Shown one piece after another: positions 1-64,000 of a stretch of DNA of 64,000 bases (position 1 is its first letter; the number at the start of each line of letters is the position of its first letter). This DNA is from an uncultured Candidatus Saccharibacteria bacterium. GTDB taxonomy: Bacteria > Patescibacteriota > Minisyncoccia > UBA6257 > JAKLIH01. The stretch is taken from assembly GCA_964618955.1 (NCBI GenBank), contig CAZUBO010000002.1:1582-65581 (forward strand), written 5' to 3'. The notes below the pieces were generated by a model. That model was not told the DNA's origin and searched no databases. It saw only the letters and a list, made by a program, of their open reading frames with translations. Position numbers and translations under genes: made by a program.

Positions 1-1224
1 AAAGGTGTTTTATTGATGGGTCTACCCGGAACCGGAAAAACCCTTTTGGCAAGGGCCATAGCTGGTGAAAGTAATGTGCCATTCTTTCATATTTCAGGTT
101 CAGAATTCGTAGAGATGTTTGTGGGAGTTGGTGCTTCTAGAGTTCGCTCAGCTTTTGCTATTGCTAAAAAAGCCGCTCCTTCAATTTTGTTTGTTGATGA
201 GATTGATGCTATTGGTAGAGAAAGAGGATCTGGTATTGGCGGTGGACAAGACGAAAGAGAACAAACTTTGAATCAAATATTAGTTGAGATGGATGGCTTT
301 GATAACAATACTAATGTTATCGTAGTAGCGGCTACTAATAGACCTGATGTTTTAGACAGTGCGCTATTAAGACCAGGAAGATTCGATAGAAGAATTACAT
401 TACATTTACCTGATATTGATGAGAGAGAAGCAATTTTGAAGTTGCATATGACAAATAAAAAGATGGTAAAAGATATTAATGTTCGTAAGATTGCTGAAAG
501 AACGCCAGGATTCTCAGGAGCTGACTTAGAGAACTTAGCTAACGAAGCTACTTTGTTAGCTGCTAAGAATGATCAGAAGGAAGTTACTGAGAATGATGTC
601 TTGCAATCAATTGAAAAAGTTATTCTAGGACCTGAAAGGAAGAGCCATATCATTCAACCAAAAGAAAAAGAAATTACTGCTTATCATGAAGGTGGACATG
701 CATTGGTAGCTTCGAAATTGAAAAATGCTGATCCAATTCATAAGATATCTATCATATCTAGAGGAAGAGCAGCTGGATATACCTTACAATTACCCTTAGA
801 AGATAAAAACTTCTTGACTAAATCAGAGATATTGGACGAATTAACAACTCTAATGGGTGGCTATAGTGCTGAAGAATTAATTTTTGATGAGATATCTACT
901 GGATCATCTAATGATTTAAAAATTGCATCAGAACGAGCTAAAGCTTTTATTGTTAAGTATGGTATGAGTAAGTTAGGACCAATATCATTAGTTGATGATG
1001 AATCAGTATTCTTAGGGAAGTCATTGACTTCAAAACATAACTATTCCGAAGAATTAGCTAGTAAGATTGATAATGAAATGAGCGATTTATTAAATACTGC
1101 TCATAAGAAGGCTAAAGAGATTTTGAAAGAGAATAAAGATACTTTGGAAAGAATAGCTAAGAAATTACTTGAGAAAGAAACATTGGAAAAAGAAGAATTT
1201 TATCAATTACTTGAAGAAAAATAA
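1..1224 (+). CDS. ftsH: ATP-dependent zinc metalloprotease FtsH (5'-truncated by window edge)
   Basis: Frame 1 is open from base 1. Walker A GLPGTGKT, Walker [10 protein letters not shown], second region of homology [20 protein letters not shown], zinc motif HEGGH. TAA stop. Confidence 0.97.
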
Positions 1225-1234
1225 AGATTATGCT

Positions 1235-1275
1235 AAACTAGATGCGAATTAAAATTTGCATCTAGTTTTCTTTTA
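1235..1275 (+). terminator. Rho-independent terminator after ftsH
   Basis: Inverted repeat aaactagatgc / gcatctagttt followed by a T-rich run. Confidence 0.6.
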
Positions 1276-1282
1276 ATATTTT

Positions 1283-1355
1283 GGGCGTATAGCTCAATTG
1301 GTAGAGCGGCTATCTTATACATAGTTGGTCGTGGGTTCGAATCCTACTACGCCCA
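1283..1355 (+). tRNA. tRNA-Ile, anticodon UAU (reads AUA)
   Basis: Hand-folded cloverleaf: acceptor GGGCGTA/TACGCCC, D arm GCTC..GAGC, anticodon stem GCTAT/ATAGT, loop CTTATAC (U33, anticodon TAT, A37), T arm GTGGG-TTCGAAT-CCTAC. No encoded CCA. Confidence 0.85.
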
Positions 1356-1399
1356 CAGAATATTGATAAAATCAAAAAAATATGTTAAATTAGATGTAT

Positions 1400-1473
1400 G
1401 GACGATTAGCTCAGTTGGTTAGAGCGCTACATTGACATTGTAGAGGTCAGAGGTTCGAGTCCTCTATCGTCCA
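1400..1473 (+). tRNA. tRNA-Val, anticodon GAC
   Basis: Acceptor GGACGAT/ATCGTCC, D arm GCTC-AGTTGGTTA-GAGC, anticodon stem CTACA/TGTAG, loop TTGACAT, T arm AGAGG-TTCGAGT-CCTCT. Confidence 0.9.
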
Positions 1474-1529
1474 CTAAGACATCTGTTCTTTTGTTAAAAG
1501 AAAATTATTTATATAGGAGGTAAATTAAA

Positions 1530-1769
1530 ATGAGTGAAAAAATAATGCAGTTAATTCAGTCTCCCGAAACAGACATTAGGGCTGGAGCATGGCCATTGCC
1601 AAATGGGCAAATAGAAGGCACACTTGACTTATATGAAAATGATAAGTTGGTAGCCACCTTACTAACGGCTAGCCCGGACGCATTCAGCTCTAAAGAGGAG
1701 GCCATCGCTTCGATGAATCTTGTCCTCCGCAAGATCATGCAAATGGCAATAAAGGTAGGGGGAACATAG
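1530..1769 (+). CDS. Hypothetical 79-aa protein, compositionally foreign
   Basis: ATG preceded by ataGGAGGtaaattaaa. Visibly higher G+C than its surroundings. Trp encoded by TGG, with no in-frame TGA. TAG stop embedded in a GC-rich stem-loop. No recognisable family. Confidence 0.55.
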   Translation: MSEKIMQLIQSPETDIRAGAWPLPNGQIEGTLDLYENDKLVATLLTASPDAFSSKEEAIASMNLVLRKIMQMAIKVGGT

Positions 1770-1780
1770 CGCTTCCCCCT
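1757..1780 (+). terminator. GC-rich stem-loop overlapping the stop codon of the 79-aa ORF
   Basis: agggggaa / ttccccct arms with an 8-nt loop. The downstream T-tract is weak, so terminator function is uncertain. Confidence 0.4.
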
Positions 1781-1815
1781 CTTGAAATATTAATTCTAAA
1801 AATTAAAAAATATCA

Positions 1816-2730
1816 ATGGATATTATATATGATGAGTCGGGAAAAATTAGATTAGACAAATGATTAGCCTATAGATTCCCGGAGAAGAGTAGGGAATTTT
1901 TTAATGAAAATATTAAGAATGGTAATATTACTATTAATAAAAAGATTGTAAAGCCATCATGAATAATTAGAGTTGGAGAAGAGATTAGCTTCAATGATGA
2001 TATTTTTACTGAACCAGAGAAGATGGAAGTATTGCCAAACAAGAATGTAAAGTTTGATATTGTTTTTGAAAATTCTGATTTTATGATTATCGAAAAGCCA
2101 GCGGGATTACTAGTACATCCAACTTTGAAGAATGAGAATGATACATTGGTGAACGGCTTAATTGCGATAAGACCAGAGATTAAGCTTGTAGGGGACGATA
2201 GTATTCGACCAGGAATTGTTCATAGACTTGATAAGGATACTTCGGGCTTAATGATTATTGCCAAGAATCAATTAACTTTTGAAAAATTAAAAGAGAAATT
2301 CCAAAAGCATCAAATGCATAAGACTTATACAGCTTTAGTATTTGGAAAGTTGAAAGATACTCATGGAATTATTGATAGACCAATACTACGTTCGGGATCA
2401 AAATTCAATCGTCGTAAGATAGGTATTGAACCTAATGATGGTAAGGAAGCCATAACTGAGTATGAGACAATAAAGGATTATGGTAAAGTATCTTTAGTAA
2501 AGGCTTTCCCTAAGACAGGGAGAACTCATCAGATCAGAGTCCACTTTGCTTCAATGTCTAACTATGTGATTGGAGATAATGAATATGGGTCTGATAAGAT
2601 TAATAAGGAATATGGCTTAAATAGACAGTTCTTACATGCTAGCGAATTAGAGTTCTCATTTAAAAGCAAGAAATACCATTTTAAGTCAGAATTACCTTTG
2701 GATTTAAAGGCAGTTCTTGAAAAGCTTTAA
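1816..2730 (+). CDS. rluD: RluA/RluD-family 23S rRNA pseudouridine synthase (S4 domain + catalytic domain)
   Basis: ATG at 1816 is in frame with ORF 2023..2730 across two TGA codons (1861, 1960). RLDK-W-LA S4-like N-terminus. Catalytic motif HRLDKDTSGLM plus GRTHQIRVH. Confidence 0.88.
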
Positions 2731-2734
2731 ATGG

Positions 2735-2763
2735 TTGACTAATCGACGTTTTTTTGGTAGTAT
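2735..2763 (+). promoter_or_regulatory. Candidate sigma70-type promoter for rplS
   Basis: ttgact, 17 nt, tagtat, with TGG just upstream (extended -10 style). Confidence 0.35.
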
Positions 2764-2800
2764 AGTGAAGACTTTAACTTAATGATATAAATTAACTAAA

Positions 2801-3259
2801 ATGACAAAAAGTATTTTTGCTATAAATGATACTATTAAATCGGCTTCTAAATCATCATTAGAGAATATAAAAGCTGGTGATACTGTAAAGATTTTAATGA
2901 AAATCCGAGAAAGTAACCCTGATAAAAAAAGTAAGGGAAGCAAAACCCAGACCATTCAAGGTTTAGTATTAGCTAGAAAACACAATAAAGAATTAGGGGC
3001 TTCAATTACAATTAGAAGTATTGTTGATGGTGTTGGAGTAGAATGAGTTTTACCTTTATATACTAGCGACATTATGAAAGTTGATATTTTGAAATCATCT
3101 AAAGTAAGAAGAGCTAAATTGTATTATATCCGAAAGAAATCTATTAAAGAGACAAAAGCCAAATTAAGAAAAGAAACTAAAGAAGTTCAAAAGGAAATGG
3201 CTCAAGAAAAAGAAGTTGAGAAAGAAGAAGTAACTGAAACTTTAGAGGAAGAAAAATAA
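2801..3259 (+). CDS. rplS: 50S ribosomal protein L19 with Lys/Glu-rich C-terminal tail
   Basis: ORFs 2801..3046 and 3074..3259 share a frame and are joined by one TGA (3044). GDTVKI, IQGLVLARK and GVGVE motifs typical of L19. Confidence 0.9.
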
Positions 3260-3269
3260 CAAAATCAAA

Positions 3270-3299
3270 AACGGTCTAGAATATCTCTAGGCCGTTTTA
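3270..3299 (+). terminator. Rho-independent terminator after rplS
   Basis: aacggtctaga / tctaggccgtt hairpin followed by tttt. Confidence 0.65.
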
Positions 3300-3345
3300 G
3301 GTATTGAAATTTTAATGAAAAACTGTTAGAATGGATTTGGTTTTA

Positions 3346-3429
3346 GCCGAAGTGGCGGAATTGGCAGACGCGCTACCTTGAGGTGGTAGTGGTGGCAACA
3401 TCTTGTGGGTTCAAGTCCCACCTTCGGCA
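3346..3429 (+). tRNA. tRNA-Leu, anticodon GAG (long variable arm)
   Basis: Acceptor GCCGAAG/CTTCGGC, anticodon stem CTACC/GGTAG, loop TTGAGGT, long extra arm, T arm GTGGG-TTCAAGT-CCCAC. Confidence 0.9.
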
Positions 3430-3473
3430 CAATATATTTAATAATATATTAAATTAAAAATTAAGAAAATAAT

Positions 3474-3899
3474 ATGGATAAGAAAAGAATTTCAGCTATA
3501 TTGATTATATTACTATTCTTAGTGGGTAGTTATGGAGCTTATTTATTTATCAACGTTCCAATTGATAATAATATTGAAGTAAGCGAAGCTACAATCACTA
3601 CTGAAGTTAAGAAGGAAGATATTAAAGATGATACCGTCTTAATATTCTACTCGTCTTCATGTCCTCATTGTGAGATTGTGGATGCTTACTTAAAGACTGA
3701 TAAATCAAGTTTGAACGTAGATGTAAGAAAATTAAAAGTTGATGATCCAAAGACTGATAAAGCTAATATTGAAATAGCTTTAGAAAAGATTAAAGAATGT
3801 AATTTAAAAGACAATTGAGGGGTACCTTTGCTATATCACAAAGGAGCTTGTATTATGGGGGACCAACCAATTATTGATTATTTGAATCAACAAAAGTAG
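3474..3899 (+). CDS. Membrane-anchored thioredoxin/glutaredoxin-fold protein (CPHC active site)
   Basis: N-terminal TM helix, CPHC motif. ORF 3474..3818 continues through one TGA to a TAG at 3897 (W-GVPLLY segment typical of the Trx fold). Confidence 0.7.
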
Positions 3900-3904
3900 T
3901 TAAT

Positions 3905-3934
3905 TAAAAAATGACCTTTACTGGTCATTTTTTA
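3905..3934. terminator. Bidirectional terminator shared by the convergent trx-like gene and uvrC
   Basis: aaaaaatgacc / ggtcatttttt hairpin. The uvrC stop codon lies inside the loop. Confidence 0.6.
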
Positions 3935-5189
3935 AATTCTGAATATATAGCTTATGATGATAAGATATGGCAAAGCGATGGGATTCATCTTGAATAGCTT
4001 TTAGCATATTAGCTAATTCTTTGGATAATTTCGAAAGATCAAAATATTTGATTTCTTTATTGAAGACTAGGAGTTGTTTTTTACCTTTAGCTAAAGAGCC
4101 AAGAAGAACGTTTTTGAAGTCTTTGTTGTTAGCAAATATGTTGATTGCAGTTTTGAGTTGAGTGATACCACCATCAATTAGAATTAAATCCGGTTGAAGT
4201 CATTGAGTATTTAATACTCGACGCTGGAAAACTTCTTTAAGCATTAAGATGTCATTGGGTTCGAGTTTGGTATATTTAATTTTGAATTTTTTATAATTGT
4301 TCTTTGAGGGAATACCGTTTGAGAACATTGCTAAAGAAGCGACGGCAAACTTACCACTGATATTAGAGACATCATACATTTCGATGTTGGTAATTTTGGT
4401 TTTGGTTTGAAAAAGATCTTTAAGTTCTTGGTTGATATCTGAATAATTACTTGATTCAGTCTTGTTGAGGAATTGACGATGTTTGAAGATATTTTCTAAA
4501 GCAAGAATTTGATTCTTAATTACTAAAGCTTTTTCAAAGTTTTGTTTCACAACTTCTTTTTGAAGTTGGAGTTTCAAATCCTTAATGAGTTTTTTGTTAT
4601 CACCATTAAGAATTTTTATAATATTCTTAATGTTTTGGAGGTATTGATTCTTTTGTTCTTTAGAATATTTTGCATCTTTGAGGCAGCAAAAGCCTAAACA
4701 AAGATTGAGTTGAGAAGATAAGCATGGTTTTTGATGCTTAGTCTTGCAATTACAGTAGGGGAAGATAGGTCGCAATAGACTTAAAAGGTGTTTTAAATGA
4801 GTCCCAGAAGTGAATGGGCCTACTTGATAGCTAGATTCATCTTTTCGATGAGTTAATGATAGCTTAGGAAAGGTATCTTTAGAAATATTTACAAAAAAAT
4901 AATTCTTGTTATCTTTAAGAACAACATTTACTCTAGGTAGGTGTTTTTTAATTAGATTAGATTCTACAATCAAAGCTTCAACATCATTTTCAGTAATGAT
5001 CCACTTTAGATTGGTAGCATACTTACCGATAGTTTGGTTCTTTTGATTGCTTAAGTCTAGATAAGACTTAAGGCGTTCTTTAAGACTAGAGGCTTTACCA
5101 ACGTAAACAACTTCTTTATTATTGGTAAAGATATATACTCCGGGTAGACTAGGACTACTTTTAATTTTTGATATTATTGATTGGTTCAT
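3918..5189 (-). CDS. uvrC: Excinuclease ABC subunit C, short form (423 aa, no C-terminal HhH2 domain)
   Basis: GIY-YIG N-terminus (PGVYIF..VVYVGKA), Cys-rich region, UVR-like helix, endonuclease core with PDLILIDGG and ESHRFAISYH. ORF 4200..5189 extends through TGA (4200) to TAA at 3918. Confidence 0.88.
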
Positions 5190-6750
5190 CGTTAGTTGAC
5201 AAATTTAAAGTTTTGAGAAGAGATTGGCCAGTCATTTGGATTGGTTGCTGGATATTAAAGATATCTAATATAGTAGGACTGATATCAGCTAAAATACCAA
5301 TAGCGCTTTTTTCATGGCTTTGAATTTCTTGGAATGTTAAAGGTTGTTGGTTTTTTCAATCTTTAGAAATCAAATGTAGTGGAACAAAATTGTCATCATG
5401 CTTGAATTCTGGTTCACCAGTTAGAGGATTCTTCATTCTTTCGATATTGCCATGATCAGAAGTAATGACGAAGGTATAGGAATTAATACCATAGTCAATT
5501 AGTTTTTGAATTTCACTATCGATAATTGAAACTGCGGTTTTGGCAATATCAATATCACCAGTATGACCAGCTAAATCAGCATTAGGATAATTAATTAGAA
5601 GGAAGTCATAAATATTCTCATCGATAATTTGTTTGGCTCTTTCGGTTATATTCGGTGCTTCTAAGTATGGATTCTCTTGGAATTTTAAAGAAGTATCGGA
5701 TGGCAGAATGAATCAAAATTCTCCTGGGAAGGGTGTTTTGTTTAGACCATTGAAATAGTAAGTAACGTGGAGAGATTTTAAAGATTCTGTTAGATGAGCT
5801 TGGCGTTTTTGATTTTGAGAAAGAACAGCTGATAGAGAGTGTTCAACTTTTTCATTAGGAAAGGCTATTTCAATATTTAAATCTTGTTTAAGATCTACAA
5901 AACTTAGGATTTTAAGATTGGTTAAGCCAGAGATATTCGTGTGAAGTTTTTTTACTAGATATTCCATTGGGAAATAGTTAGGTTTCAAATTGAAAAGAAT
6001 AAGACTATCATTGTTAGAGATTGGTTTAAAAATATCTTTGACGGCAAAAGGTTCGATAAATTCATCAGTAATATTCTTTTGTTGTAATTCTTCTAAATGA
6101 GGAACTAATTCTTTAGAAGAATTAATTGATTCGTTAGCCAAAAGGAAATTACAATATTTCTCTAGATACATTTCATTATGATCATTAAGAGCATAGAATC
6201 TTCCTGATATTGATCCAATTTTGATAGCACCGAGATTGCTAACTTCTTTATTGAGTTTTTCTATAAGACTGATTATTTCATTTTTAGGACCATCTTTGCC
6301 ATCAGTTATGAGATGAAGACAGATGTTATTTACATTATTGATTTTAGCCATATAGATTAAGGAGATAAGATGACTTATAGAAGATAGAGTCTCACTAGAA
6401 CTAATAGAGCCAAGAAGATGAAGGGTGGAATTGTTTTGTTTAGCATGATTGATAGCTTGTAGTATTGGTTGGTTCTGAAGGAAGGAATTATTAGAGATAC
6501 TTTGATCAATTCTAGTTTTGGCTTGGTAAATGACTTTGCCAGAACCAATGATAAGATGACCAACTTCACTAGAACCTTCTTCAAGATAATTTAGACCACT
6601 AGCAATACCTGAGGTTTGAAGCGCATAATAGGGATAGTTTTGCTTAAGACTATCCAAAAAAGGGGTTTTACTTAGATATATGGGATTAGTATCGTCATTA
6701 TGACCAATACCTCAACCATCGATAATTATTAGACAAACTTTTTTATTCAT
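5161..6750 (-). CDS. gpmI: 2,3-bisphosphoglycerate-independent phosphoglycerate mutase
   Basis: MNKKVCLIIIDG-W-GIG N-terminus, central ORF 5713..6657, C-terminal NADLAGHTGD and ITSDHGN motifs. I hand-translated 5161..5715 and found only TGA interruptions. Overlaps the uvrC start by 29 nt. Confidence 0.9.
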
Positions 6751-6844
6751 GATAAAATAAAGTTAGATTATTAATATTATTATATCATAAACGTTGATTA
6801 AATACAAAATTTTTGATAAACTTTAGATATAATAAAAAACCAAT

Positions 6845-7525
6845 ATGAACCTATCTATAATCATCCCGGCTTATAATGCCGAAAAGTTTATCGAAAAAAC
6901 CATAGAAGAATTAATAGTAAATTTTCCTGAACAAGAGATAATCGTTGTGAATGATGGAAGTTTAGATAAGACTTTGGAAATTATTGAAAACTACAAAGAG
7001 AAAATTATAATAATAAACCAGGAGAAGAATATGGGGAAGGGTTTTGCAATTAGAAGTGGTTTTGAAAAAGCCAGTGGCGAGATTGTTGTTTTTACTGATG
7101 CTGATTTACCTTATGGAATTGATAATATTAAAGATATATATAACTGTTTAATTAATACTGATAATGATTTGGTCATTGCTTATCGCAAGAAGTTTAAAGA
7201 GAGTTTCTTTAGACATATTACTCATATGGGAATTAATACTATAATACAAATTCTTTTTTGATTCAATGTCTATGATACTCAATGCGGATTGAAAGGATTT
7301 AAAAAAAATTTTGTTGATAAGATCAAGGGGCAATTAATTTCTAAAAATTTTACTATTGATATTGAGATTTTGCATTTAGCTAAAAAGTATAATCAGAAGA
7401 TGGCAAAATTATTAGTTGATTCCAAGAATATCAATAAAGATAGTACTATTAAAATTGTTGATATAATATTAATGATGTTTGAGATTTTAAAAATACGTTT
7501 TAATAAAAATTATATTAAAAAATAA
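6845..7525 (+). CDS. Family 2 glycosyltransferase (polyprenol-phosphate sugar synthase-like)
   Basis: IIIPAYNAE, VVNDGSLD and TDADL (DxD) motifs. ORFs 6845..7261 and 7289..7525 are in frame and joined by TGA. QCGLKGF motif after the junction. Confidence 0.85.
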
Positions 7526-7526
7526 T

Positions 7527-9605
7527 ATGTTAAAAAACAAATTGTTAAAAATATTGAATTCTCCTTGATTTATTAGTGCTGTAATTCTAATATTAATTTA
7601 TATATTTTTATTTGCGCAAATACCTTGGAATTTAATTTTTAGAGATACTATGGTTTCTGGTGGGGATACTGGATCACATAATTATATAGTATATAAACTA
7701 AAGAGTATTTTTCCAGTTATAAAGACCTGAACTCATGATTGATATGGTGGTTTTCCTTTTTTGTATTTCTATCCACCGTTAATGTTTGTTATTTCAGTTT
7801 TGTTAAGCTTCTTTATGAAGCTAAATGTTGCTTTTAAAATAACAACATTATTAGGTACTCTACTAATGCCAATATGTGTGTATTTAGGGTTGAAGTTCTT
7901 GGGGTATAAAAAGCACATACCCGAGATTGGAGCGGTAGGCTCAATATTGTTTTTGTTTTTAGAAATCTTTAATATCTATGGAGGAAATATACCTAGCACT
8001 TTAGCCGGGGAATTCTCTTATTCATTCTCCTTTGCATTATTCTTCTTGTTTATTGGACTATTATCTAAGGGAGTTGATGAAAACAAATACATATTACCAA
8101 ATGTTATAATACTAGCTTGTATGGCTTTAGCTCATCCTTTTCCAGTTATTAGCGCTAGTATTTATGGTGGATTACTAATATTCTTGAGAAAAGATTGAAA
8201 AAAGAGACTAGTATATATTATGAAAGTATTTTTGATGGCTTTTTGTATTACAGCTTTTTGATCAATTCCTTTTTTGTATTATAAATCATATACCAGTATG
8301 ATGAATTGATACCAAACCATAAAGATTGAAGAGATTCTACCAAGATTCTTAGTGGTATTTCAATTTGGAGCATTATTGGGAATTTTCTTTAGTATCAAAG
8401 AAAAAAGTTCAAAGATATTTAATTTCTTAATTATTGGAATTCCAAATTTTGTTTTGTTCATGCTGATAAACAATTCGCCAATTTACAATACTCGATTTTT
8501 ACCTTTTGTGATTATGAGCTATGTATTATTAGGGGCAGTGGGATTAGGGGAGGTGTTGAATGAATTGTTCTCAAGAAAAAAAATTATTCATGCTATAGCA
8601 GTTATTATTTTCTTAGCTTGAATACTATCAGCTATTAATCCAAAGATGATTTTGGGGAAGAATACTAAAAAAGAATCTTTGATTAAATATATTCCAATGT
8701 GAATGGAATGAAATTACAAAGGTTTTGAAGATAAAGAGCTTTATAGAATTAATGCTTTACCATTATTTGAGTATTTAAAAAACCTTCCTTATGGAAAAAT
8801 GATGTGAGAATATCGACCTGAGTATGATACTTTTGGAACACCAAGATTTTTAGAGAATTTACCAGTACTAACTAACAAACCAACTTTTGAGGGATTACTG
8901 ATTGAATCATCAATCTTTGGACCTTTTCATTTTATAAATCAAACAGAGACTACTCAAAGTCCAACTTCAGCTATTGCTGGATTTGAATATCCACCATTTG
9001 ATTTTGTAAAAGGGGTTGAGCATTTGAAATTATCTAATGCTAGATATTTTGTAGCTTATACTGATAATATTAAATTATTGGCTAGCCAAAATATGAAGTG
9101 ATTAAAAGATATTGGGACGTTTTCAGTATATGAAATACCTAAAAATAATGTTGTCGATATCTTTAGCGATTTTAAAGTTCAAGCCAAGAAAAAAGATTGA
9201 ATTAAAACTTCAATTAATTGGTACAAGAATGGTAATTTAAAAGAACCAATTGTTTTTTATTCCAATAAGTTACAAAAGGATTTGTTAAGTAAGGTTGACG
9301 ATTCAAAGACTGATAATACCGTTGAAATATTAAATTTAACTGATGCAGAAATTACCTTTAAGACTAGGGATTTGAATAAATTACATATGATCAAAGTATC
9401 ATACTTCCCAACTTGAAAAGTGAAGGGGGGCGATGGGCCATTCTTAATGTCGCCATCATTCATCGGAGTAATTCCTAGGCAGAATATTGTTAGTATTAAA
9501 TTTGGCAATGGATTAGTGGATAATATTGCTTATCTATTGACTTATACGGCTATTGCAATTGTGATTATAAAGATAATAAGGCCGAAGAGTATTAAGTTTA
9601 TATAA
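7527..9605 (+). CDS. Large polytopic membrane protein (692 aa), GT-C-like / 6-pyruvoyl-tetrahydropterin-synthase-related membrane protein family
   Basis: ATG is 1 nt after the GT2 stop. ORFs 7761, 8352 and 9420 are all in the same frame. I hand-translated the gaps and found only TGA. N-terminal GGDTGSHNY motif, many TM helices, soluble C-terminal part, final TM anchor. Confidence 0.7.
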
Positions 9606-9606
9606 T

Positions 9607-9635
9607 TTGTATTAATTCATATATAGTGGTATAAT
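9607..9635 (+). promoter_or_regulatory. Candidate promoter with extended -10
   Basis: ttgtat, 17 nt, tataat, preceded by TGG (gtggtataat). Confidence 0.4.
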
Positions 9636-9670
9636 ATAGTAATCTTTTTATAAATAGTTAAAAAAATATT

Positions 9671-10933
9671 ATGGGAGGACAAAAAGACAAACCAAAAGGA
9701 TTTGACAATCAACAGCCAAATCAACCTAAGAAAGAAGAGCAAAAAGGAAATGTTTCTTTTTCTAGTATACAAAATGAATTAAAAAAAGAATTGGAAATGG
9801 CGGTTGGCAAAGATGAAACTAAAATTTTAAAAAGAGTTATAGACAAAGTAACTATTATCCAACAAAAAACAGAAAACTTAAAAGAAGAATTATTACATGA
9901 CTTTGACAAGGTATTTACGAGTTTTGAAGATCCTTTTGATTTTTTATTGCAACTAGACCAAAAAGATTTAAAAGCCATAAATAAAGGTAAGATGATGGGG
10001 CAGATCGTTGGCTTGATATTAAAGGATCCAGCTATAAAAAATTATCTAGCCATGCAGTCTTCTAATAAAGGAGAGACATTGCGTGTAGAAAAGTTAAAAG
10101 AGATAGCTAATAGCACTGAGGATAAAAAATTAAAAAGTGATATTGAAAAGTTCTTAAAAGGAAAAGAAGATTTAAAAGATCCTAATAGCGAACATTATAA
10201 TACGATATTAGAAAAATTAAAAGGTATAATTGAGAATATACGAAATGAGCTTAAAAAACATATAAATATAGAATCTATATTCCAAGCTCAACCGGATTTA
10301 AAACAAAAATTAGCTTATGAGATACGCTCAAAGCTAAGTAAAGGAGTAACGATTGAGGATTATGAAGATGATGCTATAGGGGGAGAAGAGGTAGAGGTAG
10401 ATGAATATAGCAAGAACTACCCAGTAATACAAGATTTCTATAGAAATCATTTAACTCATGATAAAATTAATAAGCCAATAATACTAGATAATCAAGAATA
10501 CGATGCTTTATTGTCAGAAATGACGACTTTCTTTAATGAACAAAACGAAAGTGAATATCCAAATTTAAAATTATTTTTCGATGGTTTCTTAAAAATTAAA
10601 AAAACAACTGAAGAAGTTATAGAAGAACCAATACAAGAAAATAATGAAAATACTGGTTCAGAAGATAAAGAGGGAGAGAATAAAAAAGAAGAAAAACCAG
10701 AAAAAGATACTTCAGGTCTTATTTATGGTTGTTTAGCTTCCCTTGGAATGCAAGGCATGGATTTAGGTTTTAAAATATTAATGACTATGATTTTCAGTCC
10801 CGTTAGTGCTGCTATATGAGCCTCCCAAGAAAGATTAAAAATGGGAAAAGGTGGTATGAACATTAACACTAAAGGATGAGAAGATATTTTTCCAGGATCA
10901 GCATTGGATCCAGATAAAGATAAGAAGAAATAA
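9671..10933 (+). CDS. Hypothetical charged/coiled protein with C-terminal membrane segment (420 aa)
   Basis: ORF 9671..10819 continues through TGA to TAA at 10931. Lys/Glu-rich with a hydrophobic C-terminal region. No recognisable family. Confidence 0.6.
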
Positions 10934-10934
10934 A

Positions 10935-11297
10935 TTAATTCTTTTTAGCACAAGAAATACAGAGATCAGAAGCTGGATTTACTTCCAGCTTTTTGAGTTC
11001 AATCTCTTTATGGCATTCTTCACAAATGCCAAAAGAATTAGTTTTGATTTTAACTAAAGCTTGATTAATCTCTTTAAGACGAGCTTCAAGTAATTCTTCG
11101 GTTGCTAGATTATTGAGATATTGAGATACTTCTAAAGCATTATCTTCGTCGGATAAACCAACACTAGGAAGATAGGAATCAAAATCATTAGGATTGTCAT
11201 TTTTGACAATACCAAAATTAGATAATTCTTTTTGAATTTTTTCTTGTTCTGATTGCAATTGTTGTTCAAAAGATTGAACTTGTTCTTTAGTAAGCAT
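10935..11297 (-). CDS. DksA/TraR-family C4 zinc-finger protein
   Basis: C-terminal CEECHKEI..x..CISCAKK four-Cys finger preceded by a coiled-coil region. Size is typical of DksA-like proteins. Confidence 0.75.
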   Translation of the reverse strand: MLTKEQVQSFEQQLQSEQEKIQKELSNFGIVKNDNPNDFDSYLPSVGLSDEDNALEVSQYLNNLATEELLEARLKEINQALVKIKTNSFGICEECHKEIELKKLEVNPASDLCISCAKKN

Positions 11298-11412
11298 ATT
11301 ATTAGTTTAAAGTTTTGTATTTCATTAGTATATTGTTTCAAATTTACAATATTTTGTCAATGGGCAGAAAACATTGACTATTTGAGAAAAAATGATATAA
11401 TAATATCGTAAT

Positions 11413-11487
11413 GCGGGTGTCGTATAGTGGCTATTATATCTCCTTGCCATGGAGAAGACGGCAGTCCGATTCTGCTCACCCGCTCCA
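11413..11487 (+). tRNA. tRNA-Gly, anticodon GCC (CCA encoded)
   Basis: Acceptor GCGGGTG/CACCCGC, anticodon stem TCTCC/GGAGA, loop TTGCCAT, discriminator U, CCA. The T loop reads TCCGATT (C at position 55). Confidence 0.85.
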
Positions 11488-11501
11488 AAAGGGAGTCAAT
11501 T

Positions 11502-11529
11502 AAAAAAGACTAAGTGATTAGTCTTTTTT
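11502..11529. terminator. Bidirectional hairpin between tRNA-Gly and htrA
   Basis: aaaaaagactaa / ttagtctttttt with loop gtga. Confidence 0.6.
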
Positions 11530-11536
11530 AATTTGT

Positions 11537-12532
11537 TTAGTCAAAAACAATTTTAATTAATATTTCTTTTTGATCTCTAAGGACTTTAAGTTTGATGGTA
11601 TCACCAATACAAATACCTTTTAAATAATCATTGATTGGATGTTTTTGATCAATACGATTACCATCAAGCTCGAGAATAATATCACCTTCTTTAAGACCAT
11701 ACTTTTCAGCAAGACTATTAGTGATAATCCCTGATTGGCTAGCACCATAGACTATGAAAGCTCCATAGTTCTTTGAAAGGTTATGCATTTTTTTAACATT
11801 TTCATCTACCATAATGTATCTGACTCCTAGAGATACTTGTTTTACAGCTCCAAAGGATTTAAGATCTCTGATTATCTTTCTTACTGAGTTGATTGGAATA
11901 GCAAGACCAATATTTTCGACACCGCTAACAGCTAGAGTAGTAATACCAATAACTTCACCTTTAAGATTGATTAAAGGACCACCAGAATTACCAGGATTGA
12001 TAGCAGCATCAGTTTGAATAAGACCTTTGTATTCTAGAATACCTTTGTAGTTGCTATCAGCCTTAACATATCGAGATAGGCCGGAAATAATACCTTTAGA
12101 TACTGTCTTTTGAAATTCATCCAAGACATTACCAATAGTTAATACCGTTTCACCAAGATTAATTTTTGAAGCATCGCCTAAATGTAAATGAGGGAAGGAT
12201 TGCTTAGTATTGGTTTGGAGTTTTAAAATAGCAATATCGTTAATGTCATCATAATGGAATAGGGAACAATCATAGAAATTATCATTTCAAAAGATCTTGT
12301 AAGTCAGTTGACGGTTGAAAAGAGGATGGTAGTTAGTAACTACTAAGCCATTTGAGGTTGCAATGAAGCCAGAAGAATTGCCAACCTTTTCGAAATAGTC
12401 GTTTTTTATTCTAATTATAGTATTCTCGGGGGAAGGCTGGTCGACTGGTTTTAAAGCAAAGATACCTACTATAGAAGGAAGGGAATGTTTAATAACTTTT
12501 GGAATTATTGATTCAATGTTTTGAAATATCAT
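11537..12532 (-). CDS. HtrA/DegP-family serine protease with one PDZ domain
   Basis: ORFs 11537..12124 and 12287..12532 are in frame, joined by one TGA (12287). Triad context VVTNYH, NDIAILK, GNSGGPL. C-terminal PDZ (GDIILELDG). Confidence 0.85.
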
Positions 12533-12618
12533 ATTGATTTTATTAGAATGTTAATATATATAAAATATATCAGAGAATTTGAAAAAATACAATAAATATG
12601 TTTAGGATGGGTTGCTCT

Positions 12619-12646
12619 TTACATTCTTTTAATTATTTGGTATAAT
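12619..12646 (+). promoter_or_regulatory. Candidate promoter with extended -10
   Basis: ttacat, 16 nt, tataat, preceded by TGG (ttggtataat), about 17 nt upstream of the 12663 ATG. Confidence 0.4.
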
Positions 12647-12662
12647 ATGGTAAATCAAAAAC

Positions 12663-13025
12663 ATGCTAAATCTAATCAAAAAATTCATAACTCTAATCTT
12701 GGTGAATTGACTGGGGCTATATGTCTGCCAGAGGATTTTTTCTGAGATAGCAATTACTCATGATTTGAAAACGTTATTTACTTTTTTGATAGTATTATCA
12801 ATTCTGACAGTTATTATAAAGCCAATACTGGATATTCTATTAAAGCCTTTTATTGTTTTGACCTTAGGGATTTTATCAATAGTTGTGAATATGGGAATTG
12901 TATTAGTAGCTAATAATTTTGCTAAAGCCATAATCATTAATAACAATTTTTCTTTGTTCAAGGTGACTTTAGTATTAAGCTTGATAGGATTCTTAGTGAA
13001 TTTAGTAGTAGGACTCAATAATTAA
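12663..13025 (+). CDS. Small 4-TM membrane protein, YvlD / phage-holin-4-like family
   Basis: ATG at 12663 is in frame with ORF 12765..13025 through TGA at 12708. IKPILDILLKPFIVLTLGILSIVVN segment resembles the family core. Confidence 0.55.
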
Positions 13026-13049
13026 TTTAATCAATATTAAGAATAAAAT

Positions 13050-13265
13050 ATGCATAAATTAGTATCTATAATTCAGGTTGTTGTTTCTTTTGTATTAATT
13101 GGTTTGATTATGATTCAACAAAAGGGAGGTGGACTATCTAGTGTGTTTGGTGGATCTTCAACTAATTATATGAAGAAAAGAGGTATTGAAAAATATCTAA
13201 ATATCTTTACTATTATTTTAATAGCAATATTTATTATTGTTTCTATCTTGATATTTATTGTCTAA
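13050..13265 (+). CDS. secG: Preprotein translocase subunit SecG
   Basis: 71 aa, two TM helices flanking QQKGGGLSSVFGG, the characteristic SecG loop. Confidence 0.85.
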   Translation: MHKLVSIIQVVVSFVLIGLIMIQQKGGGLSSVFGGSSTNYMKKRGIEKYLNIFTIILIAIFIIVSILIFIV

Positions 13266-13282
13266 CACAATAAAAACATAAC

Positions 13283-14974
13283 ATGAACGTTTTAAAAAAA
13301 ATTAAGAGCTTGTGAAATAATTTTTCTATTAGAGAAAGAATTTTAAGCTGCGGATTTGCAATCCTGATTGTTTTAGGATTAGCTAAATCTTCATCTTTGT
13401 TTTTAGATAAGCTAACAGTAAATACTCCAATAGCAGGAGGTTCTTTAAGCTATGGCATTTGAGAGACTCCAAAGACAATTAATCCGGTTATTAGCCAAAA
13501 CAATGATGCTGAGCAAGAATTAATTAATATTATTTATAGCGGTATCATTAAGGAAGATGGTAAGGGTGGATTCAAGAATGATTTGGCTAAGGAGATAAAT
13601 ATCAATAAAGAACATACCGTTTATGAAATTAGTTTGAAAGAGAATGTATATTTCCATGATGGCGAGAAGCTAACGGCCGATGATGTTATTTTTACCGTTG
13701 GTTTGATTAAGAATTCTGATTATAGCAGTCCTTTGTTTGGTTTGTTTAAGGACATTAAAATCGAAAAATTAGGAGAACTAATGATAAAGATTACCGTACC
13801 TAATAGTCAGACTAATTTCTATAACTATTTGACTTTTAAGATTATTCCAAAGCATTTATGAGAGAAGGTTGATTTCGATCAATTTGCTATTAATGAATTG
13901 AATATTAGACCAATTGGTTCAGGGCTATATATGGTTACAAAGATTCAAAAGAATAAGAGTGGCAAAATTACTAGTATTTATTTAAAGCGAAATACCAAGT
14001 ACTTTGATAAGGCATATATTGAAAAGATTGTATTTAATATCTTTGATAATATTGAAGATGCTTTTGTGGCTTTTGTTAAAGGTAATATTGATGTTATTAA
14101 GGAATTAACTCCTTATCAAAAGGATTTGATAAAGAACAAAAACAAAATCAAAATCAATCACACAGTACTTCCTAGATACTATGCGGTATTTCTAAATCAG
14201 AAGAATCCTTTGTTTACAAATTCAAATATTAAAGAAGCAATGGAATTGTCGTTAGACAAAGCTTCAATTATTGATTCCGTATTCTTTAAAGAAGCAGAGT
14301 TACTAAATGCTCCAATTTCAAGTAGTTTTATTGGTTATGTTAAGGAGTTAAATACCAATAATTTTAATTTGAAATTAGCTAAAGAAAAATTAGTTGCAGC
14401 TAAGTATGAGGATAGAGACAAAGATGGGGTAATGGAAAAATGAAATGGTAAGACCAAGACTGATTTAGAGTTTTCATTGTTATTACCATCCAATAATGAA
14501 TTGATTCATTTGGCTGATATGATAAAGAAGAATTGAGAGAGTGTTGGTATAAAAGTTAATTTACAGATTGTACCTTTCGATGAATTACAAAGAGATTACT
14601 TAAAGAATCGTAATTACGATGCCTTGTTGTTTGGTGAGACCTATACTACCAATCCTGACCTATATTATTTCTGACATTCTAGTCAGACAAGTAATCCGGG
14701 TTTGAATTTATCAGTATACAAGAATTCAACAGTTGATTCAATATTAGAAATCAACCATACGACATTTGAAAAAGACCAATTACAAAAGAATTTGGGTGAT
14801 TTCCAAGAAATACTGAAAAAAGATATGCCAGCAATATTTTTAAATAATCCTTACTATATCAATGCTTATTACAAAAAAGTAAAAATTGAAGATAAGCAAG
14901 TATATAACTCCTATTCGTCTTCCTTGGGGAATATCAATGAATGATATATCTTCCAGAAACGATCTCTGAAATAA
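13283..14974 (+). CDS. ABC-transporter family 5 solute-binding protein (peptide/nickel type), orphan
   Basis: ORFs 13583, 13898 and 14702 are in one frame with ATG 13283. I hand-translated the gaps and found only TGA. N-terminal anchor. Family-5 style core (INP...YEISLKENVYFHDGEKLTADDVIFT). Confidence 0.78.
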
Positions 14975-14998
14975 ATGGTATTTTAAAATACCATTGTA

Positions 14999-15080
14999 GC
15001 CGAGATGGTGAAATTGGTAGACACGCAGTGTTCAGAACGCTGTGCTTTACAGCATGTGGGTTCAAGTCCCGCTCTCGGCA
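14999..15080 (+). tRNA. tRNA-Leu, anticodon CAG (long variable arm)
   Basis: Acceptor GCCGAGA/TCTCGGC, anticodon stem CAGTG/CGCTG, loop TTCAGAA, long extra arm, T arm GTGGG-TTCAAGT-CCCGC. Confidence 0.85.
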
Positions 15081-15131
15081 CTTAAATTTTAAATTAAAAC
15101 AAACCACTTAATATATATTAAAAAAAGAATT

Positions 15132-16976
15132 ATGATAAACACAAATGAAGAAAAAAATGCAAAGATCAATCCCTACAGTAGTGTAGGTGGTAGACCAGTT
15201 GCAAAAAAATTAGTACCTAGAAGGTACGCTCCTAGACCAGGAGCTACTAGAAGACCGGTTACAATACTAAAGTCTAAAGAAAAATCTACTGGAGATAATG
15301 AACCAGTAAAGATAATGGCTTTGGGAGGATTGGGAGAATTCGGTAGAAATATGTTCGTAATTGAATATAAAAAAGAATGTATTATCGTCGATATGGGGCT
15401 TAGATTCCCAGAAGAGAATATGCCAGGAATTGATTTTATCATTCCTAGCATTGAATACTTTGAGAACAATCGAGATTTAAAGATCTTGGGAGTTTTCATT
15501 TCGCATGCGCATTACGACCATTTAGGAGCTGTACCATATTTAATTTCTAAATTAAATTACCCTCCTATATATACAACTCCTTTAACAAAAGAGATAATCT
15601 TAAAGAGACAAGAAGAATTTACTCATCTAAAGAAGTTGGATATTAGAGTAGTTGATGCTGAGAAGATAAATAGAATTGAATTAAATAACTTTATAGTTAG
15701 TGTGTTCCATGTAAATCACAATGTTCCTGATTCAGTTGGGTTCTTTATTGAGACTCGCCAGGGTAATATTATGTATACGGGGGACTACAAGATTGATTTT
15801 AATCCAATCTTTGATAGACCAGCAGACTTAACTAGAATAGTTAAATTAGCTTCTTTTGGAGTTGATTTATTAATGGCTGATAGTACTGGCGTAGAGCAAG
15901 AAGGACATTCAATATCCGAACAAGAGATATTCCAAAACTTAGAAATTGTTTTTATGAGAGCTAAGGGTAGAATTCTTTTGGCAACATTTGCTTCTTTAAT
16001 CAGTAGATTACAACAAGCTTTGGTATTAGCTGAGAAGTTCAACCGTAAGGTTGTAATTAATGGCTATTCTATGAGAACCAACTTAGCAATTGCTAAGAAA
16101 TTAGGTTATGTAAAGTCGGACTTAAAAACAATCATTGATGTTAAGGAGATGCATCATTACAAGCCAGAAGAGATTGTAATTTTAACTACTGGAGCTCAAG
16201 GTGAAGACAATGCTGGATTGATGAAGATTTTGAATCGTGAGAATAAAAACATTCGAATTCAACCAGGAGATACTATGATCTTTTCATCTTCAGTAATTCC
16301 GGGTAACGAAATGGCAGTACAATGCTTGAAAGATAGCTTGACCAAACAAGGAGCTAATATCTACCATTACAAGATGCTAGATATCCATGCTTCGGGTCAT
16401 GCTCATAAAGAAGATATCAAATTAATGTTGAATTTAATCAAGCCAAAACAAATGATGCCAGTTCATGGATTCTACTACATGCAAAAACTATTTAATGATT
16501 TGGCTCAAGATGTTTTGGGTTTGAAAAAAGAAGATTGCATGTTAGCTAGTAATGGTCAAATTTTGGAATTAGTTAAAGGCAGAACCATAATTACTCCGAA
16601 GTTTGTTCCGGCTAACTACGTTATGGTAGACGGCTTAGGAGTAGGGGATGTTGGCGAAGTCGTATTACGTGATCGTCAGGCATTATCCAAAGACGGTATG
16701 TTCATAATCAACTTAATTATTGATCGTAAGACTAGAGATATCAAAGTTCTAGAGATTGTATCTCGTGGATTCATCTTTATGAAGGATTCTAATACTTTGA
16801 TAAAAGATACTAGGGATAAGGTAGCGTCAATTGTTAATAAGAATATGACAAAGACTAATAACGAAGATGTTAATGAATCGTACTTAAGAAATATTTTGAG
16901 GGATGAAATTGGACTATTTTTGTTCCAAAAGATAGAGAGAAGACCAATGATTATTCCGATAGTTATGGAAATCTAA
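15132..16976 (+). CDS. rnj: Ribonuclease J (metallo-beta-lactamase / beta-CASP)
   Basis: Uninterrupted 614-aa ORF. HAHYDHLG zinc motif, beta-CASP region, C-terminal domain. Confidence 0.93.
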   Translation: MINTNEEKNAKINPYSSVGGRPVAKKLVPRRYAPRPGATRRPVTILKSKEKSTGDNEPVKIMALGGLGEFGRNMFVIEYKKECIIVDMGLRFPEENMPGIDFIIPSIEYFENNRDLKILGVFISHAHYDHLGAVPYLISKLNYPPIYTTPLTKEIILKRQEEFTHLKKLDIRVVDAEKINRIELNNFIVSVFHVNHNVPDSVGFFIETRQGNIMYTGDYKIDFNPIFDRPADLTRIVKLASFGVDLLMADSTGVEQEGHSISEQEIFQNLEIVFMRAKGRILLATFASLISRLQQALVLAEKFNRKVVINGYSMRTNLAIAKKLGYVKSDLKTIIDVKEMHHYKPEEIVILTTGAQGEDNAGLMKILNRENKNIRIQPGDTMIFSSSVIPGNEMAVQCLKDSLTKQGANIYHYKMLDIHASGHAHKEDIKLMLNLIKPKQMMPVHGFYYMQKLFNDLAQDVLGLKKEDCMLASNGQILELVKGRTIITPKFVPANYVMVDGLGVGDVGEVVLRDRQALSKDGMFIINLIIDRKTRDIKVLEIVSRGFIFMKDSNTLIKDTRDKVASIVNKNMTKTNNEDVNESYLRNILRDEIGLFLFQKIERRPMIIPIVMEI

Positions 16977-16980
16977 ATTA

Positions 16981-17008
16981 AAAACAACCGCTTAAAGGCG
17001 GTTGTTTT
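16981..17008. terminator. Terminator after rnj (also faces tRNA-Arg)
   Basis: aaaacaaccgc / gcggttgtttt perfect hairpin. Confidence 0.7.
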
Positions 17009-17014
17009 GCTATG

Positions 17015-17086
17015 TCTCCCTGAGAGGAATCGAACCCCTATCAACAGCTTAGAAGGCTGTTGCTCTATCCATTGAGCTACAGGGAG
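17015..17086 (-). tRNA. tRNA-Arg, anticodon UCU
   Basis: Reverse complement folds with acceptor CTCCCTG/CAGGGAG, D arm GCTC..GAGC, anticodon stem ACAGC/GCTGT, loop CTTCTAA, T loop TTCGATT. Confidence 0.82.
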
Positions 17087-17185
17087 GAATTAAATTAATA
17101 ATTCTATCTTAGCATATTTGACATTTGAAATCAAGACATTTATTTGCTATACTATACTTATCTAATAATGGCTTAAACTTTAAAG

Positions 17186-17800
17186 ATGAAAAAATTATTA
17201 ATGTTCTTAATTCCAGCTTTGCTGATTGTATTAGTTATACTACTAGTAATTAAAAATACCGCTAAAGGCTTAGTTGGCACTATCAAAAGTATTGATAATG
17301 ATAGTCGAACTATTGTGATTTACGATGGGTTACAAGATATGAAGTTGAATATTACTAATACTACTAAATTATTGGATGTTAGGAATCAACCAACAATTTT
17401 TAGTGAATTTAATGTTGGTTTTGAAGTTGAAGTTTGATTCAAAAAGAATAACGAAGAATTAGTTGTTGAGAAGATTAGAATTACTAAAGCTCCTAATATA
17501 TTAATTCTATCGCCAAGTAATAATGATGTAGTTAAGAGAGAATTTAAAGTTAGTGGTTCAGCTAGAGTATTTGAAAATGTTTTACAAGTAGAAGTTACTA
17601 ATGCTGATAATAACCAATCGTTGTATAAGAAAACGGTAATGGCTTCACCAATTGATATTGGATTATTCGGACCATTTGAAACGGAAATTAATATTAGTAA
17701 TTATCCTGAAGTCAAGAATATCCGATTGGATGCTTTTCAGTATTCAGCTAAAGATGGATCCGTTACTGATAAGACTAGTATTAACTTAGAAGTTAATTAA
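17186..17800 (+). CDS. Membrane-anchored protein with Gmad2-type immunoglobulin-like domain
   Basis: ORF 17186..17437 continues through TGA to TAA at 17798. N-terminal TM. C-terminal SGSARVFENVLQVEV segment resembles the Gmad2 Ig-like domain. Confidence 0.55.
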
Positions 17801-17817
17801 TATATTAAAACTATTAA

Positions 17818-18783
17818 ATGAAATTGAATAGAGGCTTTATTGAAAATATATTTGTAATTACAGCACTATCAATAATAGTAGCCTTTTCAGCATTCATTTC
17901 AAAACAAACAAAGGAGGTAGAGATTTTTAAATTAAAGACAGTGAATAATGTCATACATAATTTTAAAGATAAAAATATTTTAGTTTTAGGTATTGCCGGA
18001 TTTGAAAGCAATGGACCATTGCTAACTGATGTTATGATGGTAGTAAATGTTAATACTGAGAAGGCGAGTATAAAGGCAGTTTCAATTCCTAGAGATTTGC
18101 TAGTTAATATCGAGAAGACCGAGAAATTTACAAAGATAAATAACCTGCTAACAGTTGATAATCCAAAATTGAAAATTAAGAATACGGATTTAATTAAGAA
18201 TAAGATTGCTCAGATTACAGGATTAAAGATTGATAATTTGGTGATTGTTGATTTGGATGGTTTTCGATATTTTATTGATGCTATTGGTGGAATTAATGTC
18301 TACTTAGATAAGCCACTATATGATCCAAAATTAGCTAATCCGGATAATCCTAATGAACGATTCTCTTTAGAAGCTGGTTGGAATTTCTTGGATGGCAAGA
18401 AGGCAGCAAAGTTTGTTCGATCACGTTATGCTGCTACGGGAGACTTTTCGAGAATCGATCATCAGCATGACTTATTAATGTCGGTATTTCAGAAGCTAAA
18501 GAAGATAAATGCTTTTACAAATCCAGTAATGCTATACAAGATCTATAGTAGTTGAAGTGGTTATCTATATACTGATTTAAATATTAATGATGGTTTTAAA
18601 TTATTGCCTTTAGCAAAAACTTTAAATAACAAGAATATATCTTTTACAACTATTAGTTATTCTCAGCCCAATCCGCTATTAATGTCGAGCAGTTCGGATA
18701 TAAATGGATATTTTCTAATGCCTCGTATTGGGTTAGAGAATTACACTGATATCCAGAATTATATTTATGATTATATTTATTAA
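17818..18783 (+). CDS. LytR-CpsA-Psr (LCP) family cell-wall glycopolymer ligase
   Basis: TM anchor, then TDVMMVV..SIPRDL..DGFRYFIDAIGGI..RSRY..GDFSRIDHQ motifs. Continues through TGA at 18553 to TAA at 18781. Confidence 0.85.
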
Positions 18784-18785
18784 CC

Positions 18786-19376
18786 ATGGAAACAAAGAAT
18801 AATAAAAAAATATTAGTAGGATTAAATAATCCAGGATCAAAGTATGATAATACTCCCCATAATATCGGGAAGGTGTTTTTGGAATGATTGGTTGATAAGT
18901 TAGCTGAGGACGGGAAGATTGAATCCGGATTAAAATGAAAAGATGATAAGAAGATATCAGCTAAGATACTAGAGATTACTATTGGACACAAAGATATTGT
19001 TTTAATTCTGCCAAAGACTTTTATGAATAATTCGGGGTTAGCAGTTGTGAAGGCTTTGAACTACTACAAGATCGATATGAAGGGATTGATGGTAGTTCAT
19101 GATGAAGCTGATATGCTTATAGGGAAGGCTAAATTAGGTTTTAGCCATTCAGCGGCTGGACATAATGGAGTTGATTCAATAATTCAGAATTTAAAGACTC
19201 AGTCTTTTTGAAGATATCGTATTGGGATAAGACCAATAGATATTTCGGAATCTAAATATCAATTCAAAGCCGGGGATTACGTAGTAAAGGCAATGACTAA
19301 AGAGAATCAAAAGATTCTATTCAATAGCTTTGAAAAGTACTATTTAGACATCATGAGATGGATAGTAAATAGCTAA
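18786..19376 (+). CDS. pth: Peptidyl-tRNA hydrolase
   Basis: LVGLNNPGSKYDNTPHNIG N-terminus, MNNSG, VVHDEADM, HNG motifs. Three in-frame TGAs. ORF 19023..19211 is its central fragment. Confidence 0.9.
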
Positions 19377-19380
19377 TAAT

Positions 19381-19405
19381 GTGGTACTACATAAAGTAGT
19401 ACCAC
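19381..19405 (+). terminator. Perfect 10-bp hairpin after pth
   Basis: gtggtactac ataaa gtagtaccac. Confidence 0.6.
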
Positions 19406-19474
19406 ATCTTGATTTATATAAGATTGTGTGGTAGATTAGGGTTAGCTATTTTCATAAATTATTGGAGGTTTTTT

Positions 19475-19843
19475 ATGACAAGATTTCGCGAGATTGACGG
19501 TTCCGTGAGCGATGTAAAACGTGGTAAAATTCGCACACCAGAAGAATTGTATTTGATGCTAGGGGATGCATCTGAAGAAGAGGAAAAGTTTATAATCGAT
19601 TATTTACAAAAACACAAATTCCGAAGTAATGTCTCTATTTCAGAAACAATTCTTGTAAGAGACAAGCGGGTTATCGTTAAATCTATGGAAAAAGGGATTC
19701 CACCTTTTTCTTCTCCATTGGAATCTATTGTAGGTAATGAAACGATTATTCATCCAGATGGATTAGAAATCGTTCCATTAACACTAACAGAACAAATAAA
19801 CCTCAAAATAATCGCCGACACTTATAGAGTATTATATCAGTAG
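19475..19843 (+). CDS. Hypothetical 122-aa protein, compositionally foreign
   Basis: ATG preceded by attGGAGGtttttt. Uses CGN Arg codons and has no TGA. Higher G+C than its neighbours by eye. No recognisable family. Confidence 0.55.
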   Translation: MTRFREIDGSVSDVKRGKIRTPEELYLMLGDASEEEEKFIIDYLQKHKFRSNVSISETILVRDKRVIVKSMEKGIPPFSSPLESIVGNETIIHPDGLEIVPLTLTEQINLKIIADTYRVLYQ

Positions 19844-19867
19844 AGTGGCGATTAACGGCAGCAACTT

Positions 19868-19906
19868 GGTCGGAGCAAGCTTTATAGCTCCGACCTCGTT
19901 TTTATT
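19868..19906 (+). terminator. Canonical GC-rich rho-independent terminator
   Basis: ggtcggagc / gctccgacc followed by tcgtttttattt. Confidence 0.75.
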
Positions 19907-19912
19907 TATTTT

Positions 19913-19943
19913 AAAACCACCTATAATATATCTAGGTGGTTTT
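19913..19943 (-). terminator. Hairpin immediately downstream of tRNA-Pro (minus strand)
   Basis: aaaaccaccta / taggtggtttt with a 9-nt loop. A T-run follows on the minus strand. Confidence 0.55.
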
Positions 19944-19948
19944 AATCT

Positions 19949-20022
19949 TGGTCGGGGTGCTGAGAATCGAACTCAGACCGCATGCTCCCAAAGCACGCAT
20001 ACTACCACTATACGACACCCCG
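19949..20022 (-). tRNA. tRNA-Pro, anticodon UGG (CCA encoded)
   Basis: Reverse complement: acceptor CGGGGTG/CACCCCG, anticodon stem CGTGC/GCATG, loop TTTGGGA, T loop TTCGATT, 3' ACCA. Confidence 0.88.
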
Positions 20023-20147
20023 TTTTATTTGATTAAATACTAACAAATTTTAATCTAAAAATCAAGCTTTCAAACCCTTAGCTAGTGTTTGTTTTTATGA
20101 CGTTTTTGTGCTAAAATTGGGGTATATTAAACTAATATATTCAAAAT

Positions 20148-22259
20148 ATGAAACAATTAATTTCTGAAGGTAAGGAACTGAAAATATCAGAATTACCAGT
20201 TCCAACAATAAATGATGACCAGATTTTGGTTCAGAATTACTATTCTATAATATCTACAGGGACAGAGATTTCTAATATTTCTTTTACGAAGGATCCTCTA
20301 TACAAGAAGGTATTGAATTACCCTGATAAAATTCAAAAGGCTTTAAAGATGGTACAGACTAAAGGCTTAAGTGAAGTCTTACGTATTGGAATTGATTTCT
20401 TGAATATTCCAAGGGAATGAGGATATAGCTCATGTGGGAAGGTTATTGAAGTTGGGAAGAATATCAAAGACATCAAGGTTGGCGATATGGTAGCTTGTGC
20501 TGGGGCTGGGAAGGCCAATCATGCTGAGTATGTCGCAATACCAGAGAATTTAGCAGTCAGAGTTCCTAATAATGTAAATTGCAAGGATGCTAGTATTACT
20601 ACTATTGGAGCTATTGCTATGCAAGGAGTTAGACAATGCAATCCTTTAATTGGAGAGACTATTGTTGTAGTTGGATTAGGACTGATTGGACAATTAACAG
20701 CTTTGATTTTAAAAGCTAATGGAGTTAGAGTTATTGGAATTGAAACTAATGAAGCAAGAATTAAATTAGCTTTGAAGAATGGAATTAAAGATATTGTAAA
20801 TCCAATAACCCAAAATATCATAAATGAAGTTAAGTTTTTGAATTCTAATTTAGTTGACGGTGTTATCATTACGGCTTCAAGTAAGGATAACAAACTAATC
20901 AATCAAGCTTTAGAAATTACTCGAAAGAGAGGTAGAGTTGTAGCAGTTGGTAATATTGGATTAAATATCTTACGATCAGCATGATATGAAAAAGAAATAG
21001 ATTTAAAGATTTCATATTCTTATGGTCCAGGAAGAGGTGACTATATGTACGAAGAGAAGGGAGTTGATTATCCAATGGAGTTTGTGCGTTTTACTGAGAA
21101 GAGGAATATGGAATCATTCTTGCTGTTATTGAATGATAAGGTTATTAATTTAGATGGGATAATTAATAAAGAAACAAGTATTGATAATTGCATTTCAATT
21201 TATCAAGAATTAAAAGAAAGACCAGAATGATTAGGGGTAGCAATCAAATATGCTTTTGAAGAACAAAAAGAAATTTCAAAAGTAGTTGAAATACCTTCTA
21301 ATAAAGTTAGTGGTTCAAAAATTAGATTGGGAATTATTGGATTAGGGAATTTCTTTATGTCAACATTGTTACCAGCGATTAAAAAAGCTGAAGACTTAGA
21401 AGTTGTTGCTTTAGCTAATCGCAACAATATGAAGTTACAATACTTTAGTAAGAAGTTAAATGCTTCTATAATTACAACTGACTATGTTGAATTATTCAAG
21501 AACAAAGATATTGATTTAGTTATGGCGATAACCCGACATAACTTACATTTTGATTTGGTTAAAAAAGCTATTGAATTTAAAAAGAATTTGTTTATTGAAA
21601 AGCCGTTATGTATTAAGGAAGAAGAATTAAATGAAATTAAGAATTTAATTAATTCCAATTCAGAATTGCCTTTAATTAATATTGGTTTTAATCGTAGATT
21701 TTCTAGCTTAATTATGAAGCTAAAGGAGGTTTTGAATAACCCTGAAAAGCCTATGATTATTAACTATATGGTGAATAGTGAGAATTTTGATAAGAATATG
21801 TGAGTAAATACTGAGGAGGGTGGTGGACAGATACTTGGAGAAGGCTGCGCTATGATTGATTTAGGACTATACTTGGTTGGAAGCGAGATTGTTTCGATAA
21901 ATACAAACAAAGTTAAAGACAATTTACATTTAGAGACTGGGAATATTGTAAGCAGTATTAGCTTTAAGAATGGATCAGTCTTTAATTTGATTTATACAAC
22001 TTTGGGGAATAAGAAATGGCCTAAGGAGAGTATTAATGTATTCTATGATGGGAATAACTATATGATAAATGATTTTAAAGAATTAAAATCAAGTAATAAA
22101 AAATATTGTTTGAAGTTGAAAAAACAAGACAAGGGACATGTTAATGAGATTGGAAGATTAGGAAAAAGTTTGAAGGAAGGAGTTGGTTTAATTCCTTTGT
22201 CTGAAATTATCAGAGCAACTGAAATTGCTTTTGAGATTAATAAATCAAATAACAAATAA
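20148..22259 (+). CDS. Bi-domain oxidoreductase (N-terminal Zn-dependent MDR dehydrogenase + C-terminal Gfo/Idh/MocA NAD-binding domain)
   Basis: Five track ORFs (20148, 20487, 21045, 21327, 21852) are all in one frame and joined only by TGA. GLGLIGQ and GIIGLGNF Rossmann motifs in the two halves. Confidence 0.85.
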
Positions 22260-22262
22260 CCT

Positions 22263-24152
22263 ATGTGTGGTTTTAGTGGAATCATTGATTTTGAAAAGAA
22301 GAATGATTTAGAATCAAATCTTAAGAAGGGAATTGATGAATTAATTCATCGGGGACCAGATAATCAAGGTTTGTATTTTGAAAAAGACTTAGGATTGTAT
22401 TTTGGTTTTAATCGTTTAAAAATTATTGATTTAAAAGATGCTAGCAATCAACCATTTATAAGTGCTGATGGTTTGGTTATTATGATGTTTAATGGAGAGA
22501 TATATAATTACAAAGAATTGAAAAAAGAATTAAATGAGTTTGAATTTAAAACTGATAGTGATACTGAAGTATTGTTGGCTTGCTATCAAAAGTTTGGATT
22601 GAAATTTTTAGATAAAATTGAAGGGATGTTTTCAATTTGTATTTTTGATAAAAATGAAAACAAAGTTTTGTTAATTCGAGACCGCTTAGGAATCAAACCT
22701 TTGTTTTATTTGATTAATCAAAAACAAATTTTGTTTTCTTCAGAAATCAAATCAATTTTAAAGATGGATTTGATTAAAAAAGAAATTAATCCAACAGCAA
22801 TAGATAATTATTTAACTTTTTTATGTACGATTGATAATCAAACTCCATTCTTAAATGTTTTGAAGTTAAGACCAGGAGAGATGATGGCTATAAACTTAAA
22901 TGATAAAACAATTCTACATAATGAGTATTGAGATTTGAAGGTTAATGCAAATACTGAAAAAGAAGAAGATGTTATTAAAAATGTTTTTAAGAAGTTATCG
23001 GATTCGATTACTGAACAGATGCAAGCTGATGTTGATTTTGGTTGTTTTTTGTCTGGTGGATTGGATTCAAGTTTAAATGCAGTTTTGATGTCAGAGAAGT
23101 TAGGAGTGCCTGTTAAGACTCTATCAGTATACTTTGATAGCCCAAAATACAATGAAATACAATATTCTAGGATGATTAGTGACAAATTAAAGGCTACAAA
23201 GTTTGAGAAAGAAATTACTCAAAAAGACTTTTGATTGTTTTTAGATGAATTCAAATCAATAAATGACAGTTTAAATGGAGATTTAGTATGTTTTCCTTTG
23301 TATTTCTTATCGGAAATGACTCATTTGAATAATATCAAGATGATTCAAGTAGGAGAAGGGGCTGACGAGATCTTCTGCGGATATAGAAGGTTCAAATATG
23401 CCAAAATGATATGGCTAATTGATTGGTTATGAAGTAAGACTATAAAGTGAGATTACAGGATTAAGAAGGGGTTGATGGTTTTAGTTGAGTGAATGCTAAA
23501 GAAGGATAGTATGGGTTTTGAAATGACTAGAAGATGAAAGAAGGGATTACCTTGATACTTTGGAGCTAATAATATCTTTACTGAATTTGAAAAAGAAAGT
23601 ATCTTTGGAAGTGAATTTGGTAAGAATATTGATAAGAGATTTTCTGATAAAGTAATAAGCTTGCATTATAATTCAAAACATTCGGCATTACAGAAGATAA
23701 CATATCTAGAGACAAAATTAAGGTTACCAGAATTGTTACTGAATAGAGTAGATATGCTAACTATGAAGTTTTCAATTGAATCTCGGGTACCGTTCTTGAA
23801 TTCTAAATTAGTAGAATATGTTTTTAATGTATCGGATGGTTTGAAATTGAAGAATAATACTACAAAATATTTGCTTAAAAAAGCAGCTTTTGGTATTATA
23901 CCTAATGAGATAATCGACCGTAAGAAGCAAGGATTCTGAGCACCGTTCTTAGAATGATATATGTTTGATAAAGAATTTAATGCCAAAATTCAAAGTTTGA
24001 TTTTAAATTCAAAGTTATTAAAAGATAAAGTTTTGAAGACTGAATATGTTAAAGAATTATTGAAGGAATCAAAATTCAACGAAAGAACTATTTTAAAAGT
24101 TTGATCAATATTAATACTAAGTAATTTCTATGATTATTACTTTGCTGAATAA
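22263..24152 (+). CDS. Asparagine synthase (glutamine-hydrolysing)-like amidotransferase
   Basis: MCGFSGII Ntn glutaminase start and SGGLDSS PP-loop. ORFs 22263, 22935, 23235 and 23661 are in one frame. I hand-translated the gaps and found only TGA. TAA at 24150. Confidence 0.88.
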
Positions 24153-25452
24153 AATTAAAAAGATAATTAATGAATCAAAGACATTAGTTAATATATTTTT
24201 TACTTTTGGAGCTAGAATTCTAAAAGCTTTAACGATTTTTGTATTAATGATATTAGTAGCTAGGAAGTTTGGACCCGAAGGTAAGGGAATTATTACTATG
24301 GCTTTGTTCTTGCCAGACTTTTTGTATTTCATGATGCATTTAGGATTAGGAAATGCTAGTATATTCTTTATTAGTAATTCGAATGAGGATGAGAAGACAA
24401 TATATAATAATTCGGTATGACAGGGGTTGGGGTTGAGTATATTAGCGATAACTATCGTATTAGTGTTAAGATTAGTTAATCCTAATGTATTAGGAATTGG
24501 ATTTCCTACTTCTTTACTATATATTGCTTTAGCGATTGTACCGTTTTCTTTTCTAGAGACATTCTTTGAGAATTTGTTTGCTGGCAAACAAGAATTTCGA
24601 ATCTTTAATGGGATTATAATCTTGGATAGAATAGCATTGATAGTTGTAATGCTAGTTGCGTTTTTAAAATACAATATTAGTTTGAATTTTGTATTGAGTT
24701 TGATATTTATTAATTTGATTCTTCAAGTTACTACATATTTTGTTTTGTTAGTTAGAAGATACGGATTACCAAATATATTTAAATTCAATACTGGATATTT
24801 TAAGAAAGCAATTGACTTTGGATTTAGATCGTATTTGGCTTGTTTTTTATGCTATTTGGTATTGAGGTCAGACTTATATATGTTATCCGTTATGAAGGGA
24901 GTAAAGGATGTTGGATTGTATTCGGTAGCAACTAACTTTATTGACGCCATGCTACTATTATCAGGAAGTGCTTCAGCTGTTATCTTTCCTTTGATTAATA
25001 GGAACATATCTAGAGCTGGATATTATATCAAGAGGTTTACTAGCTTAATTTCTTTGGCTTCTTGTGGTATAATATTATTGACATTAGTATTTGGAAGACC
25101 TTTTATTAGTTTATTCTTTGGCCTTGAATTTGTATCAGCAAGTATGCCACTATATATATTATTGATTGCAATGTACTTCTGATCGCTATTAAGTATTCTG
25201 ACTCAATTCTTTGCTGCGAAGAACTATCCATGGAAGGCAGTATATATATGAATACCAGGGATAGTACTCAACATTGTGATAAATTGGATTTGAATACCTA
25301 GGTACGGAATGTTAGCTGCAGCTTGATCATCAGTCATTGCTTATGCTTTAACTTTCTTCTTACATTTTTGGTTGATTCAAAAGTATGAGAGAATTAAATT
25401 AAAAGAATTAATTTTTCCTTGAATAATTAAAACAAATCATGAACAAATTTAA
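24130..25452 (+). CDS. Wzx-like polysaccharide flippase (MOP superfamily)
   Basis: About 12 predicted TM helices. ORFs 24130 and 24427 are in frame, and the C-terminal part is restored through several TGAs. Overlaps both neighbours (operonic). Confidence 0.75.
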
Positions 25453-26188
25453 TATATCTGAGAATAGTTATGGGCATAAAAAAAGATTAGATTTTATTAA
25501 GGAGCAGATTATAAAATACTGTTTAACAAATAGTTTGGATGCTTTTAATATTAGAATGTTAGATGTTGGGTGCGGTTCGGGAACTTTAGTAACTTTACCT
25601 TTAGGGGAAGAAGGATTCAATATCTTGGGAATTGATTTAGATCAAACTTCTATTGATTTTGCTAGAATACAGAATATCTTTAGAAATGTCAGTTTTGAGA
25701 AAAAGACAGTTGAGGAAGTTGAAGGGGAATATGATATAGTACTAGCTTGTGAGATACTAGAACATTTAGAAAGACCAGTTGAATTCTTAAAGACATTGAG
25801 TTCAAAATTAAAAACTAATGGTATTTTAATTCTAACGACTCCTAATGGATATGGGTGATCAGAGAAGGAAGGAGATTTGGTTAAGTGATTGGGTAAGAAT
25901 TTGTTAATTAGAAGAATAATTAATAAATTCAAAAAACATTCACAAGATATTACTTTAAATGAGTCAGATAAGCATTTACAGAAGTTCAGCTATGAATTAT
26001 TACTAAATATCTTTAATGATTCAGGATTGAAAGTTGTTGGTAGTAAGAATGGTCCGGTATTTGGTGGACCAATAATCGAAAGAACTTTTGCAAGATTACC
26101 GTTATTCAAGAAGACTTCTAATACATTAGGAGATATCTTGCCTTCAAAGATGGCTTTAGTATGATATTTTGTTTTAAAAAAATATTAA
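25439..26188 (+). CDS. Class I SAM-dependent methyltransferase
   Basis: LDVGCGSG motif I, acidic motif II (GIDLD), ACEILEH. Joined across TGAs at 25856, 25886 and 26162. Confidence 0.8.
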
Positions 26189-26196
26189 TTTTAAAT

Positions 26197-26970
26197 ATGG
26201 ATATTAAAAAAGACATACAAAAATTCTGAAATTCAAAACCTTGTGGGACTTTTGGGAATATACCAGAAGAAGCTAGTATTGAATACTTTAATAGAATCAA
26301 AGAACGCCGATATCGTTTGGAGCCTTTTATCTTAGATATTGCTAAGTTTAGTGAATATACTGACAAGAAGGTACTAGAGATTGGGTGTGGTATTGGTATG
26401 GATGGGATTGAATTTGCTAAGGCTAAAGCTGATTATACTGGAGTTGATCTATCGGACCAGTCTATTTCCTTATGTAAAAGGCATTTTGAGTTGTTTTCCC
26501 AAACTGGGAATATATTAAATATCGATGCTGAGAATTTGCCTTTTCCTGATAATACTTTTGATTTAGTATACTCCTGAGGAGTATTACATCATATACCAGA
26601 TATGCAAAAAAGTATTAATGAAGTTTATAGGGTATTAAAGCCAGGAGGGAAAATTGTTATTATGATATATAACAAATATTCGTTAGTTGGGTTGCAACTA
26701 TACTTGGTTTATGGATTATTGAAGTTTAAGTTTTTCAAGAAATTCAATGATTTGTATTACAATTGCCACGAGAGTGTGGGGACAAAGGCTTTTACTGATT
26801 TAGAGAGTAAAAAAATGTTTAATGCGTTTAATGATTTAAAAGTCTTTAATATTGTAACACCATATGATGTTAGAATTACTAGGAATAGATTCTTACCAAG
26901 AATATTTCAAAAGTTAGTTCCAAGTCGTTTTGGATTCTTTAAGATAATATTGGGGAATAAAAAAAAATAA
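26197..26970 (+). CDS. Class I SAM-dependent methyltransferase (second, type 11-like)
   Basis: F-W-NSKPCG N-terminal motif, LEIGCGIGMDG motif I, FDLVYS-W-GVLHH. Three track fragments are in one frame. Confidence 0.8.
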
Positions 26971-26971
26971 T

Positions 26972-28774
26972 ATGTTTGTAACAAAGACAAGAATTAAAAA
27001 ATTATTGAAAAATCCTTTAGGAGGATTAATGTTTTTAAATCAATTTTTTAAGTCTTTAAAATTAAAGAATTTGAAAATTAAGAATGTTAAATATATAGAA
27101 AGTGTTTGACATTCATTAATTAATAATTCGGAATTTTTTAATTTTGTTATTGACAATAGTAATCCTTTTGAAGGGAAGGTTAGAATTTTTGATAAGGAAG
27201 TTAGTATTGATGAGATTGATTGGAATCGAGACTATTTTAATAATTTTCCAATAAAGAGGGACTACTATTTTAATTTGAGAGAATGAATAATTAAGAATAG
27301 TTTTAAAGGTTTTGATATTAAGAATGTTTGGGAATTATCTCGAGGATATTTCTTAATTGATTTGGCTAGTTTATATTACAAGACTAAAGACGAAAAGTAT
27401 TTAGAAGAATACCAAAAGATAATACTAGAATGAATTAAACAAAATCCATATTTGTATTCTAGCAATTGAACTAATCCAATGGAAGTAAGTGTAAGAATAA
27501 TTAATTGAATTACTAGTTTTCAAATTATTAATAAGGATGGTGTTAAATTTAATGAAGAATTTTTAAATATTTTTTTCAATCATATGAATTTAAGTTTTAA
27601 TTATTTGATTAATAATATTGAAACTTATCCTTTCAAATCAAATCATTATATGATTGATAATTTAGGAATATTGGTTTTGAGTTTGTTTTTGAATTCGAAA
27701 GATAAATGAATTCAAAAAAGCTTTAATAACCTATTGAAGGCTGAGTTCTCGCAATTTGATAGTGATGGGGTTGATTTTGAGAATTCAAGCAATTACCAGG
27801 TTCTAAAAACAGAGGCTTTAATGATGGCGTTTTTGATGTATAAGCAGAATTTGAATAAGCTAGAGAATGTTATACAGCTTGAAGATAGATATCTAGAGCA
27901 ATTAAGTAAGATTTTTGAATTTTCAATTCATTTGTTTAAGAATGAAGGTACTTTTTTGGCTGGTGATAATGACGAAACTGAGGTTTTGAGATTGCCTTTA
28001 AAGGCTAAGTTAGAGAAACTGTATTTAATGATGTTTGGAGATAAGGTTGATTTAAATAATAGCAAGATATATTTTAAGAGTGGTTATGGATTCTTAAGAA
28101 ATTCAAAATTCAATATTTTACTCTTAAGAGCTAATAATATTAGGAGTAGTCACTTCCATAATGATTTATTGAGCTTTCAATTAGTATATGGGGGTAAAGA
28201 CTTTTTTATTGATAGTAATACTTTTAATTACAATACGGATAAAGAGAAGAGGGTATCATACTTAAGAACTCAGAGCCATAATACTTGCTTTGTGAATAAT
28301 ATTGAACAAAGTAGGATTGAAGCTAATGATGCATTCTTAAGGAATAAATCTGTAAGATCAATATGCAAGAAGTCTAACGTATCGAGTACTCGAGATGAGA
28401 TGACTTTAGAAACTAAATACAATAATTTTTCACATTTGAGATCTTTGATATTTAATAAAGAACAGAACAAATTAAGTATTTTTGATACTTTCAATGGGAA
28501 AGTAAAATCTATTGAATGAAATTTGTTTTGTCCTAAAGAAGTTAAGGTATACAATAATTTAACTTTGAAGAATGTTTTGATTTTAGAGAATGATGGCTTA
28601 AAATTAATTTTGGAATTACCAGAGACTTTGAGTTACACTTTGAATAATGCTTTTGTATCTCCGAGATACAATACTGAAGAGATTGGAACTAATATAAAAT
28701 TAAAATTTGAAAATAAAAATAATATATCAAACTTATCATTTCAAATTGTTATCAAAGAAAATTATTTAAATTAA
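26972..28774 (+). CDS. Heparinase II/III-like (alginate-lyase superfamily) protein
   Basis: 600 aa restored from ATG 26972 through many TGAs. VWELSRGYF and NW-TNPMEVSVRIINW motifs in the N-domain. HFHNDLLSF and H-rich C-domain. Confidence 0.75.
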
Positions 28775-28778
28775 ATGT

Positions 28779-29978
28779 ATGAAGATATTAATTTATAGTC
28801 AATACTTCTATCCAGAGACTAATGCTCCAGCTAATCGTTTAAACGATATGGCTAGGTATTTAGCTAAAGGGAACAAGGTTTCGATTTTGACTGGATTTCC
28901 GAATCATCCTTTAGGAAGAATGATTGGGGAATACAAAATGAAATGATTAATGAAGGATACGGTTGAAGACATGGATGTTTATAGAAGTTTTTTGATTATT
29001 CCGAGGAAGACAAATTCAAAAATATATAGATATCTAAATTACTTTAGTTTTGCTTTTTCAAGTTTTTTGAATTTGTTTAGAATTGAAAAGCCTGATTTAA
29101 TGATTGTAACTAGTCCACCAATAAGTGTTTTAATCTTAGGATATATTTATGCTAAGATAAGGCATATACCATTAGTTATTGACTTAAGAGATTTATGACC
29201 TGAAGCAGCTATAAGTCTAAAGGTAGTTAAGAAGGGATTCGTTATTAATTGCTTAGAAAAATTAGTTGCTAAAGCATATATGTATTCTAAAAATATAATT
29301 ATCAATACTGAAGCCTTTAGGGACGCTTTGGTTAGTAAGTACGAGATTATGAATTCTAAGATTACATACATTCCTAATGGATTTGATATTGAAGGGAATT
29401 TAGAATTCAAAAAAGAATTTGTTGATGAGGGGGAATTCAAAATCTTTTATTCGGGATTGTTTGGTTGAGCTCAGAATGTTGATTTGATTATTGAGACAGC
29501 TAAGATCTTTAAAGACAAAGGTTCTTTAGTTAAATTTGTTTTGATTGGTGATGGGCCTTTGAAGGAAGCTTTGAAAGACAAAGCTTTGAAGTATCATTTA
29601 AATAACTTAGAGATTCTTGATTATCAAAAGAAAGATAATTTGTTCAAGATAATCAGTGAATGTAACTTAGGATTAATAACTTATGAATTAAATGATACTT
29701 TTCGTAAGAATATTCCTTCAAAGATCTTTGACTATATGTTTTTAGAGAAGCCGGTAATAATAAACTTAGAGGGGGAAGCTTCAAGAATAATAGAAGATGG
29801 TAAGTTTGGATTCTGTTATGAAACTAATGATCCTGCTAAGTTATGTAATAGAATTGAAGAGATTCTAACCACTATGGATTTAAAGACTAGAGGTAATAAT
29901 GGCTTTGAATATTTGAAGGCCAATTTCGATAAGAAGGAATTACTTAAAAGATTAGATAAGATATTAGAAGTTGAATAA
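28779..29978 (+). CDS. GT4 glycosyltransferase, WbuB-like
   Basis: MKILIYSQYFYPETNAPANR N-terminus is typical of WbuB-type GT4. Four fragments are in one frame. C-terminal E-x7-E region. Confidence 0.8.
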
Positions 29979-29980
29979 TT

Positions 29981-30010
29981 AAAAACATCGGTTTAATAAC
30001 CGATGTTTTT
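29981..30010. terminator. Terminator closing the glycan operon
   Basis: aaaaacatcgg / ccgatgttttt hairpin. Confidence 0.7.
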
Positions 30011-30015
30011 GTTTG

Positions 30016-30098
30016 TGCCCAGGGAGGGACTCGAACCCACACTGGTATTAACCAAAAGGATTTTAAGTCCTTCGCGTCTACCATTCCGCCACCTGGGC
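30016..30098 (-). tRNA. tRNA-Leu, anticodon UAA (long variable arm)
   Basis: Reverse complement: acceptor GCCCAGG/CCTGGGC, anticodon stem AAGGA/TCCTT, loop CTTAAAA, long extra arm, T loop TTCGAGT (one U-U mismatch in the T stem). Confidence 0.85.
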
Positions 30099-30163
30099 AT
30101 TTATGTATTAAATCTACCAAATTTTTTTTAAAAAATCAACTGTTTGGAATTATTCAAAAGCTA

Positions 30164-30192
30164 TTGTATTTTTTTTAATTTTTAGTTACAAT
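30164..30192 (+). promoter_or_regulatory. Candidate promoter for mscS-pilin transcription unit
   Basis: ttgtat, 17 nt, tacaat. Confidence 0.3.
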
Positions 30193-30217
30193 ATATTTAA
30201 TAAATTAAAATATATGT

Positions 30218-31240
30218 ATGGATGTTTTGTATTATCTAAATGTATTTTGAAATAACAATATTGTTCAAGGTTTGATGGCAATCTTGGGAGCTATTGTTTT
30301 AGCTTTTGTAATTGATTATTTAATTTGATTCTATGTTAAGAAGTTTACAACTAGAACCCATACTCATATTGATGATTTCTTAGTGAATGTTTTAACAACA
30401 CCAATACATTGGATAATTATAATCTTAGGAGCCAAGAAAGCTTTTTTGAAGATCTTTAATATTGTATTAACAAAGAATGTTGACCTATACTATCGTATTG
30501 CGATTATAGTTTTAATAGCTTATGTGATATCTAGATTATTATCATTCTTTATTGGCCATTGATTAAAGGTTCAAAAGCAAACTAAAAAAATACCACAATA
30601 CATTAGTAATATAGTAGGAGTGGTTGTATTTTTAATTGCTTTGATGGTTGTAATGACAATGCTGAAGATATCTATAGCTCCATTACTAACCAGTTTTGGT
30701 ATTGCTGGAGTTTTGATTGGTTTATCATTACAAAATACCTTGGTGAATTTTATTGCTGGATTGAAGATAATATCAGAAGAGAAGATTAAAATTGGAGATT
30801 TTATTGATGATGGCGTTAGTATTAAAGGCGTAGTAGAAGATATGAGTTTGAATTCAACTAAAATAAGAAATTTGAATAATAATATCATTATTGTTCCTAA
30901 TTCAAAGATATCAGATAATCCAATAACTAATTATTCTAGGAATGATAGCAAGATTAGAGTAGTAGTTCCTATAACCTTGGTTATTGATAAGCCTTTAGTC
31001 GAGATGAAGAAGAAGTTAAATTCAATTGTTTTAGAAGTATTTGAAAGCATGGAAGGGATTGATAAGAAGCATGTTCCAGAAGTTTGAATAATCAATGCTG
31101 GACAAGCTAGTTCTATGACTCAGCCAACAGCTACTTTTAATGTCTTAATTACAGTAGTAAGTTACAAATATCAATTTGGAGTAGCTGATGCGATATTAGA
31201 GAAGGTTAGTAAAACATTTTGAAAGTATCAACATGAATAA
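30218..31240 (+). CDS. Small-conductance mechanosensitive channel (MscS family)
   Basis: N-terminal TM helices, pore helix LLTSFGIAGVLIGLSLQNTLVNFIAG, beta domain GDFI..G.V.D. Restored through TGAs from ATG 30218. Overlaps the next gene by 8 nt. Confidence 0.85.
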
Positions 31241-32474
31241 ATTCAAACAAAGTTTTACATTAGTAGAATTAATGATAGTAATAGCAATCTTAGCAATATT
31301 ATCTGCTATTGTAATTTTTGCATTAAACCCAGCCAGACTCTTTGATAACTTTAGAGATTCAAAAAGAGTAACTGATATATCTAGTATTAACAAAGCTATT
31401 GTATTCATGGAATCTTGAAATCAATCAGGTATTACCTATGGTACTACAACTAATGTATATATCTCTCTACCTGATTCAAGTTCTACTTGTAGCTCTTACA
31501 CACTTCCAACTCTTCCTACTGGATATACATATTACTGTTCTAATGCTACAAACTACAAGAATACTGATGGAACTGGTTGAATACCTATCAACTTTACAGT
31601 AGAAGGATCTAATAGATATCTATCAAGTCTACCAGTAGATCCAGTCAATAACAATTCTTTCTTCTATACCTACTATTCAGGAGGATCATATGAATTAACT
31701 GCAATACTAGCTAATCCCAATAAGAACTCTATTGATGACGAAGGAAGTCTTACATCAACCTTTGAGATTGGTAGTCCTAACCGAACATGGAATACACCGC
31801 TACAGAGGGATAAAGGATTGGTACTATACTACAATTTCAATGAAGCAAGTGGCAATGCGCAAGATATGTCGGGGAATGGATATACAGGAACTCTTAACGG
31901 GCCGGTCAGACAAACATTAGTTGGAACTGATCAATCGATGTATTACGATGCCAGTTCCTCAGATTATATCTCAACTCCTAGTTTTGCAATTCCTAATACG
32001 GGGATATTGACGATAGAGGCGTGGATGAAGAGTGTGGGTGCGGATAAGTATCAGTTTATATTAAGTGATGCATCTTATAATGAAATGTCTGGTTTTATAT
32101 ATATGGATAGACCAGTTAATACTAATAGTCTTTTGTATCTGTATGCCAACGGAACAGTATCGGCAGAGTCTTTGTTTACTAACTTCTTTCAAAGTTTAGA
32201 CAATCAATGACTCCATATAGTTATAGTTTGTGATTATACAAATAAAATAGGAAAAGCGTATAGAAATGGGGTTCAATTTGGAACTACTCAAAATCTTACT
32301 GGTGTGCCCGTATTTCCTTCGGTTGGTAGAGTTAAATATATTGGCGCATATAGTAGTGGCGCTTATAAAATCACCGATGGTTCTCTTGATGAAGTAAGAA
32401 TATATAATAGGGGATTGAGTGCGGAGGAGATATCAGCCCAGTATACCTCGACAAAAGGCCATTATGGCTACTAA
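31233..32474 (+). CDS. Type IV pilin-like protein fused to a LamG/concanavalin-A-type lectin domain, paralog 1 (413 aa)
   Basis: N-terminus KQS-FTLVELMIVIAILAILSAIV (prepilin-type methylation motif with E5). C-terminal LamG signature DGSLDEVRIYNRGLSAEEI. Three in-frame TGAs. I hand-translated it end to end. Confidence 0.85.
31247..32474 (+). repeat. Pilin-lectin repeat unit, copy 1 (most divergent)
   Basis: Aligns by eye, nucleotide for nucleotide, with 35779.. and 40777.. over the first 750 bp or so, and again over the last 100 bp or so. Confidence 0.85.
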
Positions 32475-32533
32475 ATAGGCCTTTTGAAGGCTAATTTAGC
32501 TAGTAAATACGTTGGTTTTTAAGGCTTAAATTG

Positions 32534-32570
32534 GAAATACCCTAGTAAATACTAGGGTATTTCAATTTTA
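32534..32570 (+). terminator. Strong terminator after pilin paralog 1
   Basis: 13-bp perfect stem gaaataccctagt / actagggtatttc with loop aaat, then aatttt. Confidence 0.75.
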
Positions 32571-32598
32571 GCCTGTTTTTAGTTATCCACAGACCCTA

Positions 32599-32627
32599 TT
32601 GACTCTGAAAAGGGGGTATGGTATAAT
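32599..32627 (+). promoter_or_regulatory. Near-consensus sigma70 promoter for the 3D-domain gene
   Basis: ttgact, 17 nt, tataat, with TGG upstream of the -10 (tatggtataat). A perfect DnaA-box-like ttatccaca lies at 32583..32591. Confidence 0.6.
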
Positions 32628-32644
32628 ATACCTATCTTTCAGCA

Positions 32645-33196
32645 ATGAAAGATTTTTTAACTATTATGGATACAGGCGGGGGTTCAAAAGCTAAATTGAA
32701 CCTTACATCCAGTAAAATCTGATCACTATTCATTAACAAGCGTAAAAGCTTATTAATGGTAGCGTGTATGGGTTTATTCTTAAACCTAGGTCAAGCTGGA
32801 TTTTTATCTCTTAACGAAGCGTCATCTGTAGTTGTTCCTTTCCAAAGCGGTTATTCCTACAATGCTTTATTCTTAAAGCCTGTTGGAACTCAACCCAAGA
32901 ATACCTCACCAGTTAAAATAAAAGTAACAATCACGGCCTATTCTTCTACAATTGAACAATGCGATAACGATCCTTTCGTTACTGCATCTGGTCATCCGGT
33001 TGAAGAGGGTATCATTGCTGCTAACTTCTTGCCTTTTGATACAAGAGTTAGAATCCCGGCAATCTACGGTGATAGAGTATTCGTTGTGAAGGACAGGATG
33101 AACCAAAAGTATAACAATAGAGTAGACGTTTGATTTGGTGATACAAAAGAAGCAATAGACTTTGGTGTCAAATCAACGTTTATCGAAATATTTTAA
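32645..33196 (+). CDS. 3D-domain (MltA/RlpA-like double-psi beta-barrel) cell-wall protein
   Basis: N-terminal hydrophobic anchor, then VTITAYSS..QCDNDPFVTASG..IAAN..RVRIP..VKDRMN, typical of 3D domains. Two in-frame TGAs. Confidence 0.75.
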
Positions 33197-33201
33197 AAAA
33201 G

Positions 33202-33232
33202 AAAGCCAACCTGAAAGGGTTGGTTTTTCTTT
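33202..33232 (+). terminator. Terminator after the 3D-domain gene
   Basis: ccaacc tgaaag ggttgg core with A/T extensions and a T-run. Confidence 0.55.
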
Positions 33233-33291
33233 TAAAAAATACTTTTAATTTTTTGTTTTTTGTGATATACTTTAGTAATAAACACATTATC

Positions 33292-33999
33292 ATGTTAACA
33301 ACTTTAGGAATTGTATTGAGTAAAAAAGATGTTGGAGAATACGATAGAGAGTATTGTTTTTTTACAAAGAATTATGGTAAAATAAAACTAATAGCAAAGT
33401 CGGTAAGAAAGCCATTATCGAAATTAAGCGGACAATTAGAACCACCGTCTTTGATTGAAGTTGTATTTGTACCGAACAATGATAAGGGATTGATTACTAC
33501 AGCATTAGTTAAAAAGAATTATTTAAAAGTTCGAAGAATACTAGAAAAACAAAAGACATACAATACTATAGTAAGAACTATTGAAGAATTAACTGAATAC
33601 AAACACAAGGATTTAATAATGTGAGGATTATTAAAAAATACAATTGATAATTTAAATAATTATGAATGGAAGTTAATTGAAATTGATTTTCTGGCAAAAT
33701 TCTTGAAAGTCTTAGGATTCTCACCGAATGTTGAACATTGTATTAAATGCCAAAGGAAAATTTTAAATGAAGTTAATATATATTTTGATAATGAACATTG
33801 GGGATTCTGTTGTGAGAAATGCAAAAATATTAAGAATGAAAAAGTAACATTACAAGTTTTTAAGATTCTATCAATTTTATTAACATTACCTTTAAAAGAG
33901 ATTTTGAATAGGGAATTGGATGAGCCAATATTAATTCAATACAAAAAAATACAGAGTTTGTTAAATAAGTATTTAAAACAAATAAAAAAATATTTTTAA
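33292..33999 (+). CDS. recO: DNA repair protein RecO
   Basis: OB-fold N-terminus (GIVLSKKDVGEYDREYCFFTKNYGKI), C-terminal zinc module CIKC..x..CEKC. One in-frame TGA at 33622. Confidence 0.8.
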
Positions 34000-34009
34000 A
34001 AAATACAAT

Positions 34010-35743
34010 ATGGGAATAAAAAATAGCCAAAACAAATTGTTTGCTTTAGGAATGATCACAACTATTATTCTAATAGTTGGAGGATATTTTGCTTGAAAAC
34101 TACTAACTCCTGGGAGTGTGAATTTTTCAATTGAAAGTCCTAAAGAGATTAAGTCAGGCGAGACACAAAAGATTAAATTCATTTGTGAGAATAATACCAG
34201 ACTAATTTTAGCTAATTCCCAAATTAAAATTAAATTACCAGACAATGCTTTTGATATTGATTACAGTCAAACTCCAACAATACTGTTAGGAGACGTAGCT
34301 CCAAAAGAAAAGATTGAAAAAGAAATTGAAGTAGTCTTCTATGGAGTTACGGGAGACAAGCCAAAGATTGAAGCTTCATTTGAATACAAGCCTCAAGGAT
34401 TCTCTTCAGTCTTTAAAAAAGACCAAGACTTTAGTATGTTGATTAATGGTTCAAGTATTAGTTTGAACATTACTAATCCAAACCAAGTTTTGCCAGAGAC
34501 TCCTTTTGATATGGGGATTGCTTGAACCAATCAAGCTAAAAAAGATTTTGAGAATTTGGTAGTAAAGATTAATTACCCAGCAGAATTTAATTTCAATTCA
34601 AGCGATCAAGAAGCTATAAGAACTGATAATACTTTTGATTTAGGTTTTGTTAGATCGTTTGAGCAGGGGAATATCAATCTTTCTGGATTCATGAATAGCC
34701 AAGGAGGAGAGAATAAGAAATTCGAAGTTTTGATAGGGATAGAATTAAAAGACATGAAGAAATTCTTTGTAATTAATAAATCGGAATCAGTAGTATCGTT
34801 AGTAAGTAATCCTTTGAGTTTAAACGTAAAGGTTAATGATGTAAGTACTTATTCAGCTAGTATTGGCGAGATGCTGCATGTAAGTTTGGATTACAAGAAT
34901 AACTATAATGTGCCTTTGAATAATATGGTATTAAAAGTTGTATTTGATGGTACATATTTTGATTACAAAAAGTTAATACCTAATAAAGGATATTTTACTT
35001 TTGGTAATAAAACTATTACTTGGAATGAAGTCCAAATACCAGAATTAGCAACACTAAATCCAGGAGAAGGGGGAAATATTGAATTCTCAATACCAGTAAC
35101 TGATAAATTCAATGTAAAGACATATGCTGATAAGAATTTGAAATTGAATATCAATGCTATAATAGAAAGCTTAACACCAGTTCAGGGATTGGATGTAAAT
35201 TCTAAAGTCAAAGCTAGTAGTAGCGCTATGGTGAAATTAAATGCCGATATGAATGTAGAAATTACTGGATTCTTTACTGACAACAAAACTACAATAAGCA
35301 ATTGTGGAAGCTTACCTTTAAAGGTTGGCCAGAAAACTTGTTATACCGTACATATGAAGATTAAGAATTATTTGAATGATGTAAATAATATATTGATTAC
35401 TACTGACTTACCTTACTATGCAAACTATACTAATAAATTCACAACAAGTTATAGCAATGCTGATTTTACTTTCGATACGTTTTCAAAGAAATTGATTTGG
35501 AAGCTAGATAGTTTACCAGCTAATTCCGGAGTAATTACAAAACCTTATGAATTAGTATTCCAAGTAGAAGTAGCTCCGACAACAAATGAAGCAAATTCAG
35601 CTATTCCGATTATAAATTCAACGAGTATGTCAGCTACTGATTCATTCACTCAGAATAAGATTAGTAAGACTTACAAAGAATTAATGTCAAATAATATCGG
35701 GGATGCATTAACTAATTCGGGATATGGCAGAGTAACTGAATAA
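34010..35743 (+). CDS. Hypothetical N-terminally anchored surface protein (577 aa), beta-rich
   Basis: ATG 34010 is in frame with ORFs 34118 and 34556, joined by TGAs. One N-terminal TM helix, then repetitive beta-strand-like sequence. No family recognised. Confidence 0.6.
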
Positions 35744-35770
35744 TATATATTAAAGATTAAAAAAAACAAT

Positions 35771-37009
35771 ATGCAAAAACAAAGTTTTACATTAGTAGAA
35801 TTAATGATAGTAATAGCAATCTTAGCAATATTATCAGCTATTGTAATTTTTGCATTAAACCCAGCCAGACTCTTTGATAACTTTAGAGATTCTAAGAGAG
35901 TAACTGATATATCTAGTATTAACAAAGCTATTGTATTCATGGAATCTTGAAATCAATCAGGTATTACTTATGGTACAACAACAAACGTATATATATCTCT
36001 TCCTGATTCAAGTTCTACTTGTAGTTCTTATTCATTACCAACTCTTCCTACTGGATACAATTATTACTGTAGTAATCCTACAACGTATAAGAATACTGAT
36101 GGTACTGGCTGAATACCTATCAACTTTACGGTTGAAGGATCCAATAGATATCTATCAAGTTTACCTATTGATCCAGTCAATAATTCTTCTTTTTTTTATA
36201 CCTACTATTCAGGAGGATCCTATGAATTAACTGCCATACTATCTAATCCCAATAAGAACTCCATTAATGATGAAGGAAGTCTTACATCAACCTTTGAGAT
36301 TGGTAGTCCTAATAGAACATTTAATACTCCACTACAAAGAGATAAAGGATTAGTATTATACTATGACTTCAACGAAGTATCTGGTAATGCCCAAGATCAT
36401 TCAGGGAATGGATATACAGGAACTCTTAATGGACCAGTTAGACAGACATTAGTTGGAACTGATCAAGCAATGTACTACGATGCCAGTTCCTCAGATTATA
36501 TTTCAACTCCTTCTTTTGCAATACCTGATACTGGAGTACTTACAATAGAAGTGTGAATGAAGAGCAAACTTGATACTACACATCATCAAACAATATTAGG
36601 CGATGCTAATCAAAACTCATCAATTAGTTATCTTTTTTTTATTAGATACGCGAATACAAATGTTTTATATTATGAATATGCTAATGGAACAGTTATAGGC
36701 ACTGTTAATTTTGCTAATTTTTTTCAAAACTTAGATGATCAATGAATCCATATAGTAGTAATTTGTGATTATTCAAATAAAACATTAAAAGCATATAGAA
36801 ATGGAATTCAGTTTGGAACTACACAAAATCTTTCGGGAACCCCACAATTTCCGTCAATTAACAGAGTAAAATATATTGGTACTTGATCGGGCTCTTCGCA
36901 TAAACTAACTGATGGCTCCCTTGACGAAGTAAGAATATATAATAGAGGGTTGAGTGCCGAAGAGATAGCGGCCCAGTATACAAATACAAAATCTCACTAT
37001 GGACAATAG
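35771..37009 (+). CDS. Type IV pilin-like / LamG lectin fusion protein, paralog 2 (412 aa)
   Basis: Same architecture as 31233. QKQS-FTLVELMIVIAILAILSAIV ... DGSLDEVRIYNRGLSAEEI. In-frame TGAs include the one in the WMKS motif. TAG stop at 37007. Confidence 0.85.
35779..37009 (+). repeat. Pilin-lectin repeat unit, copy 2
   Basis: Near-identical to copy 3 over about 750 bp, including a 233-bp block (36245..36477) that I found identical base for base to 41242..41474. Confidence 0.9.
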
Positions 37010-37056
37010 CATAAAAATGTTCTAGAATATTAATACATAATAAATAAAATACAAAT

Positions 37057-38385
37057 ATGAAAGCCAAGCAAAATCAAATGGAAAAATTAGTAGCCTTTTT
37101 AAAGGATAACGGATTTATCAATCTATCATCAGAACCTTATGGTGGGTTCTCAAGTTCGTATGATTACGGCCCTTATGGAGTTGAAGTAAAAAACAATTTG
37201 AAAAAGGCTTGATGAGATACTATGACAAAAGAATTTGATAATATTGTAGGGATTGATTCTTCAATATTAATGTCTCCTAAAGTATGAGAAGCTTCGGGAC
37301 ATTTAACTGCTGGCTTTGCTGATGAATTAGTTGAATGTAAAGAATGTCATAAGAGATTCAAGGCTGATGAATTAGAGAATGAAAAATGTCCAAGCTGTAA
37401 GGGGGAATTATCAGCTCCAAAGAAATTCAATGTAATGATGAAGACTTTTGTAGGACCAATCGAAGATAGTGCTAATATTGTATATTTGAGAGGAGAAGCT
37501 TGCCAGGGAATATATATGAATTTCTTATGAGCAAAGAATTCAGCTAGAATGAAAATACCTTTTGGTATTTGTCAGATTGGAAAAGCTTTTAGAAATGAAA
37601 TTACTCCTGGACCGTTTACTTTTAGAACCAGAGAATTCGAGCAAATGGATTTACAATTCTTTGTACATCCATTTGAAGCTGATAAATACTTTGAATTCTG
37701 AAAAGAGCAAAGAATGAATTACTACTTGAAGTTAGGAATTAGTAAAGGCCATTTGCGTTTTACAGATCATCCTGAAAACAAGTTAGCTCATTATGCTAAG
37801 AAGGCTTGTGATATTGAATATTTGTTTCCTTTTGGATGAAGCGAGATAGAGGGAATACATAATAGAACTGATTGAGATTTAGGGAATCATTCTAAGGCTA
37901 GCGGAACAGACTTATCATACTTTGATCAAGAGACAAAGGAGAAGTATATGCCATACATTATCGAAACTTCTGCTGGATGTGATAGAACTTTGTTAGCATT
38001 CTTATCAGAAGCCTTTGTTGAATTCGAAAAAGGTAGAAATGAAGATTCCGAAAGTACTGAATACTTGATGAATTTGAATAAGAAATTAGCTCCAGTTAAG
38101 GTAGCTATAATGCCTTTGATGAAGAACAAAGAAGAATTGCAAAAGAAGGCTAGAGAGATATATGATAATTTAAAGTTTGAATTCAATACTAAGTTTGACG
38201 ATAGTGGATCTATTGGAAAACGCTATCGTAGAATGGATGAGTTAGGAACTCCTTATTGTATTACAATTGATTTTGATACTTTGACTGATGATTGCGTTAC
38301 CGTTAGAGATAGAGATACAATGAAGCAAGAAAGAATTGAAATCAAAGAATTAAAAAATTTCTTAAGAGAAAAATATGCTTACTAA
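37057..38385 (+). CDS. glyQS: Glycine--tRNA ligase (alpha2 / GlyQS type)
   Basis: [26 protein letters not shown] (TGA TGA at 37210..37215), [42 protein letters not shown]-terminal anticodon-binding domain in ORF 37948..38385. Confidence 0.93.
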
Positions 38386-39682
38386 ACATTTAAGTAAAAT
38401 ACCTGATAAATGTGAGTTTGAAAAATATGTTTTAAAAAATGGATTGGAAGTTGTTTTAATTCCGATTAAGAATGTGTTTTCAGTTGATGCAAAGTTGACA
38501 GTTCGAGTTGGGTCACAATACGAAACTAAAGAATTGAGTGGAATATCTCATTTCTTAGAGCATATGAATTTCAAGGGAACTAAAAACAAACCTAATCATG
38601 CTTTGCTAACTAAAAGCATTGATGAGAATGGTGGATTACAAAATGCTTCTACTGGGTATGATTTTACTTCGTACTACGCACATATTGGTTTTGAATACTT
38701 AGAATGTATATTAGACTTCTTATCAGATATATTTGTAAATTCAATATTTCCAGAAGAAGAATTTCAAAAAGAAAAAGGAGTAGTTATTGAAGAGATTAGA
38801 ATGTATGAAGATCTTCCTAGAGTTAAAGCCGAAGAATTAATGTTAGAAGCTCTATACGGCGATCAACCTGCCGGAAGGAATATCGCTGGAACCGAAAAGA
38901 ATATTTTAAATATGAATCGATCGCAGATGGTTGCTTTTTATAAAAAATATTACCATCCGAAGAATGCTACTTTGTTTGTAATGGGTAATTTTGATAATGC
39001 TCAAACTAAAAAATTAATTAAAAAATATTTTGAATTTGAAGTTAAGACAAAAGAAATTAAATATCCTAAAGCCAAATTATTGATTGATGGACCTAAAGTT
39101 AATTCTGGAGCCAAAGACTTAAAAGAAACTCACTTTGTCTTAGGATTTAATGCTTTTAAGCCAGGGGATAAGAGAAATGCAATATTATCAGTAATTAATG
39201 GTATTTTGTCTGATGGTTTTAATAGCAGACTCTATCTAAATGTCCGAGAGAAGCTAGGTGGAGCTTACTATATCACTAGCGGGGTAGACAAGATATTTGA
39301 TAGAGGAGTTTTCTCGGTATTAGCTGGAGTAAATACAGCTAAAACAAAATTAATCTTAAGTGAAATTATTAAAGAATTAAGGATTTTGAAAAACGAATTG
39401 GTTAAGAAGGAAGAATTAGAGAAGACAAAGAATCGTATTGTAGGATCAATTCTAATGTCATTAGACGATCCTTATACTATTGCGGAACCAGCTTACGAAG
39501 CTATAACTTTTATGACTAAAGTAGAGACTTTCAAACAATACATTGATGCTATTATGAAGGTTACTGATAAAGATATCATGAAGATTAGTAAAGAATTGTT
39601 TAATGTGGAAAATATTAAGATGGGAGTAGTATCGAAAAAACAGGATGCTAAAGAGTTGAAGGATATAATCAAAACAATTTAA
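38375..39682 (+). CDS. M16-family (insulinase/pitrilysin-like) zinc peptidase
   Basis: HFLEHMNFKGT inverted zincin motif (HxxEH) and a downstream EE region. Uninterrupted 435-aa ORF overlapping the glyQS end by 11 nt. Confidence 0.88.
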   Translation: MLTKHLSKIPDKCEFEKYVLKNGLEVVLIPIKNVFSVDAKLTVRVGSQYETKELSGISHFLEHMNFKGTKNKPNHALLTKSIDENGGLQNASTGYDFTSYYAHIGFEYLECILDFLSDIFVNSIFPEEEFQKEKGVVIEEIRMYEDLPRVKAEELMLEALYGDQPAGRNIAGTEKNILNMNRSQMVAFYKKYYHPKNATLFVMGNFDNAQTKKLIKKYFEFEVKTKEIKYPKAKLLIDGPKVNSGAKDLKETHFVLGFNAFKPGDKRNAILSVINGILSDGFNSRLYLNVREKLGGAYYITSGVDKIFDRGVFSVLAGVNTAKTKLILSEIIKELRILKNELVKKEELEKTKNRIVGSILMSLDDPYTIAEPAYEAITFMTKVETFKQYIDAIMKVTDKDIMKISKELFNVENIKMGVVSKKQDAKELKDIIKTI

Positions 39683-39704
39683 TAATTCTTTTAAATTAAA
39701 AACT

Positions 39705-40733
39705 ATGGAAAGAGAAATACATATTTCTTTTAAAAGCTTATGAAGAATCTGCTTTGTCGGATTGATGGTTTTTGGATTAATATATTTTAGACAAATTCTA
39801 TTGATGTTCATGGCGTCTTTAATTCTATCAGCTTCAATGGAGAATATTATTAATTGGTTTGAATCTAAAAAAATCCCCAGAATATTTTCAGCTATTTCAG
39901 TATATATTTTATTAATTTTTATAATTGTTGGTTTGGTATATATTATCTTTCCACCTTTGTTTCAAAACATATTAAGCTTGACTGGAGAATTGCCAACAAT
40001 GCTAAAATCTAGTACCACTTCAAGATTTTTTAAGAATTATTTACCGTTTATTAATAACAAGAGTTTATTGACTAATGCTTTTACGACTGATAATACTTTT
40101 AGTTACGTCGGGAATTTAGTTAAGAATTTATCAAGAATTGTTTTAGGATTATCTAATTTCTTCTTAATCATCTTAGTAGCTTTTTATTTGTCTTTGGAGA
40201 GAAGATGATTTAAGAATATGCTAGAGATGTTCTTGCCTCAGACTTACAAAAAGTATTTTATTAGATTATGGGAGAAGGCAGAAAACAAGATGGTATTCTG
40301 ACTATATAGCCAGATTGCTTTGAGCATGTTTCTAACTAGTATGGCTATAATTATCTTCTATATCATGGATATCCCATATCCATTATTATCAGCTATTATC
40401 TTAGGGTTATTTGATTTTGTACCTTTTATTGGACCAATAATTGCTACAGTTGTTATTGTATTTATTAATATGGATGGGGTTACTAAGTCAGGGATACTAT
40501 TAGCAGTATGTTTAGGATTACAATATATCCAAAATATTTTTGGACCATATATTAGAAGCAAATTCTTGAAAGTTGATCCAATAGTTACTTTATTTTTTAT
40601 TGCTATCTTTGGAAAGTTTGGTGGGGCTTTAGGGGTATTTGTCGCTATTCCGTTATCAACAACTATTGTTGAATTTTTGAAGGATTTAACTAATGAAAAG
40701 ATTTGCGATGAGAGATTTAAAAAATTAATATAA
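39705..40733 (+). CDS. AI-2E family transporter (PerM/YhhT-like permease)
   Basis: About 8 TM helices. GLFDFVPFIGPIIA signature. Fragments 39762 and 40320 are in frame with ATG 39705 through TGAs. Confidence 0.8.
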
Positions 40734-40767
40734 TATGCTAGAATATATTAAAATTAAGAATTAAATA

Positions 40768-42006
40768 ATGCAAAAGAAAAGTTTCACATTAGTAGAATTA
40801 ATGATAGTAATAGCAATCTTAGCAATATTATCAGCTATTGTAATTTTTGCATTAAACCCAGCCAGACTCTTTGATAACTTTAGAGATAGTAGAAGAGTAA
40901 CTGATATATCTAGTATTAACAAAGCTATTGTCTTCATGGAATCTTGAAATCAATCAGGTATTACTTATGGTACATCAACAAACGTGTATATCTCTCTTCC
41001 TGATTCAAGTTCAACTTGTTCAACATATTCATTACCAACTCTTCCTACTGGATACAATTATTACTGTAGTAGTCCTACAACATATAAGAATACTGACGGT
41101 ACTGGCTGAATACCTATCAACTTTACAGTTGTTGGATCCAATAGATATCTATCAAGTCTTCCTATTGATCCAGTCAATAACAATTCTTTCTTCTATACCT
41201 ACTATTCAGGAGGATCCTATGAATTAACTGCCATCCTTTCAAATCCCAATAAGAACTCCATTAATGATGAAGGAAGTCTTACATCAACCTTTGAGATTGG
41301 TAGTCCTAATAGAACATTTAATACTCCACTACAAAGAGATAAAGGATTAGTATTATACTATGACTTCAACGAAGTATCTGGTAATGCCCAAGATCATTCA
41401 GGGAATGGATATACAGGAACTCTTAATGGACCAGTTAGACAGACATTAGTTGGAACTGATCAAGCAATGTACTATGATGCTTCTGCCAGCGACTATATCT
41501 CAACTCCTTCTTTTGCAATACCTGATACAGGAATACTGACGGTAGAGGCGTGGATGAAGAGTAAAATACAAGCTTCCATTTATCAATCAATAATAAGTGA
41601 TTATAATGAAAATCCTACAATAGGTTTTTTATGAATATTTAGAGCTATAAATTCAGATAACATTGTTATAGAATATTCCAATGGTACTATAAGCACTTCT
41701 ACGGGTTATTCCAATTTTTTTCAAAATCTTGATAACCAATGGATCCATATAGTAATAGTTTCTGATTATACCACTAAAACAATGAAAGCATATAGAAATG
41801 GAGTTCAATTTGGGAATACTATAAGTCTTACGGGTATTCCACAATTTCCCTCAACCAACAAGGCAAAATTTATGGGATCTTATGATCTTACAAGACACAA
41901 ACTCACCGACGGTTCCCTTGATGAAGTAAGAATATATAATAGAGGGTTGAGTGCGGAGGAGATAAGTGCTCAATATACAAATACAAAGTCTCGCTACGGA
42001 CAATAA
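40768..42006 (+). CDS. Type IV pilin-like / LamG lectin fusion protein, paralog 3 (412 aa)
   Basis: QKKS-FTLVELMIVIAILAILSAIV ... DGSLDEVRIYNRGLSAEEI. ORF 41782..42006 is its C-terminus. TAA stop. Confidence 0.85.
40777..42006 (+). repeat. Pilin-lectin repeat unit, copy 3
   Basis: See copy 2. Diverges from copy 2 mainly between about 41555 and 41735. Confidence 0.9.
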
Positions 42007-42030
42007 TTAAATAATTAATAAATATACATC

Positions 42031-43530
42031 ATGAATAAGAAACTATTTGTAACATGTGCGTTACCATACATCAATGCTGAACCTCATTTAGGTCATGTGT
42101 TTGAATTTATTCAAGCTGATTGTTTTGTAAGATTCCATAAGATAATAGTGGATGAGGTATATTTTACAGCTGGGACGGATGAAAACAGCTTGAAGAATAT
42201 CATTGCTAGCAAAGAAAATGGGGTTAGTATTAAAGACTGATTAGATCAGAAGTCAAATTCATTTTTGAAGTTGAAAGATGATTTTAAAATATCTTTTGAT
42301 GATTTCATTCGAACTTCAGAAGAGAGACATCACTTAGGAGCTCAGAAGCTCTGAAGCGCTATGGACAAGAATGATATTATCAAGAAGAATTATGAAGGGC
42401 TATATTGTGTTGGATGCGAAACATTCTATACGGAAGACGAATTAGTTGATGGCTTATGCCCAGAGCATAAGAAAGCACCAGAAAAGATTACGGAAGAGAA
42501 TTACTTTTTTGTATTGAAGAATTACCAAAAGTTTTTAATTGATAAGATTGAGAAGAATGAATGAAAGATTATGCCAGAAAGTCGTAAGAATGAAATGCTA
42601 AGTTTTATTAAAGGAGATCTATTTGATGTGAGTGTCACTAGAAGTAAAAAGAGAAGTGAAGGATTGGGAATTGAAATACCAGAAGATAAAGACCAAGTAT
42701 TATGAGTTTGAATCGATGCATTATCAAACTACATTAATGTTTTGAATTATGGATTAGAAGATACTTCTTTATTTGAAGAATGATGAAATAAGAGTGACGA
42801 GATATGGCATTTCTTAGGTAAGGGAATTTTAAGATTCCATGCAGCTTTTTGACCAGCATTCCTAGAATCAGCTCAGGTTAGAATCCCAACTCATTTATTC
42901 TGTCATGGATATATTACTTTGAATAATGAGAAGATGTCTAAGTCTTTAGGGAATAGTTTAAATCCAAGAGATTTATTAGTTAAATATCCGGTGGATTCAA
43001 TACGATATTATTTAATGAAGGATATTCCTTCAGGAGATGATGGAGATTTTAATGAAGTTAATTTGACTAATAGACATAACAATGAATTATGTGCTTCTTG
43101 AGGGAATTTGGTTTCTAGAGTATTAGCTTTAGGAGAACAATACCAAAAGCCAATAAAGTTGAATTCTAATGAATTGAAATCTGAAATTGAAGTTGCAATT
43201 AAGAATTATACTGAATGTTTTTCGAATGTAAAGATTAATGACGTTGTGAGTGTTTGTTTTGATTTGATTGCCAAAATCAATAAATACATTAGTGAACAAA
43301 AGCCTTGATCATTGATAACTAGTTCTGAATCTGACTTTGAAAGAATAATTTCAAGTTCTTTATATGGCGTTATATATGCTAATATGCTATTATCAGCCAT
43401 AATGCCAGATAGTAGTTCAAAGATATTTGATACTCTAGGAATAGAAGCTAAGAATTTGAAAGACTTAGAATCAATTAATGGTAGAGAATTCAATCTTAAA
43501 AAACCAGAGAATTTATTTAATAGAATTTAA
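42031..43530 (+). CDS. metG: Methionine--tRNA ligase (short form, 499 aa)
   Basis: PYINAEPHLGH (HIGH), zinc knuckle CVGCETF..CPEH, VL-W-V-W-IDALSNY, FHAAF-W-PAFL (TGA 42850), KMSKSLGN. Five track fragments are in one frame. Confidence 0.93.
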
Positions 43531-43531
43531 T

Positions 43532-43975
43532 ATGTCTAACGTATTAGCTAGTAATAAAAAAGCATTCTTTGATTATGAAATTAAAGATATAGTTGAAGCA
43601 GGGATTGTTTTAAAAGGGTATGAAGTAAAGGCAGTGAAGCAATCACATATGAGCTTGAATGGTGCTTATGCAACTTTTCATAGTAACGAATTGTTTTTAA
43701 TTAATACAACAATATCAGAATACCAAGTAAAGAATCAACCAAAGACTTATGACAAGACGGGAAGTCATAAGTTATTATTGAAGAAATCAGAATTAGAAAT
43801 GCTGATTAGACAAATGAAAGAAAAAAGAATGGTACTAGTTCCAACTAAAGTGTATTTGAAAAACAATTTAGTGAAAGTTGAGATTGGAATTGGTAGACCT
43901 AAAAAACAATATGACAAGAGAGCGGTTATCAAAGAAAGGGAAGGTAAAAGATCAATTAAAAAAGACCTGTATTAA
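43532..43975 (+). CDS. smpB: SsrA-binding protein SmpB
   Basis: NKKAFFDYEI..EAGIVLKGYEVK..LVPTKVYLKNNLVKVEIGIGRPKKQYDKR. ATG lies 1 nt after the metG stop. Confidence 0.92.
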   Translation: MSNVLASNKKAFFDYEIKDIVEAGIVLKGYEVKAVKQSHMSLNGAYATFHSNELFLINTTISEYQVKNQPKTYDKTGSHKLLLKKSELEMLIRQMKEKRMVLVPTKVYLKNNLVKVEIGIGRPKKQYDKRAVIKEREGKRSIKKDLY

Positions 43976-44031
43976 TAGCCTTTAAATTCTTACCATTCTT
44001 CGATTTTAGTACCATAAAAAGCCAGGCGGTA

Positions 44032-44060
44032 TTGACATTTTTAGCGTTTGGTGCTAAAAT
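44032..44060 (+). promoter_or_regulatory. Near-consensus promoter for the DUF4143 ATPase gene
   Basis: ttgaca, 17 nt, taaaat. Confidence 0.5.
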
Positions 44061-44085
44061 CAACTTAATAGTTAATTTTAGTACT

Positions 44086-45312
44086 ATGAATAAATATATA
44101 CCAAGAAAGCTAGAGGGAGAGATAAATAAATATATTGATGGGCCAGAAATTGTTGCTGTTGTTGGCCCTAGGCAATGTGGTAAAACAACTATGTTAAGGC
44201 ACATAGCTGAGCGTTTAGACAATAGTACATTCTTGAGTTTTGAAGACCACGAAGTACTAGAGCTATTTGAAACGAACATTAAGCAATTTGCAAAATTATA
44301 CACAGATAAATACAAGTATGTTTTTATCGACGAATTTCAGTATTCAAAAATCGGTGGCAAACAATTAAAGTTTTTATACGATTTACATCATACTAAAATT
44401 TTTATTTCTGGATCTTCGGCAATTGATTTAACAATTAACGCGGTAAAATATTTGGTTGGACGAGTACTAATCATGAGTTTATATCCTTTAGATTTTATTG
44501 AATTTATAGGCTATAAGGATAAGAAATATCAGAAGTATATAGTTGATAGTCAATCTCTTCTCTTTAGCTCTGAAAATATCAAAATAAATGAAGGGTGACA
44601 CAAAAAGCTAATGTCTCTGTATGAAGAGTATATTATATTTGGTGGCTATCCACGGATTGTTCTAGAGAACGACAATCAAATAAAAATAAAAAAATTAAAA
44701 GACATCTATAATACCTATTTTTTAAGAGATGTTAAGGATTTTTTGGGTCTTACTAGCAACTATAAGCTTTCTAAATTAATAAAACTATTAGCATTACAGA
44801 TAGGTAAAACGGTAGATTATAATCAACTAGCTAGCCAAACAGGGTTTAGTCATGCTTCTGTTAAAAAATATATGAATTTCTTAGAGCAAACTTTTATCTG
44901 CAATCTCATTACCCCTTATTACACTAATAAAATCTCCGAGATTGTCAAGAATCCTAGAGTATACTTCTTGGATACGGGGTTAAGGAATCATATAGCCGGA
45001 GATTTTAATGTAATAGGGGAGCGGCTAGATTCAGGATTTTTTCTAGAAAACGCAGTATATCAGCAAATTATTAAGAAAGGGATTGTTCCTCAATACTGAC
45101 GCACAAAAAAACAATTAGAGATGGATTTTGTATTAGAAATTAACAGGCGCAATATTCTGGCGTTAGAAGTCAAAAAGACACTCCATAACATTAATTGGGA
45201 TTCTATTAAGTTTTTCCAGGAAAAATACCCAAACATTGACATTAAATTAATGTATTGGGAGAAGAAAAACGATAAGTTACAAATTCCACATTATCCTATA
45301 TATTTTGCTTAA
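44086..45312 (+). CDS. AAA-family ATPase with C-terminal DUF4143-type domain
   Basis: Walker A GPRQCGKTT, Walker B VFIDEFQ. Winged-helix-like middle. C-terminal E-x-D-F-V...E-V-K nuclease-like segment (LEMDFVLE..ALEVKK). Two in-frame TGAs. Confidence 0.8.
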
Positions 45313-45475
45313 TATTTTGCTCTTGGATAACAATAAATCAAGCCCTGTTTTAGCGTTCTCTCGATTGGACATTTAAAAAACATTCGATAACGACATGGTC
45401 TCCCCGGACTTGCGTTTTGGAAAGAAATGTGATAAAGTAGGATTAATTAAAACAAAGATACTAACTATTGAAAAT

Positions 45476-45736
45476 ATGACAAAAACAGACACAAAAGCTA
45501 AAATAATTACTAAAGTTAAGGTACATGCCAAAGATACTGGCTCTCCAGAAGTACAAATTGCCTTACTTCAAAACAATATTGATAACTTATCTTCTCACTT
45601 GAAGAAGCATTCTAAAGATGTAGATGCCAAGAGAGGATTATTAGAAATTGTTGCTAAGAGAAGAAAACTACTTAACTATTTAGAGAAGAAATCAAAGAAG
45701 AGATTTAATGCTTTAAATAAGTTGATTAAAGCTTAA
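45476..45736 (+). CDS. rpsO: 30S ribosomal protein S15
   Basis: KDTGSPEVQIALLQNNIDNLSSHLKKHSKD..RGLL..V.KRRKLLNYL. The internal ATG at 45476 gives the canonical length of about 86 aa. Confidence 0.92.
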   Translation: MTKTDTKAKIITKVKVHAKDTGSPEVQIALLQNNIDNLSSHLKKHSKDVDAKRGLLEIVAKRRKLLNYLEKKSKKRFNALNKLIKA

Positions 45737-45744
45737 GACCAAAC

Positions 45745-45768
45745 AAAGAACATTTTTGTTCTTTTTTT
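45745..45768 (+). terminator. Terminator/attenuator between rpsO and pnp
   Basis: aaagaaca tttt tgttcttt followed by a T-run. Confidence 0.6.
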
Positions 45769-45818
45769 GGTGGTTAGTAATTAACAAATTAATAAAAATA
45801 CCCTGAGTGGTAACTAAT

Positions 45819-45862
45819 CATATTTGTTTTATTTGAAAGTTGTTTTAACTAAAACAAATATG
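45819..45862 (+). promoter_or_regulatory. Long stem-loop in the pnp 5' leader
   Basis: 13-bp perfect inverted repeat catatttgtttta / taaaacaaatatg with an 18-nt loop, ending 29 nt before the pnp ATG. Confidence 0.5.
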
Positions 45863-45890
45863 GTTAATGCTTGGGGTTAAAAAATATATT

Positions 45891-47993
45891 ATGAATTTTA
45901 AAGAATTCACATTGGATATTAATGGGACACCATTAACTATCAAACATTCACTATTGGCAAAACAAACCAATGGTTCAGTTTTGGCTAAGTTCGGGGGATC
46001 CGAAGTATTAGCAATTTCAGTTATGGGGATCGAAGATAAATTCGATAAGGATTGTATGCCTTTATCAGTTGATTTTGAAGAAAAATATTATGCTACTGGC
46101 AAGTTACTGGGTAGCAGATATATGAGAAGAGAATCTAGACCAAGCGAAGGAGCTACATTAACTAGTCGTATGATAGATAGAACTATTAGGCCTTTATTTA
46201 ATCCTTACTTACGTAGAGAGGTTCAAGTTAATGTAACTTGTTTAGCTTTTGATGAAGTTAATGATCCTGATGTGCTATCAATGATTAGTGCTTCATTAGC
46301 ATTAATGATTTCTAATATTCCTTGAAATGGACCAGTTGGCGCTGTTAGAATTGGATACAGCGAGAAGACTGGATTTGTTGTAAATCCAACATATGTTCAA
46401 AGAGAAGAGGGTATGGATTTTGAAATGGTTTTGTCAGGAGTTAAGAACAAAATCAATATGATTGAATTCCAAGGCAGTGAAGTTAGTGACGAATTAATCA
46501 CTCAAGGCTTTGAGATTGGTCAAAAAGTAATAAACCAAATATGTGATTTCCAAACTGAAACTCAAAAAGAAATTGGAAAAGAAAAATCGGGTTTAAATTT
46601 TGTTTGTATTGATCCTGATTTCAAAAAAAGAGCTTATGAATTATTACAAGCAAAACAACAAGAGATTTTATTTAGTAAGACTATGGATAAATTAACTAAG
46701 CAAACTGAAATGGCTTTGTTAGTTAAAAGTACAACTGAAACTTTGAAAGGTGAAGGTTTTGAAGAAGACAAACTTAATACTTTAACTTTGATAATTGAAG
46801 AATTAACAAATGATATTTTACATAATGAAATTTTACAAAAAGGCAATAGACCAGATGGTAGATCGCTTACTGAGATTAGACCATTAGATGCGATGATTGA
46901 TGTAATATCTCGAACTCATGGAAATGCATTGTTTGTTAGAGGTGATACTCAGACATTATCTACTGTTACATTAGGATCGCCATTAGAAACTTTATCAGTT
47001 CAAAGCATGGAGAGCGTTGCAGAAAAAAGATACTTCCATCACTACAACTTCCCACAATGATCAGTTGGAGAAGTTGGAAGATCTAAAGGACCAGGTAGAA
47101 GAGAATTAGGTCATGGAGCATTAGCTGAGAAAGCCATATTGCCAATGTTACCTAGTAAAACTGAATTTCCTTATACTATGAGAGTAGTATCTGAAGTCTT
47201 ATCTTCTAATGGTTCTAGCTCTATGGCTTCAACTTGTTCGTCTTGTTTAGCCTTAATGGCCGCTGGAGTACCATTAAAAGAGATGGTAGCTGGTATTGCT
47301 ATGGGTGTCATTATTGACGAGAAGAACGAAGCAAATTACAAGATTATAACTGATATTCAAGGACCAGAAGATCACTATGGTGATATGGATTTCAAAGTTG
47401 CTGGTACTAAGAATGGTGTAAATGCTTTGCAATTAGATGTGAAGATTAATGGTATTGATGGAGAATTATTAAAGAAAGCTTTAGCTCAAGCTAAAGAAGC
47501 TAGAATGTTTATTCTAGAAAAAATGAAATTAGCTATTAGCGAGCCTAGAAAAGAACTATCTCCATTTGCTCCAAAGATTATTTCGTTTGATGTCAATCCT
47601 GAGAAGATTGGGGAGATCATTGGTTCAGGTGGAAAGACCATAAACAAAATTATTGAAGTTACTGGAACCAAGATTGATATTGAAGAAAAGACCGTATACG
47701 TTATGGGTATGGACTTGGAGAAAGTCATGCAAGCCAAATCAATCATTGAAAACTTGATTAAAGAATATCAAGAAGGAGATATTGTTGAAGGTGTTGTAGA
47801 AGAATTAAAAGACTTTGGTGCTATCGTATACTTTGATGGCAACAATAGTGGATTACTACATATCTCAGAAATATCTGATAAGAGAATTAATAAAGTAACT
47901 GATGTTTTGAAGATTGGAGACAAATTAAAATTAAAAGTTATTAGAGTAGAGAACGGAAGAATTTCTTTATCATTAAGAGAAATGACTAAATAA
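45891..47993 (+). CDS. pnp: Polyribonucleotide nucleotidyltransferase (PNPase)
   Basis: Two RNase PH domains (YNFPQ-W-SVGEVG, SSNGSSSMA), KH (GSGGKTI), S1 (GDIVEGVV). Fragments 45867, 46413 and 47139 are in one frame. An alternative start at 45867 is possible. Confidence 0.93.
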
Positions 47994-47996
47994 TTT

Positions 47997-48030
47997 AAAA
48001 ACCAGCTGAATTAAATCAGTTGGTTTTTTT
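47997..48030. terminator. Bidirectional terminator between pnp and rsmA
   Basis: aaaaaccagctga / tcagttggttttt hairpin (one G-U pair). Confidence 0.7.
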
Positions 48031-48034
48031 GTTT

Positions 48035-48817
48035 TTAAATTAAGTTAATAATTTTTATTCAGGTCTCAAAATCAATATCTTCTGATCGTGATTTTAAATT
48101 GATGTTGAGATTTTGAAATACTTCTTCATAATTAATGGTTTTGGAATAATAGTGTTTTAAGTTAGAGATAGCCATTTTTCTAGGCTGGTGGAAGCTAGCA
48201 TTGATTGCTTTTTCATATTTAGTAATGAATTCTGTATCGTAATTACTATCTTTTTTGGTTAAGCAGATAATTGATGAATCAACTTTAGGAATAGGGAAGA
48301 AGCTGGCTTTAGGAACAGTTTGAATGTATTTAGCTTCGAAAAAAAGATTTACAAACATTGAAAGTTTATTGTTTTTTGAATTCTTCAAAGTAATTCTCTC
48401 AGCTAATTCTTTTTGAAGCATGAGAATTACTTTTTCAGGCTTGGGAGAATTATCAAAAATCATTCTTAAAAGAAAAGAAGATATGTAGTAGGGGATATTA
48501 GCAACAATTTTGAATTGGGTCTTGTTTTCTTTTAAAAAAAGAGTATAATATTCTTTGATGTCAGCGATGATAAGATTTAAATTTGAAAAATCTTTAAATC
48601 TTTCTTTTAAAAGATTTTCCATTCTTTGATCTTTTTCAATAGCGATGATTTGAGCTTTGGTTTGAAGCAAACTTTCGGTAAGATTGCCAGTTCCAGGACC
48701 AATCTCTAAGACGACATCTTGTTCTTTAATATCAGCAGCTTCAACTATCTTTAATAGCGCTGTTTTGGAATTAAGAAAGTTCTGACCGAGTGATTTTTTG
48801 GCTTTGATTGTTTTCAT
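48035..48817 (-). CDS. rsmA: 16S rRNA (adenine1518/1519-N6)-dimethyltransferase
   Basis: KKSLGQNFL, LEIGPGTGNLT, ANIPYYISS motifs. Extends through TGA (48059) to TAA at 48035. Confidence 0.92.
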
Positions 48818-48877
48818 AGTAACCCTTTGATATTTTTTAAAAAATAGTGTATACTATAGGTAATTAAACATCTATTT

Positions 48878-50086
48878 ATGTTCTACTATTGATACCTAAA
48901 TGTATATGCCTATTATAGCAAATTAATTGCCAGAACACAAAGATTTTTGAAGCCAGTAATTAGGTTAGTGGTTTTTGCATTTAAGAAGATTACCAGTAAA
49001 GTTGAATGAGAGTTGATAGGAGCTTATTGCTATAAAAAATGCAAGACCAATACTAATACGATTGCTTTGGTAGTGTTCTTTGTTTTTGCTATTAATGTTG
49101 CTATGATGTTAAATGGGATATCAAATATTTCTTTTTCGAATTTGTTTGCTGATACAAATATTATTGTAGAAGCAATGGATTTACAAGATCCAGTTAGTAC
49201 TCATGAGACGGTTTCGATAAATGATATTAATCTAGATAGCTATGACTACTATCAGAATCTAAATATGGAAGCTAAACCAGAAGACTTCTTAGATCTATAC
49301 TTAGTGGAAGATGAAGCCTTTTTGTTACGTAGTATTGATTTTTCAGAATCAAATATTGATATTTCAAAACCAGATAGAATTATATCGTATGTTGTAAAGC
49401 AGGGAGATACTTTAGAGAAGATTGCTAAGAATTTTGGAATTAATGTAGAAACTTTAAAGACAGCTAATTCTTTGAAAAAATCAGTGATTGCTCCAGGACA
49501 GAAGTTAGTGATTCTTCCAATATCAGGTATTTACTATACTGTTAAGAAGGGGGATAGCTTAGGGAAGTTAGCAATCAAATACAAAATCTCAGCTAGTGTA
49601 ATTCGAGAATACAATAATTTAGAAAATGATACTTTAAAAATTAATGAGAAAATTATCTTACCAGGGGCTAAGGAACAAATAATTGCAAATGTTACTAAGA
49701 GTGGTACAAAAATAACTGAAGTAGGTGGAAGTGGATTCTTCCTATATCCAACAGTAGGATGGAATTGAGGTGAAGCTCATGGAGTAGGTGGTTGTGCAGT
49801 TGATATTGCTAATACCTGTGGCACACCAATCTACGCTAGTGCTGATGGTACAGTAATTGATTTACGAACTAGTGGATACAATTCCGGATATGGACTATAT
49901 ATCAAAATACAACATAACAATGGAACTTCAACATTATATGCTCATTTAAGTCAAATACTAATTACTAATGGCCAATACGTAAGTAGGGGCCAGATGATCG
50001 GGAAGATGGGAACTACTGGTAAATCAACTGGATGTCACTTACACTTTGAAGTGAAGGGTGTAAAAAATCCATTTATTAAAAAATAG
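48878..50086 (+). CDS. Membrane-anchored LysM (x2) + M23 (lysostaphin-type) peptidoglycan endopeptidase
   Basis: Two LysM repeats (YVVKQGDTLEKIAKNFG, YTVKKGDSLGKLAIKY). M23 motifs H-x3-D context (AVDIAN) and HLHFEV after one TGA. The start is uncertain (48878 ATG or a downstream start). Confidence 0.82.
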
Positions 50087-50098
50087 TAAAAATTTACT

Positions 50099-52378
50099 AT
50101 GTCTAAAAAAATAGCCAAAAAAATTCTTTTGATAATTCTTCTGGGTTTTATGATATTAGGAGGAGTTAGCGCTCCAGGAGTGAATTTCAAAGCTCCTAAA
50201 GCTGAAGCTTCTATTTTCAATTGAGTAGCACCTAAAAAAACAGCTGAAACTCCAGTAAAAGGAGACGATGGTACGAAAAAGAATTCTTGTAATACTTGTT
50301 TTGTGGCTGTTAAGACTGGCACAATATGAAATATGTTATCCGCTCCGATTGATACAGTCTTATCGCTTATACCTAGAATTTTAGTATTTGTAATAAAGTG
50401 AATTGTGATTCTTTTGGCAAAACTTTTACAAGCATTAATGGCTCCTCAAGGAGGCGGATTATTCTTTAAATTAAATCAGTTCATGCCAACTTACAATGAA
50501 GCAGGGCAACAAACTAGTTTTATATATTGACTTTGAAGTGTATCGCTTTATTACGCCAATATATTAATAACGTTATTTTTAATTTGAATTGCTATTAATA
50601 TTATTTTGGAGAAAAAAGAATATACCAATTACCAAAATTTAATTAAATTGGTAGGAGTTGCTTTATTAGTTAATTTCTCCTTAGTAATATGTGCGGTATT
50701 TGTAGATATATCTAATTTTATAGCAACTTTATTTATGTCAAATATCGCTATGAATTCTTTTTCTTGTATGTATGCTTGTACTATCCATAAAGTGGCAAAT
50801 ATTTTTAATTGTAAACAAGATAATATGATATTTTCTTTGACAATTTCTAATAGCTTAGCATTAATGGTTGGATTGGTATTTGTTGGACAAATATTAGGAT
50901 TGATTATGTATGTACTTACTCGTATGGTTTATTTATGATTTTTGGTTGGCATATCACCAATTGCTTTTGTATTATCAGCTATACCAGAAACAAGAAAATA
51001 TTACAAACAATGATCTGATTTGTTTATAGCTAATTTGACTAAATTACCAGCATTAGCATTTGCTTCATATTTTATTTTAAATATGATGATCTATATTTCA
51101 AATAATTATATGATGAGTACTGATACTGCTAATACAAATTGAATGCAAAACATATTGGGAATGGGAAATAACACAGCTAGCGAGAATCTTTGAATTTCAA
51201 CTTTAGGAATTGTTTTTATATTATTTATATTATCACAAGCTTTATTAATGGTGGCTCAAAACTTAGGAGTAGAACAGATTTCCAAAGCTTCAGCATTTGC
51301 AACAGGCTGAGCTAAAAAAGGGTGAGATGCAGTGAAGAATCCTACTATGAGCTATGGAAGAAAGAAATTACTTAGTTCGAAGCCAATGCAAAGTTTTACA
51401 AAGACTCTTACTGGCAGTAAAATAGCTCCTCTAACAAGGCTTGGAAACAAAGTCGCTGATCAAATGACTAGGGAACAAAAGAAATCTCAAGGCGAAATTA
51501 ATTACTGAAAAGAAAACTTGAATGCTGGTATGCTTGAGAGAATTGTTAATGACAACAAGAGCGCACGAGGAGATAAAACAAAATTCTTACAAGCCATCCA
51601 AGCCTTGTCAGAAATGCAATCAAAGGGTGATTATAAAGATCCTGGGGTTGGGAAAAATAAGATTAAAATTTTGGATAATCCAGAGAATATGAGTATGGTA
51701 AAGAATTTGGTAGCTGACGATTTATATGGAGAGACTGATGCGGGCAAATTCATGAAGAAGCGTTATACTTGAGTGAAGGCTGGTCCAAAATCAGAAGATT
51801 ATAAGTCTGCAGCCGAAAAGATCTTGGGAACTGGTGCATCTGAAGCTGCTCTTAATAAGAAAATGGAAGAGTTGGCCTTTAGCGCCCCATATTATGATGC
51901 CGCTAGTTTTAAGGGTGGTAAACTAAGAGATGAGCTCTATGGAAGAGCTACTGACCAAGACAAAGCCGGTCTAAATGATTGACACGCCGAAATCAAACAT
52001 CTTTTTGATGCTAGTAAAACTAACCCTGATCCTGAAAAATTTGCCGAAATGTTTCAATTATTTCAAAAAACAATTAGCGCCAAAAAGATGCAATTGATTT
52101 TTAACAAACTACCTAATGTTCAAAGAGCAACATTTTGAGATATGATTGCCAGAATGGCTATAGTAGCGAAGAAAGTTAAGGATAAAAAGCTTGGAAGCAA
52201 TAACCTAGATGCTGAATTCACAAATATAAAACCTGACGAAATATACAATGATGCCGAAGACGCATTGAGCGAATTGGCTGGTGGACAACAATACAGCTGA
52301 ATGGCTACTCCTAAAAACGCGGACTCCCTTTCTTTTGCTAGATCTTTGCGAGATAATGATTTTATAAAGTTAAAATAA
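50099..52378 (+). CDS. VirB6/TrbL-like polytopic membrane protein with long soluble C-terminal extension (759 aa)
   Basis: Signal/anchor, then at least 6 hydrophobic helices rich in TGA-encoded Trp, then about 350 aa of hydrophilic sequence. The assignment rests on topology and on its position directly upstream of VirB3/VirB4 homologs. Confidence 0.5.
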
Positions 52379-52387
52379 AATAACTAT

Positions 52388-53383
52388 ATGATTGTTAATG
52401 CTTTTGAGATATATGATTATTTGCCAGAAAAAATAAAAGAATTATTGTTTAGCCAATTTATGGATAATTTAATGGCAAATATTTTTGCATTAGCAAACAT
52501 CCCAGAAGAAAAACAGATTTCTTTACATCGCGACACAGTTGGAGTGCTGATAGGTAGGCATGATTTAAAACAGTATGAAAATATTTTAAAGACAAATTAT
52601 GGATTAAATGACAACGTAACAGCTACAACAATAGCTCTATTAAACGAGAAATTATTTAACCAAATAACTGATGCTTTAGAAAAATCTAAAGAAGTTTATA
52701 AACGATTTAGTGAAGGCAATATAAAAAACCTATCTAATTCAGTAATATCTGAAACAAAAAATGAGTTCAAAGAACCTGAAAAAATAATGTCTTACATCCA
52801 AGAACTGGCCGAATCAATTAAAAAAGAAGATACTTTACCAGAAGCAAATTTAGAAATTATTCCGACAATTGCTGATATGAAAATTATACCGGAAGAAAAG
52901 AAAATTACTATAAATACGCCGGTTTTAAAACCAGAAGAAGCAAAAGTTGAACCAGTAGTTATCAAGAATGAAGCTGTTGCTGAAGAACCGGTTAAGGAAG
53001 TTGCTCCTGAAGTAAAGCCAGTTGAAGAAGTTCCGGCTTTTGTTCCCAAAGAATCAACGGTGTTTAAGATGATGAAGAATAAAGAAGAACAGAGTAATGG
53101 AAAATTAAATGAATACTTTAAAGCCTTGAAAGATAATTTGGATTTTGGTAATACCAACGAATCAGAGAATATATTCCAACCACCATTCAAGGCCACAAAG
53201 GGAAGGAGTATGATGGTAGAGTCTAGTATCGAAGAATCCAAGGATAATATTGTTGTAAACGAGAGTATTGAACCCAAGAAAAAACCTGTCAGATACAATA
53301 GCTTTGAATTTATGAAGAAGCCAAATACTCCTAGTGAAGCCAAATCAGCTGATGATAAGTTTATTGATTTGGGAGATTTTTAA
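52388..53383 (+). CDS. Hypothetical protein with Pro/Glu/Val-rich linker (331 aa)
   Basis: Uninterrupted ORF. Helical N-domain, PEEAKVEPVVIKNEAVAEEPVKEVAPEVKPVEEVP low-complexity linker, acidic C-terminus. Family unknown. Confidence 0.6.
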   Translation: MIVNAFEIYDYLPEKIKELLFSQFMDNLMANIFALANIPEEKQISLHRDTVGVLIGRHDLKQYENILKTNYGLNDNVTATTIALLNEKLFNQITDALEKSKEVYKRFSEGNIKNLSNSVISETKNEFKEPEKIMSYIQELAESIKKEDTLPEANLEIIPTIADMKIIPEEKKITINTPVLKPEEAKVEPVVIKNEAVAEEPVKEVAPEVKPVEEVPAFVPKESTVFKMMKNKEEQSNGKLNEYFKALKDNLDFGNTNESENIFQPPFKATKGRSMMVESSIEESKDNIVVNESIEPKKKPVRYNSFEFMKKPNTPSEAKSADDKFIDLGDF

Positions 53384-53447
53384 ATCAATTTTTATTGATA
53401 ATTTTTTGGTTTTATGTTACATTATATCTAATAACTAATTTAATATT

Positions 53448-53855
53448 ATGGATGATTATCAAGTACCACAATTCATTGAAGACGAAGCTAGATTAGTAGG
53501 ACCATTCTCCTTTGTCCAGATTTTTATATTAGTTGGTGGTTGTGGTTCAGCCTTGATAGTTTACAAATTATTAAAAGGCTTTTTGGGAATACCAATTGCA
53601 GTAGTATTATTATTCTTAACAGCAATGTTGACTTTTACAAAGTTCAACGATATGCCATTATACAAAATGGTAATTCCAATGATAAAGCATTTTGTATTAC
53701 CAAAATCATACCAATGATCTCAACCTAAAGGGGTAGTTACTAAAAATGAGAATATTAAAACTAAGACTGATTTTGATTTTAAGAATGTTGAGAGCAAGAC
53801 AGATATGAATGCAGTTGATGAATTAACTAAAATATTAGACAAAGGCAATGAATAA
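53448..53855 (+). CDS. PrgI-family / VirB3-like small membrane protein
   Basis: YQVPQFIEDEARLVGPFSFVQ N-terminal motif followed by two TM helices. One TGA. Overlaps the next gene by 8 nt. Confidence 0.65.
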
Positions 53856-54528
53856 AAACAATACTACAAATAATTCAAGTACTCAGAATTTAATGCCAAT
53901 TAATGAAATTCGCAATAATACCGTTATCTTAAAGAATGGTTCTTTAAGATCTATTATTGAAGTTGATGGTATTAATATTGATTTGATGTCAAATGAAGAT
54001 CAGGAGAATACATTAAGAACCTGACAATCATTTTTGAATAATTTGGATTTTTCAGTTCAAATATTAATTGTCTCTAGAAAGGCAAATATTGATGAGTATG
54101 TTAGTAATGTTGAGAGTAAGACTGCTGAAGTTGAAGAAGACTTGCTAAAGACTCAGGTAAACGACTATGTGACTTTTATACGAGACTTTACAGCTAATAA
54201 TCAAATTATTGATAAGAAGTACTATATTATAGTTCCTTATGATCCTTTCATAATGAAGAAGAGTGCTTTTGGGGGACAAATTAAAGATATGTTTTTGAGT
54301 ATTTTTAATTTGAATCGCGAAGCTTTTTCTCAGGATGTATTATTAGATGATAAGGAATTTCAAAAGAATTATCAGCAATTGATTGTTCGACAAGATACAA
54401 TTCTTTCACAATTACAAAGAATGGGGTTATCAGCTCAGTTAGTTCAGACTAATGATATTATTCCTTTGATACATAATATCTACAATCCGGATACAATATT
54501 AAAACCAACATCAACAAAAGAATTTTAA
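53848..54528 (+). CDS. VirB4 N-terminal-domain-like protein (stand-alone, 226 aa)
   Basis: NLMPINEIRNNTVILKNGSLRSIIEVDGINIDLMSNEDQE..FLNNLDFSVQILIVSRKANIDEYV matches the N-terminal module of Gram-positive VirB4/TrsE/PrgJ ATPases. Genuine TAA stop at 54526. Confidence 0.6.
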
Positions 54529-54538
54529 AAAAACAAAT

Positions 54539-56323
54539 ATGTCTATTTTTTCTTCAAAAAAACAAGATAGTGAGACTGATAAGTTGATTAATGATAGTCG
54601 TTCAGGCTATGCTAAAGCCGTAGCTTCTTTACGAGATATCATTTCTCCTTCAGGATTGGTAGTGAATACAACTTCCTTAAAATTAGGAGGAACTTTTGTA
54701 AGGACTTTGTTTATTCTAACTTATCCAAGATATTTAAGCCCAGGGTGATTCTCTTCGATTATCAATTTTGATTCCGCTACAAACTTATCAATATTTTATC
54801 ATCCAATTGATAATTCAAGTATTCTAAGACAGTTACGAAAGAAGTTGGGAGATGTTGGTGCTCAAATACAGTTAGAAGCTGAGAAAGGAGCCCCAAGGAA
54901 TCCAGCTTTGGAAACCGCTATAGAAGATATTGAGAATTTAAGGCAAGCAATAGTTCAGGGAACGGAAAAGATGTTTAGAGTTTCCGTATATATTACTATC
55001 ATGGCTAATTCTGAAAAAGAATTAAATGATACTGAGAATAAGATCAATAGCTTCTTAGAGAGTAAATTAATTTATCCAAAGCCAGCTCACTTTAGACATT
55101 TTGAAGGTTATGAATGTACGGTTCCAGTATGTTTGGATCGCTTAGGTTATGGGACATTATTGAATTCTACTCCAGCTTCAACTTTGTTTCCTTTCATATC
55201 GGCGAATTTAACACAAAATACAGGTATTATGTATGGTATTAATTTAATTAATAACAGCTTAGTTATCTTTGATAGATTTAGTTTAGAGAATGCTAATATG
55301 TGTGTATTCGGAACTTCGGGTAGTGGTAAGAGTTATGCTGTAAAGACTCATGCAATTCGAGAATTAATGATGGGATCAGATATTTTAATTATTGATCCAG
55401 AGAATGAATACGAATACTTAGCTAAAGCTGTTGGTGGAGAGAGCTATAAAATAGCTGTAGCTTCTAAGGACCATATCAATCCTTTTGATTTACCAATCAT
55501 TACGAGTGACGAAACTGTTGGGGAAGTATTTAGAAGCCATATTTTGAATTTGATTGGATTGATTAAGATTTTGTTAGGAGGATTAAGTCCTATGGAAGAG
55601 GTTACAATAGATCAAGCAATTACTTTGACTTATGCTTCAAGAAATATCAATCCAGAAGCTGATACTGCTAATGAGAATATGCCAGTACTAGAAGACTTGG
55701 TGAATGTTTTAAATACTATGGAAGGTGGAGCAAACTTAGCAGCTAAGCTATATAAATACACCAAGGGAACTTACGGAGAATTTTTAAATCATCCTACAAA
55801 TATTAATATTAATAACAAATTTGTTGTTTTTAATATTAATGATTTAGAAGAAGAGTTACGACCTATAGCTATGTATATTTTATTAAACTATGTTTGAAAT
55901 AGCGTTAAGAAAGTTATGAAGAGAAGAATTCTAATTATAGAAGAAGCTTGATTATTAATGAAGTTCAAAGAGAGTGCTAACTTTATGTTGAGCTTTGCTA
56001 AGAGAGCTAGAAAATATTACTTGGGATTAACTACAATTACCCAAGACTTAGATGACTTTTTGAAGTCACCTCAAGGTATTCCAATAATTACAAATTCAAG
56101 TATTAAATTGTTATTCAAACAATCAACTGCTACAATAAAGCAATTGACTGAGACTTTACAATTAACTGAAGTAGAGAAGAATTTATTAACCCAGATAGAG
56201 ATTGGTTCGGGGTTATTCTTAGCAGGGGACAAACATACTTTAATTCAAGTAGTAGCTTCGTATACTGAAGATCAGTTAATTACTTCAGATCCCGAAAGAC
56301 TGATGGCTTTAAAAAACCAATAA
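54539..56323 (+). CDS. VirB4-family type IV secretion ATPase (central + C-terminal ATPase domains, 594 aa)
   Basis: YPRYLSPG-W-FSSII, Walker A GTSGSGKS, IIDPENEY, Walker B-like ILIIEEA-W, TTITQDLDDF. Three fragments are in one frame, joined by TGA. Confidence 0.85.
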
Positions 56324-56333
56324 GAATTAAATT

Positions 56334-57137
56334 ATGCCAGCACCTTTAATTGCTGCCGGAGCAAAAGTAGTAGCGGGTAATATTGCCAAAAGAGAGGCTG
56401 CGAAACAAGCAGCTAAGATGGCTGCCAAAGCTGCTGCTAAAAAAACAGCTGAAGGGGTTGCTAAAAAGACGGCCGAGAAAGTTGGATCTCAAGCTGTTAA
56501 AAGTGGAGTAAAGAATATTCCAATTAAAAGACCTCCTAACAAATTTACACAAGGTTTTAGACAAGCAAATGATATATCGGATAAAGTTCAACAAGCTCAG
56601 AACATATCAAATACTGGAAATGCAAAAGAAGAAGAGAAACAAAAAGAACCTGCTCAAAAAACAACTTTTCTAAATAGAGTTTTAAATCAAAATACCAATA
56701 AAGAAAATGCAACTAATAAGTTTGATTATCGAAAAACATTTAGTGATAAAGGCCAAGTTGATAATGAGAATTCTCAACCTGTCAAAAAACAAGATAAGGG
56801 ATGATATAACGCAGCTATGTTTATGGCTATATGAAAGGATGCTGTTGAGATAGGATTGAATTTAATTGCTTTGGGTTGATTAGGTCCGATACTTAGTTTT
56901 TTACCGACAATTGTGCTAACATTTATATTGTTTATGTCAGGAAAGAAAAGCACTATAAAGATTGTATCTTATTTCTTAGTATTAGTACTAGACTTATTAC
57001 TACCAGGATTTAATGCCTTGCCAGTTACTGTGATTGCTACTTTCATTGTATTCCATATTAAACCAGAAGCCATAAAAGGTTTAGACAAGAATAATGCAAA
57101 TAAAGGGATCGAAATTATTAAAAAGTTTATAAAATAA
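56334..57137 (+). CDS. Hypothetical protein: Ala/Lys-rich N-terminus + multi-TM C-terminus (267 aa)
   Basis: AAGAKVVAGNIAKREAAKQAAKMAAKAAAKKTAEGVAKKTAEK, then a polar linker, then 3-4 TM helices restored through three TGAs. Confidence 0.55.
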
Positions 57138-57141
57138 ATAT

Positions 57142-58212
57142 ATGGTAAAATCTAAATACAAAAAAATTCTATTAGTTTTGGTCATTTTGTTCTTGACGAT
57201 ATCTAACATTACTCGAGTATATGCTCAAGTCAACACAATGACTACCGATCCAAATGTTATAAAACAAGAACTTAAAGCTGAAGGTGTTGGATATATATTC
57301 CAAGTTGGTATTCCTGGTATAGTAGGAGCTAATGCAAAGCTACCGATTACCGGATTGGGTACATTAGTAAACGGTATTATCACCTTGGCTTATAGAATTG
57401 CCATGTTACTTGTTTTATATAAAATAGTAAGCATTGGTTTTAAATATATGACTAGTAAGGGAAACGCCGACATAGTTAGCAGCGTTTCTAAAGGAATGAA
57501 AAATGTTCTAATTGGAATTTTAATTTTATTTGGATCTTATTTAATCTTAAGAACTATTAATCCAGATTTAACAAAAATACCGCAAAATATAAACTGCCCA
57601 AAGGGCACAGCTATTTGTGATGACGCCACTGGTTCTAATTATACTCAAAATAAAGTAGCTTGTCCTTTGCCAGGAGGCACTGTTAGCGTAGACAATCGCA
57701 CAGCTGATGAATTAGAAAATGACATGGGGATAGGGTCTGATAAGTCAATGTTTGACGATGGAATTACAGAAGATGAAGTTAATAAGTTTATTTCATCAAA
57801 TTATGGATCTTTGTATCAAAGTGGTGATTGAACAAATGCTAAAAAAGATTTGTTGTCAGGAAAAGTATCTACTAATATTTGATCAGCAATTAAAAAATTA
57901 ATTGAAAATAAAAATAATTGATTAAGCCCAGATTGTTGAGATAAGATAGAGTTTGGTCCAATCTATACGGGGCATGTAAAAGCAGGAGACTATGAATCGT
58001 GTCATGACTCATATGATGCAGTTGATTTAGTCGTTAGAGATGGTCTTGGAAATCATGACAGAGATGCTGCTAAAGCTTGCATGGAAGATGCTTTAACATA
58101 TCTAAGAGCATATGTATCCGAAGTTACGGCTTGCGACGAAAGAGAATGTCCGCCACCTCATATTCATATACAAGACGTTAATTGTAAGGTTGGATGTAGA
58201 GTTTGTCCTTAA
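57142..58212 (+). CDS. VirB2/TrbC-like pilin module fused to a Cys-rich domain with LAS-type zinc-peptidase-like motifs (356 aa)
   Basis: Signal peptide ending VYAQ. Two hydrophobic helices separated by KYMTSKGNADIVSSVSKGMKN (VirB2-like hairpin). C-terminal domain with about 12 Cys, SCHDSYDAVD (H-x6-D) and PPHIHIQD (H-x-H). Four in-frame TGAs. Confidence 0.5.
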
Positions 58213-58224
58213 GATAATACAATC

Positions 58225-58255
58225 AAAAACCTCCGAAGTAATTCGGAGGTTTTTT
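58225..58255. terminator. Strong bidirectional terminator closing the T4SS-like operon (overlaps the jag stop)
   Basis: aaaaacctccgaa gtaa ttcggaggttttt. Confidence 0.8.
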
Positions 58256-58724
58256 AATTTCGATAGTTTATCACTACACATCTGTTAGGATTATCTCCCT
58301 CGGATTCACTAGTTAAGTCAGGGTAGAGGGAGATCTCATTATGAATTAATTTTCGGTCTCTAGCGGTCATGGGGTCTAGTTTGACTGGTGTTTTAAAGAT
58401 CATGACGCGTTGAGCAGCCTTCTTGGCTAGGTCTTGGAGTTCACGTTGATGGTTGAGTCTATAGCCGTTGATATCAACTTCAACTCTTCAGATAGGACCA
58501 GTAGTATTGTTTAGATTGGCAATATCAGTTAAGACAATTTCAAAAGCATCGAGGTTAGAACCGAATCTTCCGATGAATAAACTAGCTGTCATTGGAATAT
58601 TGATAGTTACAAAGATTTTATGTTCTGATTCTATTTGTCTTACTTCAATCTCATGACCGTAAGTATTACAGTTCTTGAAGAAGACATTAAGAATATTTTT
58701 TATAACTTCGATGTTTTGTTCCAT
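58254..58724 (-). CDS. jag: Jag-like KH + R3H RNA-binding protein
   Basis: KH-like N-part (IGRFGSNLDAFE). After one TGA, an R3H-type C-part (LDPMTARDRKLIHNEI). Sits directly downstream of yidC, as in many bacteria. Confidence 0.8.
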
Positions 58725-58725
58725 A

Positions 58726-59406
58726 TTATTTAATTACTTTCTTTCTAATATATATTGTTTGAGCGATATTAATTACAGTTAGAATTGTTCAGTAAAGGAA
58801 GATGGCACTCTTGAAGCTCTTGAAATTAAGAATGAAGATTACTGGGAAGACATAGGTGAAGATCTTCATTATATTCTTCTGAGGATCATCATTGCTAAGA
58901 TGCTTTAGAGTTATTAAACCATGCATTACTTGAGTAACTGTTGCTAGGATTGCTAGGATAATACTTGGTTTGGATAGGTCAAATAATCCTAGGAAGGAAT
59001 GACTGATAGGACTTTTAACTAGGTTAGCTAATGTTGGGTAAAGGAATTTGAAGAAGTCAGGTCTAACGGCTACAGAGAAGGCACTGAATAAGCCAAAGAT
59101 AACAAAGATTTGGAAGAAAGCAAAGAAGAAGGCAAAGCTAGGATTGATCTTATTAGTCTTATAGACTTCTAAGAGTAATGCAGTTTGTTGCTGAGGATTG
59201 GCTTTGTTTTCAGCTTGGATTTTCTTTAATTCAGGTTGAATCTTTTGCATTTTCTTTTGGAGAACTTCATTTTGAGTGAATAGAGGCCATAAAAGAAGTC
59301 TAACAAAGACAGTAGCAAGAATAATACTTAGACCAAAATCTTTTAATAAATAAAAACAAAAGAAGAGGATATTAATTATTGGCTTTCAAAAAAATGTTTG
59401 GAACAT
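58726..59406 (-). CDS. yidC: Membrane protein insertase YidC/Oxa1 (short form, 226 aa)
   Basis: ILATVFVRLLLWPL..QKKMQKIQPELKKIQ..NP motifs. ORF 58789..59250 extended on both sides through TGAs. I hand-translated it. Confidence 0.88.
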
Positions 59407-59411
59407 ATAGT

Positions 59412-59744
59412 TTATTTAATTTTATTAAAAAGATATTGGACTTCGGTTTTAATCTCTTCAAAAAGCATGTCTTGAATATTGGTTTTGATTACCAAAACAA
59501 AATCAAAGCTAGACGGAAGAGAAGGAATTAAGTCTCTAACTATACTTCTTAAGATTCTTTTGAAATGGTTTCGGGTTACAGCTTTTTTGAAAGTTTTGTT
59601 AGAGACGACAAAGGCAAAACGAGAGTTAGAGATTTCGTTTTTAGCAAAGTTGATAATTAATCCTTTGCCAAAAACGCTTTGCTTATTACTAAAGACTTTT
59701 TTAATATCAGTTTCTTTTTTGAGACGATATTTTAAAGCTAACAT
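59412..59744 (-). CDS. rnpA: Ribonuclease P protein component
   Basis: 110 aa, basic. RFAFVVSNK..AVTRNHFKRILR (RNR-like motif). Position between rpmH and yidC. Confidence 0.88.
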   Translation of the reverse strand: MLALKYRLKKETDIKKVFSNKQSVFGKGLIINFAKNEISNSRFAFVVSNKTFKKAVTRNHFKRILRSIVRDLIPSLPSSFDFVLVIKTNIQDMLFEEIKTEVQYLFNKIK

Positions 59745-59748
59745 AGTG

Positions 59749-59889
59749 TTAAGCGCTTAATTTGACTCTACCTTTCATGCGACGGCCTTTAACGACTTTT
59801 TTCCCAGCACAGGTTGATTGTCTAGCTAAAAAACCAAACTTTCTTGCTCTTTTAACCTTACTTGGTTGATAAGTTCTTTTTGTTGCCAT
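59749..59889 (-). CDS. rpmH: 50S ribosomal protein L34
   Basis: [46 protein letters not shown]. Confidence 0.95.
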
Positions 59890-60215
59890 AATATATAGTT
59901 TTAGTATTTAATAGTTATATGATAACATATTTTTTTGTAGAAAACAAGGGGGAAAATTAGTTAAGAAAAGAAGGTTTTTTGATAACTTTACTGTACCACA
60001 TTAAGGAGTGAAAATTTCATTGTATGGTATATCTAGGACCAGGGACATCATTGACGCTCTATCCTTTCATTTTAGCACTGCAAAAAGATAGAAGATATTG
60101 GCATTTCTAGTGTTTTGTACTAGAATGAGCATGGTAGTTAATTTTAGTATCTATTCATTGAAATTTTAATATATTTATGATATATTTGCAATATATTAAA
60201 TTTAATAAAATACTT

Positions 60216-60821
60216 ATGGCAAATTATGCTTTTATAGATGTACAAAATACTGACACAACAACAAAAGGGTTGTTAGGTTTTTCTACAGATTGGTTAAAAT
60301 TATTTCGTTTTCTAAAGAATAAAAAGAGTTGCGAGAAAGTATTTTTTTATACCGGAGTTTACGAAGGAGATCTAGAGACGATAAGCGTTATAGAAAGTTT
60401 AGAAAGAGAAGGTTGTATAATGAGAAAAAAATTATTACGCCTTTATAAAAGAAAAAACCGAGAAATAAATGTGGTATGTCCAAATTGCAATCATATGTTT
60501 ATTAAATATATTAACACTGGGTACGATCATAAAGCCAATTGCGATGTTGATTTAACGGTAGACGCAATGCAGTTGATTGATAAAGAAAATCGATTCTATT
60601 TCTTTACTGGCGATGGTGATTTCGAATACTTGGCCGAAATGGCCGCTAAAAACAATAATAAAGTAACGATAGTTTCTAGCAGTAAAAAAATTAAAGATGG
60701 TCCAAATCATTATTTCTCAAGATTATCCACCAAATTAAGAGCTTTGACTTTTTCTTATAGAGGAATTATTAATTTTGAAGATATAAATAATTATCGGCAA
60801 GTTATTGAGAAAAAAGAATAA
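60216..60821 (+). CDS. NYN-domain (LabA/DUF88-like) predicted RNase with inserted zinc ribbon
   Basis: AFIDVQN start, CDVDLTVDA, FTGDGDFEYL acidic motifs of PIN-like NYN domains. CPNC..x..H..C insert. No TGA. Trp encoded as TGG. Confidence 0.7.
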   Translation: MANYAFIDVQNTDTTTKGLLGFSTDWLKLFRFLKNKKSCEKVFFYTGVYEGDLETISVIESLEREGCIMRKKLLRLYKRKNREINVVCPNCNHMFIKYINTGYDHKANCDVDLTVDAMQLIDKENRFYFFTGDGDFEYLAEMAAKNNNKVTIVSSSKKIKDGPNHYFSRLSTKLRALTFSYRGIINFEDINNYRQVIEKKE

Positions 60822-60837
60822 AAAAATGGAAAGGAAG

Positions 60838-60864
60838 CGAAGCGCGACCTTTCCTAATGTTATT
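60838..60864 (+). terminator. GC-rich hairpin after the NYN gene
   Basis: ggaaagg aagcgaagcgcga cctttcc. Confidence 0.45.
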
Positions 60865-61157
60865 TATATATTATCATATTTTATAAAAAAATGCAATAGT
60901 AAAGGTATTAAAATATACTCTGATAGAAGGGCATAGGATTTTTTGTTTTTTATCTTTTCTCCATCTATAGAACTAAAGGTTGTCAATAATGCTACGGTTT
61001 TTATACTAATTTGCCAGTTCTAAAATCACAATAATTCTTATCCCCACCTTTTCCACAGAAAGACGATAAAAAAGGCGTTATTGTATTGAAAATTTTTGAA
61101 AAAGCAGTTATACTATTATTACTAATTGACTTGCAGAAAAATACTAAACTGATTCTT

Positions 61158-62558
61158 ATGAATGCAGATGAATTGAAAAAATTATGAAAAGACGTAATGT
61201 CAGAAATAGAACTAAATATTTCTAGAGCAAATTTTGTTACTTGATTTAAGAATAGTGCTATTATCGATAAGAATAAAGATACGGTAACCGTAGCTACTAA
61301 TTCTAATTTTGCTAAAGAATGATTAGAGAATAGATACAATAAATATATTAAGAAGGCTTTAGAGAAGTTAGCTCCGGAAATTAAGAATGTAATATATAAA
61401 GTAGAATCAATTGAGAATATTCAGAAATTCCAAACAGCAATTGAAGAAGGAAAGAAGACTGAAGTAGTAAAAGTTAAAAAGCCAGCTGAGCAAACTGATT
61501 CTTTAACTAAGATTGCTCAAGATCCAAATACTAATTTAAATTCAAAATATACTTTTGATAATTTAGTAGTTGGTTCTCACAATGAATTAGCTCATGCAGC
61601 AGCTTTAGCGGTATTAGATAATTTAGGTTCCAAATACAATCCTTTGTTTATTTATGGAGGAGTTGGATTAGGGAAGACTCATTTAATGCAAGCTTTAGGA
61701 AATGCTTTTAGACAGAGTAACAAAAAATTAAATATCTGATATATCAATACTGAGAAATTAGTTAATGATATTATTGGATCTATTCGTGAACAAACAATTG
61801 ATACAGTAAAGAAGCAATACAAAAAGTTAGATATATTATTGATTGATGATATTCAATTCTTAGCTAATAAAGAAAAGACTCAGGAAGAAGTATTCCATAT
61901 CTTTAATACTCTGTATGATGCTAACAAACAAATTGTCTTTACGTCTGACCGACCACCAAAGGCAATACCAGGATTAGAAGAGAGATTACGATCACGGTTT
62001 GAAGGTGGAATGGTAGCTGATATTAGTCTACCTAATTACGAGACTAGAGTCGCAATATTGAAGAATAAACTACGAGAGAAGAAGACGAATTTACCAGATG
62101 AAATTATTGACTATATTGCTCAGAATATTACTAATAACGTTAGAGAATTAGAAGGGGCTTTAAATACGTTATTAATTAACTTTGAAGTTAAGAAGATTAC
62201 TCCAAGTATTGAATTATCAAAGAAGTTGTTAGAAGATTTTATTAAGAAGCCAAAGAAGATGGTGACGCCTAATGATGTTTTAAAGTTAGTATCAGCTTTC
62301 TATGATATTTCAGTTGATAAGATCAAAGGGGAATCACGAAGGAAAGACTTGGTAAAGGCAAGACAAATTACTATGTATATCTTACGAGATGTTGTGAAGT
62401 TATCTTATCCAGCTATTGGAGAAGTTTTTAATCACAAAGACCATACAACAGTAATGCATTCATGTAAGAAGATTGAAGACGAGAAATTAAAGGATAGTGT
62501 ATTAAATCAAGAGTTAGAATCGATAATTGAAAAGTTGAATTATGATGTGTTTAACTAG
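61158..62558 (+). CDS. dnaA: Chromosomal replication initiator DnaA
   Basis: The N-terminus has three TGAs (61185, 61242, 61320) exactly where E. coli and B. subtilis DnaA have Trp. Walker [20 protein letters not shown], box VII/VIII, C-terminal DNA-binding HTTV motif. Confidence 0.95.
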
Positions 62559-62826
62559 TGGAAAAAATTGTTGATAACCTTAGGTTAAAAATGTTGAAAA
62601 GTATTGTATAATAATTGCCAGAATTTAATAATAAGTTATACTGAAAAGTTATTGGAAGTTGTCTACTAGTTAGGGTTGAGTTATACAAGAGTGAAATTTG
62701 AAAAAAGATAGTACTGAATTGAATAAAGTTAGTTATCCACTTTTCCACCGAGCTAATAGTAATAAGAATTTATATTTATATTTTAAAAATAAAAAATACA
62801 ATTAATAAAACTATTAAAAATATTAT
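62559..62826. other. Candidate oriC (dnaA-dnaN intergenic region)
   Basis: DnaA-box-like 9-mers ttatccact (62733), ttttccacc (62741) and the complement of ttttccact (62557), followed by an almost pure A/T stretch at 62761..62826. Additional boxes ttatcccca (61038) and ttttccaca (61049) lie upstream of dnaA. Confidence 0.55.
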
Positions 62827-63942
62827 ATGAAATTTACATGTTTAACTACAAACTTACAAAAGGCAGTTAATGTTTGTGAAAAAATTACTAATAGAAATTT
62901 AAGTTTGCCAATCTTAAATAATATTTTAATTAAGACAGTTAAGAATCAATTGCAATTGGTTTCAACCGACTTAGAGATTGGGTTGAATTATTATGTAGCG
63001 GGAGAAGTTAAAGAAGAGGGGAGTATTATAATCCCAGCTAAATTACTATTAGGATTAATTAATAATTTAAAAGAAGAAAAGATTACGTTAGAAACTAAGA
63101 AAGATAAGTTATATATCCAAACTAAGGATTTTGATTTGAATGTTCAAGGTTTTGATAGCACTGATTTTCCAATCATTCCTAGAATTGAAAGCGAAGATAG
63201 CTTGGATATTGAAGCTAATGAATTGTTATTGACTTTAAATCAAGTTATTAAAAGTGCTAATGCTGGATTTAATAAACCAGAATTAAATAGTGTATATTTT
63301 AATGTTGATAATGACGAGATGTTCTTTGTAAGTACGGATAGTTTTAGATTATCGGAAAAGCAATTAAATAAAAATGCGTATAAATTCAGCGGGAAGAAGG
63401 ATGTAAAGATGATAGTTCCAATCAAAACTATTCAAGAGGTTATTTTGATTTTACAGAATTTTGATGATGTAAATAATAAGATTAAGATCTATTTCTCAAA
63501 CAATCAAGTGTTCTTTGATTTCGGGAATGTAAATTTGATTTCTCGTTTGATTGAAGGGGAATTTCCTAATTACAAGAATATTATTCCAAAGACTTTCCAG
63601 ACTAAAGTTCAAATAAACAAAGAGACTTTAGCAGAATCAATTAAATTAATCAGTTTATTAAGTAGTCAAATTAAAGATTTGAATATTCAATTTGATTCTA
63701 AAAAACAAGAGATGATATTGAAGGGGGCTGACGTTAATAAAGGCGAAGGAGTCTATCGGTTGAAATGTGTTATTGATGGCTATGATGCGAAGATCTGTTT
63801 TAATTATAGCTATATCTTGGATGGGTTGGACTGTATTAATAATGACGAAGTCTTCTTTGGAATTAATGAAGACAGTCCCGCATTAATAAAGTCTACTGGA
63901 GACGATAACTTTATATATGTTTTAATGCCAATTAGGATTTAA
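62827..63942 (+). CDS. dnaN: DNA polymerase III beta sliding clamp
   Basis: Uninterrupted 371-aa ORF. Three-domain clamp with LSTDLEIG, FVSTDSFRL, LIEGEFPNY motifs. Sits directly after dnaA. Confidence 0.93.
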   Translation: MKFTCLTTNLQKAVNVCEKITNRNLSLPILNNILIKTVKNQLQLVSTDLEIGLNYYVAGEVKEEGSIIIPAKLLLGLINNLKEEKITLETKKDKLYIQTKDFDLNVQGFDSTDFPIIPRIESEDSLDIEANELLLTLNQVIKSANAGFNKPELNSVYFNVDNDEMFFVSTDSFRLSEKQLNKNAYKFSGKKDVKMIVPIKTIQEVILILQNFDDVNNKIKIYFSNNQVFFDFGNVNLISRLIEGEFPNYKNIIPKTFQTKVQINKETLAESIKLISLLSSQIKDLNIQFDSKKQEMILKGADVNKGEGVYRLKCVIDGYDAKICFNYSYILDGLDCINNDEVFFGINEDSPALIKSTGDDNFIYVLMPIRI

Positions 63943-63958
63943 AAATTAAAAGACAAAT

Positions 63959-64000
63959 ATGTTTCAGGGAATAGGAGAAGTATTAAAGAGAAGATTAAAA
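63959..64000 (+). CDS. Start of an unidentified gene (3'-truncated by window edge)
   Basis: ATG 16 nt after the dnaN stop. Only 14 codons are visible (MFQGIGEVLKRRLK). Confidence 0.3.
   Translation, partial: MFQGIGEVLKRRLK

Follow-up and report, generated by a model that had tools for sequence, protein, structure and literature searches.

A T4SS pilin-like protein joined to a predicted LAS-type peptidase domain in a Patescibacteria bacterium that reads UGA as tryptophan

Results

A conserved T4SS operon beside the replication origin

The 64-kb stretch of DNA analysed here (the window) carries a type IV secretion system (T4SS) operon, g1 to g8, on its plus strand. As the original prediction held, the operon opens with an M23 enzyme: g1 (48878..50086) encodes a LysM-LysM-Peptidase_M23 cell-wall hydrolase (M23, E 1.2e-29; LysM, E 4.7e-27). 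The 759-aa product of g2 (50099..52378) has several hydrophobic, probably membrane-spanning stretches and is a candidate VirB6/TrbL-like protein; its orthologue at the related locus L003 gives a weak TrbL_3 match. The product of g3 (52388..53383; 331 aa) is without a family match, and g4 (53448..53855) encodes PrgI, a VirB3-like protein (PF12666, E 1.7e-6). The separate TrsD/TraC-like gene g5 (53848..54528; VirB4_plasma, E 2.6e-15; TrsD, E 2.2e-10) matches the N-terminal part of VirB4, which is split over g5 and g6 (54539..56323), the latter encoding the VirB4-type ATPase (P-loop_TraG, E 1.6e-26; AAA_10; DUF87). The product of g7 (56334..57137; 267 aa), also without a family match, has a hydrophobic and probably membrane-spanning C-terminal part. 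Only 4 nt separate the end of g7 from the start of g8, the last gene of the operon. Pfam matched no SLT/lysozyme-like or CHAP domain of the VirB1 type in g8 or in the rest of the operon.

The position of g8, one gene downstream of virB4, is the same in the window and at the related loci L001, L002, L003 and L007. Between KsgA and Jag-YidC-RnpA-DnaA, the genes likewise stand in the same order at L001, L003 and L007, and L002, whose upstream end is missing, keeps the side from the pilin to DnaA. The operon is conserved and lies beside the replication origin, and Patescibacteria T4SS loci, which carry VirB2-like pilins and wall hydrolases, are often found near dnaA (PMC12102498). Downstream of g8, a 13-bp hairpin, AAAAACCTCCGAA-GTAA-TTCGGAGGTTTTT (58225..58254, assigned to neither strand), has T-runs on both strands; lying between g8 and jag, which is convergent with g8, it probably terminates transcription in both directions.

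UGA is read as tryptophan in g8

Gene g8 (57142..58212, plus strand; TAA stop at 58210-58212) encodes a 356-aa pilin-peptidase fusion when UGA is read as Trp, and an identical protein is present in the database as P0001. The frame requires that four in-frame TGA codons be sense (57829-31, 57880-82, 57919-21 and 57937-39, spanning 57829..57939), whereas under translation table 11 it stops at 57831 after 229 aa. Throughout the window, in-frame TGA is frequent and TGG is almost absent. When orthologous loci were aligned, TGA codons of the window stood opposite TGA 230 times, opposite TGG 77 times and opposite a Gly codon never; within g8, L002 and L003 have TGG at the window's TGA positions. Codon usage and these alignments establish that TGA is Trp. 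The whole window is translated by code 4 and g8 is real as a 356-aa open reading frame; the same code is in use at every readable locus of the C-domain family. Code 25 (UGA = Gly) was rejected since TGA is never opposite Gly and TGG is nearly absent, and the 229-aa reading was rejected on the codon evidence. A reading of g8 as an annotation artefact, in which the gene stops at the first TGA and the remainder is untranslated or a pseudogene remnant, would suit the 229-aa frame of table 11 and the database entries P0005, P0008 and P0009, which end exactly at that codon, but it is refuted by the codon pattern and orthologue alignments just described, sits badly with a frame that is kept past the first TGA with invariant motifs at loci of 28-80% identity and yields a confident AF2 fold there, as well as with the UGA = Trp code published for Minisyncoccia lineages (preprint 10.64898/2026.05.24.727570), and we give it practically no credence. 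The organism is an ultrasmall "candidate phyla" bacterium from sludge, a UGA = Trp member of the Patescibacteria that is Minisyncoccia/Paceibacteria-like; the g8 sequence is present in two runs only, both of DNA from sludge.

Profile searches assign the N-terminal part to the Patescibacteria pilin family

Sequence and hydropathy mark residues 1-28 (57142..57225) as a Sec-type signal peptide, composed of MVKSKYKK, a hydrophobic core and RVYA/Q, where the slash is the predicted cleavage site. The T4SS pilin-like domain, delimited by profile searches and hydropathy, follows at residues 29-146 (57226..57579). Both the signal peptide ending in VYAQ and the two hydrophobic helices with a short basic loop had been predicted, and hydropathy agrees: the helices lie at about residues 72-100 and 121-141, and the basic loop of residues 101-120 between them holds the Lys-rich stretch KYMTSKGNADIVSSVSKGMKN. 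A conserved TINPDLTK motif stands right after helix 2. In the AF2 model the pilin part has helices at 72-104 and 111-139, at low confidence; because the N-terminal half of the full-length model was poor, we make no claim of a pilin fold from it.

Scanned alone against PF18895 (T4SS_pilin), g8 scored 12.0 bits (E 0.24), below the Pfam gathering cut-off of 26.6 bits, and its close family members scored 11.9-18.8 bits. A family profile of residues 1-160 retrieved 72 proteins with E values down to 1e-26, most of them annotated as PF18895 T4SS_pilin and some named 'pilin' in Patescibacteria MAGs. Ten of the 72 were re-scanned against PF18895; eight exceeded the cut-off (28.6-36.7 bits) and two reached 22.5-24.9 bits. 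The scan against TrbC/VirB2 (PF04956; gathering cut-off 27.9 bits) gave no match for g8, only E 0.14 for P0009, and sub-threshold scores of 23.1-23.7 bits for the distant relatives P0010 and P0011. Several members also gave weak co-linear matches to T4SS_pilin, TrbC/VirB2 and a Mycoplasma ICE pilin-like family. At the level of profiles, residues 1-146 are a member of the Patescibacteria T4SS_pilin family, in keeping with the T4SS pilin precursor that had been proposed; of the VirB2/TrbC relationship put forward for testing, the homology to PF18895 through the family profile stood, and that to PF04956 appeared in relatives only, below threshold. Within the 64-kb window, g8 is the sole pilin-like open reading frame.

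The C-terminal part has the motifs and predicted fold of a LAS-type peptidase

Behind the pilin part lies a linker (residues 147-200; 57580..57741), modelled at low confidence, in which C152, C159 and C174 are conserved in the family. It is followed by a helical subdomain (residues 201-262; 57742..57927), with modelled helices at about 210-219, 228-239, 244-255 and 257-260 and three of the four UGA-encoded Trp residues (W230, W247 and W260), and by a predicted LAS-type, hedgehog/DD-peptidase-like core (residues 263-356; 57928..58209), delimited by conservation, AF2 and Foldseek. The core runs from a strand through a loop with H278, a short helix with H288, a strand with D295 and a long helix to a strand ending at E333, a strand with H340 and H342, and a Cys-rich tail. 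The protein has 11 Cys, one fewer than the approximate dozen first counted in the C-terminal part, and every one lies past residue 150.

Conservation is concentrated in four places. The motif G272-P273-x4-H278 (57955..57975) is invariant, and hhalign sets H278 opposite H133 of the H133-H134 pair of human Shh. In S286-C287-H288-x4-A293-x-D295 (57997..58026; SCHDSYDAVD at residues 286-295), H288 and D295 are predicted zinc ligands; the pattern S-x-H-x4-A-x-D is common to g8, Shh (H140/D147) and E. coli MepK (S131/H133/A138/D140). E333 (58138..58140), nearly invariant, closes the penultimate strand; it was set opposite Shh E176, the residue proposed as general base, and may have a similar role. 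Both His of H340-I-H342-I-Q-D345 (58159..58176; PPHIHIQD at 338-345) are invariant, and the Shh equivalent is H180-I-H182. The invariant residues of the family are C265, G272, P273, H278, C287, H288, A293, D295, C313, H340, H342 and C348, with E333 and D345 near-invariant. The two zinc-ligand motifs that had been read from g8, in the order of LAS enzymes, are both there: H288-x6-D295 and H340-x-H342 do not vary across 13-15 family members, at identities down to 28%, and the arrangement is the one that characterises LAS enzymes (MEROPS clan MD), H-x(3-6)-D followed by a distal H-x-H or E/D-x-x-H. Shuffling the C-terminal part produced H-x6-D with H-x-H behind it in 1.2% of cases, and the extended S-x-H-x4-A-x-D with a later H-x-H in 0 of 20,000.

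The family is small. Residues ~186-356 had 15 matches among 1.84 billion representative proteins, and a second search for homologues, word-indexed and using the C-domain profile, found only three proteins and added nothing. One match of the representative search, P0025 (2,559 aa), was set aside as spurious because it is highly repetitive and matched through many weak repeats. In every member or related locus complete enough to judge, the C-domain is joined to the same pilin, so that the fusion recurs at related T4SS-like loci, where the original prediction had suggested looking for it. Sequence searches of the C-domain in Pfam, NCBIfam, PHROGs and the PDB gave no significant match; sub-threshold Pfam matches in family members were to Peptidase_M15_4, VanY and Peptidase_M15_3, the best at E 0.09 in one member. 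When hhalign compared the family profile with Shh-N of human, with MepK of E. coli and with a small alignment of MepK and phage proteins, the matches were local, confined to motifs, and had probabilities of at most 1% (0.3% for Shh, not significant), with the best local matches to Shh and to MepK both falling at the S-x-H...A-x-D ligand motif.

AF2 modelled the C-domain with a pLDDT of 91.2 and a pTM of 0.86. Among the best PDB matches in Foldseek, 39 of 40 were Hedgehog N-domains or M15-type peptidoglycan peptidases, among them RB49 L-Ala-D-Glu peptidase, LysECD7, VldE, Ply500 and ChiX. These matches were weak, with a best E of 0.059, borderline target-normalised TM-scores of 0.37-0.56 and probabilities no higher than 0.84. 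Hedgehog signalling domains ranked best, although LysECD7 and ChiX, both M15 enzymes, had TM-scores at least as good. In BFVD the best match reached E 1.4e-3 at probability 1.00, many matches were labelled M15A, L-alanoyl-D-glutamate peptidase, DD-carboxypeptidase or Sonic hedgehog, and the neighbours included a tape-measure protein. The models support a hedgehog/DD-peptidase fold for the C-domain. The predicted LAS-type domain behind the pilin has gained in substance from the confident model, its structural neighbours and its invariant putative ligand residues; where comparison of folds and of sequence profiles had both been proposed as checks, the former found Hedgehog and M15 neighbours and the latter, in Pfam, the PDB and hhalign, stayed below significance. 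An intact motif is no proof of catalysis, because Hedgehog N-domains retain the same site and their peptidase activity is disputed.

Discussion

Relation to known proteins

The fusion of a pilin to a LAS-type peptidase domain is an architecture that appears to be unreported. Patescibacteria VirB2-like pilins (PF18895), such as those of Ca. Southlakia epibionticum, are homologous to g8 at profile level and resemble it in having a signal peptide and a two-helix hairpin with a short basic loop, and in adjoining virB4, prgI and a virB6-like gene near dnaA. Ca. Southlakia epibionticum has an essential pilin array, whereas the g8 locus has one pilin gene, whose product differs further by falling alone below the Pfam cut-off and by a C-terminal extension of ~210 residues ending in an enzyme-like domain. 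C-terminal extensions are common on Patescibacteria pilins, and what is new in g8 is the enzyme domain, not the extension as such.

With the M15-type LAS peptidases (T5/RB49-type L-Ala-D-Glu peptidases, LysECD7, ChiX, Ply500 and E. coli MepK) g8 shares the predicted fold, the S-x-H-x4-A-x-D motif with a distal His, and an extracytoplasmic location that is itself predicted; it differs in its many conserved Cys and its fusion to a pilin, and shares no significant sequence similarity with them. The motif of the third ligand is H-x-H in g8 and Hedgehog and H-x-D in MepK; S. albus DD-peptidase also has H-x-H, and M15B/C enzymes have D/E-x-x-H. The top Foldseek neighbours, the Hedgehog N-domains (Shh, Ihh and Dhh), pair with g8 residue by residue: hhalign sets H278, H288 and D295 against H133/H134, H140 and D147 of human Shh, and a reading of the two sequences sets E333, H340 and H342 against E176, H180 and H182, with residue roles in Shh that we take to be those of PDB 1VHH. 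Unlike the Hedgehog N-domain, g8 is bacterial, is fused to a pilin and lacks lipid modification, and their sequences are not significantly similar.

VirB1-like wall hydrolases such as pIP501 TraG and pCF10 PrgK are wall-degrading enzymes within T4SS operons, as g8 is predicted to be, and those of Gram-positive systems are considered to clear a passage through the wall for the secretion apparatus (PMC12102498). TraG and PrgK stand on their own as proteins, and their domains are of the lytic transglycosylase/muramidase and CHAP kinds, whereas the LAS-type domain of g8 is joined to the pilin. A parallel in function is offered by FlgJ and by phage tail and tape-measure proteins, in which a subunit that forms or assembles a filament across the envelope has a peptidoglycan hydrolase in the same polypeptide, so that cutting is confined to where the structure grows or lands. 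The likeness is one of function; the structural parts are unrelated, and FlgJ has a muramidase domain, not a LAS peptidase.

A proposed role and its alternatives

We somewhat favour the view that g8 is the single VirB2-type (PF18895) pilin-like subunit of a chromosomal, origin-proximal, monoderm-type T4SS, and that it carries a LAS-type peptidase cutting peptidoglycan at the pilin. The Sec signal peptide would be cleaved after A28 and the two helices would enter the membrane as a hairpin that leaves the Lys-rich loop on the cytoplasmic side, a topology that would therefore place everything past residue ~146 outside the membrane. This outer part would comprise a Cys-containing linker of ~55 residues, a small helical subdomain and a zinc peptidase core of the hedgehog/M15 kind, with H288, D295 and H342 as the predicted zinc ligands and H278, E333 and H340 completing the putative catalytic centre. 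The domain may then cut the peptide stems or cross-links of peptidoglycan exactly at the site of the pilin, either in the producer's own wall, where the T4SS or a pilus passes through, or along a pilus where it meets the wall of a host cell. The LysM-M23 enzyme g1 may complement it; yet g1 could already serve the producer's own wall, and this counts against the reading of a fused peptidase. In this lineage g8 may form a pilus, and its action on the envelope of a target cell is speculation. The strongest version, in which each subunit of a T4SS pilus carries an active wall peptidase and the armed filament digests its way through the host wall at contact, seems to us unlikely on present evidence.

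A domain that keeps the site without the chemistry would fit the first ranks of the structural neighbours, which are Hedgehog signalling domains, and would make g8 a pilin-borne adhesin whose non-catalytic, hedgehog-like module binds a host wall peptide or another surface ligand. Other Patescibacteria pilins do bear non-enzymatic, Cys-rich C-terminal tails that resemble surface modules, and host recognition has been suggested as the purpose of the variety among these pilins (PMC12102498). Nevertheless, none of the six residues that make up a hedgehog-type catalytic centre varies more than marginally, even at 28% identity, a degree of conservation beyond what binding usually needs, and the TM-scores of LysECD7 and ChiX at least equal those of Hedgehog; we consider a binding module improbable.

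We are equally doubtful that the pilin hairpin is a mere export vehicle or anchor, from which the peptidase is cut off after the second helix as a free secreted enzyme or effector and the trimmed pilin assembles alone. Maturation of TrbC and VirB2 in the RP4 and Ti systems includes C-terminal processing, which such trimming would parallel. A strictly conserved stretch, TINPDLTK-x-P-x-N-x-N-C, stands behind the second helix, the model shows a long, disordered linker, and a domain of ~19 kDa on every pilus subunit would be sterically demanding. Against this, family searches of the operon found no dedicated maturation protease such as TraF, and TINPDL is not specific to a cleavage event because it is also present in pilins without the C-domain.

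Less probable still is that there is no pilus, and that g8 is a membrane-anchored wall hydrolase whose helices dock to the translocon, a VirB1-like wall opener of a pilus-less, Gram-positive-type T4SS. T4SS classes of this type are generally without pili (PMC12102498, PMC12857230), the VirB4 and TrsD parts are similar to those of Mycoplasma ICE and Gram-positive systems, and g8 alone scores below the PF18895 cut-off. The two-helix domain is nonetheless clearly homologous to the Patescibacteria pilin family, a family that is essential in S. epibionticum, where it is regarded as a possible sign of a pilus, and the operon already has a hydrolase in g1.

Implications

Reading g8 as a pilin-peptidase fusion has consequences for annotation as well as for biology. 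Lineages in which UGA is Trp hide such architectures, because standard table-11 annotation cuts g8 at the domain boundary. The C-domain would extend the hedgehog/M15 superfamily by a highly divergent branch that escapes sequence libraries, and Patescibacteria pilins would emerge as carriers of varied extracellular modules. The domain of ~170 residues could easily be produced and its activity examined with no need to grow the organism. Epibiotic growth requires both the T4SS and its pilins in S. epibionticum, the single species tested (PMC10633639, PMC11665869). The joining of a sole pilin to a predicted wall peptidase would tie the pilin to breaching of the envelope, and the fusion offers a testable handle on what the T4SS of Patescibacteria do; if the armed pilus were true, it would give the first direct hint at the mechanism that makes T4SS and pilins indispensable to the epibiotic lifestyle.

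UGA recoding and the g8 reading frame

The gene at 57142-58212 (+), termed g8 and the last of the T4SS operon g1-g8, was originally predicted to encode 356 residues that join a pilin to a peptidase-like domain. Under table 11, the ORF from 57142 ends at 57831 after 229 residues; the longer reading, with its TAA at 58210-58212, requires readthrough of four in-frame TGA codons. Calling ORFs again with TAA and TAG as sole stops gave long recognisable genes across the window, with TGA frequent and TGG almost absent; TGA-rich examples lie at 7527-9605 (13 TGA) and 50099-52378 (17 TGA). When window TGA codons were aligned to orthologous loci, they fell on TGA 230 times, on TGG (Trp) 77 times and on Gly at no position, and at the TGA positions of g8 itself the related metagenomic loci L002 and L003 have TGG. 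By these alignments and the near absence of TGG, UGA is read as Trp in this genome (code 4), and with that reading the 356-residue ORF stands. Code 25 (UGA = Gly) was rejected on the Gly count across orthologous loci, and the table 11 reading on the genome-wide TGA/TGG pattern and the orthologue alignments.

The first report of UGA = Trp in Patescibacteriota is a preprint of May 2026 (10.64898/2026.05.24.727570), on family JAKLIH01 and genus GCA-2747955 of the class Minisyncoccia. No tRNA-Trp(UCA) gene was found within the 64-kb window. A tRNA-Ile at 1283-1356 (+) has anticodon TAT, which is probably uncommon in bacteria.

The N-terminal pilin domain

As predicted, g8 opens with a signal peptide, ending RVYA before Q under code 4, and continues with two hydrophobic helices (~72-100 and ~121-141) flanking a Lys-rich loop. 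Alone, the protein scores 12 bits against PF18895 (T4SS_pilin; cut-off 26.6), and family members give repeated, co-linear sub-threshold matches to PF18895, TrbC/VirB2 and a Mycoplasma ICE pilin-like NCBIfam model. With a profile built from eight sequences over residues 1-160, a database of 5.8 billion yielded 72 proteins (E down to 1e-26), most with PF18895 and some called 'pilin'. Because the profile finds PF18895 carriers, and eight of ten re-scanned pass the Pfam cut-off, homology assigns the N-terminal domain to the T4SS pilin family of Patescibacteria, consistent with the VirB2-like pilin first proposed. No solved structure matching this part by sequence was found. Among the ORFs of the 64-kb window, g8 alone is pilin-like.

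Elsewhere in the window, three paralogues of 412-413 aa at 31233-32474, 35771-37009 and 40768-42006 (+), ~80% identical mutually, have N-termini that are nearly the same and look like those of type IV pilins (FTLVELMIVIAILAILSAIVIFALNP...), and they may encode variable subunits of a type IV pilus.

The C-terminal domain

All 11 Cys of g8 lie beyond residue 150, so that the predicted location held and the predicted count (~12) did not. Both putative zinc-ligand motifs occur in the anticipated order, SCHDSYDAVD at residues 286-295 and PPHIHIQD at 338-345. A bare H-x6-D then H-x-H arises in 1.2% of shuffles, and the extended S-x-H-x4-A-x-D then H-x-H in 0 of 20,000.

LAS/M15 peptidases and Hedgehog domains are well known. 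The C-domain (residues ~186-356) was not recognised in Pfam, NCBIfam, PHROGs or PDB sequence searches, and a few family members gave sub-threshold matches to Peptidase_M15_4, VanY and Peptidase_M15_3. AlphaFold2 modelled the domain alone from 13 sequences with a mean pLDDT of 91.2 and a pTM of 0.86; the model comprises 3-4 helices, a strand, a loop (H278), a short helix (H288) and a strand (D295), then a long helix, a strand ending at E333 and a strand with H340 and H342. Among the top 40 Foldseek matches in the PDB, 39 were Hedgehog N-domains or M15-type wall peptidases, the latter including RB49 L-Ala-D-Glu peptidase, LysECD7, VldE, Ply500 and ChiX; the RB49 enzyme, ChiX and LysECD7 were also in the top five for the full-length model. 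In a viral structure library the top match had probability 1.00 (E 1.4e-3), and neighbours were often labelled Peptidase M15A, L-alanoyl-D-glutamate peptidase, DD-carboxypeptidase or Sonic hedgehog. Individual PDB matches are weak (E at least 0.059, TM 0.37-0.56, RMSD ~4 Å over ~110 columns); the predicted hedgehog/M15 LAS-type fold is supported by the consistency of the neighbours and by the motifs, not by single-match statistics.

The human Shh-N sequence used for comparison is 100% identical to 6E1H chain C in the PDB. Its alignment to the family profile is insignificant (probability 0.3%) and sets G-H278 on G-H133, S-C-H288 on S-L-H140 and A-V-D295 on A-V-D147. With E. coli MepK, and with a small MepK-plus-phage alignment, the best local match was again the S-x-H...A-x-D motif. 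By our own reading of the two sequences, not placed by a tool, E333 would correspond to Shh E176 and H340/H342 to H180/H182. On these pairings, all six residues of a hedgehog-type centre, as in the Shh zinc site (PDB 1VHH), would have invariant or near-invariant counterparts in the C-domain.

The family has very few members: exhaustive searching of 1.84 billion representatives (HMMER, five-sequence profile) gave 15 matches. Identity among the 13-15 sequences falls to 28%, with C265, G272, P273, H278, C287, H288, A293, D295, C313, H340, H342 and C348 invariant and D236, W260, S286, V297, E333, D345 and C352 nearly so. Every readable locus has in-frame UGA and a GC content of 27-33%.

Operon and chromosomal setting

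Eight co-directional, closely packed genes at 48878-58212 end in g8. The first, g1, encodes LysM-LysM-Peptidase_M23, the M23 enzyme foreseen there; g2 encodes a 759-aa protein with several hydrophobic stretches, whose orthologue at locus L003 weakly matches TrbL_3; g4 is PrgI/VirB3-like; and g3 and g7, the latter with a hydrophobic C-terminal part, were assigned no identity. VirB4 is split over g5 (53848-54528, +), which is TrsD/TraC-like and corresponds to its N-terminal part, and g6 (54539-56323, +), the ATPase, as in Gram-positive and Mycoplasma ICE systems and related loci. No coupling protein or relaxase is encoded in g1-g8. Directly 3' of g8 lies a 13-bp hairpin flanked on either side by T-runs.

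The operon is located in the chromosomal origin region, between PNPase and KsgA upstream and the Jag-YidC-RnpA-DnaA-DnaN origin cluster downstream (dnaA, 61086-62558). Three metagenomic loci (L001, L003 and L007) have the same order; in L002 the stretch from pilin to DnaA is conserved, and the upstream end is not reached. The g8 sequence originates from sludge metagenomes, and relatives in GTDB are MAGs that carry the label Ca. Saccharibacteria or Ca. Paceibacterota. Published Patescibacteria T4SS are machines of the Gram-positive type that have VirB2-like pilins, usually lack a relaxase, often lie close to dnaA and have M23/LysM hydrolases encoded nearby (PMC12102498); the window operon agrees with this description.

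Discussion

The ORF, its features and its motifs were confirmed, and their interpretation is supported for the domain identities and the architecture. In the simplest reading, the C-domain would be a zinc peptidase whose substrates are peptidoglycan peptides and which is held where the pilin sits. After signal-peptide cleavage the hairpin would insert with its basic loop inside, placing the linker 147-200 (three conserved Cys), a helical subdomain and the LAS core (263-356) outside the membrane, a location that fits the many conserved Cys. The putative enzyme may open the wall of the producing cell for the machine, may be displayed on a pilus and attack the host wall, or may be clipped off and released. 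A rough plausibility argument from published F-pilus dimensions suggests that the 55-residue linker could let one globular domain per subunit fan out, bottle-brush style.

Four rival explanations are less likely. The C-domain could be a non-catalytic binding module, for which its Hedgehog N-domain neighbours speak and against which its conserved putative zinc ligands do. It could instead be a processed, secreted enzyme. A pilus-less anchored hydrolase would keep the hairpin as an anchor; against this, the N-terminal relatives are T4SS pilins. An annotation artefact is refuted by the TGA/TGG pattern and the orthologue alignments. The same fusion was found in each related locus with enough sequence, all C-domain members of sufficient length sit behind the same pilin, and seemingly stand-alone fragments begin or end at UGA codons or a scaffold gap. 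In L007, the most divergent relative, the two parts appear as two genes (~9900-10000); a run of N and a change of frame lie at the break, which is therefore probably a scaffolding gap, not a real split.

Other Patescibacteria pilins often carry C-terminal tails of 40-310 residues, some with 13-21 Cys, including at the equivalent loci L010 and L011, so that a pilin with an extracellular module is a common scheme. Tails of ~110-120 residues with 17-21 Cys and no known domain occur in the relatives P0033, P0034, P0036 and P0040 and at L010 9001-9714, in the same KsgA/VirB4/YidC neighbourhood. No paper found in our literature search describes a pilin-peptidase fusion; the enzyme-like module is the new element. 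T4SS and CPR specialists would not expect this architecture, which is directly testable.
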